Notes under the pieces: model-generated
What the model saw: the letters and a program-made list of their open reading frames with translations, nothing else
The model's database searches: none
What the model was told of the DNA's origin: nothing
NCBI GenBank assembly: GCA_000146045.2
Contig: BK006948.2
Location: 352,001 to 416,000, forward strand
Length of the DNA: 64,000 nucleotides
Direction: 5' to 3'
Origin: TPA_inf: Saccharomyces
Lineage: Eukaryota
Shown here: piece after piece, positions 1 through 64,000 of the stretch
Position numbering within the stretch: position 1 is the first letter of the stretch
Layout: the number at the start of each line of letters is the position of its first letter
Translations under genes and position numbers: made by a program

Positions 1-1863
1 TCTGGTTTGACCGCCTTAATGGGTGAGTCCGGTGCAGGTAAAACTACTTTGCTGAATGTCTTATCACAAAGAGTTGAGACAGGTGTTGTTAGCGGCGAAA
101 TTTTGATCGATGGCCACCCATTGACAGATGAGGACGCGTTTAAGAGAAGTATTGGTTTTGTTCAACAACAGGATTTGCATCTAGATTTGCTGTCTGTGAA
201 AGAATCTCTGGAAATATCATGTCTTTTGAGAGGTGATGGTGACAGGGCATACTTAGACACTGTTTCAAATTTACTGAAATTGCCATCTGACATTTTAGTC
301 GCTGATTTAAACCCGACTCAAAGGAAGCTTTTATCTATCGGTGTTGAACTTGTTACTAAGCCTTCACTTTTATTATTCCTAGACGAACCAACCTCTGGGC
401 TGGACGCTGAGGCTGCACTAACAATCGTCAAATTTTTAAAACAACTTTCTTTACAGGGTCAGGCTATTTTTTGTACCATTCATCAGCCTAGTAAAAGTGT
501 CATCAGCCATTTTGACAATATTTTCTTATTGAAAAGGGGTGGTGAATGTGTCTTCTTTGGACCAATGGACGATGCCTGCGGCTATTTCATGTCTCATGAC
601 AACACGCTCGTTTACGATAAAGAACATGATAACCCTGCAGATTTCGTCATTGATGCAGTAGGTAACAGTAACTCCTCGGCAGGGAAAGATACAGCGGAGG
701 AAGCTCTTACTTTGAACAAAGAAGCCATAGATTGGAGTGCATTATGGGAATCTTCTGTAGAAAAGAAACTAGTTAAAAAAGAAACAGCTAGGTTAGAAGA
801 TGATGCTCGTGCGTCTGGTGTTGATTACACAACCTCATTGTGGAAGCAGCCTTCCTACTTACAGCAATTAGCTCTTATTACAAGAAGACAATATATTTGT
901 ACGAAAAGAGACATGACTTATGTCATGGCCAAGTACTGTTTGAATGGTGGCGCTGGTTTGTTTATCGGTTTCTCATTTTGGCACATTAAGCATAATATTA
1001 TCGGTTTGCAGGATAGTATCTTCTTCTGTTTCATGGCTCTTTGTGTTTCATCTCCATTGATCAATCAAATTCAGGACAAAGCCTTGAAAACAAAGGAAGT
1101 TTATGTTGCTAGGGAGGCGAGATCTAACACTTATCACTGGACTGTTCTTCTTTTGTCACAGTCAATTATTGAACTACCACTGGCACTTACAAGTTCCACA
1201 CTATTTTTCGTCTGTGCCTTTTTCTCTTGTGGATTTAACAACGCTGGCTGGAGTGCCGGTGTTTTCTTTTTAAACTATATGCTTTTCGCTGCTTATTACT
1301 CGACTCTTGGTTTATGGCTGATCTATACTGCTCCTAATCTACAAACTGCTGCTGTTTTTGTTGCGTTTATTTACAGTTTTACAGCATCATTCTGTGGTGT
1401 TATGCAACCATACTCTTTGTTTCCAACTTTTTGGAAATTCATGTACAGGGTTTCGCCATACACATATTTTGTGGAAACTTTTGTTAGTATTCTATTGCAT
1501 AACTGGGAAATCAAGTGTGACATGTCGGAGATGGTTCCTGGTCAACCTCTGACGGGGCAATCTTGTGGCCAATTTATGGAAGCTTTCATAGAAGAATACG
1601 GTGGCTATCTACATAATAAGAACACTTTCACAGTCTGCGCTTATTGTACGTACACTGTTGGCGATGACTTCCTGAAAAATGAGAATATGAGTTACGACCA
1701 CGTTTGGAGGAACTTTGGTATTGAATGGGCTTTTGTTGGTTTCAATTTCTTTGCGATGTTTGCTGGTTACTACTTAACTTACGTGGCAAGAATATGGCCA
1801 AAGGTCTTTAAAATTATCACCAAAGTAATTCCACACAGAGGGAAGAAGCCTGTACAGAACTAA
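1..1863 (+). CDS. AUS1: C-terminal part (partial at the window edge) of a PDR-family ABC transporter with a second NBD and TMD. It is most consistent with the sterol importer Aus1.
   Basis: The translation shows Walker A GESGAGKTTL, ABC signature-like LSIGVEL, Walker B LLLFLDEPTSGLD, then about 6 hydrophobic TM segments, then a stop at 1861-1863. The frame is open from window position 1. Neighbour order (RTS1, ERP4 downstream) supports AUS1 over its paralog. Confidence 0.75.
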   Translation, partial: SGLTALMGESGAGKTTLLNVLSQRVETGVVSGEILIDGHPLTDEDAFKRSIGFVQQQDLHLDLLSVKESLEISCLLRGDGDRAYLDTVSNLLKLPSDILVADLNPTQRKLLSIGVELVTKPSLLLFLDEPTSGLDAEAALTIVKFLKQLSLQGQAIFCTIHQPSKSVISHFDNIFLLKRGGECVFFGPMDDACGYFMSHDNTLVYDKEHDNPADFVIDAVGNSNSSAGKDTAEEALTLNKEAIDWSALWESSVEKKLVKKETARLEDDARASGVDYTTSLWKQPSYLQQLALITRRQYICTKRDMTYVMAKYCLNGGAGLFIGFSFWHIKHNIIGLQDSIFFCFMALCVSSPLINQIQDKALKTKEVYVAREARSNTYHWTVLLLSQSIIELPLALTSSTLFFVCAFFSCGFNNAGWSAGVFFLNYMLFAAYYSTLGLWLIYTAPNLQTAAVFVAFIYSFTASFCGVMQPYSLFPTFWKFMYRVSPYTYFVETFVSILLHNWEIKCDMSEMVPGQPLTGQSCGQFMEAFIEEYGGYLHNKNTFTVCAYCTYTVGDDFLKNENMSYDHVWRNFGIEWAFVGFNFFAMFAGYYLTYVARIWPKVFKIITKVIPHRGKKPVQN

Positions 1864-2040
1864 TACCATTTTTAAATATATTTCTACTTTCTACTTAATA
1901 GCAATTTTAATTAATCTAATTATTTACAAGTCACCAATGACTGACTAAACAATTGAAAGAGTCCTTTGTACAACAAAAAAAAAGATACTTGTCGCTGACG
2001 CTCAAAAAATATTTATATAGCAAAAGTGCACGACAAAAAA

Positions 2041-2113
2041 TGCTTCCAATCGGATTTGAACCGATGATCTCCACATTACTAGTGTGGCGCCTTACCAACT
2101 TGGCCATAGAAGC
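2041..2113 (-). tRNA. tRNA-Thr (anticodon AGU), 73 nt, no intron, no encoded CCA.
   Basis: The reverse complement reads GCTTCTATGGCCAAGTTGGTAAGGCGCCACACTAGTAATGTGGAGATCATCGGTTCAAATCCGATTGGAAGCA. The acceptor stem is GCTTCTA/TGGAAGC. The anticodon stem is CCACA/TGTGG with loop CTAGTAA, giving anticodon AGT. The T-arm carries GGTTCAAATCC (B box). Confidence 0.85.
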
Positions 2114-2128
2114 AGTAAACCGTTATTT

Positions 2129-2467
2129 TGTTGTTTCTCAGAGTGGTACACGTCAGTATGACAATACATCATCCTAAAACGTTCATATGAAACAACCTTA
2201 TAACAAAACGAACAGAATGAGCAACATGACATATAACTTCGCCTCCCTTAGCTTAACCACCCAAACGTATAGACGCCTGAGCAATTAATTTAGATCCGAG
2301 GTTCGGCGCTTCCACCAATTAATATGATCCATATTTTATATAATATATAGGATAAGTAACATCCCATGAAAAGCTGATAATCCGTTCTGACAACTGGTTA
2401 CTTCCATTGACTGTTTATATTGGGATTTTCAAGACACCCCGGTATTACTCGTACCCGTAAAACAACA
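2129..2467 (+). mobile_element. Solo Ty3 LTR (sigma element), about 339 bp, positioned 15 nt upstream of the tRNA-Thr 5' end.
   Basis: It starts TGTTGTTTCTCAGAG...GTCAGTATGACAATAC and ends ...CCGGTATTACTCGTACCCGTAAAACAACA. This is collinear with the canonical sigma sequence recalled from memory (TGTTGTATCTCAAAATGAGATATGTCAGTATGACAATACGTCA ... TATTACTCGAGCCCGTAATACAACA). Placement about 16 bp upstream of a Pol III gene is the Ty3 integration hallmark. Confidence 0.75.
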
Positions 2468-2681
2468 TACACTTCGTCATGACTGAGAAGAATATAGGAG
2501 TAAAAAGAATACCTGAACTAACAGATATAATCAGCATCATGTTTTTTAAGCGAGAATACAGAAATATTCAAATTAAGATAGGCAACAAGGATTAGTTTAA
2601 ATCTGAAAATCTTTTAAGATTAGGTACCTAATTTAGCTATATTGCTTTATGATTAGTTATAACGTCATTGGAGGAACAAAC

Positions 2682-3050
2682 TATTGGAATAAGAATCGAC
2701 TATAATCTACCGGCGAGTATTCATAAGCTATTATATTGTGGTAGACGGAGTAGAAAGATAAAAAAGGATTGAAAACAGTCATCTGATTTAATGGAAGCTG
2801 AAATGCAAGATTTAATAATGTAATAGGATAATGAATGACAACATAAAAAATAGAAGAAATAATAATAGTAACATTATGTGGAAATATGGGTTTCCTTGGC
2901 AGGTTCCTATATCCTTGAGAAAGAGCTTCTAATATATTTTGTATATTTAGTATTATAACTAAGCTGTTAGAAAATAAAATACCGCTAAATCAATTGAGGC
3001 GGTATTAAATACCTGTACATTTGAATATTTGGAATGAGAAAGAAATATAG
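2682..3050 (+). mobile_element. Diverged solo Ty1/Ty2 delta LTR.
   Basis: It begins TATTGGAATAAGAATCGACTAT (canonical TGTTGGAATAGAAATCAACTAT). Internal matches include GTCATCTGATTTAATGGAAGCTGAAATGCAAG and TTCCTATATCCTTGAGAAAGAGCTTCTAATATAT. The 3' boundary is approximate. Confidence 0.5.
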
Positions 3051-3081
3051 TTACATAATGTACAAAAAAGAAGCAAGAAAG

Positions 3082-3083
<2 letters not shown>

Positions 3084-3115
<32 letters not shown>
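3084..3115. repeat. (TA)16 dinucleotide microsatellite.
   Basis: There is an uninterrupted run of alternating AT bases for 32 nt. Confidence 0.95.
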
Positions 3116-3121
<6 letters not shown>

Positions 3122-3139
3122 TGTTATTTAGAATATCTC

Positions 3140-3330
3140 TCTCTCTTCGAGAATCTCTATATCCTCGAAAAGAACTTTTAGCATATTCACGATAGGTCGT
3201 ATTATCAATTAAATCAATTACGAAGTTCGGAAGTTATTGCCTACATAATATGATGTCCTGTTCATAAAAATAGAGCCCTAAGAAGTGTTATTAAATTTAA
3301 CCAGCCTACAAATTAAATATAAAATGAGTG
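3140..3330 (+). mobile_element. Second, fragmentary delta-like LTR remnant (3' portion).
   Basis: GAATCTCTATATCCTCGAAAAGAACTTTTAGCATATTCACGATAGG resembles the delta segment TCCTATATCCTCGAGGAGAACTTCTAGTATATCTACATACC. Downstream similarity is weak and the boundaries are uncertain. Confidence 0.3.
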
Positions 3331-4536
3331 TTATTGTTCCACCGACTTGAATAATTGTACAACTTTAGCTAACATTTTAACTAATATTTTAACGCATCTT
3401 ATTATCAAGTATTGTAACAATACGTATCATCTTACTATCTCAATGGAAGCATTCTCTTATACATACTGAGTCAAATATCTTGAAGACTCATTATAATGTG
3501 TAATAAAAGGACAAAGCAGCGTAGAAGCCTTAAATAACTATGCACTTGGACACATGTCTTCTCACGACGTGTTCAAATATAATGATTTTTCAATCAGCTT
3601 TGAAGTTCAATACAAACTTCTTCACTAAAGGATAATAAGCAATCATTATTAATGGCAAAATCGGTTTTCAATTTCTTTCATTTTGAAATATTGGAGTATT
3701 TAAACCGTTTTGTGTATCATTCACAATACTTTCTTCCATACTACTGCTCTCTTGAAGTTCTTGGGAAGAGCCGAAAAAATTGGACATTTCAATATTGGTG
3801 CTTATACATTACTACTGACAAGAAGATAATAAAAAAGAAAGATTTCTATCACCGATAGTGAGCTCTTTAGAAAACTGAACGCAATAAATTTTATGCCTCA
3901 TAACGTCTTGGGGCGCGAGAATTTACTGACGTAAACAGATCCGGCTCAAAAAGTCGTCTTTACCTTTCTATCATCTCGTCGCATAATTATTAAATTAACT
4001 CACAATTTCTCACAATTTATATCATGCCTTTTTTGTCAGTTCGTGGCCTTGCCAGTGGAGATATAACAACTACTTCGTAAAGGGTCCCGAAAGAAATGAA
4101 AGAATTACTCATTTGATATAAAAATTTGCATGGTATAACAGAAGTGAAACGCGGGGACAACCATGATCTTTTTTGAGTAGGATAATTTTTTATGTCGGTT
4201 TGATATATTATAAAGCAAGTCATATATAATATCATACTGATTTTAACCAAACGATAATCAATCAGAAAAAGAAAATAAATAAAAAATCTAGCACATAGTA
4301 TTTCAGTACCCTTATGGTTCTGACCTCAGAAATTATTCAGCCGCTTGTTATCTTATAGTACGTTTTATATCGTAATTTTCCTGACATTTTGGGCAGAAAT
4401 CCTTTACTCCTGATATAATAAACGACGTTTTTTTTCCTGTGTTTTTTATGTTACTATAAGAAATGCAAAAAAAGAAACAATAGAAAAAGGCAGTGACAAA
4501 AATACTAATCAGAACGTTGAAAACAAATCAATAGTT

Positions 4537-4956
4537 TTGATAATGGTAGCATCATCGATCAATGAAGAATCCTCTTTGGCGGTAAACTTGACAAGCGATG
4601 TAGAGAAGGCTTCGAAAACTTTGTTTAAGGCATTCGAAAAGTCATACGCAAATGACTACTTGATGAAAAAGTTCTTCCATATCCCAATCACTGAAAAAGT
4701 TTCAAGGGCAAGAATAAATGCAATGATACATTACTACACGACGTGCTACCATGACTTGGATGGTGAAATTGCTGAGGCAAATGATTTCGATGCAGTCGCA
4801 ATATGGAGCCGCCCTGGGTGCCACTTGCCTGCTACACTATCTGACGACGAGTCTTTCAATAAGATTTTTTTTTCACGACTTGACTGTGAGGAAGCACGAA
4901 GTCATGCCTCTGGGAATGGACTATTACTACCTTTATGCCATCGGAAAAGATCCTAG
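4537..4956 (+). CDS. Small uncharacterised protein (YOR012W-like). This is the upstream half of a frame-split gene (see findings).
   Basis: The ORF is 139 codons from the track start, and ATG codons occur at codons 1 and 3. It ends about 85 nt after a T9 run where a +1-frame ORF continues with protein-like sequence. Confidence 0.5.
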   Translation: MIMVASSINEESSLAVNLTSDVEKASKTLFKAFEKSYANDYLMKKFFHIPITEKVSRARINAMIHYYTTCYHDLDGEIAEANDFDAVAIWSRPGCHLPATLSDDESFNKIFFSRLDCEEARSHASGNGLLLPLCHRKRS

Positions 4957-5221
4957 CCATCCCGAAATTAGAGGTTCAGTCAGAAAAATACTCGAAAAAT
5001 ATAAAACCAAAGCAGACAAGGCCAATTGCGCCCTTGCTCTCGAGGCTATTTCGGAGCACGCAAGATCTGTGTACGAATATTTCGGTTTCAAAACCTATTT
5101 GGTGTTTCAGTTCGGGGTTGGAGAAGTGAACTCCAAAGGAGAACCCGATCCGCAGGGGAAGGGATTCACGGCCTACTTGATGCTCTACCACAAAGATGCA
5201 GACACCATCTTTCACGCCTGA
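4874..5221 (+). pseudogene. Downstream, +1-frame continuation of the YOR012W-like gene, corresponding to the dubious overlapping ORF YOR013W/IRC11 (the track shows this frame open from 4751).
   Basis: The frame beginning immediately after the T9 run reads HDLTVRKHEVMPLGMDYYYLYAIGKDPSHPEIRGSVRKILEKYKTKADKANCALALEAISEHARSVYEYFGFK..., which looks like non-random protein sequence. Removing 1 T joins it to the upstream ORF. Confidence 0.4.
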
Positions 5222-5673
5222 TTTTCTTCTAAAAATTTTATAGACATTTATTGTATGTATGGAGCATATAGCAACAATAAAACTTAGACCAACATTTTTT
5301 GCCGGGTCACAACCCCCTATCCCGGCTGCGAGAAAGGAAAAAAAAAAGTATCAGACAATTGATTATCAAAGAGTATGTGAAACTACGCTTTGTTTTCCAC
5401 TTCAATTGGTAGGCATGTCAATACGTCTCGTTTCTTCATTGGAAAACTCTTCATTTCAAGGATAAACCATCGTCGCCGTAAGTATTTTGGGTTTCATTTC
5501 CTTCCCCCCTCGATTTTGCTTTTTTTTCCTTTTTTTGTTAGATAAAAATATAAACCCTTCTCCATATACCTGTTCACCTCAATACCGTCTTTAACTGGCT
5601 TTTTTATTTTGTATAAAAGTTCTACTTATTAAGATCAATAGGCACGTGCTATTTTCGAACATCCACTTTCAAT

Positions 5674-7947
5674 ATGATGCGTGGTTTCAAGCAAAGATTA
5701 ATAAAGAAGACCACCGGGTCTTCTTCTTCTTCAAGCAGTAAAAAGAAGGACAAAGAGAAGGAAAAAGAAAAAAGTTCCACTACCTCATCCACATCAAAGA
5801 AGCCCGCTTCGGCTAGTAGCTCTTCCCACGGGACTACTCACAGTTCTGCCAGCAGTACCGGATCAAAGTCTACAACTGAGAAGGGCAAGCAATCTGGTAG
5901 TGTTCCCTCGCAAGGGAAGCATCATAGTAGCTCTACATCAAAAACAAAAACAGCGACGACCCCTTCTTCCAGCAGCAGTAGCAGTAGAAGTTCAAGTGTC
6001 AGTCGCTCCGGTTCAAGCTCCACAAAGAAAACAAGTTCAAGAAAAGGACAAGAACAGTCCAAACAATCGCAACAGCCATCACAATCTCAAAAGCAAGGAT
6101 CTTCTTCATCATCTGCCGCTATAATGAACCCCACTCCAGTACTCACTGTTACTAAGGACGACAAAAGCACTTCTGGTGAAGATCATGCACATCCTACTTT
6201 GCTGGGGGCAGTATCCGCTGTTCCATCATCTCCCATTTCAAATGCTTCAGGTACAGCAGTTTCTTCTGATGTAGAAAATGGTAATAGTAATAATAACAAT
6301 ATGAATATTAATACTAGTAATACTCAGGATGCAAACCACGCCTCCTCACAAAGTATCGACATTCCGAGATCATCACACTCATTTGAGAGACTACCAACAC
6401 CCACAAAACTTAACCCTGACACAGATTTAGAGTTAATTAAGACTCCCCAACGTCATTCTTCATCTAGATTCGAGCCATCTAGATATACGCCATTAACGAA
6501 ATTGCCAAATTTTAATGAAGTTTCTCCTGAAGAAAGAATCCCTTTGTTCATTGCCAAAGTTGACCAGTGTAACACTATGTTTGACTTTAATGATCCAAGT
6601 TTTGACATTCAAGGTAAAGAGATTAAAAGAAGCACCTTAGATGAGCTAATAGAATTCCTTGTAACAAATAGGTTCACTTACACGAATGAGATGTACGCTC
6701 ATGTGGTGAACATGTTCAAAATCAATCTGTTTAGACCTATTCCACCACCAGTAAATCCAGTTGGTGACATTTATGACCCAGATGAAGATGAACCTGTTAA
6801 CGAACTAGCCTGGCCTCATATGCAAGCTGTTTACGAATTCTTTTTAAGGTTTGTGGAAAGTCCTGATTTCAATCATCAGATTGCTAAACAATATATTGAT
6901 CAGGACTTTATTTTAAAGTTACTGGAATTATTTGATAGCGAAGATATCAGAGAAAGAGACTGTTTGAAAACGACACTGCATAGAATATATGGGAAGTTCT
7001 TATCATTAAGAAGCTTTATTCGTCGGTCGATGAATAATATTTTTTTGCAATTTATTTATGAGACTGAGAAGTTTAACGGTGTGGCAGAATTGTTAGAAAT
7101 TTTGGGTTCCATAATTAATGGATTTGCACTTCCATTAAAGGAAGAGCACAAGGTTTTCTTGGTGAGGATATTGATACCATTACACAAGGTCCGTTGTTTA
7201 TCATTATACCACCCTCAGTTGGCTTACTGTATCGTTCAATTTCTCGAAAAAGATCCTTTATTAACCGAAGAGGTAGTTATGGGCTTACTGCGTTATTGGC
7301 CAAAAATAAATTCCACAAAAGAGATAATGTTTCTAAATGAAATCGAGGATATTTTTGAAGTGATCGAACCGCTGGAATTTATTAAAGTAGAAGTTCCGTT
7401 ATTTGTTCAATTAGCTAAGTGTATTTCTTCTCCACATTTCCAAGTGGCGGAAAAGGTTTTAAGTTATTGGAATAATGAATATTTCTTAAACTTATGTATC
7501 GAAAATGCCGAAGTCATCCTACCCATTATATTTCCTGCATTATATGAATTAACTTCTCAGTTAGAGCTAGATACAGCAAATGGCGAAGATAGCATTTCAG
7601 ACCCTTACATGCTTGTTGAGCAAGCAATCAATTCTGGTTCGTGGAATAGGGCAATTCATGCTATGGCATTCAAGGCATTGAAAATTTTTCTGGAAACAAA
7701 CCCAGTATTGTACGAAAACTGTAATGCATTGTACTTATCAAGTGTAAAAGAAACTCAACAGCGTAAGGTGCAACGTGAAGAAAATTGGAGCAAACTTGAA
7801 GAATATGTAAAAAATCTAAGGATTAACAATGATAAGGACCAATACACAATCAAAAACCCAGAATTAAGAAACAGTTTCAACACAGCAAGTGAGAATAACA
7901 CATTAAATGAAGAGAACGAAAATGATTGTGACAGCGAGATACAGTGA
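5674..7947 (+). CDS. RTS1: PP2A B56 (B') regulatory subunit, 757 aa. It has a Ser/Thr-rich low-complexity N-terminus followed by the conserved B56 core.
   Basis: The N-terminus reads [33 protein letters not shown]. The conserved B56 segment includes ...[18 protein letters not shown]...[13 protein letters not shown].... The length matches. Confidence 0.9.
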
Positions 7948-8460
7948 AACAGCAATTCATTACAAGCTCGAAGAAGTGAGGAAGTTTAGGGCATGCCACA
8001 TTTCAAAAGAGCAGCAGTATATGAAGAGCAAAAAAGAACTGGTAAATGGGGTCAACTTGTTGAAGAAACCAAAGATAGAATCCCCGAATATTCGAACAAA
8101 ACTATAGCAAAGATAAGCCACTTGGACAATGGTTGTTTGTGGCCTGAGATAAAGGTCTCTTTTTCTCATCATTTGAGCATACTTCAATCGATGTGTCTTC
8201 ATTTTATTATTTCTATACTTTTCTCCAAATATATCTTCGTTTTTCTTTTCGCTTTCCTTCTTCCTTCTGCCTTTCCTCTATTTATTTTGCACTCCACTCT
8301 TTTCCGTAAACCTTGCCTATCTATTATTGGATTTTTGAAAACTAAAGTATAAAGGTATGTCATAAATAATTAAATAACAAAAAAAATAGGATCATGATAC
8401 AAAAAAGTGCCTTCCCCTTAGCACAGCTGATCCAACAATTTTAAGAGCTTGAAAAGCAAC

Positions 8461-9084
8461 CTATACGTAGTTTTTTTGGCGACTGGTAAAAAAGAACTGA
8501 ATAATTAATGCCTGCACTATACTGATACCAACCATTACCCCCATAATTAGTAATGAGAGCCATGTTAATCTTGACTCAGTAGAACTCACAGTATACATGT
8601 TTCTCCATTCTCTAGCCCTTAAATAATCCATTGTTTTGGTGATCTTATTCAGGTTCCTATCAATTTCCTCGATGGCGTTGTTTGCGATTATGTCCTCTTT
8701 GCTTTCATGGGAAGAAACAATTTCCTTTTCCTTTTCGAGGGTGATTTCAACTTTCTTTGGGGAAGTGCCGTAGTTATTACTCAAACAGAAAGTGTACTTA
8801 CCTATACCAAACGACTTCAGTAGAAAATCAGAATGCTTCTTTTGTCTTTCAGTGACGATAACAGAGCCATCAGGGGCGGTAATATCGAAGTCTATCTCGA
8901 AATTCCCACCTGTCAAAACTTGGTAACTGACCACAAGGACATCTTTATCAGAGGATAAATCATAGTAAAGACATTCTTTGGTAAAAGCAGGTAATGATAT
9001 GCCTACAGGAGCATAATTAGAGGAGAATGCATGTGTTAACAAAGATGAACTAAACAAAATCGCAATCAAAGTAAAAACGCGCAT
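8461..9084 (-). CDS. ERP4: p24/emp24 family cargo receptor (GOLD domain), 207 aa.
   Basis: It has an N-terminal signal peptide (MRVFTLIAILFSSSLLTHA) and a lumenal GOLD-like region. A coiled segment follows, then a C-terminal TM helix with a short tail ending ...QFFFTSRQKNYV, as is typical of p24 proteins. Confidence 0.75.
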   Translation of the reverse strand: MRVFTLIAILFSSSLLTHAFSSNYAPVGISLPAFTKECLYYDLSSDKDVLVVSYQVLTGGNFEIDFDITAPDGSVIVTERQKKHSDFLLKSFGIGKYTFCLSNNYGTSPKKVEITLEKEKEIVSSHESKEDIIANNAIEEIDRNLNKITKTMDYLRAREWRNMYTVSSTESRLTWLSLLIMGVMVGISIVQALIIQFFFTSRQKNYV

Positions 9085-9411
9085 AATTCCTAGCGATGAT
9101 TGGGAATATATATTTATGAAAAAACTTCACTAGCGCTCGTGAAACTACTTCAAAGGCAGCTGGGAAATAAATGTCTTCAAAGCAGAGAAGAGTTCCCAAA
9201 TAGAATTCTCAGATCGTCAATCGCTCATCTTTGAGTATATCACGTCAAAAAACAGGAAACAGTGAAAAAAAAGTAGTCCATAATAAAGCGCGTTTCCGTC
9301 AATGCCGTTGGTTAATAAAGAAACAAATATGTAAAAATATAATATAAACAGGGCACTTGAGAGAGCACAAAAAAGAGCCAAACGCTACCTGATACTTTTA
9401 TAGTTTTGATA

Positions 9412-11814
9412 ATGGGGTTCTACAACTGTAGATTCCTGTCCAGACGTCTATCTGTTGAGCCTTGCAGAATAGGTAGCGCCGCTAAAAGCTATCAACAGCG
9501 ATCGATTTATCACTTTGGCGCTGCTCTCACAAATGCCCCTAGTGGAAGAGAAACACCAGACAAGCTACGTTCTGACCTGCATAGTGCTTTAGAGATGGTC
9601 GATGAAATATATGACACAAATTCGACTGTAGAGGACATTGGAAACAAGGAAAAGGGAGGTCGACAAAAATATACGGAAGAAATGGACAAGGCGATTAATC
9701 TACTGAAAACAAATATAAAGAAGGAGTATAGACATGATAAGTATTTGGAGCGGACAAAGGTAGGAACGTATCCTGGTAGAAGAACATATCCTGGTAGGAG
9801 AACATATCCCGCTAGGAGAACATATCCCGCTAGCAGAACATATTCAGATAGCAATTCATACACTTTTCGGATAAATGTCCAGAAGATTAGGCACGCATTA
9901 GTACGTTACAATCAAGATGGTGTTCAAAAACACAACCAAAAGCCTCCTAGGATTGGTCATGGATTAACGAGAGTGTTATACCAACCGTTGTCGCTACAAA
10001 AATTGAGAGATAATAGGAGCAGAATGTATAATTTTGACCCTGCAGTGGAAAATATTAATCCAGAGTATTTGGAAAAGAAAAGTGAAAAAGATGTGAACAC
10101 AGACTCCTCTGGAGAAGGACAAAGCAAGCCAATATTCATCACACCCCACAAAGATGAATCTCTGTTAAAGGTTGCCAAAGAACATAGAAAAAAGTACATA
10201 TCTTCATCAAGTTCCATGACATCAGTACTTTCTCAGTTGCACTATTTATTATCCAATTTCAGAAGATTGAATATCATTGATTCCTCGATATCGAAAAATT
10301 TTCCTCAAAAAAACTGCAATTATTCAGAAAGTGCATATTTTCCGTCAGCAGTCATTCTGAGAAAGAAGAGAAATGGCATTTGTTCTATTGATTCAGATAG
10401 AAGTCTGGATAGGGAGATTGTGCTTTCTGTACTAGGTCATTATCTTGAAGACTTTTTAACGGAAAAGTCCCTGAAGAATAGTTCAAAAAGTGAAAATTAT
10501 CACTATTCTAGTATAGATGAATTCATTGTGAGATCTCAATTGGACGCGTACGACCCAAATCTACCTGGAACGGGTGTATTTGATCTGAAGACAAGAGCAG
10601 TTTCTGCCATAAGATACGATTTATCACATGTAGAGAGTAATAACAACCAAACTGGATATGAGATAGATAAAGTTTATGGGGAATTTGAGTCTTTGGAAAG
10701 AGAATATTTTGAACTAATCAGGTCTGCCCTTCTAAAGTATTCTTTGCAAGCTAGAATTGGCAAAATGGACGGTATTTTCGTTGCATACCACAATATTTCT
10801 AAGATGTTTGGATTCCAATATCTACCTTTGGACGAATTAGATTATATAATCCATTCTTCGTATAACAGCAAATTCGACAGTTTGTTAAAGGAGAAGAATG
10901 ATATCACAAAAGGGATATATGGTGAGGAGGACTACATTCTACACTATGACAGGGACGATAGGAAAATTGCTTGCTTGGTGGCTAATAGGGAATTTAAGAT
11001 GTCTATGAATCTGTTCAGTAATATTTTGAAACACGTTGAGCAGTTACTTAACTCAAGTAATACGAAATGGGAAAAATGCAAAATAATGCTTAAAACCGAA
11101 GTTGAAGAAAAACGATCCAAAAGTGGCCGCTTCTTTAACGAACCGGTGCTAAATATTGTAGCCCTGCCGTTGTCACCTGAGTACGAGGATAAATCTTTAT
11201 TGGTAAAGGATACTTCGAACGAACAATTAACAGAGGAGCTACTAAACCTCCGCTCATATAACGAAAATCTTTTGGAGGAACACCTGAATTCCTTAGTTGG
11301 ATTTAAAGTAAATGTCAAGCATTTCTATCACCATCATCCTAATACTACACATCTACCTGATTTTGCTTTAAAAAAGAACGATATTCTCGACACCGAATCC
11401 CGTAAATATATTTCTGACATGATGAAACGAGACTGGTACAAAGATATACCATCTACACAGACTCCAAACTTTTTCCACGCTTCCGATGTTTCCACTTGGG
11501 AGGTGAACTCTACTTTTACAGATATCAATGACAAACAAATTTTACGAAAACTATACTTTAAATATTTGGATGTTAAATTAAACGCATTGAAAAATCAAGT
11601 AATCACACGTCAGGAACCTGATATGTCTAAAAAGGATGAAATTATGAATCGAATCAAATCACTACAAGCCCGCAATGATCACCGCGATAATGGAAGTAAC
11701 AAAAGATATTCTAATTTTGGCCCTACCCGACTGCAAACTAAACTGCGCGCATATGCTAAAAAAGGTGCCCTTCGAAGAAAACTATTAGAAAGGAGTAACA
11801 AGTTCCATATCTAG
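9412..11814 (+). CDS. PET127: Mitochondrial RNA 5'-end processing and stability protein, 800 aa from the first ATG.
   Basis: Length and position between ERP4 and ROD1 fit. It contains the 18-bp tandem repeat encoding RTYPG(R/A) units. The track start is TTG and the first ATG is at 9412. Confidence 0.75.
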   Translation: MGFYNCRFLSRRLSVEPCRIGSAAKSYQQRSIYHFGAALTNAPSGRETPDKLRSDLHSALEMVDEIYDTNSTVEDIGNKEKGGRQKYTEEMDKAINLLKTNIKKEYRHDKYLERTKVGTYPGRRTYPGRRTYPARRTYPASRTYSDSNSYTFRINVQKIRHALVRYNQDGVQKHNQKPPRIGHGLTRVLYQPLSLQKLRDNRSRMYNFDPAVENINPEYLEKKSEKDVNTDSSGEGQSKPIFITPHKDESLLKVAKEHRKKYISSSSSMTSVLSQLHYLLSNFRRLNIIDSSISKNFPQKNCNYSESAYFPSAVILRKKRNGICSIDSDRSLDREIVLSVLGHYLEDFLTEKSLKNSSKSENYHYSSIDEFIVRSQLDAYDPNLPGTGVFDLKTRAVSAIRYDLSHVESNNNQTGYEIDKVYGEFESLEREYFELIRSALLKYSLQARIGKMDGIFVAYHNISKMFGFQYLPLDELDYIIHSSYNSKFDSLLKEKNDITKGIYGEEDYILHYDRDDRKIACLVANREFKMSMNLFSNILKHVEQLLNSSNTKWEKCKIMLKTEVEEKRSKSGRFFNEPVLNIVALPLSPEYEDKSLLVKDTSNEQLTEELLNLRSYNENLLEEHLNSLVGFKVNVKHFYHHHPNTTHLPDFALKKNDILDTESRKYISDMMKRDWYKDIPSTQTPNFFHASDVSTWEVNSTFTDINDKQILRKLYFKYLDVKLNALKNQVITRQEPDMSKKDEIMNRIKSLQARNDHRDNGSNKRYSNFGPTRLQTKLRAYAKKGALRRKLLERSNKFHI

Positions 11815-12368
11815 AAGACAGTAGTCAGCGTTGGGCAATCTAATGTTATAGGTGAAGTTTTACTACTTTAATGTATTCACTCACAACTTTCGACCTTATG
11901 TAATTATTCTATGTATTTTTAGATATGTCCATACAATGCATTATTCTTGTAATTATAACACATATTAATTAAACAATGGGTCAAAAAGAGTCGAGTCCCT
12001 TGGTACATATTATGTTACATTACTGATTAAGTTGAATAAAAGCATCTAACTTTAAGGAATCTGCTTTATTTTGAAGACCGAAAACTACGAGTAAAAATAG
12101 GAGTTTTAATGCGGATGAATGTCTAACCCCAGAGATGGGTTCTCCGATAAAAACTGAGAAGCTTCCTGTTCACAGTTTTTATAAATTATTTTGTATGGCT
12201 GGGCTCTTGCAATTTTCAGCGTTTTTTTATTAAGCGAAAAAAACAGAACAGGGGTCCCCTATTCAAATATAGACGTCAAAAAGATGCAGATCTAAAACTA
12301 ATTAACAACCATACAGAAATCAACGCGATTTCATCACACCATTCGCTTCTCTTCCTCCATAAGTAATA

Positions 12369-14882
12369 ATGTTTTCATCATCATCTCGACCTTCAAAAGA
12401 GCCATTACTATTTGACATCAGACTTAGAAATTTGGACAATGATGTTTTACTGATAAAAGGCCCCCCTGATGAGGCATCTTCTGTCCTACTATCTGGAACT
12501 ATAGTATTGTCAATTACTGAGCCAATTCAAATCAAGTCTTTGGCTTTGAGACTTTTTGGTAGGTTGAGACTAAATATTCCAACGGTTTTACAAACTGTTC
12601 ATGGGCCGCATAAGCGATACTCAAAGTTTGAGAGAAACATATATTCTCATTTTTGGGATGATTTTAATATAAAAAGTTATTTCCAAAACTTGTACGATAA
12701 TCATAATAATGGTAAAATAACAATTTCTAGTAAATCCTCAACAAATTTAGCAGCATTGCCAAAGAGAAAAAGAGCCCTTTCTACTGCATCATTGATATCA
12801 AGTAATGGGCAGACAAGCGCAAGCAAAAACTATCACACCTTAGTAAAAGGTAACTACGAATTCCCTTTCAGCGCGATTATTCCTGGGTCATTAGTGGAAA
12901 GTGTAGAAGGCCTACCAAATGCTGCCGTCACTTATGCTCTGGAAGCTACTATCGAGAGACCTAAGCAGCCCGACTTGATCTGTAAAAAACATCTAAGAGT
13001 TATTCGAACGTTAGCTATAGATGCAGTCGAGTTATCTGAAACAGTATCAGTGGATAACTCATGGCCTGAAAAAGTCGATTATACGATCTCCATTCCAACT
13101 AAGGCAATTGCCATTGGCTCTTCCACCATGATCAATATTTTAATTGTTCCTATATTAAAAGGATTGAAGTTAGGCCCTGTTAGGATCAGTTTGGTGGAAA
13201 ATTCCCAGTATTGTGGTAGCTATGGAGGGGTTATCAACCAAGAAAGAATGGTGGCTAAATTAAAACTAAAAGATCCCCTGAAGCACGTTGCCCAAATAAA
13301 GAAGAAGAGGAGCCTAAATGAAGCTGCCGACGAAGGGGTTGATACGGACACAGGGGAATTTCAAGATAAATGGGAAGTTCGAGCTTTATTAAACATACCT
13401 GCAAGCCTGACTAAATGCTCCCAAGACTGTCGCATTTTATCTAATATCAAAGTCCGTCATAAGATCAAGTTCACTATAAGTTTACTCAATCCGGACGGTC
13501 ATATTTCAGAATTGCGTGCGGCACTGCCTGTCCAATTATTCATTTCACCGTTTGTTCCAGTCAATGTAAAGACCTCCGATGTTATTGAAAGAACGCTCAA
13601 AACGTTTGGACCCTCATATCAAGTAACAAGTCAGCACGATAATTCATTCAGCAGCAAAAACTTTGTAGACGATAGTGAAGAAGATGTGATTTTTCAAAGA
13701 TCTGCTTCTGCGTTACAATTGTCTTCAATGCCAACCATAGTATCTGGCTCTACTTTAAATATCAATAGTACTGATGCAGAGGCTACCGCAGTCGCTGACA
13801 CAACTATGGTAACTAGTTTGATGGTACCTCCCAACTACGGCAATCACGTTTACGATCGAGTGTATGGCGAGGTAACTAATGAAGACGAAACTTCAGCATC
13901 AGCTTCTTCAAGTGCCGTCGAATCACAGGCAATTCACAATATTCAAAACCTATATATATCGGATAGTAACAATAGCAATAATCCTATTTTGGCACCAAAT
14001 CCTCAAATCAAGATTGAAGATGATAGCCTAAATAATTGTGACTCTCGAGGGGACAGCGTTAACAATAGTAACCTGAATCTGGTTAATAGTAATCTAACAA
14101 TTAGTGAAAATTGGAACAATAACTCTCCTTCTGCAAATAGATATAATAACATCATTAATGCTGGATTGAATAGTCCTTCACTGACACCAAGCTTTGCACA
14201 TTTATCTAGGCGTAACTCATATAGTCGCCAAACATCTTCTACATCGCTGAAGAACGATTTGGAACTGACAGATTTAAGCAGAGTTCCCTCGTATGATAAA
14301 GCAATGAAATCTGATATGATTGGTGAGGATCTTCCACCGGCTTATCCCGAGGAAGAACTTGGAGTTCAAGAAAATAAAAAAATTGAACTAGAAAGGCCAC
14401 AAATTCTTCATCACAAGTCTACATCCTCTTTGTTGCCACTTCCAGGCTCGAGCAAGAGTTCCAATAATCTGAAAAGATCGTCTAGTAGGACACATTTATC
14501 CCACTCTCCATTACCAAGGAATAATAGCGGATCCTCAGTATCATTGCAGCAGTTGGCGAGAAACAACACAGATAGTTCATTTAATCTAAATCTCTCTTTC
14601 ACTTCAGCAAAAAGCAGCACAGGAAGCAGACATTTTCCGTTTAATATGACAACATCTTTCACTAGTAATTCAAGTTCCAAGAACAATTCACATTTTGATA
14701 AAACTGATTCTACATCTGACGCTAATAAGCCAAGAGAAGAGGAAAACTATACGAGCGCAACCCACAATCGAAGGTCACGCTCATCGTCAGTTCGGAGCAA
14801 CAATAGCAACTCACCATTAAGACAAGGAACAGGTTCATTTGCTAATTTAATGGAGATGTTCACAAAACGGGATCGCTCATAG
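12369..14882 (+). CDS. ROD1: Alpha-arrestin (ART family) adaptor for Rsp5, 837 aa.
   Basis: It has arrestin-like N and C domains. There are two PPxY motifs: PPNY at 13827-13838 and PPAY at 14334-14345. The C-terminus is Ser/Asn-rich. Confidence 0.85.
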   Translation: MFSSSSRPSKEPLLFDIRLRNLDNDVLLIKGPPDEASSVLLSGTIVLSITEPIQIKSLALRLFGRLRLNIPTVLQTVHGPHKRYSKFERNIYSHFWDDFNIKSYFQNLYDNHNNGKITISSKSSTNLAALPKRKRALSTASLISSNGQTSASKNYHTLVKGNYEFPFSAIIPGSLVESVEGLPNAAVTYALEATIERPKQPDLICKKHLRVIRTLAIDAVELSETVSVDNSWPEKVDYTISIPTKAIAIGSSTMINILIVPILKGLKLGPVRISLVENSQYCGSYGGVINQERMVAKLKLKDPLKHVAQIKKKRSLNEAADEGVDTDTGEFQDKWEVRALLNIPASLTKCSQDCRILSNIKVRHKIKFTISLLNPDGHISELRAALPVQLFISPFVPVNVKTSDVIERTLKTFGPSYQVTSQHDNSFSSKNFVDDSEEDVIFQRSASALQLSSMPTIVSGSTLNINSTDAEATAVADTTMVTSLMVPPNYGNHVYDRVYGEVTNEDETSASASSSAVESQAIHNIQNLYISDSNNSNNPILAPNPQIKIEDDSLNNCDSRGDSVNNSNLNLVNSNLTISENWNNNSPSANRYNNIINAGLNSPSLTPSFAHLSRRNSYSRQTSSTSLKNDLELTDLSRVPSYDKAMKSDMIGEDLPPAYPEEELGVQENKKIELERPQILHHKSTSSLLPLPGSSKSSNNLKRSSSRTHLSHSPLPRNNSGSSVSLQQLARNNTDSSFNLNLSFTSAKSSTGSRHFPFNMTTSFTSNSSSKNNSHFDKTDSTSDANKPREEENYTSATHNRRSRSSSVRSNNSNSPLRQGTGSFANLMEMFTKRDRS

Positions 14883-16126
14883 ACTGCTTTATTTTTTGTC
14901 TTCGAAATTTCGACAAAAAGATATGAGCAATACTTCATACACGTTTGTACAGTTAAGCATATATACTTTGATAGAGTACTTTCATACCTCATACCACTTG
15001 AAAAATGATAATATAATGTTATAATACTACCTCATAATTGCTATAAAGTAAAACAATTCGGCGTTGTAGTTTATGCTTCTATAATCACAAAAAAATTTCA
15101 CTGAAGTTGTCAGATTCTGCCGCAAGGCTTCTCATAGATTTTGTTAAGTGGTCTTACTCGGTTTTATGGCTTGAAGGTTAACATAATTATGAAAACTTAT
15201 TGATATCCTCCCCACCCCTAACGTTTTAAAAATGATCTCGTCCAATATGTTTGAGGTGAATAATATCGGACCAGTTCTTGTTTTTAAAAGATAAGAATTG
15301 CTCATATTTCCCATACTTGTTGGAAAATTTCTCTCAACAATTGTATGAAGGCAAAATCCCTCAATTGAAACATTAAAATAGTGATTAGAAAAACAGGATT
15401 AATCAGTTATACGAACGTATTTTTGAGAGAATATAATGAGAATACAATGAGCTTCAGAAGATCTGTTTTTCTTTACTTGGCACTTCTTCCTCAACAATTA
15501 TTGGCACTACAAAATTTTCTAATTAAATGTTAAAGATCCCACAGACATCATTCGTATATATCCTCCCATTTTATACGGTTAGCCAACTTTGCGATCCTAC
15601 GGAAATTGCTATTTTTATAGTCAACTCATTGATCTCGAGCACAGCTGCTCTTTTCTCTCAATGAATTACGTTATATGTTAATCACACAAGCATCAGTTTT
15701 TCATCGCAAAAGAAAATATTTAGAGTTCTTGCAATTCAGATGTACCTCAATTAATAACTCAATCACCTCCTATGTTCTTGCTGGTAGTACTGCTTTTGTC
15801 TTAATTACTGCTGAATCAGCCTTCTAGAAGACCGTTCTGTTTCAGCCGCTCGCCCCTTTTCAAAGCTTGCGCGGCTGAGTTTTATGAGGGGCGGCTTTTT
15901 TGTGAATGGCAATCTACCATTATTAGTAGCAATATGATTTGCAGATAGATACATATATATCCTTCTGGGTTCATGTCTCGTTACCATCCACACTAATGCA
16001 TAGGACCAGAAAGAAAGGACATCGAATCCAACACGTATTAAAATAAGGACTCCTCATTAAAAAGGCTTTTAATATTCAACTTGCTATAGATCACGCACCC
16101 TTTTGGCAAGTCAACCTTAAATTATT

Positions 16127-18319
16127 ATGATTTCTGTTTGCCCACAAAATGACTTGCAAAAATGCTACAGAAGCCTCACATTCGATGTTCCAGGACAACA
16201 ATTCGAAGAGAGAAATGAACAAAACCTTAAAAAACGGGCCAAAAAGAAAGGCAGTTTCCAACCATCTGTTGCCTTTGACACAGTGCCTTCCACCGCTGGT
16301 TATTCTTCTATAGACGACAGCAGGGAAGGATTCAAAGGTGTACCTGTTCCCAACTATTACACGATGGAAGAGTGCTATGACGATGAAACAGACTCTTTTT
16401 CGCCAAATTTGCAATATTATTTGAGAGATACATTCCAATCATCACCTTTTCTGAATACTAGAAAAGAGAACAAATCTGAATCCAGTAGTTTTCCAATGAG
16501 ATCCTCAAAGTTGTTGGAAAAGAATTCTGACATCAAAAAATATTTCTTGGTATCCAAGAATGGAAAAATAGTGAGGAGAGACTATCCAAGCACGCCAGTA
16601 ATTGTCAACGAAACGTTGATGATAAACAGGTTTGAAAAGAACTGGATAAAGTTATGGCGCCAAAGAAAACTACAAATAAATGAAAGGCTGAATGACAAAA
16701 AAAAATGGTTTACTTACCCAGAACTTATCTTCTCTGAAGAGCGTATTAAACCGTTATATAGAGGAGATGATAGTGCACCATGTACAAAAGAACAAAAAAG
16801 AAAGCATAAAATACTTCAACAAAAGGTCGGATATCCCAATAACCCTAAGACAATAGTTTGTCACATTAACGGAAAAAAACATACGTGGGTTGCCCTAGAC
16901 TGGACAGTCTACAAGTTTGCACGAAATCTTGATCACATTGTTGTCATAACTACACTGCCAAAAATGATTTCTAACAGGAAAAAAACTGCAAAAGATGATA
17001 CAGAATGGGCACCGGGATATCAAAAAGAAGTAATAGATCAAAAATTAAACGACATTTTTGATTATATTTTACAGCTAGTAAAAGTGGTCAAAATATCCGT
17101 CAAAATTACTTTAGAAATAATTGTAGGCAAAATTAAAAAAAGTCTGGTAGATGTCATTAATGTCCATACTCCAGATTTCTTAGTTCTTGCTACTTTAAAG
17201 CACGAGCGAAATGAGAATCTTATTACATATAAATCCAAAAAGCTGACAGATGTCTTTCCTGTTAGTTATCCGATTCCCACATTTGTTGTTCCCTCGAAAC
17301 GAATGTATTCGTTCGAACTGAATCTACAAAGAGAAGTAAATGAACATTATGTCTCAAAAAATCATATGAAGCACGAACACACTGACGTTGAGAGCATGAG
17401 CAGTTCAATGTTCAAAAAAAATACAATATCAGATATTTCTTCACATATTTCCGTAGATTCGTACGCCGAAGATTTCAAAAGGCAAGGCTACATCAAAAAG
17501 CAGTTCAACACCTCTAATGATTCCATTCCAAGAAAATTGACCGGTCTCGCCCAGCATTCAAGAAGGAAGATCACGGGTGATATAGAAAAATTACAAGACG
17601 ATGAGAAAGATAGAGAATGTACTAAGGAAAAACTTTTGTTGAAGAAAATTGATATCATAATTAGAGAGTCATTGAAGTCTTCTTTAGCGATAGAGACGTT
17701 GCCTGGTAAAAATGTATCGCAGTCCAGTCACGGTGACCAAATTTCCAGCTTTAAGAATGCTTTGATAGGCAATGGGTCGAAAAACACAAAGTTTAGAAAA
17801 TCTTTAATACCATATTCTTCCTCAGAGGAACAAAATACCACAACAACTATTAAACTCAGTAGCTCGCCTACGTCCCAAATCAAGTTTGCAACCTCTGTAA
17901 AACACAAAGATGGAAGAGCCGCCCTTGGCAAAGCCAGAAATCTGCCTGATATAAGGCACAGTATTTCCTTCGACAAAGAAAATTCCTTTGATCCATCTGA
18001 TAAAAGCAGTAGTGTTGATAATAGCATTCCTTTGAGGAAAGTTAAAAGTGCCGGTGCGTTAAGAAAAGTCAAAACTAATGACTCCTCAAGTAGTGCAGGG
18101 TCAAAGAAAAGCTCGTCTAGTTTTAGTACTGTGAACACCTTCACTGGGGGTGGAGTTGGGATTTTTAAGGTGTTTAAAAGTGGAAGTTCCTCTGGAAATA
18201 AATCATCCAGTAGAAGGAATAGTAGCAGTGGCGATGTTTTTGAAAGTGATGATCGTAACGACAAGAAAAAGAAGAAGAAAAAAAAGAAGAAATCATTGTT
18301 CTTATTCGGCAAAATATGA
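16127..18319 (+). CDS. Uncharacterised 730-aa protein (YOR019W-like). The C-terminus is Ser-rich and carries a run of about 10 Lys.
   Basis: The ATG is at 16127 and the ORF length is 730 aa. A poly-Lys run is encoded at 18263-18292. Confidence 0.65.
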   Translation: MISVCPQNDLQKCYRSLTFDVPGQQFEERNEQNLKKRAKKKGSFQPSVAFDTVPSTAGYSSIDDSREGFKGVPVPNYYTMEECYDDETDSFSPNLQYYLRDTFQSSPFLNTRKENKSESSSFPMRSSKLLEKNSDIKKYFLVSKNGKIVRRDYPSTPVIVNETLMINRFEKNWIKLWRQRKLQINERLNDKKKWFTYPELIFSEERIKPLYRGDDSAPCTKEQKRKHKILQQKVGYPNNPKTIVCHINGKKHTWVALDWTVYKFARNLDHIVVITTLPKMISNRKKTAKDDTEWAPGYQKEVIDQKLNDIFDYILQLVKVVKISVKITLEIIVGKIKKSLVDVINVHTPDFLVLATLKHERNENLITYKSKKLTDVFPVSYPIPTFVVPSKRMYSFELNLQREVNEHYVSKNHMKHEHTDVESMSSSMFKKNTISDISSHISVDSYAEDFKRQGYIKKQFNTSNDSIPRKLTGLAQHSRRKITGDIEKLQDDEKDRECTKEKLLLKKIDIIIRESLKSSLAIETLPGKNVSQSSHGDQISSFKNALIGNGSKNTKFRKSLIPYSSSEEQNTTTTIKLSSSPTSQIKFATSVKHKDGRAALGKARNLPDIRHSISFDKENSFDPSDKSSSVDNSIPLRKVKSAGALRKVKTNDSSSSAGSKKSSSSFSTVNTFTGGGVGIFKVFKSGSSSGNKSSSRRNSSSGDVFESDDRNDKKKKKKKKKKSLFLFGKI

Positions 18320-18523
18320 GCGGATAGTTTGTACACATAGTGTCCCTAAAATTCCTATTGATGAATAGATCAATTTTATTAGCAGACAATTGGGGGCAGC
18401 AACTGAATAGCAGAAGAAATTTGAGTTCAATTATTTTTTTTTCCTGTCATACATAATGGCCTATTTACAGGTACATACATATAGAGTATGTATATAAAAT
18501 CTCTGTTGAAGAAGACATCATTC

Positions 18524-18844
18524 TTAGTCCTTGGCAATCTTAGCCAGGATTTCAGCGTCCCTGAAAAGAATAACTTCATCGTCGTTACCCAATTTAATGG
18601 TAGAACCACCAAACTGTGGAATCAAAACTTGGTCACCAACTTTAACTTGAGGAACAACCTTATTACCATTAGCATCAGTAAAGCCCGGGCCTACGGCAAC
18701 AACTTCAGCTTGGTTTAACTTCTCCACGTTCTTTTCAGGTAAATACAACCCGGATGCTGTCTTTGCTTGTGCCTTGATTCTTTGGACAAGGACACGGTCC
18801 ATCAATGGAACGATAGATTTAGCAGACTTCAAAAGGGTGGACAT
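18524..18844 (-). CDS. HSP10: Mitochondrial chaperonin 10 (GroES/cpn10), 106 aa.
   Basis: The translation MSTLLKSAKSIVPLMDRVLVQRIKAQAKTASGLYLPEKNVEKLNQAEVVAVGPG...GDQVLIPQFGGSTIKLGNDDEVILFRDAEILAKI is a clear GroES fold signature. Confidence 0.92.
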   Translation of the reverse strand: MSTLLKSAKSIVPLMDRVLVQRIKAQAKTASGLYLPEKNVEKLNQAEVVAVGPGFTDANGNKVVPQVKVGDQVLIPQFGGSTIKLGNDDEVILFRDAEILAKIAKD

Positions 18845-18992
18845 TCTTTTTTTTCTGTAGATTCAATATATTTTCGATCAATGGCTTCTATCAGAAATTA
18901 TTTTAAACCTAGCACATAATAAGTTTGTACTGTATAAGCGTTTTGACTAATTTTATACATAATCAAGCTTCTTTTTCCCATTCCTTCAAGAT

Positions 18993-19005
18993 TCTAGAAA
19001 TTTCT
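18993..19005. promoter_or_regulatory. Heat shock element (TTCtaGAAatTTC) about 150 bp upstream of HSP10, within the HSP10/YOR020W-A divergent promoter.
   Basis: It is a perfect three-unit nTTCnnGAAnnTTCn array. Confidence 0.6.
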
Positions 19006-19684
19006 ATCATTGATGACGGGCATTACCCCGTTAATGACCTTCACACGAATGAGAATTGGGCGGCTAATGAGAGAACTTCGAGAGGTGCAATAAGTGAGAA
19101 ATAACAACTTTAGAACTCATTATGATTGCTTCCAATACCTAATCCTACGTATGTACTAAATTAAAAAGACAGACATGCATTATTGAATATTGACATTTTG
19201 AGAGTAACTTTTTATTATGAGTGGCATAATAAGATAATCGACGCAAGCCACAATTTATACAATAAAAAATGCTACCATCGCTGCTACATATGAACGAAAA
19301 TAATACAACTATCGTTACGGCCTTTGCTGAACCGTAATAAAATAAAATTCCTTGTTACATTTTTTTAGCCAGCTGCCTCAGAAAGAGGCGTTTACTATTT
19401 AATGGAGAAAGAAAGCAAAGAAAAATAAAAGGTATTTTCTTTACGGAAAGCCTTCGAGCAATCCAGGAGAAAGTGGACCTTTTTTTCCCAATGAAGAGAT
19501 CATAGGAGTATGGATTGAAAATATAATAGAACTTCGGGTAACGAGGTGTAATTTCACAGTCCATAATACAGAGCTAACGGTTTAAGGGTAAATAGTTATC
19601 TAAGTCAAGTTTTGAAGGAACAAGTAAGAAAGGTCGCTACTGTTTCTAAACATAAGATATACAAAAATAAATATAGCTATCTCA

Positions 19685-19957
19685 ATGGGTGCTGCATACA
19701 AAGTATTTGGGAAGACGGTTCAACCTCACGTATTGGCTATATCTACGTTTATCGCTACTGCTGCAGTGGCATCTTACTTTACCACGAAACCAAAAACCAA
19801 AAATGAAGGCAAGAATAGTTCTGCCTTGAGCCAACAAAAAAGCGGTGAAAGTTCAAACTCAGATGCTATGGGAAAGGACGATGATGTCGTAAAGAGTATT
19901 GAAGGATTTTTAAATGATTTAGAGAAAGATACGAGGCAGGATACGAAAGCCAACTGA
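19685..19957 (+). CDS. Small (90 aa) single-TM protein (YOR020W-A-like), probably mitochondrial membrane.
   Basis: The N-terminus MGAAYKVFGKTVQPHVLAISTFIATAAVASYFTT carries one hydrophobic helix, followed by a charged tail. The length matches the annotated small ORF at this position. Confidence 0.55.
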   Translation: MGAAYKVFGKTVQPHVLAISTFIATAAVASYFTTKPKTKNEGKNSSALSQQKSGESSNSDAMGKDDDVVKSIEGFLNDLEKDTRQDTKAN

Positions 19958-20797
19958 TTATGTATAAAAATTTCTGAAATGGTGGTGTTCTTCATCGTTC
20001 AGTGAAGGGATGCACTGATTTCTATAAACTTGAAGCACTTTTTGAAACTACTGTTCTATAACGAAAATTAGCGTCCTTCTTTCTATTAAGTATGCATTAT
20101 ACATATAATTCAATATATTCTGAATAGCAAAACGGCAATGAAAAAAAAAAAACACTGAAAATACTTGCCTTAGGCCATTGTGCATGATACGAATATGCAC
20201 AAAACTTGCCTCTTTTTACTTTACGGATCAATGACAACACTCAGGTGTAAGTGATAGTTGATGGCCTTTCAATATTTGAAAGGCTGGAAGATAATTATAA
20301 AAAATCGAACTAATTGCCTATGATTGTTTCATTACTGAGACTATTTTTTCACCTCAAGGGGGTCGTCTGAATTAGCAAAGCCATGGCAACTAGTGCAGTG
20401 CTTGAAGTCACCAGCTCGTTTGGTTTTAGATGCAAGTAATGTAAAGAAATTAATTTAAATAAAATAATAAAAGTTTCTACTTTTTTTTTCAATTAAAAAG
20501 CATAATACAACCAATCAATTTTATCCTATTTGGCCTGACAATGATGATATCATAAAAGTAAACGGTTCCTTGTTTTTATTTTTCTTGCATGCACTTTTCA
20601 GAAGTCTTGGTAGCGCTACTAACGCAAAATACGAAATATTCATTGGCTAATAAACTTGATTTTTTCATTGAATGTCGTTTTTGAACTATATACAATATAA
20701 TTAATGCTACGACCCTAAACTTTTCAACTAACTCTTTGACAAGGAAGCATCATCACTTATTACAACCATAGAATGTTACTTAAAGGACTGTTCTCAT

Positions 20798-21439
20798 CTA
20801 CATCAACAGATCGTCCAAACTTTGAGCAGAATCCTTCTTGATCAAATCCAACATCCCTTCAGGCAAAATAGGTTTACCTTCTTTATCTAAAACGTATCTA
20901 AATGGCATTTCCGTGGCCTCATTTTTATTGAACCTAAATTCAGGGTAGTCAATGAACTTGATGTCTTCAAATGCAATCCTGTCTTTGATAATCAACTGTG
21001 TTGTTCTTATGGCAGTATCCGTAGTCATTTGTTTATCACCTAGTCTTCTGCTAATTAAAAGATTCGGATAGGCAGTCTTTAGTTCTTTGGTACGATCTCT
21101 TGGAGGATGATCACCCAATATGCCACCAAATACGAAATAGTCGAATTTCGTAGCATCCTCCGGCTGTAAATCGATTGTAGCCCTAGGGTCCAATAGACAG
21201 ACTCTGCCATCTTTTAACAGTTCCAAATCCTTGAAATCTTCGTTAATGCCCTTCAAATCCTTTGTAGTCCATCTTAAACCAAGTTTTAGTAGCCTTTGAG
21301 GGATGTCCTTTTCCGTGGTACTCTCTGGTAACGATGATAAAATCAAGTTTTCAGCTCCTACTTCTCTCAGGATTTGGCTATACTCTAAAATGACCCATTC
21401 ACTAAACCCTTCCTCCATATGCTCAATAATGTACTTCAT
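20798..21439 (-). CDS. SFM1: SPOUT-family protein arginine methyltransferase, 213 aa from the second Met.
   Basis: MKYIIEHMEEGFSEWVILEYSQI... The length and position fit. The track ORF extends 8 codons upstream. Confidence 0.65.
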   Translation of the reverse strand: MKYIIEHMEEGFSEWVILEYSQILREVGAENLILSSLPESTTEKDIPQRLLKLGLRWTTKDLKGINEDFKDLELLKDGRVCLLDPRATIDLQPEDATKFDYFVFGGILGDHPPRDRTKELKTAYPNLLISRRLGDKQMTTDTAIRTTQLIIKDRIAFEDIKFIDYPEFRFNKNEATEMPFRYVLDKEGKPILPEGMLDLIKKDSAQSLDDLLM

Positions 21440-21709
21440 CGTATATCTAGAAATAATCTCCACAGCTGTATCAATCTATATTAACAATAGATATGCCCCT
21501 CAACATCTAATAAGCAAAGGGCATTGCTCTTTTACAATACTCGATGAGCTTACCGAAAATTTCTAATCCAAAATAACGGAAAAAATTGAAAAGGTGTCAA
21601 TCCTGTTACCCGCAAGTTGAAGTACGGAAAGAATACAACCTTACACAGTGGAACTATAATAGACAGTAAAGAAAAAAGTTAAAAAAAACTTGTGCCTTGC
21701 GTTTACTGA

Positions 21710-23857
21710 TCAACCAGTCTTTCTTTTTACATATATTTCTGATGCATTTTCATGTTTACTTAAAATTTCTTTTAGGATAAACGCTGCAATATCCGGTTCT
21801 TCGAAATAAGAAACATGTGATTTTATAGCTGATATAAAATCCACTTCTAGCAGACTTGGAGACATAGCATAATCTAGACGTCCGGTGTAATTCAAACCTG
21901 TAAGCATTCTCGTAAGATTTTCTGATAACTTGACCTCTTTTTTTTCTGGAGAAGTTTTTTTGGACTGCAAATTATTTTCATCAGTACCTGGCAAATCTTT
22001 CCATATGTTTTCGCCAAATTCCAAAACTTTAGAAGTTAGTCCATAAGCTTCACTACAATGTGGTAAATAAGTTTGTTCGTAATGAGCCATTTCTTTACTA
22101 ACAAGAGGTTCCATCCTATAAGAAATGGGATCACAGACGTGGTAAACATTATAAATGTCCTTACATTGCGGTCTCTGTACGGTTAATTTTCTCTCCAAGT
22201 CATTGGGAAATTCGGGACGGTCACCAATTTTTGTTCTTTGAATTAACTTTAACAATCCAATTGGTGAGCCAATAAAGAACAGGTTGTCTACTTGAAATTC
22301 TAATTCATATTTTTTTTGTTTGGATAGAATATCAAATAATATCATACTACCCAACGAATGGCCCACTAAATGGACTTTCCCATCAAACTCTGGATTAAAT
22401 TCTTTAAAAATCCGATATGTTTTGTTCAATTGAGAGGTTACTTGTTGTAGAATCATATCTTGGTAGTATGGTTCGACATACAACAAAATATCTAGTAGAC
22501 CGTCAGCCAGTAGCTTCCTCAAGGGTAACACTCCATTTACTGTGACTTGTGACAAAGTCGGTAGGTCAGGATTTTCTATATTTTCCTCCTTAGCATCCGT
22601 TTGGAAACTTATCGAGTGCCTCCAGGTGATGGGTAGCACTTGAACGTTACAGTTGCTTTTATAATCAGGTGCTGTGTTTAATGATTGTAGTTTCTCAGAA
22701 TTATTGTAGATTTTTTTCATATTAGACCTAAGTAGATTTACCGTGTGTGCGAAATTTACGTATTCGTACTTCTTACCCAAAGTCTGACCTATACCGTGAA
22801 CGCATAGTATCAAGTTATCCACATCTCTTCTGTTACTTCTAATTTGTCTATCGCTTGCGCCCGAATTTTTGCCATCTTCTATTTTGCTACTAGCATTAGC
22901 GCCTTGACTGTTATCTGCATTGTTATAGTCTGTTTCCATTTGCTTTTCCAAGCTCTGTGCATCATCTTGATCTTTACTAGCATTACCATTGAACAACTGT
23001 AAAAAGTCCGATAAATTGAAGAGGTTTGAAACTTTCTTTTCTAACTTTGTTTCAATGCTCCTCGATTTGGAACTGTTACTACCATCTGCTACTTCCGTTT
23101 GAGGCGTTTTTGCTGCCTTAAAAGATGTGGATGTCTGTTTAGTAGTTGCGGAGGATGAATATTTGTATGATCTTGTAATCATTGTAGCATTAATCGGTAA
23201 GGATTGAGCCAGATTAGACCTTAGAAAGGCTAATTGCAGTTTTCCTCCATCTAAATCCGATAGTAAAAATGCAGTTTGTTTATTGGCAAACAAAATAAAC
23301 TTGAAAGTAGATTCGTTCTCATCTTTATTGCTGGATCCATTTTTTTGCTCTCCTTCGTTTTCTTTATCGACTGGGTATTTACCTTTGAGCCTAAATATAT
23401 CTTGCGATTCTGCAGGAGGTGTCGTGGTCGGATCATCATTACTGTCGTCGAATTTGAGCTGCTTATACAACCCTTCAATTTCGGAGGTAAGATCACTGGA
23501 CAAAGGTTGATTTGAAGAGTCGAACCACACACCTCTTCGTACTTGATAAGTAGGGCCTTCCCAATAGGTAGGGGACAATTCCATGTGAGAGAGGTCGACT
23601 TTAAACAGGTAATCTTCGTTGACTAAAACAGGCCTGCGTTCTTGACGCTTACTGGCCTTTTCCAAACGATTAGAATCATCAACGGAGAACGGCTTAAACT
23701 TTTTGGGTGAGTGTAAAGTTTGATATGTGGGTAAATAGGGTTTGGAGTTGGGTACGTCTATGGCATAGAACCATGGTACATAAATGTGATTTAACCTTAC
23801 GAAAATGTTTCTAAAACGAGTGCTGGAGGGAAGGCCTCGATGAGTAAACCGTAGCAT
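21710..23857 (-). CDS. DDL1: DDHD-domain phospholipase A1, 715 aa from MLRFTHRG.
   Basis: It carries the lipase nucleophile motif LVGHSLGS and a C-terminal DDHD region. The Ser-rich middle region matches. Confidence 0.75.
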   Translation of the reverse strand: MLRFTHRGLPSSTRFRNIFVRLNHIYVPWFYAIDVPNSKPYLPTYQTLHSPKKFKPFSVDDSNRLEKASKRQERRPVLVNEDYLFKVDLSHMELSPTYWEGPTYQVRRGVWFDSSNQPLSSDLTSEIEGLYKQLKFDDSNDDPTTTPPAESQDIFRLKGKYPVDKENEGEQKNGSSNKDENESTFKFILFANKQTAFLLSDLDGGKLQLAFLRSNLAQSLPINATMITRSYKYSSSATTKQTSTSFKAAKTPQTEVADGSNSSKSRSIETKLEKKVSNLFNLSDFLQLFNGNASKDQDDAQSLEKQMETDYNNADNSQGANASSKIEDGKNSGASDRQIRSNRRDVDNLILCVHGIGQTLGKKYEYVNFAHTVNLLRSNMKKIYNNSEKLQSLNTAPDYKSNCNVQVLPITWRHSISFQTDAKEENIENPDLPTLSQVTVNGVLPLRKLLADGLLDILLYVEPYYQDMILQQVTSQLNKTYRIFKEFNPEFDGKVHLVGHSLGSMILFDILSKQKKYELEFQVDNLFFIGSPIGLLKLIQRTKIGDRPEFPNDLERKLTVQRPQCKDIYNVYHVCDPISYRMEPLVSKEMAHYEQTYLPHCSEAYGLTSKVLEFGENIWKDLPGTDENNLQSKKTSPEKKEVKLSENLTRMLTGLNYTGRLDYAMSPSLLEVDFISAIKSHVSYFEEPDIAAFILKEILSKHENASEIYVKRKTG

Positions 23858-24011
23858 TTCAAGTAATTGTTCACTGTGAGTATATTCAGTGATCTTCAAT
23901 ATTAGGGAATATGCAAAAAAATACAATCCACTTTTTCTTCCAAAGCGACAAATTAGGTCAGAAAACCAACAGAATATTATATTACGTAATTTACTTATTT
24001 ATATGTGTGTA

Positions 24012-25712
24012 CTATGTATGAGAACCACGCAGTCTTGATTTCGACCTTAGATTGTAATAAGATGATGATTTTGCTGCAGGATCAGGACCCTCAAGTTCAT
24101 TAGTCAAAAGGGCCGCTTTTCTTGGTTTCTTGTCAGTGGGATTTGCTCTCAACCTTTCTCTTAAAGGTAAATCTTCCATGGGAGTAGAGCTATTCAAGCT
24201 CAGTTTTCTCTTACGCAGCAATTTTCTTTGTAAGGAGGAGGATAGCACTGGCGGAGAGGGTGGGTCCGTAGTCGTTGTTGTTGTAGCCGTTGCTGAGAGA
24301 GACGGTGATGGGACGTAAGAAGCTTCGTCATCAGATTTGGAAGATTCCTCTTCTTGCTCCTTTTGATATCTTAATTGAATTTCACGTTGCTTCAAATATT
24401 CATTCAAATCATCCGGAGTTTCATTAACCATGTCAATCAGTTTTTTGAAGTCTTCTTTATTTTGGTATAGTTTTTCTAAATGAGGAGTGTTCTTGACAGT
24501 CTTTGGAGCCCGCGTATGGTTCTCGGAGTGGTTGATTGGTGATTGTGGTTTTGGGATTGCAATGTCAGAGGGTAGGTAGTCTTTGTTTGGGTCCAAATTT
24601 AGTTTCTTGAACTTAGATAAAATTTCCGGATCCTGCTTATCATTAGGAAGTAGTTTTTGGTTGTTTAAAACTGCCAATGGTTGGCTTGAATATAGTTTAG
24701 AATGTTTTAGTCGAGTATGGTTCACGATACCTTGCGCGGAAGTGAAACCGGAACGGTCACATTTGGAGCACGTAATTATAACCAAAATGCCGTCATATCT
24801 TCTAAAAATGGGCTCATTATTTTCAGTCTTACCGATGATACCGCTATTGCTCGTCAAACAAGTGCTACTGTAATTACGTCTGTGGTTAAGATGCATCTGA
24901 CTTGGTTTAAAAGGGAGTATCTGGAACCCCGGCTGCTCGTCTAAGGGGGAGATTGAGGAGGAACGAGGTGAAGAAATGCCATCCGAATTAGAGTGAGGAA
25001 GCGAGACGGGAGTGGGCTTGGTTATGGCTTCTGATAGAGATTTAGAACCTGTTAGCCTGTAATCAATTATATTCGAATTTGCCGGACGGAGGGCAGAAGG
25101 TTCTAGCAAAAGCCCGTTACTCTTGCTTCTAGTATGATAATGGTGGTGTGGTATGCGTGTTGTTGACAGATTTCTGTTGCTGCTCGAAGACAAAGGCTGA
25201 CAGTTGATGTTATAATCCGATAGAACCGGGTATGACAGGTTATAATTTGATGCGTTCGTATTTTCCGTAGCCGTACTGTCGTGAAAGTGGCCGCCGAGCA
25301 CGCTATGCTGCTGATGTTGTTTTATTTTGAGTTGATACGTCCGTTCGATTTTGTTCAATAGACCAGTATCCTTATGCAGGGTTTCCAAGAGAGCTAGTTT
25401 TGCGTTAACCTTTTGAACATTTCTTCGTAAGTGCCTAACATGCTTGTGGTTTAGCATTATATGTAGGTTCAAAACATTCTGTATTTCCCCTTTGGCACAT
25501 TCGTACTTCAACCGCTGGGTATTTTCGCTATCCTTGTCCGGATTACTGGTGGCGGTGTCCATTTTGAAGGGCTCATCCATGTTGTTTTCCAAATCCTGAG
25601 GAGACTTTGGCGTGGTAACCTGATAAACGTTCGTCATCTTAGAGGATGACGATGAGGAAGAATTAGGATTATGATGCTGGTGCTGCAGTTTATCTTGGGC
25701 GGGACTCATCAT
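24012..25712 (-). CDS. AHC1: ADA HAT complex component, 566 aa.
   Basis: Length and position fit. A C2H2-like segment [23 protein letters not shown] is present. The N-terminus is Ser/His-rich. Confidence 0.65.
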
Positions 25713-26218
25713 GAGGAGATGGACATATACACAAAGTGTTGGATGAGAAGCGTGAGCCCGAAGAGTAGTGAAATGCCGAAGATCAGGGTGTTTATATGAA
25801 CGAACACTAGCTTACAAATGTGGAAACGGGATCCTTCAGAGGTAAAATGCGCCTTCAGTGGCCAAAGTTCATCACCTTCCTTAGCACGGGTTCTTGCTGT
25901 CTGCTCTTCCTGCTTCTTCCCTGTTCGTTTTTCCCTCTTCCTACGGCTATGCACAGTGGCAAATGCACTGCATGTGTTTCTGTGGCGGGTATCCCTCAAT
26001 TGCGGGTAACAATAAGTAACTCAACATCACGAACGACGTTTATGTTTGCTGTTACCACAAAGGGTAAAACGTCAATAAAAGCAAGCAATGTTATTCGTGC
26101 CAGAGAACTATATCTGGCGTACGTCTTATATATAACACAAGCAAGGGCAAATACGTGGTTAGTGGTGTAAAAACTGAAGGGATTAATTTACATACAACTA
26201 GATCCATCTTTCTCAAAA

Positions 26219-27562
26219 ATGACTTCAGTATCGCCCTCGCCACCTGCCAGTCGATCGGGCTCAATGTGCTCCGACTTACCGTCCTCTTTGCAGACTGAGA
26301 AACTGGCACATATTATAGGTCTTGATGCCGACGATGAAGTTCTCCGGCGCGTAACCAAGCAGTTGAGCAGATCTAGGAGAATTGCTTGTCTGACTGGGGC
26401 AGGCATTTCGTGCAACGCGGGCATTCCTGACTTTCGCTCTTCTGATGGGCTCTACGACCTAGTGAAAAAGGATTGTTCACAGTATTGGTCTATCAAGTCC
26501 GGCAGGGAAATGTTTGATATTTCGCTATTTAGAGATGACTTCAAAATATCCATTTTTGCTAAATTTATGGAGAGGCTCTATTCAAATGTTCAATTGGCAA
26601 AGCCGACTAAGACGCACAAGTTCATTGCGCATCTAAAAGATAGGAACAAACTGCTGCGCTGTTACACGCAAAACATCGATGGGCTCGAAGAAAGCATAGG
26701 ACTTACTTTATCAAATAGGAAATTACCGCTTACCTCATTTAGTTCACATTGGAAAAATCTGGATGTCGTTCAGTTGCACGGCGACCTGAAAACTCTTTCG
26801 TGTACAAAGTGCTTCCAGACTTTTCCCTGGAGCAGGTACTGGTCTCGTTGTCTAAGAAGAGGTGAGTTACCATTGTGTCCGGATTGCGAAGCACTTATCA
26901 ACAAGAGATTGAATGAAGGAAAGCGAACTCTTGGTTCTAATGTGGGTATTCTAAGACCTAATATCGTCCTGTATGGTGAAAACCATCCATCCTGTGAAAT
27001 TATTACGCAAGGCCTAAATCTTGACATAATTAAAGGCAATCCTGATTTTTTGATCATCATGGGTACAAGTTTGAAAGTTGATGGTGTGAAACAACTGGTA
27101 AAAAAATTAAGTAAGAAAATTCACGATCGTGGCGGCCTGATCATTCTCGTAAACAAGACACCCATTGGCGAATCCTCTTGGCACGGCATTATAGACTACC
27201 AAATCCACTCAGATTGTGATAATTGGGTCACATTTCTTGAATCCCAAATACCAGATTTCTTCAAGACGCAAGATCAAATTAAGAAGTTAAGACAGTTAAA
27301 AAGGGAGGCGAGCGACTTGAGAAAGCAAATGAAGGCCCAAAAAGACTCAATCGGAACCCCCCCAACAACCCCTCTACGAACTGCCCAGGGGATTGATATT
27401 CAAGGAAACAACGAATTGAATACAAAAATAAAGTCGTTAAACACAGTTAAGAGAAAAATACTGTCACCAGAAAACTCCAGTGAGGAAGACGAAGAGGAAA
27501 ACTTGGATACAAGAAAACGCGCTAAGATACGACCAACTTTCGGTGACAACCAAGCCTCATAA
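26219..27562 (+). CDS. HST3: Sirtuin (NAD-dependent histone H3K56 deacetylase), 447 aa.
   Basis: It has the Rossmann motif GAGISCNAGIPDFRS, the Zn ribbon CTKC...CPDC, and HGD / QNIDGLE catalytic motifs. Confidence 0.88.
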   Translation: MTSVSPSPPASRSGSMCSDLPSSLQTEKLAHIIGLDADDEVLRRVTKQLSRSRRIACLTGAGISCNAGIPDFRSSDGLYDLVKKDCSQYWSIKSGREMFDISLFRDDFKISIFAKFMERLYSNVQLAKPTKTHKFIAHLKDRNKLLRCYTQNIDGLEESIGLTLSNRKLPLTSFSSHWKNLDVVQLHGDLKTLSCTKCFQTFPWSRYWSRCLRRGELPLCPDCEALINKRLNEGKRTLGSNVGILRPNIVLYGENHPSCEIITQGLNLDIIKGNPDFLIIMGTSLKVDGVKQLVKKLSKKIHDRGGLIILVNKTPIGESSWHGIIDYQIHSDCDNWVTFLESQIPDFFKTQDQIKKLRQLKREASDLRKQMKAQKDSIGTPPTTPLRTAQGIDIQGNNELNTKIKSLNTVKRKILSPENSSEEDEEENLDTRKRAKIRPTFGDNQAS

Positions 27563-27780
27563 ACTTAACTATTAAAATTGAGTTAACGATAAATAATCGA
27601 GGCAGACACCCCTTTGCATAATATATCATCCGTTTAATTTATCTTCCATTTATATACTCATACATATACCAACGGAGATCTGCATGTCCGAGAATACAAA
27701 AAATAGTGAACGAAAAAAATATCACATCGCGAAAGAAAAGCTATCTGATATCTGCAACACGAAAACACAACAGTCGCGGC

Positions 27781-28806
27781 ATGCAGATAGTACAAATTGA
27801 GCAGGCCCCAAAAGACTACATAAGCGACATCAAAATAATCCCTTCCAAGTCACTGCTTTTGATTACGTCTTGGGATGGCTCTTTAACAGTCTACAAATTC
27901 GACATTCAAGCAAAGAATGTTGACCTTTTACAATCGCTACGATATAAACATCCGTTATTGTGCTGCAATTTCATCGACAATACCGATCTGCAAATATACG
28001 TGGGAACTGTACAGGGTGAAATTCTAAAAGTTGATTTGATAGGTAGTCCCAGCTTCCAAGCTTTGACGAACAATGAAGCCAATTTGGGTATTTGCCGAAT
28101 ATGCAAATATGGAGACGATAAACTCATTGCCGCGTCATGGGATGGCCTGATAGAGGTTATCGACCCTCGCAATTATGGTGATGGAGTTATTGCTGTTAAA
28201 AATTTGAACTCTAATAACACAAAGGTGAAGAATAAGATATTTACTATGGATACAAACTCCTCTCGATTGATCGTTGGTATGAACAATAGTCAGGTTCAAT
28301 GGTTTCGCCTGCCACTCTGTGAGGATGATAACGGAACAATTGAAGAATCAGGACTGAAGTACCAAATAAGAGATGTCGCTCTTTTACCGAAAGAACAAGA
28401 AGGTTATGCATGTAGCAGCATTGACGGGCGAGTTGCTGTGGAGTTTTTCGATGATCAGGGCGATGATTACAACTCAAGCAAAAGATTTGCATTTAGATGC
28501 CACCGTTTGAATTTAAAAGATACAAACTTAGCGTATCCAGTAAATTCTATTGAATTTTCCCCCCGTCATAAGTTCCTATACACGGCTGGCTCTGATGGCA
28601 TAATTTCATGCTGGAACCTACAAACCCGCAAGAAAATAAAAAATTTCGCCAAATTTAACGAAGACAGCGTGGTTAAAATTGCTTGTTCGGACAATATTCT
28701 ATGTCTGGCAACTTCTGATGATACTTTCAAGACAAACGCCGCAATTGACCAAACTATTGAACTAAACGCAAGTTCAATATACATAATATTTGACTATGAG
28801 AACTGA
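27781..28806 (+). CDS. BUB3: Spindle-checkpoint WD40 protein, 341 aa from MQIVQIEQ.
   Basis: WD40 repeats run throughout. The track ORF starts 25 codons upstream at a non-canonical position. The first family-consistent ATG is at 27781. Confidence 0.85.
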   Translation: MQIVQIEQAPKDYISDIKIIPSKSLLLITSWDGSLTVYKFDIQAKNVDLLQSLRYKHPLLCCNFIDNTDLQIYVGTVQGEILKVDLIGSPSFQALTNNEANLGICRICKYGDDKLIAASWDGLIEVIDPRNYGDGVIAVKNLNSNNTKVKNKIFTMDTNSSRLIVGMNNSQVQWFRLPLCEDDNGTIEESGLKYQIRDVALLPKEQEGYACSSIDGRVAVEFFDDQGDDYNSSKRFAFRCHRLNLKDTNLAYPVNSIEFSPRHKFLYTAGSDGIISCWNLQTRKKIKNFAKFNEDSVVKIACSDNILCLATSDDTFKTNAAIDQTIELNASSIYIIFDYEN

Positions 28807-28810
28807 TATC

Positions 28811-28850
28811 TTCGTGAAGATTCGTGTAGTATGATAGAACATTCCAGAAA
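28811..28850. promoter_or_regulatory. Heat shock elements upstream of STI1. There is a perfect TTCgtGAAgaTTC at 28811-28823 and a TTCcaGAA dimer at about 28841-28848.
   Basis: nTTCnnGAAnnTTCn arrays sit about 230 bp upstream of the STI1 ATG, immediately 3' of the BUB3 stop. Confidence 0.6.
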
Positions 28851-29052
28851 AAAAATTCAGATTCATCGCTCTCTCTTCGCTTCTCCTCCTTTAAGGAATA
28901 AAGAAAAAATCACATACATAGATTAAGTAAATAGGATCTGCTAGAAAAATTATATATAGATCAATCATCTTATTAAGGTATCTTGTTTAAGCCCAAAAGT
29001 CTGCTCCCAAATTCCTCACTGTAGCTACTAAAACAACCTATACGCAAGAAAG

Positions 29053-30822
29053 ATGTCATTGACAGCCGATGAATACAAACAACAAGGTAACGCTGCATTT
29101 ACCGCTAAGGATTACGATAAAGCGATAGAGCTCTTCACTAAAGCTATTGAAGTTTCTGAAACTCCAAACCATGTTTTATATTCTAACAGGTCCGCCTGTT
29201 ATACTTCTTTAAAGAAATTTAGTGACGCATTGAATGATGCTAATGAATGTGTCAAAATCAATCCATCTTGGTCTAAGGGTTATAATAGACTCGGTGCCGC
29301 CCACTTAGGTCTTGGCGATCTCGACGAAGCTGAAAGCAACTACAAAAAAGCCTTGGAGTTGGATGCCAGTAACAAGGCCGCCAAAGAAGGATTGGATCAG
29401 GTTCATCGTACCCAACAGGCAAGACAGGCACAGCCTGATTTAGGGTTGACACAGTTGTTTGCTGACCCAAATTTAATTGAAAATTTAAAGAAGAACCCAA
29501 AAACTAGCGAAATGATGAAGGACCCTCAATTAGTGGCTAAACTGATTGGGTACAAACAAAATCCGCAAGCTATTGGCCAAGATCTGTTTACTGATCCAAG
29601 ATTAATGACCATCATGGCTACATTGATGGGGGTTGATTTAAACATGGATGATATAAACCAATCAAACTCCATGCCAAAGGAACCGGAAACCAGTAAAAGC
29701 ACTGAACAAAAGAAAGATGCTGAACCACAAAGCGATTCCACTACGAGCAAGGAAAATTCCTCTAAAGCACCACAGAAAGAAGAAAGTAAGGAATCCGAGC
29801 CAATGGAAGTTGATGAAGATGACTCTAAAATTGAGGCCGACAAGGAAAAGGCCGAAGGTAACAAGTTTTACAAGGCACGTCAATTCGATGAAGCTATAGA
29901 GCACTACAACAAGGCGTGGGAACTGCATAAAGATATTACCTATTTAAACAACCGTGCTGCTGCTGAATACGAAAAAGGCGAATACGAGACAGCTATTTCT
30001 ACCTTGAATGATGCTGTTGAGCAAGGTAGAGAAATGAGAGCGGATTACAAGGTCATTTCCAAATCATTTGCGCGTATTGGTAATGCCTATCACAAATTGG
30101 GTGACTTGAAGAAAACTATAGAATACTACCAAAAATCATTGACCGAACATCGTACTGCTGACATTTTGACCAAGTTAAGGAATGCTGAAAAAGAATTGAA
30201 GAAAGCTGAGGCGGAGGCGTATGTTAACCCTGAAAAGGCGGAGGAAGCCCGTCTTGAAGGTAAGGAATATTTTACCAAGAGTGATTGGCCGAATGCTGTT
30301 AAGGCTTACACTGAAATGATCAAAAGGGCACCTGAAGATGCTAGAGGATATTCTAATAGAGCTGCTGCACTAGCGAAGTTAATGTCTTTCCCTGAAGCTA
30401 TCGCAGATTGTAACAAAGCCATTGAAAAAGATCCAAATTTCGTGAGAGCTTATATCAGAAAGGCCACCGCACAAATTGCTGTTAAAGAATATGCTTCCGC
30501 TTTGGAAACACTAGATGCGGCCAGAACCAAAGATGCTGAAGTGAATAATGGTTCTAGTGCAAGGGAAATTGATCAACTGTACTACAAGGCAAGCCAACAA
30601 AGATTCCAACCTGGTACCAGTAACGAAACCCCAGAAGAAACCTATCAAAGGGCCATGAAAGATCCTGAAGTGGCTGCGATCATGCAAGATCCTGTTATGC
30701 AAAGTATTTTGCAGCAGGCCCAACAGAATCCCGCTGCTTTACAAGAACACATGAAAAATCCAGAAGTATTCAAAAAGATTCAGACGTTGATCGCTGCTGG
30801 TATCATCCGGACTGGCCGCTAA
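29053..30822 (+). CDS. STI1: Hsp70/Hsp90 organising co-chaperone (Hop), 589 aa. It has TPR1, TPR2A and TPR2B domains plus DP domains.
   Basis: There are three TPR clusters (e.g. YSNRAAALAKL..., AEEARLEGKEYFTKSDWPNAVKAYTEMIK). The C-terminus has a DP repeat (MKDPEVAAIMQDPVMQSILQQAQQNP). Confidence 0.92.
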   Translation: MSLTADEYKQQGNAAFTAKDYDKAIELFTKAIEVSETPNHVLYSNRSACYTSLKKFSDALNDANECVKINPSWSKGYNRLGAAHLGLGDLDEAESNYKKALELDASNKAAKEGLDQVHRTQQARQAQPDLGLTQLFADPNLIENLKKNPKTSEMMKDPQLVAKLIGYKQNPQAIGQDLFTDPRLMTIMATLMGVDLNMDDINQSNSMPKEPETSKSTEQKKDAEPQSDSTTSKENSSKAPQKEESKESEPMEVDEDDSKIEADKEKAEGNKFYKARQFDEAIEHYNKAWELHKDITYLNNRAAAEYEKGEYETAISTLNDAVEQGREMRADYKVISKSFARIGNAYHKLGDLKKTIEYYQKSLTEHRTADILTKLRNAEKELKKAEAEAYVNPEKAEEARLEGKEYFTKSDWPNAVKAYTEMIKRAPEDARGYSNRAAALAKLMSFPEAIADCNKAIEKDPNFVRAYIRKATAQIAVKEYASALETLDAARTKDAEVNNGSSAREIDQLYYKASQQRFQPGTSNETPEETYQRAMKDPEVAAIMQDPVMQSILQQAQQNPAALQEHMKNPEVFKKIQTLIAAGIIRTGR

Positions 30823-31532
30823 AAATAATACGAAATATAACTTTATTATCTTGAATTCTTTTTTTACTGCTTTTTCATACATACGTACATATAATGATCT
30901 TCTCACTTAGTATACTAAATTTGTTTCATGCTATGGTTGATATTTGAGAAATCGGAACTTGAAGATAATAAGTTTCTTGGGCGAGGGAAAAAAACATCGG
31001 ACCATCTTTCCTGTCGTTCTCCGGATCAGCCCTAGGAAATTTCTGGCCGGAACTCTCCTTAGAAACAAAAAAAATTACGTAATTGGCACAACTTTACGTC
31101 AACAATATTCATTACATCAGAATGCGAAAAAAAAAAAGCGAGAATATCTAAGCTCCATGACAACATTCGCTAAGCTGAAAAAATTAGGGAAATAAACTTT
31201 TCAAATTGCTATGATATAATTTCGTTTCTTACTATGTATTTTCTACGTATATTTTTACACTCTTGACTCTTTCCTTTTTAGTAATGTGCCTGCCATAAAA
31301 AAAGGGAGATGAAGGAAAGAAAATAAAAATGGTGAAAATTAAGCTTTGTTGATTACCTAATACAAGCTGCCTGAAACTAGAAACCATAAATTGTTTCCTA
31401 TCTCGTAATATTTTCGCCACCTTAGGCATCAATTTTCTTTGGAGAAGGGGGGTTGCATCCCCCTGAAGAAGTGCTTGCCATGTGCTTTGAAAACTTTTAA
31501 GATGTTACTAGTACTAATAATTATTCATTATT

Positions 31533-32420
31533 TTATTCTTTTAATTTCGACTTTAATGATTCAATCATTTTTTTCAATTCACTGTTTTCTTTCATCAAGC
31601 CATCGAATAGTTTTGATTTTTCTTCGAGATTTTTGATGTATTTCTCACGACGCTGCCTAAACGCCTTTTGTGCGCTTCGATTTTGGGCAGCTCTCTTAGT
31701 ATTTCTTAAAGGTTTGCCTGTTTTACCGATCAACTGGCCATCATTGTTATATCTTTCGCCTTCGTTAAAAACCTGCTCTGAAAGAGAAACGGAAACTCGA
31801 CGTCTTTCCTCTGAAGGAAGGTTAGTCGTGGCACTATTTTTTCTCGTAGCTGGGGTACTATTTGAGGGAAAATATGAAGCTGCCGGTTGGCTAGTAAATG
31901 TAGATGCAGTAGTGTAGGAAGATTCAAATGGTGCGTGTGATGCAGTGGTGTATGGATTAGAATTGAAGTGACAGTTTAAATGAGTATCTGATAGTTGCGG
32001 TCTAAGCTGGTATGTGTTCAGTCTTGGTAAAGACGGAGGAATCAAATTGTTTATTGTCACCGGCCTTGCAATATGTGGGCCCGCAGTATTTGGAACATCC
32101 TCACACAATGCTCCTATATTAACAGAATTTCTTCTTCCAGAAAGATCTGTAAGTGAGCCAGTTCTGCTCTCATAACCAGGCTCTTCAAGTGTTGCAATCT
32201 TTGGGAGCTGAATTTGCGGTAGAGTCACATTCGAAGCAACTACCGAAATTGTATGCAAATCAGCCTTGTTCTCCTCTTTAATAAACCCTACAGGAGGGCT
32301 TGGCACGAAAGCGGTATCCGTCATTTTTTTTGGCTTTGTACTGTCTCTTGTCATTGAATGGGAAGCTAAAATAGGTTGAAAATTAAAAGGATGATTGTCC
32401 ATTTTTATTTGCATTAACAT
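31533..32420 (-). CDS. CIN5: YAP-family bZIP transcription factor (Yap4), 295 aa.
   Basis: The basic region KRAAQNRSAQKAFRQRREKYIKNLEEK, followed by a leucine zipper, is a fungal YAP-type bZIP. Confidence 0.85.
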   Translation of the reverse strand: MLMQIKMDNHPFNFQPILASHSMTRDSTKPKKMTDTAFVPSPPVGFIKEENKADLHTISVVASNVTLPQIQLPKIATLEEPGYESRTGSLTDLSGRRNSVNIGALCEDVPNTAGPHIARPVTINNLIPPSLPRLNTYQLRPQLSDTHLNCHFNSNPYTTASHAPFESSYTTASTFTSQPAASYFPSNSTPATRKNSATTNLPSEERRRVSVSLSEQVFNEGERYNNDGQLIGKTGKPLRNTKRAAQNRSAQKAFRQRREKYIKNLEEKSKLFDGLMKENSELKKMIESLKSKLKE

Positions 32421-32928
32421 TTGAGTAGGTTTTTGGTTTTCCTTCTTGTTCCAAGCTGTTATTCTATATCTATGATGAGATTAACGGCTGCAAAAAGTCG
32501 TAGTTAATCAGTAAAATTATCTAATGAATTATTTGTAAGCAGAATGCGTGAGAAAAAATAAATCACCCAGTTCCTTTTTTATATACATGAACTTTGGTAA
32601 TGATGCAGACATCAACTAGTTCTCGAGTGAGGAGGTATCCTTATCAAATCACTCTCTCCCTAGTATTGAAAGGGTTTTACTCGCCTTCTGCTCCTAGTTA
32701 CGATTTTTGCCTAGTACTCCTTCCTACCCTCTTCCTCATAGATTTAATGCCAATAAAATTTTCTTTGCATGTCACCATTGGGATCGGTGAGGCAACTCCG
32801 GTTCCGATTTTTTTTTTTTCAGCGCCGTGGTATTTCCGCTCGGGAAATCCCCTCCCGCATTGCGTCAGAGCTTATCGATGTAAAGTTAATTTCCCTTTTT
32901 TTCGGTTGGGCTGGAGCACTTGGTTGCA

Positions 32929-32935
32929 TTACTAA
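32929..32935. promoter_or_regulatory. Yap1 response element TTACTAA in the CIN5 upstream region.
   Basis: There is an exact TTACTAA about 510 bp upstream of the CIN5 ATG. STRE-like CCCCT/AGGGG motifs lie at about 33133 and about 33176. Confidence 0.4.
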
Positions 32936-34824
32936 CAAATTAACGAACAATAGTTTTAAAAGCAAGTGCCTTAAGATTTAGGTCATTCCTTCGAGGATTT
33001 CTGGGAACAATTTAAAGAATAACAGAAACTTTTGCGGCCCTTTTCATCATCTACGTGTTTTGTAAGAATGAGATCACATTCCACGTAGCCCTAAACATTG
33101 GCGTACATTTCCACTCGGAACCTTTTCTCGACCCCTCTCCGTACGCCAAGTTTTACCTTGAGGAGTAAGTCGTCAAAGGGGCGTGGGGCAGCCATTTCTT
33201 AGGAGGTGGGAAGACATGGCAGTGAGTGGGCCCTATGATTGCTGCTGCAGGGGACTTTTCAGGATAATCATGTAAACGATAAAACGGAAAAACAAAACTA
33301 CGGACGTTGTTACCTTTCCATTTTGAAATGTTTCTCCGAAAAAATACCATTTTGCACAGTTCAACATTCTTGATGGCAAAAGCGAAGCATTGCGTCAACG
33401 GGTTAGATAAGTCATTTACTGTCAATTAGTACCAATACCTGTCTTTGCTCACCGAATGGCACTATACAGTGACGTTAAGATCTTGTAGTTGTTTTTCAAG
33501 AAGGCACTAAATAAGGTAATATATGGTGCCTTTCGCAATGACTCGTGTATCTGGCAGATCTATAGCTGCACACCTGATTTTTTTGCTATATTTGAATCAG
33601 GAGTAAGTTTGAACCATAATCATTCCAATTCAGTTTGATAGTACCTTTTTTTTAAAATTTTTGAAAGAGCTATCGCTTAGCTATCGGCGGGCATATTGAA
33701 TTGCGCAGTAGATGAACATTTCACTAGTTGTGGCCAAAGAAGTTAGTTAAAAAGTGTAAATATGTCACAGTACTTATCCTTCTCTAAAGAATTAGTTTAT
33801 TAAAAGCAGCAACAAGAAGAATGACTGTCAACCATTTTTAGGTCATTGCAACAAATCTCAAAATACGCTTTTATAGATAATCTAAGAAGATCGTTATATG
33901 GGAATACTAACAGTGAGAAAATGGAAGAAACGGGTTAGCGTAGAAAATTGTAATTAAAAAACAACAGTTTTAAGAAGGTGGTGGGCAATTAATACTTGAG
34001 GATTAATACTTAGAGCTTATTCAAAAAGAAAAGATAGAATTTCATGTAATACATGAGAACAATGTAAGGTTTTTAAGGTAACGAGTAACTAAGTTTTGAA
34101 ATATCTTCACTAGCCTTGCAATCATCTTTTAGCTTTTCTATTTGCCGGATTCTTTACAACATAATCACGCTTTCTTCTAGTTGTAATTTTCCTTCTAGAT
34201 GTCATTATTTCAACCGATGTCATTAATATCCTTTTATGGTGTTTACAAAAAGAAAGTTTCAAGTACCGCTCACCTACACTACGTTGTAATTCTTAGATAC
34301 ATAACTTTAGTTTTGTCGCCTATGTGCACAGATAAACAAAACAACCTATAAAATTTCCGTTGGGCCCTTTTGTCCCTGATTTCTGGTGTGTAACCCATTT
34401 ATTTCTGTCCTGTAATAATTCGTCTTCGGTGATTGCCATATATACACAGTTTAGCTTTACTAACTATAAACATCCGAGAAGAAGAAAAAAGAAGGTCTGA
34501 TTTCTATCAAACAACATGTGAAGATAACACAATCGATGTGATTGATATCAGATTTACTAGCCCCGTTGGATTGAAAAATCTGCAAGGAAGGGCTAAAGAG
34601 CAATATACTTTCTTTTGTTGTTTCGGGGTGATGAGAAAATTGTAACTTTTTTTTTTAACTTGGCGAGAAAATTGACTGGAAGAAGTGTCAAAGATAAGGC
34701 TTCTATCATATTCAAAACAAGTACCACCAAATGGCAGCTCAACTCCGAAGGCTCAAAAACAATACTTATTGATATTGCACTCACAAGCATTTTTTGTTGC
34801 GGAACGTCTTTACGTGCAAGATTA

Positions 34825-36684
34825 ATGATCATAAGATTGCATTTTTACTACCTCCTCACTTTAGTTTACCATTTAGGACTTGTAGGTGCGTATGAAAAAG
34901 CAGCAAGAAAGAGAATTCAACCTCCCGATTTGATACCTGGTCCTCCGGGACATAAACTTGGTGATGAAAGACCACCGCATTACGACCACCGGCCACCTTA
35001 TAAAAAACACATCGACAACATTCCAGCTTACAATCTGACTGATTTGATAGATGATAAACTACTAAATAAATATGAAAACTCATGCACGGTAAATGTATTG
35101 ACAGGTGGCTTCATCTCTCTAGCAAGTAATTCGTGGCACTTACGTGCTTATAATTACACTTTAAATTACCCATCCTTTTTGATCCGATGCGATAATGGCA
35201 GTGCAAATCCTAATTTCTCTCATGTCTTACAAGACTTTGTTTATGACATCAACAACAAATTCAACGTTCAAGATGACAGTAGTAAATACATCGGAAAAGA
35301 CCCATTTCCCTTAGGAATGATAATGATCACCTTTGCTTCTGGGTGTATCTGTGTGGCAACATGGATGCTATTTTTGGTTGTCTTATTACTGCCATCCGAT
35401 AATCATAATAGAAGAAATAAAGTTGTACATGTTTACGTCCTTTTCTCTGCGATTATAAGAACTGTATTTCTAAACGAGACTATAGCCGTCATATTTGACA
35501 GCCAATATCACGATGACTACCAGGATGCGAGCCAATTTGAATCGTTCATCGTAGAAACTGCACCATATAAAATATGTGAATTAGTTGCAAATATTTTGAG
35601 TGATATAAACTGGATTTATATTGTTCACTACTTACAGTCCAATTATGGAAAACCAACTTGGAATTGGATCCCATTTAAAATGAAAAAGGGGACACATATC
35701 ATAATTACCGTGGGTTGCTTCCTCTCACTAGCCGATAACATTTTATTCGCAAACCTTCTTTGGAGAAAGAACCTTGTAGTTTTGAAGGTATTTTACAAGC
35801 TAATCGAATTACTGATTTACACAATTTTCATCTCCATTATTTGTTACTTCACATGGCATAATTTTGCTTACATACTTTTACCGAAAACTGCTGAAATTAA
35901 TACGGACGGTAAGTGTAAAACGAAATTGAGAATTCTTTGGGAAAATTATCACGAAACTATACCATTATTGGCGTATAATATTCTTATATTTATTTTATTC
36001 TATTTCACCACAATTTTTTTCGCTGCTTTCACCAAACATGTTAGAGGTTGGACATTTAACTTTGTTCATCTTTTGAAAGTTTTAATAACAGTGAACGTTT
36101 GGGGCTTAATTGGAGTATTGGAAAAGAGGGAGCTGCACATAAGCAAAAAAACAGTCCTTGGACGAAAAATTAACAATAGGGACAAATTTTTCGCCAATCC
36201 AACAGTCAATTATTACGGAGAAGATTTAGGCAAGCATTTAAGCGCCATAACGTTAAACAGGGATTTAAACACTACTAAAAGTAACACTACTTCCCACGAT
36301 TCATCAAGTTTAGTAGGATCCCCTTCACCCACCTGGAAATCTCCAATCGAAAGAATAAGGGACAGAAGAAGAAGACATAAGATAATGAAAAGTGAGAATA
36401 AATTTGGGCAAAATCCCAGTTTTGGAAGTAAATCGAATGGCAAACCTAATACTAAAACGACATTATCCAAATATCGACAGCTATTAAGGAAGCCTAGGCG
36501 AAAAACCAATTCATATGAACCAAAAAATGGCATTGGACAGAATAAAGAAGGCTCAACTGTTAGACCAGGAGCCGACAAACATATTAGAGATTCCAATTAT
36601 CTAGCTACAGACATCAGTGACAACGAAAGTATGGAAACCGAACTTCGAACCAACCACATTTATAATTACGAAAATAGTGATTAA
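34825..36684 (+). CDS. DFG16: Multi-pass membrane protein of the Rim101/PalH pH-signalling pathway, 619 aa from MIIRLHFYY.
   Basis: There are about 7 predicted TM helices in the N-terminal two-thirds and a hydrophilic Ser/Lys/Arg-rich C-terminal tail. The track ORF extends 70 codons upstream from a TTG. Confidence 0.7.
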   Translation: MIIRLHFYYLLTLVYHLGLVGAYEKAARKRIQPPDLIPGPPGHKLGDERPPHYDHRPPYKKHIDNIPAYNLTDLIDDKLLNKYENSCTVNVLTGGFISLASNSWHLRAYNYTLNYPSFLIRCDNGSANPNFSHVLQDFVYDINNKFNVQDDSSKYIGKDPFPLGMIMITFASGCICVATWMLFLVVLLLPSDNHNRRNKVVHVYVLFSAIIRTVFLNETIAVIFDSQYHDDYQDASQFESFIVETAPYKICELVANILSDINWIYIVHYLQSNYGKPTWNWIPFKMKKGTHIIITVGCFLSLADNILFANLLWRKNLVVLKVFYKLIELLIYTIFISIICYFTWHNFAYILLPKTAEINTDGKCKTKLRILWENYHETIPLLAYNILIFILFYFTTIFFAAFTKHVRGWTFNFVHLLKVLITVNVWGLIGVLEKRELHISKKTVLGRKINNRDKFFANPTVNYYGEDLGKHLSAITLNRDLNTTKSNTTSHDSSSLVGSPSPTWKSPIERIRDRRRRHKIMKSENKFGQNPSFGSKSNGKPNTKTTLSKYRQLLRKPRRKTNSYEPKNGIGQNKEGSTVRPGADKHIRDSNYLATDISDNESMETELRTNHIYNYENSD

Positions 36685-37036
36685 GGCAGGCCCAGTGGAC
36701 GAAAAGACATAACTGCAGAAGTACAGCTGCCTTTATTTCTTGTGGTCATTTATTGCTTTTATTTTCAAGTCAGATATACAAGAAAATCAAATCCCATCGT
36801 CAACGTCACGTATAAACGATTAATTTACAGTAATACCATACTCTACCAACATTATTTTAGTCCGACGTTCAGTCCTGTAGGTGTTCCAAATCCTTCTGGC
36901 ATTGACTTCTGTGCAGAAACCCTTCAAAATGAGTTCCACTTTACGTCAGATCGCATAACAACCGGTCATATATTTTTTTCTTTTGCTAAACCCCCTACTG
37001 CAAGCACTTTTAAGAAAAAGAACAATAAATGCGTCT

Positions 37037-37046
37037 TTATTGCTGT
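37037..37046. promoter_or_regulatory. Candidate Ace1/Cup2 copper-responsive site (TTATTGCTGT, fitting HTHNNGCTGD) 171 bp upstream of the CRS5 ATG. A TATATAA box lies about 80 bp upstream of the ATG.
   Basis: The consensus match was made by eye. Confidence 0.35.
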
Positions 37047-37212
37047 GTGGAAGTGATTTTTGTCTTTCGGACAAAAAAAGGATAGGGATGCGAGAGGGCT
37101 GTGAAGTAGTGATCAAGCGGGGCCTATATAAGAAGGGCGCACATCGTCCCCCCTAAGAATAGCGAAGCGATATTACACTGAACACTACAATGTCAAATAG
37201 TACTCAATAAAT

Positions 37213-37422
37213 ATGACTGTAAAAATATGTGACTGTTAAGGCGAATGTTGTAAGGACTCTTGTCATTGTGGGAGCACCTGCCTTCCAAGCTGTTCTGGCG
37301 GTGAAAAGTGCAAATGTGATCACAGCACCGGAAGCCCTCAATGTAAGAGTTGTGGTGAAAAATGCAAATGCGAAACCACGTGCACTTGTGAAAAGAGTAA
37401 ATGCAATTGTGAAAAATGTTAG
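37213..37422 (+). pseudogene. CRS5: CRS5 copper metallothionein reading frame interrupted by an in-frame TAA at codon 9 (37237-37239). The remaining 60 codons are intact.
   Basis: ATG ACT GTA AAA ATA TGT GAC TGT TAA, then GGC GAA TGT TGT AAG GAC TCT TGT CAT TGT GGG AGC ACC TGC ... AAA TGC AAT TGT GAA AAA TGT TAG. This translates MTVKICDC*GECCKDSCHCGSTCLPSCSGGEKCKCDHSTGSPQCKSCGEKCKCETTCTCEKSKCNCEKC. Apart from the stop it matches the 69-aa Cys-rich metallothionein as recalled, in which codon 9 is Glu (GAA). Confidence 0.8.
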
Positions 37423-37770
37423 GTGACCCCTACTCTTTACTTATCATAAATACATCATCATATTTTACCCTTAATTAACAACATTTATTTAACTGCATGA
37501 ACTAAATATAAGGTATAGTTTCTTTTTCCCGGAATCTTTTTTTTAGATCGTTATTATTTAGACGGCACTAAGAGAAATAAATTAAACTAAATTACGGTGC
37601 GGAGCTCAAGGCATCTGCGAGTGTTTACTAACACTAAAAGAGATGAATAAAATAGATTTCTCAATGCAAAATTAAAATTACAATGTTACGCATACACACA
37701 AGTACAGATTTGTATATAGTATTTCTTCTTCGTTTTATCTGTCGTGTTGAAACATTTTGTTGTTCAAGTA

Positions 37771-39075
37771 TTAAAAGTCTCCTGCGTTGTTAAAATCCAT
37801 ATCATGTGAATTGTTGGTGCCGCTCATGAGGCCGTTTTGATGTGGAATATTATATTGAATGTTATGCAATGGTTGTTGTTGTCGTGGCTGCCGCTGCCGT
37901 TGGCGTTGGCAGCTTCTGGTTTGCTTTTGTACTTGTTCACTACTACTGTTGTCACTCAACGGTTGAGATGGCTCGGTAAGATGGACGAAAGAATCCCGTG
38001 TGTCATTTGATAAATGTTGATTAGCCAAGCTTAGCTGTAGGCACTTTCTTTCTAAATGACAAATATATTCAATAGATTTCGTTAAAATGGACGCCTTATT
38101 CAATTTTGTTGCTGGCTCTAGGCCATCTAAGTCTGCTAGGTCTCTAGATGTAATGGGAAGATCGTTACATTTTTTATACGCTACTCGTAGCGTTGGGACA
38201 GTTCTCCTTAATTGTTCAATTTTATCATTAATATTGGAACGGTATTTCTTTTCAATTATATTGTGTGATACCCTTCCTGTCCTCACCCTTGTTATTCTTT
38301 TGGGTTTAACATGAAAATGTTTCCGTATAGGTGAAGTTTTTAACTTGAAGCTCATACTGTCAGCATTGTCAATATTCTCCAAATTCAAAGATGATTTAAT
38401 CTCGTCTGCAGTAACTAAGGGAGACTCTGTCTTCGATAAAGGCAAAAAATTTTCAAAGCCAGACAATTGTTCCTTTTTCACGATTGAAGCTGCTGAAAGA
38501 AGACTCGAGTCCTTTTCAGATTTAAGATCGGTTTGCTTTACATTATCAATGTTTTCATTTTCCTCGCTACTAAAGACTTCCATGTTATCAATGTATTCTT
38601 CGCTGTCAATAGTATTGCCATTGTCTGTAGTCATTGTAGTACTACCCGTCGTTGTTGTAGGTATAGAAGCCAGAGCATCATTATAGTAATTACTATCAAT
38701 TACTGGAGTGTGGCCTGAAGTATTAGGAAACGAGGAGTCACTATACTGGTCTGTGGCAGAATATGTGTTGTTCTTATATACAGGAGGCACGGGAGGTTGA
38801 AGATGGATGGGATGCTGAAATGGAGCGTAATAAGCATGCGTCGGAGGTCCTTGAGAACCCAAATCCTCGGTATTGTAATTTGGTGGCGGCACGTTGTAAT
38901 TGTTACTTTGAAACATTAAATACATTTGGTTCGTGGTTACATTTACATTCTGCTCTTCGCTGCCATCTTGAGCACTTCTACAATCAAAAACCTTGATGGC
39001 GACTTTATTACCTAGGTCGTTCATTACAGAATTGCCATCCGAAGAACCAGAAAAAGGTTTTTGAAAATTTGGCAT
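37771..39075 (-). CDS. HMS1: bHLH-ZIP transcription factor (Myc-family-like), 434 aa from MPNFQKPF.
   Basis: The basic-HLH segment RKHFHVKPKRITRVRTGRVSHNIIEKKYRSNINDKIEQLRRTVPTL is present. The C-terminus is Gln/Arg-rich. Confidence 0.72.
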   Translation of the reverse strand: MPNFQKPFSGSSDGNSVMNDLGNKVAIKVFDCRSAQDGSEEQNVNVTTNQMYLMFQSNNYNVPPPNYNTEDLGSQGPPTHAYYAPFQHPIHLQPPVPPVYKNNTYSATDQYSDSSFPNTSGHTPVIDSNYYNDALASIPTTTTGSTTMTTDNGNTIDSEEYIDNMEVFSSEENENIDNVKQTDLKSEKDSSLLSAASIVKKEQLSGFENFLPLSKTESPLVTADEIKSSLNLENIDNADSMSFKLKTSPIRKHFHVKPKRITRVRTGRVSHNIIEKKYRSNINDKIEQLRRTVPTLRVAYKKCNDLPITSRDLADLDGLEPATKLNKASILTKSIEYICHLERKCLQLSLANQHLSNDTRDSFVHLTEPSQPLSDNSSSEQVQKQTRSCQRQRQRQPRQQQPLHNIQYNIPHQNGLMSGTNNSHDMDFNNAGDF

Positions 39076-40175
39076 TTCCAATTTATACTCTTATCGTTGC
39101 TAAAATGAGTCGTGTACTGCAACTGCTCTATATTCTATATTCTAAGCGAATGGGTGGGTGGGTGTGACTAACTATTAAACTACCTAAGCGATCTCGAGAG
39201 CCAAGGCGAGTAGTAGAAATAAAACTAGAAGCGCGCTTTACAGGTTTGACCTTAAGTATGATGCGATAAGACACTTACATAGGACGATTTTTGAGGCTTA
39301 CAATGTGTAACCAAGGTATATAAAAGGTGCTGCTGCTCTTGGGAAAAATACAAAGAAAACGCCTACGGTAAAAATACAATACCAGCTATTTTTTTCTTTT
39401 GAGAAGCCCACTCAAAGTAAAAATTAAACAATGATGGAAAAGAACGGAAAAAAGTTCAAACAGAAAATTAAAATACAGCAGAGAAGACTAGGCACAACAA
39501 AGTGGGATTGTGTCTACGCTTTTAACGGTGTACCCTTTTTCCTCGCCACGTTTTCACTCAGATCTAAATCTCTGCTGTAATTTACAGCGGCATAAGAAGG
39601 CACGTCCCCTGAAAGTAGGCTAGCCAGAAAACAAAAAGGCCAGAATCGGCGCGGAACTTCTCGTATCGAGAGCAAATGAGGGGTGCGGCACACAGTAGGA
39701 AAGGGTAACTGATTAACATACGTACACCCCGGCATAAAAGCTTCTGCAGGCTTTGTAGGCAAGAGACACTGCGGAGAATAAAAGGTTGTGACGCCCAATA
39801 CCTTCGCCGGACTCCTTCTTGGCGTTCACAAAAGACGATGCTGCAGCATTTTTTTCTTGCGTCGAACTCGCGCCCACAGCAACGAGACGGTTCCGTTCCT
39901 TCCCGTAATGTTGCTTTGATTAACAAAATTCTCGTTTCCTCAGTTCTGTGAGCCCGTTTGTCAGCAGAGGAATCCCAATGAAGAAAATTTTTTCTGGAAA
40001 GTAAAAGCGAGCGAAAAGTTTAAGGTTCAGATTGCATCACTATTCGTTCAGTTGATAGCGAATGTAGACCGCTAGCGGCTTGATTAGATAAATAGAGTGG
40101 GTTAAAAAAAAGGAAAAAAAAAATGTGAATTGCACATGCCCAGCGCGCTCGCAAAACATATAAAGTTGTCCTCAC

Positions 40176-40376
40176 ATGCGGCGTGCATTGTTCATAGCGG
40201 GGCAAACATACTTGTGGCTTAATTTGACACATCTACTTTTAATCTTTTCTTGGTCTAGTACAATGGCTTTTTCCCAAAGTAGAAGGCTTCTTACTCCAAC
40301 CGTACCCTGTCCTACTTTACTGGGCATTGATTTTTTAATTCTTGTCTTGAGGCATTTCGACGAGATTTTCATTTGA
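40176..40376 (+). CDS. Small ORF (66 aa, YOR032W-A-like). Coding status is uncertain.
   Basis: A 66-codon ORF lies on the + strand in the HMS1-EXO1 intergenic region. Its sequence is hydrophobic (LLLIFSWSS...LLGIDFLILVL). An equal-length ORF lies antisense to it. Confidence 0.25.
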   Translation: MRRALFIAGQTYLWLNLTHLLLIFSWSSTMAFSQSRRLLTPTVPCPTLLGIDFLILVLRHFDEIFI

Positions 40377-40415
40377 AAAATATACCTCCGATATGAAACG
40401 TGCAGTACTTAACTT

Positions 40416-42524
40416 TTATTTACCTTTATAAACAAATTGGGAAAGCAAGGAGATAGATCTGACTGCCGGCCGAGCTTGGCTTGACTTAGTAGTTTCGATG
40501 TCCCTTTTCTTACTTTCCTCATGCAAAATTGGTGATGAATTGAATGATTTTCGTTCATCTACGCTTTTCATGTCAATCACAATTCTCTGTGACCTGGCAC
40601 CAATAAGGCTTTTTCGCAGTGATGGCCTTTGCGTGATTTGATTTTTACCATCGTTATCGTCGCAATCATCATCTCTATTTTGATTGACGTATACCATTCC
40701 TCTACTTTTTTGATTAACGTGCCGAGGAAATAGTGGTTGTCTATTTGCATTAACTCCGCTGAATGAAGATGAATATCTAAACTTTTGTAAAACTTTTGTG
40801 CACCCCGATATACTCCTCTGGGATGACCCGGGAAATGAGGTGGTGCTGCTCGTGGGAACTCTTGATTCCGCAGTTTCGCTATAATCCTCGCTAGTATCGC
40901 CATCACCGTCATCATCTGTATTATAGATTTCGTTACCGATAGTCTTTCCTTCAGAATTCTTTCGGTCCTCTTCAATGTCACTGACAACTTCAGAAACCTC
41001 TTCACTCAGGTTGTCGTCATCCTCTAAATTGGTTGTAATAAAAGAACTAGGTATTTGTGTAGATAGTTGAGACTCGGAAACAGGCTCTTCCAAAGATTGT
41101 GAGTTTGTGTCCTCTTTAAAATCCTGTATGCTGTCGCCTTTTTCTTTGAAGTTTTCCACAACAGTCATGGAGGGTTTATTAAAAAATTTGCTTCTTGTAT
41201 CCTTCAACGTTTCTTGGACTACATTGGCATTACTTAATTTCCTACGCTTAATTGCCATTGTCAGTTTGTCTTCCGCTTGTCTTAGACTATGGATGTTATT
41301 TGCAACTTTTGGGTTATGATCCAATTTTGTCATTTTTTGGAAGAACGATTCTATTGGTTTGACTTTGGCTTCAGAATTAGTAGTATTAGTTTTCCCGAAC
41401 TCTATATTTGACTTGGATGCCAGCTGTAATTTGTGCTCTCTGTTGGCTAGAGGTTGGTGAAAATCATATGGATTCAAGTCACCTTGAGCAATTTTTAAAT
41501 GCAAGTGGTGATCTATATCGTCGTCGAAATGAACAATTTGCTTTTTCTGAGTTTCTCTGTGTATGACAAAACCAATGCACGCGTAGAGTCTTTTTCTTTT
41601 ACTTTCGGTATCTTTCAAGTACAGCGGAATTTCATTCAAGCTCACTATTTTCTTCCGAATAGGGCAAAATACCCTTTGGAATTGAAATGCTAAAACTGCA
41701 GCTTCATATTCATTAATGTATGTGTCTGGTATCATCAGTTTTCCCTCCCGCTGTATACTCAGAATTATCCTTTCAATAGTATTGAATCTTCTAACTAATT
41801 TCATTGCGGTAATCAGGCCAACCTTGGGAATTCCATTTGTATAGTCACAACCGGATAAACAAACCATTGTTATGATTTCTTCATTAGTTAAGGATCCCAA
41901 CGGAAACTTTTTAGGCAGTTTAATAAAATTATCGCGACATATTTCTAAACATTCTCCATAATCATTCAGCTTCGTAATGAGACGTCGACATCCGAAGACG
42001 AGGAGGTCAGAATCTTCGGATATTATTCCTTGCACAATGTTTTTCTGTTCTAAATATACCATTTGAGAGTCAGCCTCAAACGGAGCCACTATGTACCGAA
42101 TACCGTTTAGCTTACAGTAGCATATGATACATTTTGCCATTTCAGGCGTTATGTCGACACATTTTTGAAAATAGTCCATAGCATTTTTCTTTTCGCCACA
42201 GGCCCACAGTCTTTCAGCTATGGCTTTGTTTTCTTTTCTCTTATCCCTTCTTTTAGATTCAGTAGACTTTTTAACTGGAATGGCATCACCATCGAAGACC
42301 AAATACGGTTCAACTTTAAAGGTTTTCAATAAACTAAATCTTTTTATGAAAAACTGCAGGTACTTATCAGTTGGTTTTCCCATTGCAAGTTCATAAGCAC
42401 AAGAGCAGGCTGCTCTATGTAGCCATGCATAGCCATCAATGGCTAACACTTCTCCTTCATACCTACGTAGTGATACTGGATTCTGTATGGGCTTTAACTG
42501 AGGAAGAAGACCTTGGATACCCAT
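40416..42524 (-). CDS. EXO1: 5'-3' exonuclease / flap endonuclease of the Rad2/XPG family, 702 aa.
   Basis: The XPG-N start is MGIQGLLPQLKPIQ.... The XPG-I domain has acidic catalytic residues (...VAPFEADSQMVYL...GIISEDSDLLVFG...). The C-terminal tail is long and disordered. Confidence 0.9.
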   Translation of the reverse strand: MGIQGLLPQLKPIQNPVSLRRYEGEVLAIDGYAWLHRAACSCAYELAMGKPTDKYLQFFIKRFSLLKTFKVEPYLVFDGDAIPVKKSTESKRRDKRKENKAIAERLWACGEKKNAMDYFQKCVDITPEMAKCIICYCKLNGIRYIVAPFEADSQMVYLEQKNIVQGIISEDSDLLVFGCRRLITKLNDYGECLEICRDNFIKLPKKFPLGSLTNEEIITMVCLSGCDYTNGIPKVGLITAMKLVRRFNTIERIILSIQREGKLMIPDTYINEYEAAVLAFQFQRVFCPIRKKIVSLNEIPLYLKDTESKRKRLYACIGFVIHRETQKKQIVHFDDDIDHHLHLKIAQGDLNPYDFHQPLANREHKLQLASKSNIEFGKTNTTNSEAKVKPIESFFQKMTKLDHNPKVANNIHSLRQAEDKLTMAIKRRKLSNANVVQETLKDTRSKFFNKPSMTVVENFKEKGDSIQDFKEDTNSQSLEEPVSESQLSTQIPSSFITTNLEDDDNLSEEVSEVVSDIEEDRKNSEGKTIGNEIYNTDDDGDGDTSEDYSETAESRVPTSSTTSFPGSSQRSISGCTKVLQKFRYSSSFSGVNANRQPLFPRHVNQKSRGMVYVNQNRDDDCDDNDGKNQITQRPSLRKSLIGARSQRIVIDMKSVDERKSFNSSPILHEESKKRDIETTKSSQARPAVRSISLLSQFVYKGK

Positions 42525-42772
42525 TCCTTTCTACGCCTTTCAGTTTTTTCGAGCTCCTTTTATTTTAATGTGGTCCAAAAAGCAATATCAAATATAATTC
42601 TATGAGAGCATATAGATATACCTGAAGGAGCAAGGACCTGATATTTTTTGTTAAGGTTTTTTTACACGGGCCAGTAATACAAATTTCTCGAAAGATCCTT
42701 TTGCCTTCTATCAATCACGCAAATTTTTGTTGTGCACAAAACTAGTTATTGTACTTCCCGCCTTTGCTAAAG

Positions 42773-42778
42773 ACGCGT
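42773..42778. promoter_or_regulatory. MluI cell-cycle box (ACGCGT) about 250 bp upstream of EXO1. An ACGCGA half-match lies at 42829-42834.
   Basis: There is an exact ACGCGT in the EXO1 5' intergenic region. Confidence 0.5.
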
Positions 42779-42836
42779 AAGAAAAAAAAGTACAAATAAT
42801 GCCCTATAAAGAAAAAAATTTAAATAAAACGCGAAC

Positions 42837-45086
42837 TTAGTTTGGACGTAATACTTCTCCTTCTCGGGCCGGATATTCGTATAGCTCGTAGTAGTCAACC
42901 TCAGTTCCACCCAACATAGCTTTTGAAGTATCCGAAGAATAGAAAAATCGTTGCCACAAGGGCGCTGTTACATCACTATTAAGCCAAAAATCCGTCAAAT
43001 TCGTCTTCCAGTGATTTGTCACTAAGAAACTTCGAAGCAATGAACTGTGATGTTGTTGTGGAACCTGTCCATGCAAAATGTGGGTTATACCTACTATTTC
43101 CTTAATAGTAACGAGCCATTGATTAATACCCATCATTGAAAAGCAAGCGCTAAGAATGGCGCGGCGCCTATTTCTTGGTTCCAAACCATCAATAGAAATT
43201 GTGTGAGTAATGGTGGTCGCACTTGGACCTTCAGGAATCATATCACTATCTTCAACACCTTTACTTTCACTGGTATATATAGAGTTTTCGAAGGGTATCA
43301 GATTGATAAATTTTGCCTTGTGCTCCTCCTTGATTAAGATGAACAATTCAGGAGTCGTGATTCCTTTTAATATCTGGAAGAACTGGACAATCAACATAGC
43401 CCCCAGCCAGATGAAGTTTACGCTAATCCAAATGAATAAAAAAAAGGTAGAGGGATCGTAATTAGAACCCTTACACAAAGTCTCATTCTTGAGCAGGGCA
43501 CATCTTGCATATTCTTCAACTTGTTCGTAAATATAGTTCGTTTTCTTAAAATATGCCAGACATAACCACATGAACAAAAACATGTGATATTGGACCGTCA
43601 CAGCAAAGAAGACAAAAAGTTTGTGATTTTTTAAGCCAACATCATTATAAATCCATGGACAATAATGGTCATATCTGGCCACCAGGGCGCCGCTAAAGAA
43701 AGAATATTTACTCCTCAAAGGCTTCCTTTCTAATGTCTCAACACAAAAGTTTTCCCTATCAAACTTCCCTAAGTCAATCAGTTGTTTTATTGTTTCTTGT
43801 ATCGAAGTCAAACTATCATCCGTTTTCAGACAACCAGGATCTGACCGTACTAATCTCAGAAATAGTACAACTGTGAGAAAGGAAGTAACCAAAAACTGGA
43901 CGTTTTTCATGGTATAGTCAGATACACTATATGGATAGAGTTTCTTCGTCCATATATATATTAAAAAACAGAAAGTGGACAGAAAGAGGCCACTGAAAAA
44001 GGGAGTTCTAGTCAAAGAAACTTTGTAAGTGTTTTTTCTGGGAAGGCATGGTAATACAAACTTCTTTAATGTGTTGACCATGACAACAGTGACCAGTAGG
44101 GAAAGCATAATGGCTAGCACTGGAGAAAGAACGAGAGAAATTAAGTATATGTAAACCATGAGTAAAAATGGTGACAAAAAAATTGTGAATTGTGCATGCG
44201 AGCTTTTCTTGAACAGTTTGTCTTTCTGATTTCCAAGCCTGTCATATCCATGATGTTGCAACGCTTGTTCAAAAAGTGATTTGGTTCCCATTCCTTCGGC
44301 TAGATCAAAACAGTCTTGCTTCTGGTTATTCCTTTCGTAGAAATTTGCACCGCTAAGTATTAAGTCACATATGACCCTTTGATCACCTCCAACTAGAGCA
44401 CAATGGAGAGCATTGAACCCTCTGTTGTCCGTCCATGCAACTGTGGAGCCAAATTTCAATAAAAGTTCTACAGTGAGAAAATCTCCTTGATAAGCAGCCC
44501 AAAGTAGGGGTGTTCTGTTATTGTTATCTTTTGAATCGATATCGACGTTGTCATTGTTGTTTACGACAAAATAAAGAACATAAACAACAAGTAAAATGTT
44601 AGAACTGTAAACGCTAAAATGCATGATGTTAAGACCCTGCTCATCTTTGAGCGTCGGATCAGCGCCATGTTTGAGAAGCAGGTCAACAATGTAGATATTA
44701 CCGTACCTTGCGGCCCAGTGCAAAGCAGTAGCCCCTCCGGGGCCTGCCGCCTGGTTAGGATTTGCTCCCCTAAGTAATAGGAACTTTGCTACAGAAAACC
44801 TATTGTTTATACAGGCCCAGTGTAAGCCGGATAATTCATCAATGCGGTCGTTATTAATATCCACTGCTCCACTTTCGACCACGTCCTTCACCACTTTTAA
44901 ATCCCCATCCTTAGCGGCTTCAATGAAAATATCAACCACATATTCAGTGTTGGATCCATCGCCTAGAAGTTGCGCTTTGTTATTGTCCGAATCACTTACA
45001 GCGTGTTGAGCCACATCAGTGACAACAGCTGCCCCATTAGAAGTTTTTTTCACGTTCTCATCATCAATAATTGACATACTGGTCAT
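42837..45086 (-). CDS. AKR2: Ankyrin-repeat DHHC palmitoyltransferase, 749 aa.
   Basis: N-terminal ankyrin repeats are present ([24 protein letters not shown]..., [24 protein letters not shown]). There are multiple TM helices and the [22 protein letters not shown]. Confidence 0.85.
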
Positions 45087-45425
45087 AAGAAACAGTAGAG
45101 TATTTCACAGGTAATTAAGATGTTTATCTGACCGATGAACTTTACAACTTGCTAGTAAAAAGTTGGTGGAGTTCAGTTATTATTAAATGAAAAATGCAAA
45201 GTTTTGACGCTTTCTAATTGTAAACGACAAAGTGAATGATAAAAAGATCGCTGAACGAAAGATGATTCCAAATACTCAAAAATAGCAGCCATACAAACTG
45301 GAACTACTAAATTCAACTAAGATTAAGCGATTAAGAAGTCAGGCTCGTTTAACAACAAGCTTGGTACATCCCAGGCTGCACGAAGTCGTAACTTAAAAAA
45401 AAATAAAGAAGCGAAAAAGAGAAGA

Positions 45426-45668
45426 TCATTTCCTTTGGCATCTATTGTTTGCGAAGCCATCGGACCGAGGCACCTTTGAAAAAAAAAAAAAGGAGCACTT
45501 TCTTCCTTTTTCTCTCACCCAGATTCTTTTAGAACACGTAGGGTACCAGACATAATTTAGAGTAGTGTGATACTTCTGGTGTAAAAATAGAACAAAATAT
45601 ATAAAGGGCACCACTACCAGAGGATATTCTCTGGCTACGAAAATCTTACATAGTTCTTGTGTGTTCAT
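45426..45668 (-). CDS. Small 80-aa ORF (YOR034C-A-like). Coding status is uncertain.
   Basis: The ORF matches an annotated small ORF position. It has no recognisable domain. Confidence 0.25.
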   Translation of the reverse strand: MNTQELCKIFVAREYPLVVVPFIYFVLFLHQKYHTTLNYVWYPTCSKRIWVREKGRKCSFFFFSKVPRSDGFANNRCQRK

Positions 45669-45734
45669 TATCAGGGTGCTGTTGTATTTCTTAGTGAAAA
45701 TTAAGAAGAGTTAAACATGGCGATTCTTTCCATA

Positions 45735-48104
45735 TTAGACTTTAATTTTAGCAAGGATAACGGGAATTGCCGCTGAAAACTCTGGTCCTGAATCGCCTCT
45801 CTTTAAAGACATATTTAAAGCATCCTTTAATTTTTGATTTTCTTGCAGCAACGGATACACCTCGTTAGTGCCATTATCCGGTATCACTTCGAATAATCCA
45901 AAAAAAAGCATAAGTAACCTTTGTCTTAACTCAATGTCATCAATTTGATCCGCAAATACCTGAATAGCATTTTCGATTAGTTCTTTCTTGGTTAACAGTT
46001 CCTTAGCTATCAATGGAATCGTGGTGGCAATGTTAGCAAAGATAGCAGCCACTGCTCGTTGAGACTCAACGTCGGATAACTGAAGAAGTTTCACCAATAT
46101 ATTAAAATTTCTCAAACTCTGAGGATTTTCCAAGTTAAAGAACTTAGCAGCAATCGTTAATGGATGACTCATCATATTACTTATGAGCTCTAATGTTGAT
46201 CTTTGCAAAGGAACGTTTTCGTCTAGCATCAGATTCTCAATCGTGGACCAATATACTTTTGTAGATACGATATGCTTGCAAACTTCTTCACCATCAGAGG
46301 TCTCCGATGATGCCAAGTTCGTCAGAGCTAATAGTGCCTCGTAATTGTCTGTCAGCTTTATTTGTTCGTCGTTATGTAACGGATTGTCATCCACTGGCGT
46401 AGACCTTGGCAACAATTCGAACAAGAAGGGGATAGCGTTTAATGCAGAGTATTTTTTAAATATCAAACCCGGATTAGTGAATATTAGCATTCTTGTTAAT
46501 GCCCGACACCCTAGAATCCGTATTGGCTCCCCTATGTCCTGCTTATTGGCCAAATATTCTAAGATGATAGTTGTACCACCTTGTGAAATGCATTGAGGAA
46601 TGAAGTTTTTCGAGCGGGTTATGTTATATATAACCCTAACCACTTGTTGTTTACAATTGGGGCTCAAATTGTGCATTTCCCTCTTCAAAAAGGAAATCAG
46701 CTCGGTCCTTAATATGTACTTTTCGTTAAACAAAAGAATATCTTCCTTTGATTCTTTCTCTGCGCCTACCTTGTCTGCGCCTGGGCCCTTCAAATCTGCG
46801 TAATTTTTTAAGTCATTGATAGACTGTGAACTACCATTGGATTCCTCTGGTAAAGTGGACAAATTTGCCATGATAACTAAGAGACCATATAAACAGTGCG
46901 TCATTTTCTGGCTTTTAATCATAGTTAATAGAATTTCAGTAAAGCTCTCGTTACTCCTAATCATAATCTTAACCGAGGCCTTTAGACTTAAATATGCCAG
47001 CGCTTCAACGGACATTTCAACTTTAGGAACCTCCTCGAGCTTAACCGCACTTTCATTGACATTTTCAATTTTTGGCATGATACGTCTTGAAATAGCGTTT
47101 ATAAAGATTTCGGACAGTTGCTTCAAGTTTATACACGTTAATTTTGTGAAAGACCATGTCTTAACTAACACCAATGCAGAATATATTTGTACATCTTCCA
47201 CGTTTAGTGATCTTTCCAATAGTTGAAGGTAATTTTCTGTAATATACGTTCTCATGGTCTCATCAATACACGCGGAAGATAATAACCGCAGCAGTTCTTT
47301 TGTAAACTGTAAATCCTGCTCTTCGAATACTCTCTTCTTAAAAAGCTTACTTAGTCCTTTGGTCAAAAATATTTCAGAACAAAGTGTTGTCAATGAAGGA
47401 TATAATTCTGATAGGGTTTTGACTATGATGGACAATGGATCATTTCCAACGTCTATTTCTGCCTCCACAATTAAGCTACTCATGAAATCGACCACTGCTT
47501 TATCAAAGTCTTTTTGGAAGCTTGATTGTAATTCAGCAAAAATTATAAGCATCATCGATTTTACTTCATCTTCGCTTATGCGCAAAATAAGTTCCTTCAC
47601 TAAAAATCGCACCTCCTTGAAATTGTACTTGAACTTATTCAATAGTTGTAGAATTATGCTCAGTAAATACGTGACGTGGGTGTCCTCGCCATAGTGTATC
47701 CTAATTTGCAGCTCATTTAACAATGCAATTGTTGCGTCTTTATTGGAAAAGCAACCAACGAAAACGTGGATGGATGATCTTGATAATATTTCAAATAAAT
47801 TGAGTGCGAAGGGAATATCATTCTGTATAAGTTTAGATAAATGTACGCGGGACTCAGAATGGTCTTGGTAAGACCTGGTCAATATTTCTTCGATTTTCTG
47901 ACGATCTTTAAGGGCTTCACTATTCGTTAAATCAGCCGGCATTTTCCCAGATTCAGATTTTTGCCTTAGCTGGAAAATTGTATTTATAGCATCATTGTAT
48001 TTTTGGACATCAGGGGTGGATTTCAAAGTCTTGTCAAATGCAGCGCAGAGGCTATCAATAGTAGAGCTATCGATTGGATCATTCCCTTTCTCACACAGTG
48101 GCAT
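45735..48104 (-). CDS. SHE4: UCS-domain (UNC-45/Cro1/She4) myosin chaperone, 789 aa. It is an ARM-repeat protein.
   Basis: Length, position and helical-repeat composition fit. The C-terminal UCS region is present. Confidence 0.78.
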   Translation of the reverse strand: MPLCEKGNDPIDSSTIDSLCAAFDKTLKSTPDVQKYNDAINTIFQLRQKSESGKMPADLTNSEALKDRQKIEEILTRSYQDHSESRVHLSKLIQNDIPFALNLFEILSRSSIHVFVGCFSNKDATIALLNELQIRIHYGEDTHVTYLLSIILQLLNKFKYNFKEVRFLVKELILRISEDEVKSMMLIIFAELQSSFQKDFDKAVVDFMSSLIVEAEIDVGNDPLSIIVKTLSELYPSLTTLCSEIFLTKGLSKLFKKRVFEEQDLQFTKELLRLLSSACIDETMRTYITENYLQLLERSLNVEDVQIYSALVLVKTWSFTKLTCINLKQLSEIFINAISRRIMPKIENVNESAVKLEEVPKVEMSVEALAYLSLKASVKIMIRSNESFTEILLTMIKSQKMTHCLYGLLVIMANLSTLPEESNGSSQSINDLKNYADLKGPGADKVGAEKESKEDILLFNEKYILRTELISFLKREMHNLSPNCKQQVVRVIYNITRSKNFIPQCISQGGTTIILEYLANKQDIGEPIRILGCRALTRMLIFTNPGLIFKKYSALNAIPFLFELLPRSTPVDDNPLHNDEQIKLTDNYEALLALTNLASSETSDGEEVCKHIVSTKVYWSTIENLMLDENVPLQRSTLELISNMMSHPLTIAAKFFNLENPQSLRNFNILVKLLQLSDVESQRAVAAIFANIATTIPLIAKELLTKKELIENAIQVFADQIDDIELRQRLLMLFFGLFEVIPDNGTNEVYPLLQENQKLKDALNMSLKRGDSGPEFSAAIPVILAKIKV

Positions 48105-48347
48105 CGTGATTCTAATTTTTTAGTAATCTTTTCATGTGAGTAGTTTAGATAAAACGTCTTCACTATTAAGTAGAAGATTCGTAATTGGATTTAAGCCTTC
48201 GTGCCTTATCGCGGCTGATAATCATCATGATCGACGATGAACTACTGCGCCAGAGTATAATCCCCTATAAAACAGGCCTGCTATCACTCCAAAGAGAATG
48301 CTTTTATAGAAGAATATAACGTAAATTACTACAATAATTGTGTTGAG

Positions 48348-49214
48348 ATGTCGGAAGACGAATTTTTTGGTGGTGATAATGAAGCCGTTTGGAACGGTTC
48401 CAGATTCAGTGATTCACCTGAGTTCCAAACGTTGAAAGAAGAGGTTGCTGCAGAGTTATTTGAAATAAATGGGCAAATAAGCACGCTGCAGCAGTTTACC
48501 GCGACACTTAAGTCATTTATAGATCGGGGAGATGTTAGTGCGAAAGTTGTGGAAAGAATTAATAAGAGATCTGTGGCAAAGATAGAAGAAATAGGCGGGC
48601 TCATTAAAAAGGTCAATACATCAGTGAAAAAGATGGATGCGATTGAGGAAGCTAGCCTGGATAAGACTCAAATAATAGCGAGAGAGAAACTTGTGAGGGA
48701 TGTCAGTTACTCTTTTCAAGAGTTTCAAGGTATTCAGCGGCAGTTTACCCAAGTAATGAAACAAGTTAATGAAAGAGCAAAAGAATCTCTTGAAGCAAGT
48801 GAGATGGCAAATGATGCTGCTTTATTAGATGAAGAACAAAGGCAGAATAGCTCAAAAAGTACTCGAATACCAGGCAGCCAAATAGTCATTGAGAGAGACC
48901 CGATAAATAACGAAGAGTTTGCTTATCAGCAAAATCTTATCGAGCAAAGAGACCAGGAAATCAGCAATATTGAAAGAGGTATAACGGAACTGAACGAAGT
49001 TTTTAAAGATTTGGGAAGTGTTGTTCAACAGCAGGGTGTGCTAGTTGACAATATTGAAGCAAATATTTATACAACGTCAGATAACACTCAATTGGCTTCA
49101 GACGAGCTAAGGAAGGCCATGCGGTACCAAAAACGTACGAGCAGATGGAGGGTGTATTTGTTGATTGTGCTTCTCGTAATGCTTCTTTTTATTTTTCTCA
49201 TTATGAAATTGTAA
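48348..49214 (+). CDS. PEP12: Endosomal/vacuolar Qa-SNARE (syntaxin), 288 aa.
   Basis: The Habc helices and the SNARE motif (...IEQRDQEISNIERGITELNEVFKDLGSVVQQQGVLVDNIEANI...) are present. The C-terminal TM anchor is WRVYLLIVLLVMLLFIFLIMKL. Confidence 0.85.
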   Translation: MSEDEFFGGDNEAVWNGSRFSDSPEFQTLKEEVAAELFEINGQISTLQQFTATLKSFIDRGDVSAKVVERINKRSVAKIEEIGGLIKKVNTSVKKMDAIEEASLDKTQIIAREKLVRDVSYSFQEFQGIQRQFTQVMKQVNERAKESLEASEMANDAALLDEEQRQNSSKSTRIPGSQIVIERDPINNEEFAYQQNLIEQRDQEISNIERGITELNEVFKDLGSVVQQQGVLVDNIEANIYTTSDNTQLASDELRKAMRYQKRTSRWRVYLLIVLLVMLLFIFLIMKL

Positions 49215-49554
49215 ACCAAACCAACACACGTCGTCAAATATCATATACATAATATATACACTTAAAACAGATTCGTGTTAATGAACTTGTTTTGCACTTT
49301 CACTGTACAATGCATGGGCTCTCTCATAATATTTCTACGCCGTCGCATCTTAACCAGCCGCAAAGAGAGAGTATATTCCATAATTCAGTTTTTCGCCTTT
49401 CCTTGCCCTTCTGAAATGTTGTTAATATCATCATACCCTAATGAAGAGTGAAAATTCACTTAACCCAAGTGAAAAATACAACTTCGAAGAGTGCAACGTG
49501 TTGAAAGAACCCTTCAAAAATAGAAAAGAGGAAACGAAAAAAAGAAAAAGTAGC

Positions 49555-50655
49555 ATGCTGTGGAAAAATTATGTTCTATCCAGTTCCCGAATAACACGTA
49601 GGCTTCATAAGTCACCTAGAAAGAGCAGCTTCTCTAAGAACTTTTTTATCACAGGCTGCCTACTGACAGTTGGAGCAGTAAGCAGTTATTTAACCTACAG
49701 GTACACAAGTGAGAGGGAAAACAAACATGAGTTATCTCCATCTTATTTTGTCAAGTACAAGATTTCACACAAGCGAGATATTGATTCATCACATTTTTTA
49801 TTGGAAGTAACTCCGTTGTTTAAGCAGAAAGTTAACATATGGTCATTGATGACTGCGGAAAATCTGTGGTCCGTCGAGATCAAACAACCGGAAGTCATGG
49901 TGGTCCGCAATTATACGCCTCTACCGCTTAAATTTAACCCAGCTTCAAAAGAGATTGAAATCTTAAAAGATGGTGACAATGCAGATGGAAAATTATCTTT
50001 CTATATTAAGAAGTATGAGAATGGAGAAGTTGCAAGATGGTTACACCATCTTCCCAAGGGACATATAATTGAAATAAGAGGCCCGTTTATCGATTATGAG
50101 TTTCCTCATTTGCCTAATGAGCTAAAAAGATCTCGCGATTGTTTATACATGGATAATCGCAATGAAAGGGGCAATAACGTTAGAGAAAATTCCCAATTTA
50201 TTTACCAGCCTTATGACATAATGATGTTCACCGCTGGTACCGGAATAGTTACTGCGTTGCAACTACTTTTGACTGAATCACCATTTAGAGGTACTATAAA
50301 GTTATTTCATACGGATAAGAACATTAAACAACTGGGACCCTTGTATCCTATCCTTTTAAGACTTCAAGCTTCAAACAGGGTCCAGTTAAAAATTTTTGAA
50401 ACAGACCGACAAACTAAACAAGACGTATTGAAAAGTATCCAGAAATCAATCACGAAGCCCTACCCATACAAAGGTCTGCTCCCCTTTTCCAACGTTAACA
50501 ACAAGAATATTATGCCTGTGTTGGCATTGGTATGCGGCCCCGAAAGTTATATTAGTAGCATATCTGGAAGAAAATACGATCTTAATCAGGGACCAGTAGG
50601 AGGGTTACTTTCCAAAGAAGGCTGGAACTCCGATAATGTGTATAAACTTTCATAA
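49555..50655 (+). CDS. CYC2: Mitochondrial FAD-dependent oxidoreductase (ferredoxin-reductase-like) involved in cytochrome c haem attachment, 366 aa from MLWKNYV.
   Basis: An N-terminal TM/presequence region is followed by FNR-like FAD and NAD binding segments (RNYTPLP..., MFTAGTGIVTALQLL). The track ORF extends 38 codons upstream. Confidence 0.68.
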   Translation: MLWKNYVLSSSRITRRLHKSPRKSSFSKNFFITGCLLTVGAVSSYLTYRYTSERENKHELSPSYFVKYKISHKRDIDSSHFLLEVTPLFKQKVNIWSLMTAENLWSVEIKQPEVMVVRNYTPLPLKFNPASKEIEILKDGDNADGKLSFYIKKYENGEVARWLHHLPKGHIIEIRGPFIDYEFPHLPNELKRSRDCLYMDNRNERGNNVRENSQFIYQPYDIMMFTAGTGIVTALQLLLTESPFRGTIKLFHTDKNIKQLGPLYPILLRLQASNRVQLKIFETDRQTKQDVLKSIQKSITKPYPYKGLLPFSNVNNKNIMPVLALVCGPESYISSISGRKYDLNQGPVGGLLSKEGWNSDNVYKLS

Positions 50656-50760
50656 TTTAACGTTCGAGATTAAGAAGGCAATTACAATAATATTACATAC
50701 TGTAGATAATGAATATAATGAAAAATATAAGAGTTTAAACTATACATTGTTAAAGCCAAA

Positions 50761-53388
50761 CTAAGATATTATATTCATTTCCTTGGCATAACGTGTAGTA
50801 ACTCTTTGAACCTGTCTGATATCACCGCATGCAATTAGTATCTTTTTTAGAAGGTTCCTCTTAAAATCTTTATCGGCAAATGCTGACCCGGTACCACTGA
50901 TGGGGAGATCATCATATAACCATTGAAAAACATCGTTCAAACGGTCCATATACCCCAATTCACTCAGACGGATGCAATAAACCATCATTAGCTTCGAAAA
51001 CTCTTCAGGCTCCTCCAATCTGATACTTATTAGGATTTTATTTTCCAGGTGAGACAAAGTTACGATCTCCTCCATATTTTCAAATCCCTCTTTCATTAAT
51101 ATTGTCCTAGCAAATCTCTGTAAATTCTTAATCCTACCCTTTCTATTAAGTTCGTCATTCGTTTTGCATTCCAAAAAGTTAATGATACTTTGATTATCAT
51201 TCTTGATATCACTAACTATTTCATTAATATTAGATTCACTGCCATTAAAAGAGTCGGTATTTGCTTTGCTAGAAGACAACCCAGTAGTATTAGTAGTGTC
51301 CCAGTACTGCGAACCATAGGCCCACCACCCATCGCTTACCAGAAGCCATGTTTCCATGTTCTTATCGAACAAATAACCATCGCCATTACTCAGTGTAACT
51401 AGTGGCACACCCTTTTTTGTAATAGAGCACAATGTTATATTTTCAGCTCTGGTCAATATATCATCTGAGTATCGCAATGACGGGTTTAACAATGGATAAA
51501 TAGTGTTGGTGGGAAAAGCCAGCTTCTTCTGCTCTATGTTCCAACAATAAAGCTCCCCTATGCTTGTTAAGCAAAGTAAATAAGTTCCACATGCTTCAAG
51601 GAAACTAATGCTAACTCCTAATACTAGGGGAGCCATTAGTTTTCTACCCGAATCAGAATATATGTAAATACTTCCGTCCTCACTACAGAATGACCAAAAG
51701 GTGTCACCTGCTGTGCAGATTGTTATGAGTTTTGGAATAAAATCTTGAAATAGAACTTGATCTTGATCGAGAACTTTTGAGGTAAGCTTGACAATTGTCG
51801 GCCTTTGTTCATTGCCAGATCCATTCTTAACATCGAGGATTAAATTCGGATTATTAATTGGAGAGTATTTAAATGTAGATCTGATTTTCGGTGTTGCAAG
51901 TCTAATCCTTGAGAAAGACGTATTGGGTAGGAGCAAGCCGGTATCTAAAAAGTCAATTGGCTGTAGCTCTTTTTTCTGCTTTTTGCTGCCAGGGGCAATG
52001 TTACTTGGAGTTGCCTCTTTTGGCTTTCTCTTCAAATCCCTTGGCACAGTGTATGATGGAGTGTTGAATTCCATTGATGTGCTCTGGATAGTTTTGATGC
52101 CATTAGTTTGATTGTTAGCCGTTTTTTTTTTGGTCGGTTTCTTGCCCACGGCAGATCTACCAATATCGTTTGGAATAGGTGCTGCGCTTGCAGATTCTTC
52201 TAATTTGATGTTTTCTGGGAAACTTTTCGGTATTTGTTCTGCTAACGGCTCTTCAAGCTTTGGAAGCTTTTTGTTTACTTCTTGTAACGATTTGATTTCC
52301 GTTTGAGGCAATGCTACACCTAAATCCTTCTCTTGGAATGCGAATGTATACAATGTCGCGTCGTTTGAAATGGCAAACAAGGTGAACCCATCCTGTGACC
52401 AAGACATATCGTTTATTGCGGTGGAGGAAACCTGGAGAGCATTAAACAAAGGTTTCATTCTCTTCGTATTCCAAACCAAAATAGTACCGTCTGTAGATCC
52501 CGAAGTGGCGATTAAATTATAGCGTGTGCTGGTGCCCTTTTTCAAATTAGGCTTTTCATAAAATGCTGGAGAATAAACAAGAACTCTACATCCATTTGAA
52601 GAAGGTGTTACCAGTGTTTTTGTAACTTTGTAGTTGTTATTTCTGTCAAGTAAAGCGGTACAGCTGGTAGCATTATTCGGCACACCTTTCACCGAGTTTA
52701 TCACTGGTAAAATGTCTGCCTGAGGTGACATTGAGATTCTATAATGTAATGGATACATTTGTACATGCTGCGTAAGTTTATTTATGAGTTTGTGTGTACC
52801 CGTTTTGTTAATTTGATAGACTAAAATTGATCTATCTGAAGTCATAACAGTAAAAGTTTGGCCAGTAGGATCTATTATGCCTGTAATAGGTTTGCTCGCC
52901 TTGTCAATAGTTATTTCAGAGAGTTTATCAAAGGTTTTATGCCGAAATAATAGTATCTTATTTTCATTACTTAAAAGAACAAATAAGATACCTAAGTTTA
53001 TGTCATATTTCACATCCGTTATTGTGCTTGGAGATTTACACTCGAACAGAAGCTTACTGTTCATTTTTTCGACAGAATTGATGTTATTTGTATCTCTACA
53101 GAGCCAACCTGAATAACCCCACAGACGATGTTCAGATCCAATATACAATGTTTCGAGATCACCTGTTATGAAAAAAATATCACCGGTAGTATCCTGATCC
53201 ACCTGGAAAGAAACTTCTGGCTTTAAATCCTTAATCATAACCCTATCGAATGCAGTATCGACTAGTTGTTGTTGTCTCCACGCCATCACGTGACCCCCAC
53301 TGCCTGCCAATATGATATAGGGACCAAGGGCAGCTAAGGCATTCACTTGTTCATTATGAATATCCAAAGGATACTTTAATAATCTCAT
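50761..53388 (-). CDS. HIR2: HIR histone-regulation complex subunit (WD40 N-terminus plus Hira domain), 875 aa.
   Basis: The N-terminus MRLLKYPLDIHNEQVNALAALGPYIILAGSGGHVMAWR carries WD repeats. A Lys/Ser-rich linker follows, then a Hira C-domain. Confidence 0.8.
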   Translation of the reverse strand: MRLLKYPLDIHNEQVNALAALGPYIILAGSGGHVMAWRQQQLVDTAFDRVMIKDLKPEVSFQVDQDTTGDIFFITGDLETLYIGSEHRLWGYSGWLCRDTNNINSVEKMNSKLLFECKSPSTITDVKYDINLGILFVLLSNENKILLFRHKTFDKLSEITIDKASKPITGIIDPTGQTFTVMTSDRSILVYQINKTGTHKLINKLTQHVQMYPLHYRISMSPQADILPVINSVKGVPNNATSCTALLDRNNNYKVTKTLVTPSSNGCRVLVYSPAFYEKPNLKKGTSTRYNLIATSGSTDGTILVWNTKRMKPLFNALQVSSTAINDMSWSQDGFTLFAISNDATLYTFAFQEKDLGVALPQTEIKSLQEVNKKLPKLEEPLAEQIPKSFPENIKLEESASAAPIPNDIGRSAVGKKPTKKKTANNQTNGIKTIQSTSMEFNTPSYTVPRDLKRKPKEATPSNIAPGSKKQKKELQPIDFLDTGLLLPNTSFSRIRLATPKIRSTFKYSPINNPNLILDVKNGSGNEQRPTIVKLTSKVLDQDQVLFQDFIPKLITICTAGDTFWSFCSEDGSIYIYSDSGRKLMAPLVLGVSISFLEACGTYLLCLTSIGELYCWNIEQKKLAFPTNTIYPLLNPSLRYSDDILTRAENITLCSITKKGVPLVTLSNGDGYLFDKNMETWLLVSDGWWAYGSQYWDTTNTTGLSSSKANTDSFNGSESNINEIVSDIKNDNQSIINFLECKTNDELNRKGRIKNLQRFARTILMKEGFENMEEIVTLSHLENKILISIRLEEPEEFSKLMMVYCIRLSELGYMDRLNDVFQWLYDDLPISGTGSAFADKDFKRNLLKKILIACGDIRQVQRVTTRYAKEMNIIS

Positions 53389-53767
53389 TGTTCCGGATTG
53401 TGTAGGAACTCCTTTGCTGCGTGGCGTATTCCTCTGTATGGACGATTTAGCACTTTTTGTATATTGTTTTATGAAGACTTCATAATTCTAGCCGAATTAA
53501 CTGATATTTTTTTCGCGCTTTTTTTTGTCGACCTTCCAGGAAGAAAAAATATGAAAGCGAATAAATGGAGGTGTATTGGCAATCCTTTATCAAATGAAAA
53601 CAAGCACCAAATAGAATAAGTAAATCACATTCTTAAAGAAGTTGGTCATTCCAGATACGTGGAATTTTCCTGCTGTATTTTTTCATCAATCTTTTACTTG
53701 AGAAATACTAGCTTTTTTCAAATTATTCAAGATTAAGGGACTTAGAGAACTGATAGAAAAGCAGATC

Positions 53768-54544
53768 ATGGGCAGTAGATCGGAGAATGTGGGAACAGTG
53801 ACTAGAGAAGGCTCCAGAGTGGAACAAGATGATGTCCTCATGGATGATGACTCTGACTCATCGGAATACGTGGATATGTGGATCGATTTATTTCTTGGGA
53901 GAAAAGGCCATGAATATTTCTGTGATGTCGATCCTGAGTACATCACTGATCGTTTTAATCTGATGAACTTGCAAAAGACAGTTTCAAAATTTTCCTACGT
54001 GGTACAATATATTGTGGATGATTTGGATGATAGTATCCTAGAGAATATGACACATGCCCGTTTAGAACAATTAGAATCAGATTCCCGGAAGCTGTATGGT
54101 CTCATCCATGCACGCTACATTATAACTATCAAAGGATTGCAAAAAATGTACGCTAAGTACAAAGAGGCGGACTTTGGAAGATGTCCCCGTGTGTATTGTA
54201 ATTTACAACAGTTGTTACCGGTTGGTTTGCATGACATTCCTGGTATAGATTGTGTCAAGTTATATTGTCCATCTTGTGAGGATCTTTATATACCAAAATC
54301 ATCGAGACATAGTTCCATTGATGGTGCATACTTTGGAACAAGTTTTCCAGGTATGTTTTTGCAAGCATTTCCAGATATGGTACCCAAACACCCAACTAAA
54401 AGATATGTTCCAAAAATATTTGGATTTGAATTACATAAACAAGCTCAACTGACAAGGTGGCAAGAACTACAACGACTCAAGTTAGTTGAGAAACTTGAAT
54501 CCAAAGATGTTGATTTGACGAAAAGTGGTGGTTTTAAAACCTAA
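53768..54544 (+). CDS. CKB2: Casein kinase 2 regulatory beta' subunit, 258 aa.
   Basis: The CK2-beta zinc ribbon is CPRVYCNLQQLLPVGLHDIPGIDCVKLYCPSCEDLY. The N-terminal segment is acidic. Confidence 0.9.
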   Translation: MGSRSENVGTVTREGSRVEQDDVLMDDDSDSSEYVDMWIDLFLGRKGHEYFCDVDPEYITDRFNLMNLQKTVSKFSYVVQYIVDDLDDSILENMTHARLEQLESDSRKLYGLIHARYIITIKGLQKMYAKYKEADFGRCPRVYCNLQQLLPVGLHDIPGIDCVKLYCPSCEDLYIPKSSRHSSIDGAYFGTSFPGMFLQAFPDMVPKHPTKRYVPKIFGFELHKQAQLTRWQELQRLKLVEKLESKDVDLTKSGGFKT

Positions 54545-55063
54545 CTATTAAAGAAAGAAGAAAAAATTCGAAATGAAATCCTAGGCGAAATTGAAAACGA
54601 AAATGAAAATAATGGAGAAACTTCGTCATAAAATTGTGAAAATCAGGTATCATTTGTTCTCCTAGCATTTTCTTTCCTAGAATATTACTATTTTCTACCT
54701 CCATTCGTATTTTACTTTTCCTATTTAATATTAAATTTTTATATACCGTTATTGCCCCTTACGGCAATAATACAACCAGATAAAAGAGCGTGCTCCGAAG
54801 TTAGCCTGTTATATATCAACAATTTGCAAATGTGGTTACCCACGAATTATTGGTGTTATTTTAGTGAATAGCTTGAAATCTTTGAATGTAGGAAGCATCC
54901 TTATTTATCAAGAAATTGGAGAAGTGGCGGCATCGCGTGGAGACTGCCTATGAACTAAGAGGCGGTTTATATTTTAAAAACTCAAAAGCTGTTTGAAGAC
55001 TAATCTGGAAGTACTGAAAAGAGGAGATTTACTCATTCTTTGGTGCAGCAAATTTCTTTCGGC

Positions 55064-55921
55064 ATGAAGTTTTTACTGCAGCAAATAAGAAATATGCATG
55101 TTAAGCCTATAAAAATGCGATGGTTGACAGGTGGTGTCAATTATAGTTATTTACTAAGCACTGAAGACAGGAGAAACTCATGGCTGATTGACCCTGCAGA
55201 ACCACTTGAGGTGTCGCCAAAATTAAGCGCCGAAGAGAAAAAAAGTATTGATGCTATTGTCAATACACATCACCATTATGACCATTCGGGGGGGAACCTA
55301 GCGCTTTATAGTATCTTGTGCCAAGAAAACTCAGGTCACGATATTAAAATAATTGGTGGATCTAAGTCCTCCCCGGGTGTCACTGAAGTACCCGATAATT
55401 TGCAGCAGTATCACTTGGGTAACTTAAGAGTAACATGTATTAGGACTCCATGCCATACAAAAGATTCCATATGCTATTATATCAAAGATTTAGAAACAGG
55501 TGAGCAGTGCATCTTCACAGGCGACACTTTATTCATTGCCGGTTGTGGGAGGTTTTTCGAGGGCACAGGAAGAGATATGGACATGGCCTTAAACCAGATA
55601 ATGTTAAGGGCTGTTGGTGAGACGAACTGGAATAAGGTTAAAATATACCCTGGTCATGAGTACACCAAAGGCAATGTTAGCTTTATCAGAGCAAAAATCT
55701 ATTCCGATATAGGGCAGAACAAGGAGTTTGATGCGTTGGAACAGTATTGCAAATCTAACGAGTGCACCACCGGTCACTTCACCCTGAGAGATGAACTAGG
55801 TTATAACCCATTCATGAGATTGGATGATCGTGCCGTTAGACTAGCAGTCGGCGATACTGCTGGGACTTATCCCAGATCCGTAGTGATGCAAGAGTTAAGA
55901 AAGCTTAAAAACGCTATGTAA
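55064..55921 (+). CDS. GLO4: Mitochondrial glyoxalase II (hydroxyacylglutathione hydrolase), metallo-beta-lactamase fold, 285 aa from MKFLLQQ.
   Basis: It has the THHHYDHSGG metal-binding motif, plus the downstream ...PGHEYT... and CHTKD... motifs. Confidence 0.82.
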   Translation: MKFLLQQIRNMHVKPIKMRWLTGGVNYSYLLSTEDRRNSWLIDPAEPLEVSPKLSAEEKKSIDAIVNTHHHYDHSGGNLALYSILCQENSGHDIKIIGGSKSSPGVTEVPDNLQQYHLGNLRVTCIRTPCHTKDSICYYIKDLETGEQCIFTGDTLFIAGCGRFFEGTGRDMDMALNQIMLRAVGETNWNKVKIYPGHEYTKGNVSFIRAKIYSDIGQNKEFDALEQYCKSNECTTGHFTLRDELGYNPFMRLDDRAVRLAVGDTAGTYPRSVVMQELRKLKNAM

Positions 55922-56424
55922 CTGGCATGCAGTCTAAATATTTGCAAAGTATGTCTGAAGGACTAATGATAGGTGGGTCAGGATATCAGCTTAATCCTCA
56001 CCCATGAAGAAGAAGATATGTCAAAAGCCATATTCAGTAATTGGTCTATTTGTCTCCGTTGTCCACGCTTTCATAGCCATAGAGGAAAAGGCGTAGAAAG
56101 TTCTATATAACAGAGTATTTAGTATTATATTCCCGAGGTTTTAGGAAAGAAAGAAGAAGAAAGAGAAGGAGGAAAATGGGAAGAAACTTAAGATTGAAAG
56201 TGTGAGAAAAATGAATGGCCCTCTCTTTATATAGTGTTCAAAAAATTGAACAGCGATTTATTGTCATCACAGACGTTGAGTCTCTCTCTTTTCCTATTAA
56301 AATTAATCTTAGCAAGTAAGGGCTTGGAGGGAAGATAGCGTTGAGCTGTGAAGTCGATCAAATAAACAGCTTGAGACTAGTTAAGTAGCCACCCCCAGCA
56401 AAACGATATTGCCAAATCAAAATC

Positions 56425-57660
56425 ATGGAAGAAAAGGAAGGTATCAAGGATTCTTCTCTCCTTGAGAAGAGTAATGTTCCGGAATCAATTAATGAGGATA
56501 TTTCAAAGACGACGGATGTGGATCTAAATTCCGATGGGAAAAAGGATAATGACACTTCTGCCAAGGATGGTACACCTAAGGTTGAAGAAAAGGTGAACAA
56601 GTCCTCAGGAATTGATGAGGACGAAGTGGTGACACCCGCTGAGGATGCAAAAGAAGAAGAGGAGGAGCATCCCCCCTTACCTGCCAGAAGGAAGTCTGAG
56701 GAGGAGCCATCTAAAGAGAATCCAATATTGCAAGAATTGAAGGATGCTTTTCCCAATTTGGAAGAAAAATACATTAAAGCGGTGATCATTGCGTCCCAGG
56801 GTGTTTTGAGCCCAGCTTTCAATGCCTTACTATTCCTATCAGATCCCGAATCTGGTAAAGATATCGAGTTACCAACACAACCTGTAAGAAAGAACCCAGA
56901 GGCGCCGGCAAGAAGACGACAAACTCAATTAGAACAAGACGAATTATTGGCACGGCAATTAGATGAGCAATTCAACAGCTCACATTCCCGTCGTCGTAAT
57001 CGTGATCGCGCAACTAGAAGCATGCATGAACAGCGCAGAAGACGTCATAATCCGAACGAAAGGGAGCAACATCACGAAGACAGTGAGGAAGAAGATTCGT
57101 GGTCGCAATTTGTAGAAAAGGACCTGCCAGAGCTTACGGACAGAGCCGGTCGGTCATTACAGGACACAGCAAACAAAGTTAGTAACTGGATAAGTGATGC
57201 TTACCGGAGAAACTTTGCGTCAGGTAATGAGCAAAACGACAACCAACATGGTCACCAAGATCAGCAAGAATGGGAGCCAGAGATTGTGGATTTGTCACAA
57301 GGCGGGAAAAATTCAAGACCCCAGCAACCTGAGAGAAGAAGATTCAATTCGTTTGGCGTTCAAGTCGGTGATGACTCTTTAGAAAGCCACGGAATCACAC
57401 TACACAACGAAGATGGATTTGAAGATGATGAAGATGTGCCACCTCAGTTACCAACGAGAACAAAATCTGGTGAGTCGACTGGAAAAGTAGTGGCAGAGAC
57501 AACCTACATTGATACTCCAGATACAGAAACGAAGAAGAAATGGCAGCCGCTACCACCGGAACCCCTGGATACTACACCAACTAAAGTAAACGCTGTTTCT
57601 AGAAATAAGAAAAATCCGGATGAGGATGAATTCTTAATCAATAGTGACGACGAGATGTAA
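56425..57660 (+). CDS. CUE5: CUE-domain ubiquitin-binding protein, 411 aa.
   Basis: The CUE domain is NPILQELKDAFPNLEEKYIKAVIIASQGVLSPAFNALLFLSDP. The rest is acidic and Gln-rich low complexity. Confidence 0.8.
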   Translation: MEEKEGIKDSSLLEKSNVPESINEDISKTTDVDLNSDGKKDNDTSAKDGTPKVEEKVNKSSGIDEDEVVTPAEDAKEEEEEHPPLPARRKSEEEPSKENPILQELKDAFPNLEEKYIKAVIIASQGVLSPAFNALLFLSDPESGKDIELPTQPVRKNPEAPARRRQTQLEQDELLARQLDEQFNSSHSRRRNRDRATRSMHEQRRRRHNPNEREQHHEDSEEEDSWSQFVEKDLPELTDRAGRSLQDTANKVSNWISDAYRRNFASGNEQNDNQHGHQDQQEWEPEIVDLSQGGKNSRPQQPERRRFNSFGVQVGDDSLESHGITLHNEDGFEDDEDVPPQLPTRTKSGESTGKVVAETTYIDTPDTETKKKWQPLPPEPLDTTPTKVNAVSRNKKNPDEDEFLINSDDEM

Positions 57661-58869
57661 AGCTGATATCTACGTACATGTGTATACGTGCCAATATTTG
57701 GACGCATCTTATTTTACGCGCTTGTGAAGAACTCACTACCTTCTTGAAGGAAGTAAGAAAAAATTTTCAGAATTGTTGATAGTCGTATATCTTCCATTAT
57801 AACTATTGTTAGCTATTAATTCAGATAATGTAGATAAGATTGAAAACATAAATTCATCATAAAAAAGAATAGGTCTTTTACGGCACCCGTTCAGACACTT
57901 TGACACTTCAAAGTATATGCATCAGCACACTTCTGACCATTCTACGTATTGTAACAGCAACATGAGTTCTTTAAAACTCCAATTGACATTTTCGTAATGT
58001 GTTTTGCATATCATCTAAATTTCAATGACAGATTTAAAAAGTCAAGTAATTAAAAATTTTCATAAGCGTGCTTTTTTATAGTGCGAAGAACGGCAAAGGC
58101 AACCTTAAGAAAAAAAAATGATAGGTTACGTGCTATATCCGGAAAATAAAGAAAGATGAGTAAGAGTTAAAGAAAGAATTCAACCAACCTGATGGGTGTA
58201 TGAAAATCCCGATTTTATATCGACAGCGCTAGCATGCATGAACAGTGTTTTGACGGTCAAGAAAAAACATAACCTCTGCATAATGTACTTACTTATCAAA
58301 ACGTTGCAAATCTTGTATGTAAGAGGTGTTTGGGTGTTTTTTCCAAACGACCCGAAGGAGGGCAATTCAAAATAAAAAAAGCAAATTTTATCAGGAAGAG
58401 AAGATTTTAGTCAGAACGGGCCATGTTCAATGGCCAATTTCTTATGCTCTAGAGTAATAATTACTAAGGAGGAAAGTAAGACAAAAAACGGTCTATCGTT
58501 GTTTTAAGTTTACAGCATAGGCATAGTGATAGAGTGTGAGAGAGTCTCTAACTCGGCGTCAGTTTAGAGTCATTTTTTTCTTTTCTCCCCCCAAAGGTCA
58601 TAAGAAGATAAGGATCCAAATTTAGAAGACAAAAAAAGTTTTGTTAGAACGTTTATCCCATTAAAAATAAGGGAAAAGAGAAACAACGTTATTTAGTGAT
58701 TTTTTTAATTGAGAAGCATTTTCTCCAGTGATAATTTAATTGTTTTTTTATTCGGAAAAGAACAGAAAGCGCAAGAAGACAACTCCTTCACACTTAGGCT
58801 ATTAATTTTCCCGCCTCCCCATTAATTGATAAAGATAAAGGTTGTCTGAGCTTACACTTATTATAAACA

Positions 58870-60330
58870 ATGGACGATATAATCACGCAAGTTTCTCCAG
58901 ATAATGCAGAGTCCGCTCCGATTCTACAAGAACAGCAACAGCAACAGAACTCACAGTACGAAGGTAACGAGGAGGATTATGGTGATTCATTGATTCATTT
59001 GAATATTCAAGAAAACCATTATTTCATTACGAGGGACCAGTTGATGTCTCTACCTGAATCCCTATTACTGTGTTTATTTCCCTCAGGTGTTTTTTTGGAC
59101 CGTTGTGGTCAGGTCATTACTAATTTGACCAGAGACGATGAGGTCTACATTGTTAATTTCCCTCCTGATTGTTTTGAGTACATCATGGAGATATATACAA
59201 AAGCGCATGATGATTTGTATAATCATCCTGTGGAGAAATTTTTTGACAGACCATCAAGTAGCTTTGTTTCGAATGCAAAGGGATTTTTTGGACTGAGTAG
59301 CAATAATTCAATTTCGAGCAACAATGAGCAGGATATTTTACATCAAAAGCCCGCTATTATTGTTTTGAGAGAAGACTTGGATTATTATTGTGTACCTCAG
59401 GAGGAATTTCAGTTTGATTCCACTAATGAAGAAAATAATGAGGATTTATTGCGACATTTTATGGCTCAAGTGAAAATGGCTGCTGGCAGTTATTTAACTT
59501 CAAAAACATCGATTTTCCAAGGTTTGTATTCTTCGAATAGACTAAAGCAACAACAGCAACAACAGAAAATTGAAAAGGGGTCCAATTCTTCTTCAAATAC
59601 TAAATCTACTTCGAAAAAATTGGGACCTGCTGAACAACATTTAATGGATATGTTGTGCTCCTCCGGATTCACCAAGGAAACTTGTTGGGGTAACAGAACT
59701 CAAGAAACTGGCAAAACGGTTATAAGTTCACTGTCTCTTTGCCGATTGGCTAACGAGACAACTGAAGGATTTAGGCAAAAATTTAACGAGGCTAAGGCTA
59801 AGTGGGAGGCAGAGCACAAACCTTCTCAAGACAACTTCATCACCCCAATGCAATCTAACATATCGATTAACTCTTTATCTGCAAGTAAATCTAACAGTAC
59901 CATTTCTACAGCAAGGAATTTAACAAGCGGAAGTACAGCACCTGCTACAGCACGTGATAAGAGAAAATCAAGGCTGTCGAAACTAGCAGATAACGTTCGT
60001 TCGCACTCTTCCTCGAGACATAGTTCGCAGACCAGAAGTAAACCTCCGGAGTTGCCCAAATTGTATGATCTAGTGCCAAAACCTAATATCAACGCTAAGC
60101 TACTATTATTTTGGAGAAAACCTGCTCGTAAATGTTGGTGGGGTGAAGAAGACATAGAGCTAGAAGTGGAAGTCTTCGGCTCTTGGAAAGATGAATCAAA
60201 GAAAATCATTGAATTGATCTTGCCAACAAACGTTGATCCTGAAGCAGAACTACATAAAATCATTGTACCCGTCCGATTACATATTCGTAGAGTTTGGACT
60301 TTAGAGTTGAGCGTTATTGGGGTGCAGTGA
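58870..60330 (+). CDS. WHI2: Nutrient/stress-response regulator (BTB/Kctd-like N domain), 486 aa.
   Basis: The N-terminus MDDIITQVSPDNAESAPILQEQQQQQNSQYEG and the length match. A long 5' intergenic region lies upstream. Confidence 0.78.
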   Translation: MDDIITQVSPDNAESAPILQEQQQQQNSQYEGNEEDYGDSLIHLNIQENHYFITRDQLMSLPESLLLCLFPSGVFLDRCGQVITNLTRDDEVYIVNFPPDCFEYIMEIYTKAHDDLYNHPVEKFFDRPSSSFVSNAKGFFGLSSNNSISSNNEQDILHQKPAIIVLREDLDYYCVPQEEFQFDSTNEENNEDLLRHFMAQVKMAAGSYLTSKTSIFQGLYSSNRLKQQQQQQKIEKGSNSSSNTKSTSKKLGPAEQHLMDMLCSSGFTKETCWGNRTQETGKTVISSLSLCRLANETTEGFRQKFNEAKAKWEAEHKPSQDNFITPMQSNISINSLSASKSNSTISTARNLTSGSTAPATARDKRKSRLSKLADNVRSHSSSRHSSQTRSKPPELPKLYDLVPKPNINAKLLLFWRKPARKCWWGEEDIELEVEVFGSWKDESKKIIELILPTNVDPEAELHKIIVPVRLHIRRVWTLELSVIGVQ

Positions 60331-61006
60331 GTGTATATAATATATTAGAGAAAGAAATGGAAAGAGATCGGGCCAAAGACACAATATGTAACAGTATGGT
60401 TTCTTGGTATCCCCTCTTTCTATTCCTCCCTTGTTACGAAATGATGTATATTTGTATCTCTATAACAAAATTATATGAACTGTCTCAAAGCACATGAAGA
60501 AGGAAAAAAGGTGGCGTCGAAGACTGCTAGATATTTCTCTTCGTATCTTCCCATCCCCTTCTGCAAATAACGGTTTTTCCATTGTCTATTTCAAAGTTAC
60601 CCGCATAATAAAGTCGTACATTGTTCGAAAAATATCACTCAAAAGCAGCATTGATCCGGTATAAAACAATAGAAATTTTTTTTTTTTTTTATTGTTATAA
60701 TTATTCTGACTCACGTCTGGATTTCGTTAGTTCGTCATTTTTTCTTAATTTCAGTAAACTGTGATCACGAGTCTGCAACATCATTATACACCGTATATCT
60801 GTATTATTAAGAATCAGGGTCTCCTTTTAATTTGCTGTTGAAAAACATCTTAAGGGAGTGTGATTGTCTGTTGATGTATACTAGTCTGGTAAAGCTAAAT
60901 ATTCTTATAAAAAACTTTTGGTAACCCATTATTACAGGAAACAAGATCCATTTATCAGATAAAAATTATAAAACATTAAGGAATCAGGACCTTTTTTTCG
61001 ACAATC

Positions 61007-61480
61007 ATGATAGAGGCGTTGGAAATAGTTCTATTGCTCGTTATACAATCACTTCAATATATCTGTCGCACATGCATAGCTTTTTTGCTAATACCATTCT
61101 TAGGCCTGTATGCATTCGATCTCTTCCTATACGTTTATCGGATGATACTTTATCTGTCACAAATGTTCAATTACAAGAGAAAACTAGGACGTTCTAAAAC
61201 AAATAATAGGCCGCATAGTCCCAGGCTACATAAGATATACAGTAGTGGGGATTGCATGGATACCTTAATTGGCCAAGTAAGGGATTTGAGAGTATTTTTG
61301 TTATCCACGATCCACAGCCACTCTAAAAGATTCTTTTCTACGAGATTTCAGACAAAATCAGGCATTAACTCTGCTATTGACGCGAATGATGTTGAAACAA
61401 CATCTGACGTATCTAGTTTTACAAATTTACATTTAACAAGGTCATCGGAAGAAGGTTATTATATCGCAGGATCGATATAA
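61007..61480 (+). CDS. IRC23: Small membrane protein, 157 aa.
   Basis: Two N-terminal hydrophobic helices (LLLVIQSLQYICRTCIAFLLIPFLGLYAFDLFLYVY) are present, and the position between WHI2 and TOM6 fits. Confidence 0.55.
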   Translation: MIEALEIVLLLVIQSLQYICRTCIAFLLIPFLGLYAFDLFLYVYRMILYLSQMFNYKRKLGRSKTNNRPHSPRLHKIYSSGDCMDTLIGQVRDLRVFLLSTIHSHSKRFFSTRFQTKSGINSAIDANDVETTSDVSSFTNLHLTRSSEEGYYIAGSI

Positions 61481-61851
61481 TAAAAGAAAATATGGAAAAC
61501 CCTTTCATGGGTGTTTGCACGGAATTAGGATCACATAATGAATACACACAGGAGGAAAACGGCTCGATACATGATTTGGCCATAACGGCAAAAGCGTATA
61601 CTCACATAATCGTATGCAAACATATCACACAAATCTATCATACGTATGTATACATTTATATAATATATGCATATGGCGGATAATATATTATTGTTCACTG
61701 ATTTTGTCACTTTATACGTAGTCTTCCTCGCATTATTTAGAGACGAGGGAGAAAAATGGGCCAAACATATTTGATCATTGTACGTGATGAATCCATGTCC
61801 TGTAGGCTTCTCAAGAGAACAAAAACAAAACACAGACAAAATAATTGAAAA

Positions 61852-62037
61852 ATGGACGGTATGTTTGCTATGCCAGGCGCAGCTGCAGGTGCGGCCTCCC
61901 CACAACAACCAAAATCAAGATTCCAAGCTTTCAAGGAATCTCCACTATACACAATTGCACTAAACGGTGCCTTCTTCGTTGCAGGTGTTGCGTTTATTCA
62001 ATCTCCACTCATGGACATGTTGGCCCCACAATTATAA
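61852..62037 (+). CDS. TOM6: TOM complex small subunit, 61 aa.
   Basis: The translation MDGMFAMPGAAAGAASPQQPKSRFQAFKESPLYTIALNGAFFVAGVAFIQSPLMDMLAPQL has a single C-terminal TM helix. Confidence 0.82.
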   Translation: MDGMFAMPGAAAGAASPQQPKSRFQAFKESPLYTIALNGAFFVAGVAFIQSPLMDMLAPQL

Positions 62038-62458
62038 GGGGTTGGTTCTTGTATAGTTGAGATTTTTTCACTTACCTGTATATATATTGGTTTTTGGGTT
62101 CTCAAAAGAATTTGTCAAATATGTTTATATTTTATTCCCGAATTATGTAGAGTTAGCAGTGTATATAATGGAAAAAAAGCAAGTATGCTTTACATTTAGT
62201 ATTCCTTTTAACGCAAGCCTTTTGTATACGGGCTGTTTACTGTTCACCGGAAAGCCGTGACAAAAGAGAGTGACAAAGGTATCGAAATCACAAGGTATAT
62301 GCTGTGTTTGTATTTATATAAGCTTGCCTCACAAGTAAAAGTGGATCAACAAACTGAGAAGAAACAAATGGGACCCATTGATGTCGTAATAATATATTCA
62401 TTGGTGTATGAAATTAGATTAAAGCTTTTACGTATTTTGAGGTATTATGTACTGAATT

Positions 62459-63907
62459 CTAATCCTTTAACACTTTCTTAACTATTTTTTCGACTTCATC
62501 CCAATCATCCGTTGGAACACGAGTCATTTCTATATCACCGAAGTATTTCTGAATTGCAGATAAAATATTGAAAGAATTTTTGTCATGTACAAAGGAAATG
62601 GCAACACCTTTTCTGCCGAATCTACCGGTTCTACCGATTCTGTGAATGTAAGTAGCTGGATCTGCTTGTCCGTTAGCAAGCGTTGGAAGATCATAGTTGA
62701 CAACCATTGAGACAGTAGGAATATCAATACCACGGGCCAGGACATTAGTAGTAATCAAAACTTTGGATCTACCCTCTCTGAAGTCGTCTATTAATCTGTC
62801 TCTTTCTTGTGTCTGTAAATCACCATGCAAGATAGAAACTTCATGACCTTCACTTTTCAATTTCCCATATAAAACGTTTGCGGTTTTTTTGGTTGCAACA
62901 AAAATAATGGAAGATCCAATTGTCATTAAACCATATAGCTCAGTTAAAACATCAAACTTATCTGCTTCGTTTTTGCAGTCCATGTATAGTTGTTTGATGG
63001 CATCAACATTAACTTCATTTGTTTGTAATTCTAAAGTATTAGCATTTGGAACGATCTTCTTTGCGTACTGCCTAACTGCATCGGCAAAAGTAGCACTAAA
63101 CAAAACAAGTTGAGTATCCTTGGGTAAAAATCTCTTAACACGAATACACTGGTCACCTAGACCCTGCTGATCCAACATGTTATCGGCTTCATCCAAAACA
63201 AAAATTTTAATTTTCTGTAGCTGCATCAATTTTCTACGCATTAGGTCAAGAACAGTGCCCGGCGTACCAACAATCACTTGAGCATTAATTTGCTTGTTTT
63301 TCTCAAAAGAATCGGGAACAATTAACTGACTGGTTATTTTTGTGAACTTACCCATTTCCTGAACGACTTCTAGTGTTTGTCTGGCCAGTTCTCTGGAGGG
63401 GGCTAAGCAAATTGCCTGTGGAGATGCGTCTTCTGGGTTTACTCTTGTTAGCATCGTTAAAGAAAAGGCGGCAGTTTTACCTGTACCTGATTGAGACTGA
63501 GCAATCATGTTCCTAGGCGGATTATGTAATAATAATGGCAGCGCCCTTTCTTGAATTTTGGATGGTTTTTGAAATTTCATAGCATATATCCCCTTTAGTA
63601 GTTCTGGTGCTAATCCTAATTCATCAAAAGATTTAGCACTGTACAATGGAGAATTTGGGTCAGCCTGGATATCAGCAAGTTTGACCTTAACTTCATATTC
63701 TGAGCTGATTAAATTACTATCCTCCTGTTTTGTTTTTTTTTCCTCAACTTTTGGAACTAATTTTTCTGCAGGCTTGATCGAATCAGCAGTCTTTTCTGGT
63801 TGGGACTTAACAGTCTCTTTTGTTGAAACTTCACTTGTATCCTCTTTCTCATTATCAATCTTTAAAGAAGCTAGTAAATCGGCCGGATCTCTCTTTGTAT
63901 CACTCAT
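62459..63907 (-). CDS. DBP5: DEAD-box RNA helicase (mRNA export), 482 aa.
   Basis: The helicase motifs are AQSQSGTGKT (I), PSRELA (Ia), VLDEADNML (II), SAT (III), ARGIDIP (V) and HRIGRTGR (VI). Confidence 0.92.
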   Translation of the reverse strand: MSDTKRDPADLLASLKIDNEKEDTSEVSTKETVKSQPEKTADSIKPAEKLVPKVEEKKTKQEDSNLISSEYEVKVKLADIQADPNSPLYSAKSFDELGLAPELLKGIYAMKFQKPSKIQERALPLLLHNPPRNMIAQSQSGTGKTAAFSLTMLTRVNPEDASPQAICLAPSRELARQTLEVVQEMGKFTKITSQLIVPDSFEKNKQINAQVIVGTPGTVLDLMRRKLMQLQKIKIFVLDEADNMLDQQGLGDQCIRVKRFLPKDTQLVLFSATFADAVRQYAKKIVPNANTLELQTNEVNVDAIKQLYMDCKNEADKFDVLTELYGLMTIGSSIIFVATKKTANVLYGKLKSEGHEVSILHGDLQTQERDRLIDDFREGRSKVLITTNVLARGIDIPTVSMVVNYDLPTLANGQADPATYIHRIGRTGRFGRKGVAISFVHDKNSFNILSAIQKYFGDIEMTRVPTDDWDEVEKIVKKVLKD

Positions 63908-64000
63908 TCCGATCTAAGGTGGTAAGTATTTTTATAGATGTTCTTGGTTGCTGATCGAGTATTTTATGGTGTATAAAGGTCAACTGGTTTTAAAGGTAAT

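What the first reader, a model, noticed from the sequence alone, without database searches (positions are those of the whole stretch)
4537..5221. YOR012W-like ORF and an overlapping +1 ORF form one about 227-aa reading frame across a T9 homopolymer.
Frame A (4537-4956) reads ...CHLPATLSDDESFNKIFF up to a run of nine T (4865-4873). The frame shifted by one nucleotide continues immediately with HDLTVRKHEVMPLGMDYYYLYAIGKD... for 115 more codons to 5221. Both halves look like genuine protein sequence. Deleting one T joins them into about 227 aa. I recall the whole-genome-duplicate paralog of YOR012W (YDR391C) as about 232 aa, which would match, but that figure is from memory and not checked here. 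This looks like a recent homopolymer frameshift that split one gene into a short verified ORF plus a dubious overlapping ORF. Alternatively it could be a site of programmed or transcriptional slippage.
Basis: partly seen in the sequence, partly recalled or inferred. Interest (0 to 1): 0.5.

Follow-up and report, generated by a model that had tools for sequence, protein, structure and literature searches.

The report
Acetyltransferase gene split by extra T
In this yeast strain one extra T in a run of Ts has broken a 225-residue acetyltransferase gene into two overlapping ORFs (YOR012W and IRC11), while most other strains keep the gene whole; this is an ordinary strain-specific frameshift, useful mainly as an annotation fix.

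Summary
A T9 run lies at 4865-4873. Frame A (ATG 4543) reads 110 genuine codons up to it, and the +1 frame continues for 115 codons to the stop at 5219-5221.

Removing one T gives a 225-aa protein, not about 227. That protein is identical, residue for residue, to one annotated in many other S. cerevisiae assemblies, all of which carry T8. The S. eubayanus and S. kudriavzevii orthologs are in frame and have an interrupted run (ATTTTCTTT, ATATTCTTT). Between species, dN/dS is 0.03-0.08 in both halves.

The protein models confidently (pLDDT 93) as a GNAT N-acetyltransferase. It is 52% identical to Iat4/YDR391C, which was recently shown to be an indolamine N-acetyltransferase. The frameshift truncates it before the predicted acetyl-CoA-binding beta4-alpha3 region, so the 137-aa product is very probably inactive.

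T7, T9 and T10 alleles all exist, and some sit on the same 1-kb core haplotype as T8, so the run is a recurrent mutational hotspot.

Programmed recoding is not supported: the out-of-frame arrangement is not conserved and no known shift motif is present. Incidental low-level slippage on U9 cannot be excluded.

Verdict: a polymorphic homopolymer frameshift pseudogene allele. It is ordinary in kind and modestly useful.

The parts
4543..4872 (+). Codons 1-110 of the ancestral 225-aa GNAT acetyltransferase gene. This is the genuine part of YOR012W. In the model it covers beta1-beta3, alpha1-alpha2 and the start of helix 103-120.
   Evidence: It is identical to residues 1-110 of the intact P0054. 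It aligns to orthologs and paralogs.
4865..4873 (+). T9 homopolymer, which is the frameshift site. In the intact allele the run is T8 and encodes I-F-F (ATT TTT TTT C).
   Evidence: Searches show the run. T8 is found in 19 fetched loci with an intact reading frame; 17 of them carry a called 225-aa gene and two (L033, L035) have none called. T7, T9 and T10 are found in others. The run is interrupted in S. eubayanus and S. kudriavzevii.
4873..4956 (+). Out-of-frame tail of the 137-aa YOR012W product: 27 nonsense codons (SRLDCEEARSHASGNGLLLPLCHRKRS) plus the stop.
   Evidence: This tail is absent from all full-length homologs in alignment A1.
4874..5221 (+). Codons 111-225 plus the stop of the ancestral gene, now in the +1 frame. 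It encodes beta4-alpha3 (the predicted acetyl-CoA site), beta5, alpha4, beta6 and beta7, and holds most of the invariant residues.
   Evidence: It is identical to residues 111-225 of P0054. Invariant columns Y128 to Y215 are. dN/dS is 0.03-0.08.
4751..5221 (+). IRC11/YOR013W 'dubious' ORF (156 aa). Its first 41 codons (4751-4873) are an out-of-frame reading of the N-terminal half. Codons 42-156 are the real C-terminal half of the acetyltransferase.
   Evidence: It is identical to P0023. Seven ATGs lie upstream of its ATG within the YOR012W ORF, counting the YOR012W start codon itself, so independent initiation is unlikely.

Best explanation
The region encodes a single gene for a 225-residue GNAT-fold N-acetyltransferase. 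It is the sister copy of IAT4/YDR391C. In this genome, which matches the S288C reference type at this locus, the gene carries a derived +1 T insertion (T8 to T9) in a coding homopolymer.

The insertion shifts the frame after Phe110. Translation therefore yields a 137-aa product made of 110 real residues plus 27 nonsense residues. The other 115 codons are stranded in the +1 frame, where annotators called them the dubious ORF IRC11.

The truncated product lacks beta4-alpha3 (the predicted acetyl-CoA site) and beta5 to beta7, so it is most likely enzymatically dead. This is an inference.

The T8 run arose from a synonymous TTC to TTT change at some point after S. cerevisiae diverged from S. kudriavzevii and S. 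eubayanus. It slips recurrently during replication, and T7, T9 and T10 null alleles segregate on several haplotypes, while T8 (intact) is the common and ancestral state.

Shown here: the sequence identity, the polymorphism, conservation across the junction, and the fold. Inferred: the loss of activity, the substrate class (small-molecule or indolamine amines, by 52% identity to Iat4 orthologs), and replication slippage as the cause.
For: - T9 is present and both ORFs match the public YOR012W and IRC11 proteins.
- The repaired protein equals P0054. The index lists P0054 in 654 blocks of the collection, against 83 for the 137-aa allele.
- All fetched loci that encode P0054 have T8. Loci encoding the 112-, 137- and 113-aa products have T7, T9 and T10.
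- A sample drawn through the upstream 68-aa ORF gave 9 T8 and 1 T9.
- S. eubayanus (225 aa, syntenic between an ABC transporter and a B56 gene) and S. kudriavzevii are in frame, with ATTTTCTTT and ATATTCTTT.
- A 26-sequence alignment is continuous across the junction (FNKIFFhDL against consensus FNKIFFDDL), and most invariant residues lie downstream.
- BLASTP to S. kudriavzevii Iat4p gives 52% identity over residues 8-224.
- dN/dS is 0.03-0.08 in each half.
- The AlphaFold model has pLDDT 93.3 and a GNAT topology. The top Foldseek PDB hits are puromycin N-acetyltransferase (E 1.7e-9) and arylalkylamine, dopamine and polyamine N-acetyltransferases.
- YDR391C/IAT4 is a 232-aa indolamine N-acetyltransferase with measured Km values (PMC12063518).
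- One 1-kb core haplotype carries T7, T8 and T9. T9 occurs on at least 5 core haplotypes. A highly divergent haplotype (L003) has T8.
Against: - No Pfam model hits the protein, and the canonical motif A (Q/R-x-x-G-x-G/A) is not clearly present. The enzyme assignment therefore rests on the fold and on the paralog.
- A yor012w/yor013w deletion in CEN.PK lowered anaerobic fitness (PMC2895221). If CEN.PK carries T9, that would hint at residual function or a neighbouring-gene effect. Its allele could not be determined here.
- One 2-DE/PMF study lists 'Irc11p' in BY4741 (PMC6723583). This is weak, because the same table lists another protein described only as similar to a dubious ORF (YPR195C).
- Some T7, T9 or T10 calls in long-read or 454 assemblies could be homopolymer sequencing errors. 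Block counts are not allele frequencies.
Confidence: 0.92

Rival explanations
1. Selected recoding. The T9 allele is expressed as a full-length protein by programmed +1 ribosomal frameshifting on UUU-UUU-U, or by RNA polymerase II slippage that drops one U, and the out-of-frame arrangement is a regulated feature.
For: - A +1 slip of tRNA-Phe from UUU to UUU, or loss of one U in the mRNA, would produce exactly the wild-type 225-aa sequence.
- Pol II frameshift errors in yeast rise exponentially with homopolymer length (PMC5650487).
- 'Compensatory' low-level frameshifting at indels in runs is documented elsewhere (PMC5009743).
- There is a deletion phenotype in CEN.PK and a weak 'Irc11p' spot in BY4741.
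Against: - The out-of-frame state is not conserved. Most strains have T8 and the sister species have an interrupted in-frame run.
- T7 and T10 alleles, which need a different correction, also segregate.
- There is no Ty1/ABP140/EST3-type CUU-AGG-C heptamer and no OAZ1-type stop-codon site.
- The T9 CDS is otherwise identical to intact alleles, which fits a recent mutation rather than an adapted signal.
Confidence: 0.04
2. Contingency locus. The coding T run is maintained as a reversible on/off mutational switch for the acetyltransferase, as simple-sequence phase variation is in bacteria.
For: - T7, T8, T9 and T10 occur on identical or near-identical haplotypes, which implies repeated switching.
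- Reports point to opposite fitness effects of deletion: worse anaerobic fitness in CEN.PK and better stress tolerance in industrial KF-7 (PMC8783499).
Against: - The run is only 8 nt and arose by a single synonymous change. It is absent in S. kudriavzevii and S. eubayanus, so it has not been conserved over the long term.
- Intergenic homopolymers in the same alignment also vary in length, which suggests plain mutational instability.
- Other, non-reversible disabling alleles appear in the gene models, which looks more like relaxed selection.
- The alleles of CEN.PK and KF-7 are unknown.
Confidence: 0.07
3. Two real genes. YOR012W (137 aa) and IRC11 (156 aa) are independent functional proteins, or two halves of a split enzyme.
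For: - Both ORFs are annotated in public records.
- IRC11 is named after a deletion phenotype (increased recombination centres), as its public name implies; the screen itself is recalled from memory.
- 'Irc11p' is listed in a 2-DE table.
Against: - The last 27 residues of YOR012W and the first 41 residues of IRC11 are out-of-frame readings and do not appear in any full-length homolog in alignment A1.
- Seven ATGs lie upstream of the IRC11 ATG within the YOR012W ORF, counting the YOR012W start codon itself.
- Neither fragment contains a complete GNAT core.
- In the T8 loci with gene calls, a single 225-aa gene is called.
Confidence: 0.02
4. Sequencing or assembly error in the window at a homopolymer.
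For: Homopolymers are error-prone on some platforms.
Against: The same T9 on the same haplotype is present in eight other fetched loci, from NCBI assemblies and Logan read-set assemblies; two of those loci come from one assembly.
Confidence: 0.01

Closest known systems
IAT4 / YDR391C (S. cerevisiae indolamine N-acetyltransferase, 232 aa; PMC12063518)
   Same: It has the same family and length class. Identity to Iat4 orthologs is 52% over nearly the whole protein, and the GNAT fold matches. Post-WGD species carry two copies and pre-WGD species one.
   Different: The copy in this window is frameshifted in the reference-type strain. Its own activity and substrates are untested. The IAT4 paper does not mention YOR012W.
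Other reference-strain split or disabled genes that are intact in other strains, for example AQY2 (YLL052C/YLL053C) and SDC25 (YLL016W/YLL017W). These examples are from my own knowledge and were not checked here.
   Same: One ancestral gene is annotated as two adjacent or overlapping ORFs because of a strain-specific frameshift, and the intact allele is common in the species.
   Different: Here the lesion is a single-base expansion of a coding mononucleotide run, and the site has mutated repeatedly (T7, T9, T10).
Programmed +1 frameshift genes of yeast (Ty1, ABP140/TRM140, EST3, OAZ1)
   Same: Two overlapping frames must be joined by a +1 shift to give a full-length product.
   Different: In those genes the shift site and the requirement for frameshifting are conserved across species. 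Here the requirement is absent in most strains and in the sister species, and the known heptamers are absent.
Poly(A)-tract frameshifts rescued by transcriptional slippage in Buchnera and Blochmannia (cited in PMC9375231 and PMC5009743)
   Same: A frameshift sits inside an A/T run of at least 9 nt in an otherwise intact gene, so slippage could restore some product.
   Different: Those frameshifts are conserved over long periods and RNA heterogeneity has been shown. Neither is shown here, and conservation was tested and is absent.
Bacterial simple-sequence contingency loci (phase variation)
   Same: A coding homopolymer switches the gene on and off by changes of one repeat unit, and multiple lengths segregate.
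   Different: There is no evidence of high-frequency reversible switching or of selection maintaining the tract, and the tract is short and evolutionarily young.

Membership tests
GNAT N-acetyltransferases, Iat4/YDR391C subfamily | GNAT fold (beta1-alpha1-alpha2-beta2-beta3-beta4-alpha3-beta5-alpha4-beta6-beta7) | tested here: met
   The AlphaFold model has pLDDT 93.3 and pTM 0.87 with that order of elements. Foldseek finds 144 PDB matches at E<=1e-3. The 50 listed are almost all GNAT N-acetyltransferases (one is the Ebony condensation domain), and the top hit is 7k09 at E 1.7e-9.
GNAT N-acetyltransferases, Iat4/YDR391C subfamily | Full-length sequence homology to Iat4/YDR391C orthologs | tested here: met
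   52% identity with E 4e-77 over residues 8-224 to S. kudriavzevii Iat4p. 53 homologs, several named Iat4p or 'N-acetyltransferase domain-containing'.
GNAT N-acetyltransferases, Iat4/YDR391C subfamily | Canonical acetyl-CoA motif A (Q/R-x-x-G-x-G/A) or a Pfam GNAT profile match | tested here: inconclusive
   There is no Pfam hit at E<=1. The beta4-alpha3 loop reads PEIRGSVR, with invariant G144 and near-invariant R147, which is not the textbook motif.
GNAT N-acetyltransferases, Iat4/YDR391C subfamily | Acetyl-CoA-dependent N-acetylation of indolamines | not testable with these tools
   Activity has been shown only for Iat4 itself (PMC12063518).
Strain-specific homopolymer-frameshift (pseudogene) allele | Conspecific alleles are intact in this reading frame and differ there only in run length | tested here: met
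   Window minus one T equals P0054 exactly. T8 in 19 fetched loci with an intact reading frame.
Strain-specific homopolymer-frameshift (pseudogene) allele | The outgroup species are in frame, so the frameshift is derived | tested here: met
   The S. eubayanus and S. kudriavzevii orthologs are in frame with an interrupted run. The most divergent S. cerevisiae haplotype (L003) has T8.
Strain-specific homopolymer-frameshift (pseudogene) allele | Both halves evolved as one protein under purifying selection | tested here: met
   dN/dS is 0.06-0.10 for the N-terminal half and 0.03-0.08 for the C-terminal half.
Strain-specific homopolymer-frameshift (pseudogene) allele | Loss of function of the frameshifted allele | not testable with these tools
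   Inferred from truncation before beta4-alpha3. No expression or activity data are available.
Programmed +1 ribosomal frameshifting (Ty1/ABP140/EST3/OAZ1 type) | The requirement for a frameshift is conserved in orthologs and strains | tested here: not met
   T8 (in frame) is found in most strains, and the sister species are in frame.
Programmed +1 ribosomal frameshifting (Ty1/ABP140/EST3/OAZ1 type) | A known shift heptamer with a slowly decoded or stop codon in the A site | tested here: not met
   The site is AUU-UUU-UUU-UCA. There is no CUU-AGG-C heptamer and no stop codon.
Transcriptional-slippage-rescued genes | An A/T homopolymer of about 9 nt or more at the frameshift | tested here: met
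   T9 at 4865-4873.
Transcriptional-slippage-rescued genes | mRNA length heterogeneity at the run that restores the frame | not testable with these tools
   No RNA data are available. The only information is the general length dependence of Pol II frameshift errors.
Simple-sequence contingency locus | Several repeat lengths segregate on the same haplotype | tested here: met
   T7, T8 and T9 share one 1-kb core haplotype, and T8 and T9 share another.
Simple-sequence contingency locus | The tract is maintained by selection or conserved among relatives | tested here: not met
   The tract is absent in S. eubayanus and S. kudriavzevii.

The most novel reading that the evidence does not exclude
The coding T8 run may act as a genuine eukaryotic on/off mutational switch for an amine N-acetyltransferase, cycling through T7, T8, T9 and T10 under opposing selection (anaerobic fitness against stress tolerance). 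In addition, or instead, the T9 allele may still deliver a physiologically meaningful trickle of full-length enzyme through Pol II slippage or +1 ribosomal slippage on U9.
Probability: 0.08. Interest if true: 0.6.

Novelty: new member of a known kind. Interest (0 to 1): 0.3.

Why it matters
The finding tidies the reference annotation. YOR012W (uncharacterized) and IRC11 (dubious) are two pieces of one gene, and phenotypes attributed to either deletion should be re-read with that in mind.

IAT4/YDR391C has now been identified as an indolamine N-acetyltransferase linked to melatonin synthesis. Most non-laboratory strains therefore carry an intact second copy that BY-series strains (T9) and Lalvin QA23 (T7) lack. 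This could explain strain differences in N-acetylserotonin or melatonin formation and redundancy in iat4 mutants.

The site is also a clean natural example of recurrent run-length mutation in a yeast coding homopolymer.

Tried and rejected
- The Pfam scan of the repaired protein found nothing.
- A profile search of PDB sequences gave only marginal hits: 7k09 at E 0.004 and 2qec at E 0.27. Fold comparison was needed instead.
- A literature search for YOR012W, YOR013W and IRC11 found 8 papers that name YOR012W or YOR013W (the IRC11 search added one yeast paper; its other hits are unrelated). None describes the frameshift. The one re-annotation paper that names both ORFs (PMC2447204) is held only as abstract and references, so I could not see what it says.
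- Strathern et al. 2013 on Pol II slippage is not held, so I have no number for slippage at a 9-nt run.
- I could not determine the T-run length in CEN.PK or KF-7, the strains with reported deletion phenotypes.
- I could not fetch an S. paradoxus ortholog. I therefore could not date the TTC to TTT change more precisely than 'after the split from S. kudriavzevii and S. eubayanus'.
- A scan of the promoter for sterol or anaerobic response motifs (TCGTATA, TCGTTYAG, LORE) found none, apart from one loose ATTGTT core.
- The 204-aa public gene models (P0005) that seem to bridge the shift are spliced models over a T9 locus. By my reading the invented intron, of about 64 nt, has no canonical yeast splice signals, so I rejected them as evidence for splicing.

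Full report
**Observation**

The window has nine consecutive T at 4865-4873. The ORF that the ORF listing starts at TTG 4537 really begins at ATG 4543 and ends at 4956. Its 137-aa product is identical to the public 'uncharacterized protein YOR012W [S. cerevisiae S288C]' (P0068).

The overlapping +1 ORF 4751-5221 encodes 156 aa. [quoted passage not shown]

The frame-A codons for I-F-F end at 4872. The +1 frame then reads HDLTVRKHEV... from 4874 for 115 codons, up to the stop at 5219-5221. Removing one T gives 225 aa.

**Is it one gene?**

That protein is annotated in many S. cerevisiae assemblies (for example AWRI1631 and the S. cerevisiae part of VIN7). The index lists it in 654 blocks of the collection, against 83 blocks for the 137-aa product. 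Blocks are not allele frequencies.

All ten fetched loci that encode P0054 have T8. A search with the repaired protein found 53 homologs across Saccharomycetaceae. Most are 210-250 aa, and several are named 'N-acetyltransferase domain-containing' or 'Iat4p'.

A 26-sequence alignment is continuous across the junction (FNKIFFhDL against consensus FNKIFFDDL). Most invariant positions, from Y128/Y129/L130/G134/G144 through L166/E167 to Y215, lie in the half now encoded in the IRC11 frame. BLASTP to S. kudriavzevii Iat4p gives 52% identity over residues 8-224.

The S. eubayanus ortholog is 225 aa. It sits between an ABC transporter and a B56 phosphatase-subunit gene, and in the window the B56-type ORF at 5674-7947 is the downstream neighbour.

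Between S. cerevisiae (repaired), S. eubayanus and S. kudriavzevii, dN/dS is 0.06-0.10 for codons 1-110 and 0.03-0.08 for codons 111-225. Both halves therefore evolved as one constrained protein.

**What the protein is**

Pfam gives no hit. A profile search of PDB sequences is only marginal.

An AlphaFold model built on the alignment is confident (mean pLDDT 93.3, pTM 0.87). It has the GNAT order of elements: beta1 14-16, helices 20-30, 35-44 and 55-71, beta2 75-79, beta3 84-89, an inserted helix 103-120, beta4 127-135, alpha3 145-160, beta5 163-169, alpha4 171-179, beta6 183-190 and beta7 208-215.

Foldseek against the PDB returns 144 matches at E<=1e-3. The 50 listed are almost all GNAT N-acetyltransferases. 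They are led by puromycin N-acetyltransferase (7k09, E 1.7e-9) and include insect arylalkylamine, dopamine, agmatine and polyamine N-acetyltransferases.

It was shown biochemically to acetylate 5-methoxytryptamine, tryptamine and serotonin (PMC12063518). That paper does not mention YOR012W.

I therefore infer, but have not shown, that the intact 225-aa protein is a small-molecule or indolamine N-acetyltransferase.

**What the extra T does**

The shift falls after F110, inside helix 103-120. The T9 product keeps beta1-beta3 and alpha1-alpha2 and adds 27 out-of-frame residues. It lacks beta4-alpha3, where GNAT enzymes bind acetyl-CoA, and everything after it. It is very probably inactive.

The first 41 codons of IRC11 are an out-of-frame reading of the N-terminal half. 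Seven ATGs lie upstream of the IRC11 ATG within the YOR012W ORF, counting the YOR012W start codon itself. Independent translation of the C-terminal half is therefore unlikely.

**Polarity and population picture**

- S. kudriavzevii has ATA TTC TTT and S. eubayanus has ATT TTC TTT at the I-F-F codons. The S. cerevisiae T8 run (ATT TTT TTT C) therefore arose by a synonymous TTC to TTT change, and the in-frame state is ancestral.
- The most divergent S. cerevisiae haplotype fetched (L003, 34-45 SNPs from the others over about 2.6 kb) is T8.
- Other lengths exist. T7 gives a 112-aa product (Lalvin QA23 and others). T10 gives a 113-aa product. T9 gives the 137-aa product in reference-type and several unrelated assemblies.
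- In a sample drawn through the exact protein of the upstream 68-aa ORF, which is less biased with respect to the run, 9 of 10 places were T8 and 1 was T9.
- Over the 1-kb core (4400-5400; 31 variable sites), one haplotype carries T7, T8 and T9, and another carries T8 and T9. T9 is found on at least five core haplotypes (wider alignment).

This pattern is best explained by recurrent changes of one T at a replication-slippage hotspot. Recombination and some homopolymer sequencing errors, especially in long-read or 454 assemblies, could contribute.

The T9 CDS of the window has no amino-acid difference from the commonest intact allele, so this particular event is recent.

A +1 slip of tRNA-Phe on UUU-UUU-U, or loss of one U during transcription, would recreate exactly the wild-type protein. 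Pol II frameshift errors in yeast do rise exponentially with homopolymer length (PMC5650487).

The features that define programmed recoding fail, however. The need for a shift is not conserved in strains or sister species. T7 and T10 alleles would need a different correction. No known yeast +1 heptamer or stop-codon site is present. I therefore treat slippage as possible incidental leakiness and not as a mechanism. It was not testable here.

Two published observations keep the question slightly open:

- A yor012w/yor013w deletion in CEN.PK reduced anaerobic fitness (PMC2895221). The T-run length in CEN.PK is unknown. The ORF lies between the sterol-uptake ABC transporter gene and RTS1, so a neighbouring-gene effect is an alternative. 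This last point is my inference.
- A 2-DE/PMF table lists 'Irc11p' in BY4741 (PMC6723583). The same table lists another protein described only as similar to a dubious ORF (YPR195C), so I give it little weight.

Conversely, deleting YOR012W in the industrial strain KF-7 improved stress tolerance (PMC8783499). Its allele is also unknown.

**Comparison with what is known, and novelty**

This is the familiar class of reference-strain-specific disabled genes that are annotated as two ORFs. Intact 225-aa proteins are already deposited for many strains, so the fact is implicit in the databases.

In the searchable literature I found no paper that states it. One re-annotation paper that names both ORFs could not be read in full.

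I rate it a new member of a known kind, with modest interest (0.3). The interest comes from the fresh functional link to IAT4 and from the demonstrably recurrent T7/T8/T9/T10 polymorphism.

Noticed in passing
window 3652-3858 (+): A 68-aa ORF upstream is called as a gene in most fetched assemblies. Its exact protein is listed in 94 blocks of the collection. It has no Pfam hit on record. It probably corresponds to the small ORF annotated between AUS1 and YOR012W.
   Followed up: partly
window 2040-2114 (-): A tRNA-Thr (anticodon AGT) gene lies between the end of the ABC-transporter ORF (7-1863) and the locus studied.
   Followed up: no
window 4428-4435, 5338-5347, 5520-5527 and about 5536: The intergenic homopolymers (T8, A10, T8) also vary in length among the fetched strains. 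One strain (L001) has a 10-bp insertion (TCCTTTTTTC) near 5536. Run-length instability is therefore general in this region and not special to the coding run.
   Followed up: partly
public proteins P0005, P0081, P0083, P0084 (locus L048 1501-2179); P0002; P0060: There are gene-model artefacts in public assemblies. The 204-aa models bridge the T9 frameshift with an invented intron of about 64 nt. The 269-aa S. kudriavzevii model and a 246-aa S. cerevisiae model carry N-terminal extensions from upstream ATGs.
   Followed up: partly
public proteins P0071, P0063, P0003, P0065 (same gene, other strains): Other apparent disabling variants of the same gene appear in the gene models: a frameshift after R116, a C-terminal frameshift after G205, a compensated double frameshift across residues 157-187, and an N-terminally truncated model. 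Some come from phased long-read assemblies and may be errors. If real, they suggest relaxed selection on this gene in S. cerevisiae.
   Followed up: no
L003 (GCA_947370505.1), whole locus: One S. cerevisiae haplotype is far more divergent than the rest (34-45 SNPs over about 2.6 kb, against 0-21 among the others) and still has T8 and an intact 225-aa gene. It probably comes from a deeply branching lineage.
   Followed up: no
L014 (PTEQ01, T7) versus L043 (PTER01, T9): Two assemblies with adjacent accession numbers carry nearly the same flanking haplotype but different run lengths (T7 and T9). This could be real heterozygosity or recent mutation, or homopolymer error in the assemblies.
   Followed up: no
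homologs P0044 and P0050 (Kazachstania africana KAFR_0D01340 and KAFR_0D01350): Two homologs in K. africana have adjacent locus tags, which suggests a tandem duplication of this acetyltransferase gene in that species.
   Followed up: no

Follow-up and report, generated by a model that had tools for sequence, protein, structure and literature searches.

The metallothionein gene CRS5 carries a premature in-frame stop, TAA at codon 9, in the 64,000-nucleotide stretch of Saccharomyces cerevisiae DNA analysed here (hereafter the window). Although the locus is that of CRS5, the allele found in the window is unable to encode the Crs5 protein. We are highly confident that it represents the crs5 null allele known from laboratory strains of the S288C lineage, in which a G-to-T change converted Glu-9 into a stop. 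This attribution draws on identical neighbouring proteins and on published statements. The CRS5 stop is already known, with citations going back to the chromosome XV paper of 1997, and adds nothing as a discovery. An earlier interpretation of the same DNA, made from the letters alone (the sequence-only reading), recognized the stop and missed that it has long been known from the reference strain itself, so that the refutation it proposed, a reference with G at 37237, could not apply.

The gene order in the window is STI1-CIN5-DFG16-CRS5-HMS1-EXO1-AKR2, as on S. cerevisiae chromosome XV, and the Pfam domains of the ORFs flanking CRS5 are those expected of STI1, CIN5, DFG16, HMS1, EXO1, and AKR2 (Table 1). 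By protein look-up, the products of EXO1, AKR2, and CIN5 are exact matches to NCBI/UniRef entries named S. cerevisiae S288C. CRS5 is located between DFG16 (PalH/RIM21) and HMS1 (HLH) and thus in the orthologous position, an arrangement that all fetched assemblies share with the window. On the S288C chromosome XV, YOR031W is placed near 389,213-389,422, which would agree with a window that begins at 352,001. The length of DFG16 varies between annotations, with 670 residues predicted by the gene caller on Logan contigs (positions 1-956 of contig L026) and 619 in NCBI annotations, which is an artefact of start-codon choice without biological meaning. The window also encodes tRNA-Thr(AGT), the H/ACA snoRNA snR9, and the C/D snoRNA snR62, all of them strong but ordinary matches that fit yeast chromosome XV.

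Table 1. Features of the window discussed in the text. Positions are counted from the first nucleotide of the window.
Feature	Position	Strand	Size or sequence	Description
tRNA-Thr(AGT)	2040..2114	-		
STI1			589 aa	TPR and STI1/HOP DP domains (Pfam); flanking ORF in the window
CIN5			295 aa	bZIP domain (Pfam); flanking ORF in the window
DFG16			Length not fixed; listed ORF 689 aa from TTG	PalH/RIM21 domain (Pfam)
Ace1/Cup2-like copper-response element	37034..37045	+	TCTTTATTGCTG	Position -179 relative to the ATG
TATA box	37125..37132	+	TATATAAG	Position -88 relative to the ATG; fits TATA(A/T)A(A/T)(A/G)
Translatable remainder of CRS5	37213..37236	+	8 codons, MTVKICDC	ATG at 37213-37215
GTG ORF in another frame	37229..37426	+	65 codons	Overlaps CRS5; very probably not a gene
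Premature stop of CRS5	37237..37239	+	TAA	Codon 9; GAA (Glu) to TAA by G-to-T at 37237
Intact CRS5 codons (residues 10-69)	37240..37419	+	60 codons	No longer translated; identical to the commonest intact allele
Natural stop of CRS5	37420..37422	+	TAG	
HMS1			434 aa	HLH domain (Pfam); flanking ORF in the window
EXO1			702 aa	XPG-N/I domains (Pfam); flanking ORF in the window
AKR2			749 aa	Ankyrin and DHHC domains (Pfam); flanking ORF in the window
snR9 (H/ACA)	55949..56134	-		
snR62 (C/D)	57765..57864	-		

The sequence-only reading had described a TAA at codon 9 with the rest of CRS5 intact, and this is what the DNA contains: eight codons, the TAA, 60 sense codons, and a TAG. The 60 codons located 3' of the TAA encode, in the same frame, GECCKDSCHCGSTCLPSCSGGEKCKCDHSTGSPQCKSCGEKCKCETTCTCEKSKCNCEKC (GECCKDSC...NCEKC). 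When the stop is replaced by Glu, a 69-aa protein is obtained that matches Pfam PF12809 (Metallothi_Euk2) over residues 1-69 of 69 with 89.6 bits (cut-off 27 bits). This conceptual translation has 19 cysteines in 69 residues, with Cys-X-Cys and Cys-Cys motifs, and 17 of the cysteines are encoded 3' of the stop. The ORF of this PF12809-type metallothionein is interrupted in the window by the codon-9 TAA. As had been stated from the letters alone for ATG, GTG, and TTG, a scan of the CRS5 frame to the natural stop revealed no in-frame ATG, GTG, TTG, or CTG after the TAA. Only four AAG and one ACG are present in this frame as near-cognate codons, and the out-of-frame ATGs downstream of the TAA open ORFs of at most 20 aa. 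The stop is embedded in the context TGT TAA GGC GAA, that is, UAA followed by G. In yeast, the motif promoting readthrough is CA(A/G)N(U/C/G)A directly after the stop, and UAA followed by a purine is among the most efficient terminators. Because no in-frame restart codon is available and the stop context is unlike the one that promotes readthrough, the octapeptide MTVKICDC is the only predicted product, and the allele is predicted to be a null allele.

CRS5 DNA from other strains was obtained with three Crs5 variant proteins, with the neighbours HMS1 and CIN5, by a degenerate-pattern scan of metagenomes, and with the 65-codon GTG ORF that overlaps the gene. Among the contigs listed, the comparison set comprises 22 CRS5 loci from 21 distinct sources besides the window. 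The three annotated Crs5 variants, which were identified by homology search, all start with MTVKICDCEGECC; this N-terminus, which the sequence-only reading had expected, is encoded by every intact allele. Codon 9 is GAA in 20 of the 21 other distinct S. cerevisiae sources (16 NCBI assemblies and four metagenome contigs), including a lineage that is only 97.1% identical to the window (~3% divergent), whereas it is TAA in the window and in contig L026. The T instead of G at 37237 is the sole difference in this codon. The alignment to other strain assemblies that had been suggested earlier thus confirms the proposed single-nucleotide difference between GAA and TAA, with G at 37237 in the 20 sources and T in L026. 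All strains returned by the HMS1- and CIN5-based look-ups carry GAA, and the metagenome scan yielded one contig, also with GAA. Over the 210-nt coding sequence, the window and the commonest intact allele are identical at 209 positions and differ at base 25 only.

Since these 20 other sources, including the ~3% divergent lineage, have GAA, G is, as judged from the alignments, the ancestral base at 37237 and T the derived one. The surrounding haplotypes are informative about the age of the change. Along 4305 bp, the locus from assembly GCA_947370585.1 (L013) matches the window at every position apart from 37237. Two further loci (L017 and L018) differ from the window at 3 of 13,888 positions, 37237 among them. 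Because the 4305-bp haplotype of L013 differs from the window at 37237 alone, the codon-9 mutation is, by this comparison, very young. In the protein collection, the canonical intact 69-aa Crs5 was absent by exact look-up, although 69-residue genes are called at the CRS5 position on many NCBI assemblies; the missing entry seems to reflect incomplete database coverage of very short proteins.

An in-frame stop in CRS5 of S288C that is not present in other strains was reported by OhEigeartaigh et al. (PMC3161974), who cite Dujon et al. 1997 on the sequence of chromosome XV. Fitzpatrick et al. 2011 (PMC3240633) described the CRS5 and FLO8 stops of S288C as inactivating, "well-documented", and recorded in the Saccharomyces Genome Database, and found both stops again in strains 74-D694 and G600. 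According to Drozdova et al. 2016 (PMC4859572), the FLO8 and CRS5 stops of S288C are missing from strains of the Peterhof collection. The published S288C allele (CRS5/YOR031W) and the window copy share the gene, its neighbours (DFG16 upstream and HMS1 downstream), the in-frame stop, and an otherwise intact 69-codon ORF. No difference between the two was detected, with the papers speaking of an "in-frame stop" without giving a codon number. The nonsense allele of FLO8 (YER109C), which is cited along with CRS5, is likewise an inactivating stop that results from one base and is confined to the S288C lineage, but it concerns a different gene, chromosome, and phenotype (filamentous growth for FLO8).

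CRS5 could still be functional if the UAA were read through, either at a basal level or in a [PSI+]-dependent manner, so that part of the Crs5 made is full-length and carries Gln, Tyr, or Lys as residue 9. The UAA-G context of the stop does not fit the motif CA(A/G)N(U/C/G)A. Furthermore, the stop is absent in 20 of the 21 other sources and is therefore not a conserved recoding site. The 60 downstream codons are perfectly intact, which would favour readthrough, but this intactness is accounted for by the youth of the mutation. Although readthrough of inactivating stops is discussed in the [PSI+] literature, where CRS5 is named among those of S288C (PMC3240633), we consider functional readthrough at this codon very improbable, even if a low level of it may still yield a little full-length protein.

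The origin of the T had been left open in the sequence-only reading between a strain polymorphism, a sequencing error, and an engineered change. The first of these is right, and the other two have lost their footing. A sequencing or assembly error in a strain that truly has GAA would fit a difference of a single base at a position where 20 other sources have G. However, contig L026 (72.9 kb), which was assembled independently from run SRR29240426 (Logan), shows 100% identity to the window along 3198 bp, including the TAA, and the T is therefore not a sequencing error. At least one independent contig with TAA was thus present among the matches listed, and another 21 contigs share these gene neighbours. 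Moreover, the stop is described for S288C in three papers and was recovered by resequencing of 74-D694 and G600, leaving an error with a negligible probability. The same applies to deliberate engineering, such as Sc2.0 chromosome synthesis or a gene knock-out made in the laboratory. Sc2.0 recoding does favour TAA as stop codon, but the 64-kb window contains no loxPsym site (up to three mismatches allowed) and the native CRS5 stop is still TAG, so the change is not an Sc2.0 edit. Recoded PCRTags and swaps of TAG to TAA in the neighbouring genes were likewise not found. In addition, the surrounding 4.3-13.9 kb are essentially identical to those of natural isolates, and the stop was already contained in the 1997 chromosome XV sequence, according to the passage of PMC3161974 that cites it. 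We therefore regard an engineered stop as hardly conceivable and retain the derived S288C-lineage allele as the explanation.

Variability of CRS5 is not restricted to codon 9. Two loci encode C33Y (L001 and L002, 1501-1710), and a third encodes both C44Y and C69S (L003, 1501-1710). T22A is found in L011 and L015 and K45R in L009, with CRS5 on the minus strand of the loci. In L004 (338-550), a 1-nt deletion in an A-run shifts the frame from codon 50 onwards; this locus is a short metagenome contig, and the deletion is possibly an assembly error. Seven replacement or disruptive changes contrast with five synonymous changes across the CRS5 alleles, which hints that constraint on CRS5 may be relaxed in S. 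cerevisiae, perhaps through the amplification of CUP1. The damaging-looking C33Y and C44Y, together with C69S and the 1-nt deletion, could be taken to suggest that CRS5 is an old, decaying pseudogene in the species, but the complete 69-aa protein, with none of its 19 cysteines missing, is encoded in the majority of sources, and the window copy is damaged at one site only, within a haplotype that is otherwise the same as those with an intact CRS5, making this reading extremely unlikely. Neither multiple lesions nor loss of the promoter was seen in the window copy of CRS5, and the earlier view of a fresh nonsense allele, as opposed to an old pseudogene, agrees with the L013 haplotype.

The upstream region of CRS5 contains an Ace1-like site and a TATA box (Table 1) that the sequence-only reading considered intact, and the intact CRS5 genes of other S. 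cerevisiae strains have the same two elements. These genes differ from the window copy in having GAA instead of TAA at codon 9, whereas only eight residues can be made from the latter. The copper-response element is identical in 23 of 23 S. cerevisiae sequences and includes a match to the consensus HTHNNGCTGD at 37037-37046. This consensus has 36 matches in the window, with about 50 expected, and is not enriched, so that a match alone provides no evidence for an Ace1 site. On the basis of Culotta et al. 1994, we regard TCTTTATTGCTG as a putative Ace1/Cup2 site, which would mediate copper induction. The TATA box TATATAAG is found in the window, its close relatives, and most strains with an intact allele, and is replaced in divergent haplotypes by TATAAAAG, which also fits TATA(A/T)A(A/T)(A/G). 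A C-run in the promoter (37157-37162) has 6 nt in the window and 5 nt in the others. The polymorphisms in the TATA box and the C-run are both independent of the codon-9 stop.

These data suggest the following course of events. CRS5 (YOR031W) codes for a copper/zinc metallothionein of 69 residues, and a recent G-to-T transversion changed its ninth codon from GAA (Glu) to TAA, leaving the promoter, the remaining coding sequence, and the native stop untouched. CRS5 is presumably still transcribed. Ribosomes would terminate after eight residues, and no metal-binding protein would be made. The tandemly amplified CUP1 locus would then provide the only metallothionein of the strain, and a reduced copper buffering capacity with CUP1 as the sole metallothionein, as the sequence-only reading had also expected, is plausible. 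S288C-derived strains would already be crs5-null, which bears on experiments on copper, zinc, and cadmium buffering, on CRS5 deletion, and on CRS5 mRNA stability. This background is to be remembered when such strains are compared with wild or industrial strains that have an intact CRS5, even if its consequence is modest.

The stop may also affect the fate of the mRNA. The remaining 183 nt of the ORF would, together with the native trailer, become a long 3' untranslated region. In yeast, features of this type elicit nonsense-mediated decay, and the crs5 transcript should be susceptible to this pathway. A 2022 review (PMC9674712), the sole source for a link between CRS5 and nonsense-mediated decay in this analysis, lists CRS5 among the copper-homeostasis mRNAs that are raised in decay-pathway mutants of laboratory strains. 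It asks why CRS5, and not CUP1, is regulated by decay, and the premature stop is unmentioned. In Guan et al. 2006 and its supplements, there is no mention of CRS5. The status of CRS5 mRNA as a "natural" decay substrate could be a consequence of the codon-9 stop, and hence an artefact of the laboratory lineage instead of an evolved form of copper regulation, but we propose this only tentatively and consider it rather unlikely. The review classes CRS5 as an indirect target with an unchanged half-life, which is a poor fit to a premature stop that simply triggers decay.

Finally, the GTG ORF that overlaps CRS5 in another frame is almost certainly an annotation artefact of a sequence rich in Cys codons. 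It has no Pfam match, and automatic gene calling places it on numerous public contigs (395 index blocks), among them contigs on which CRS5 is intact. It served as a handle for contig retrieval and in this way led to loci L026-L028.
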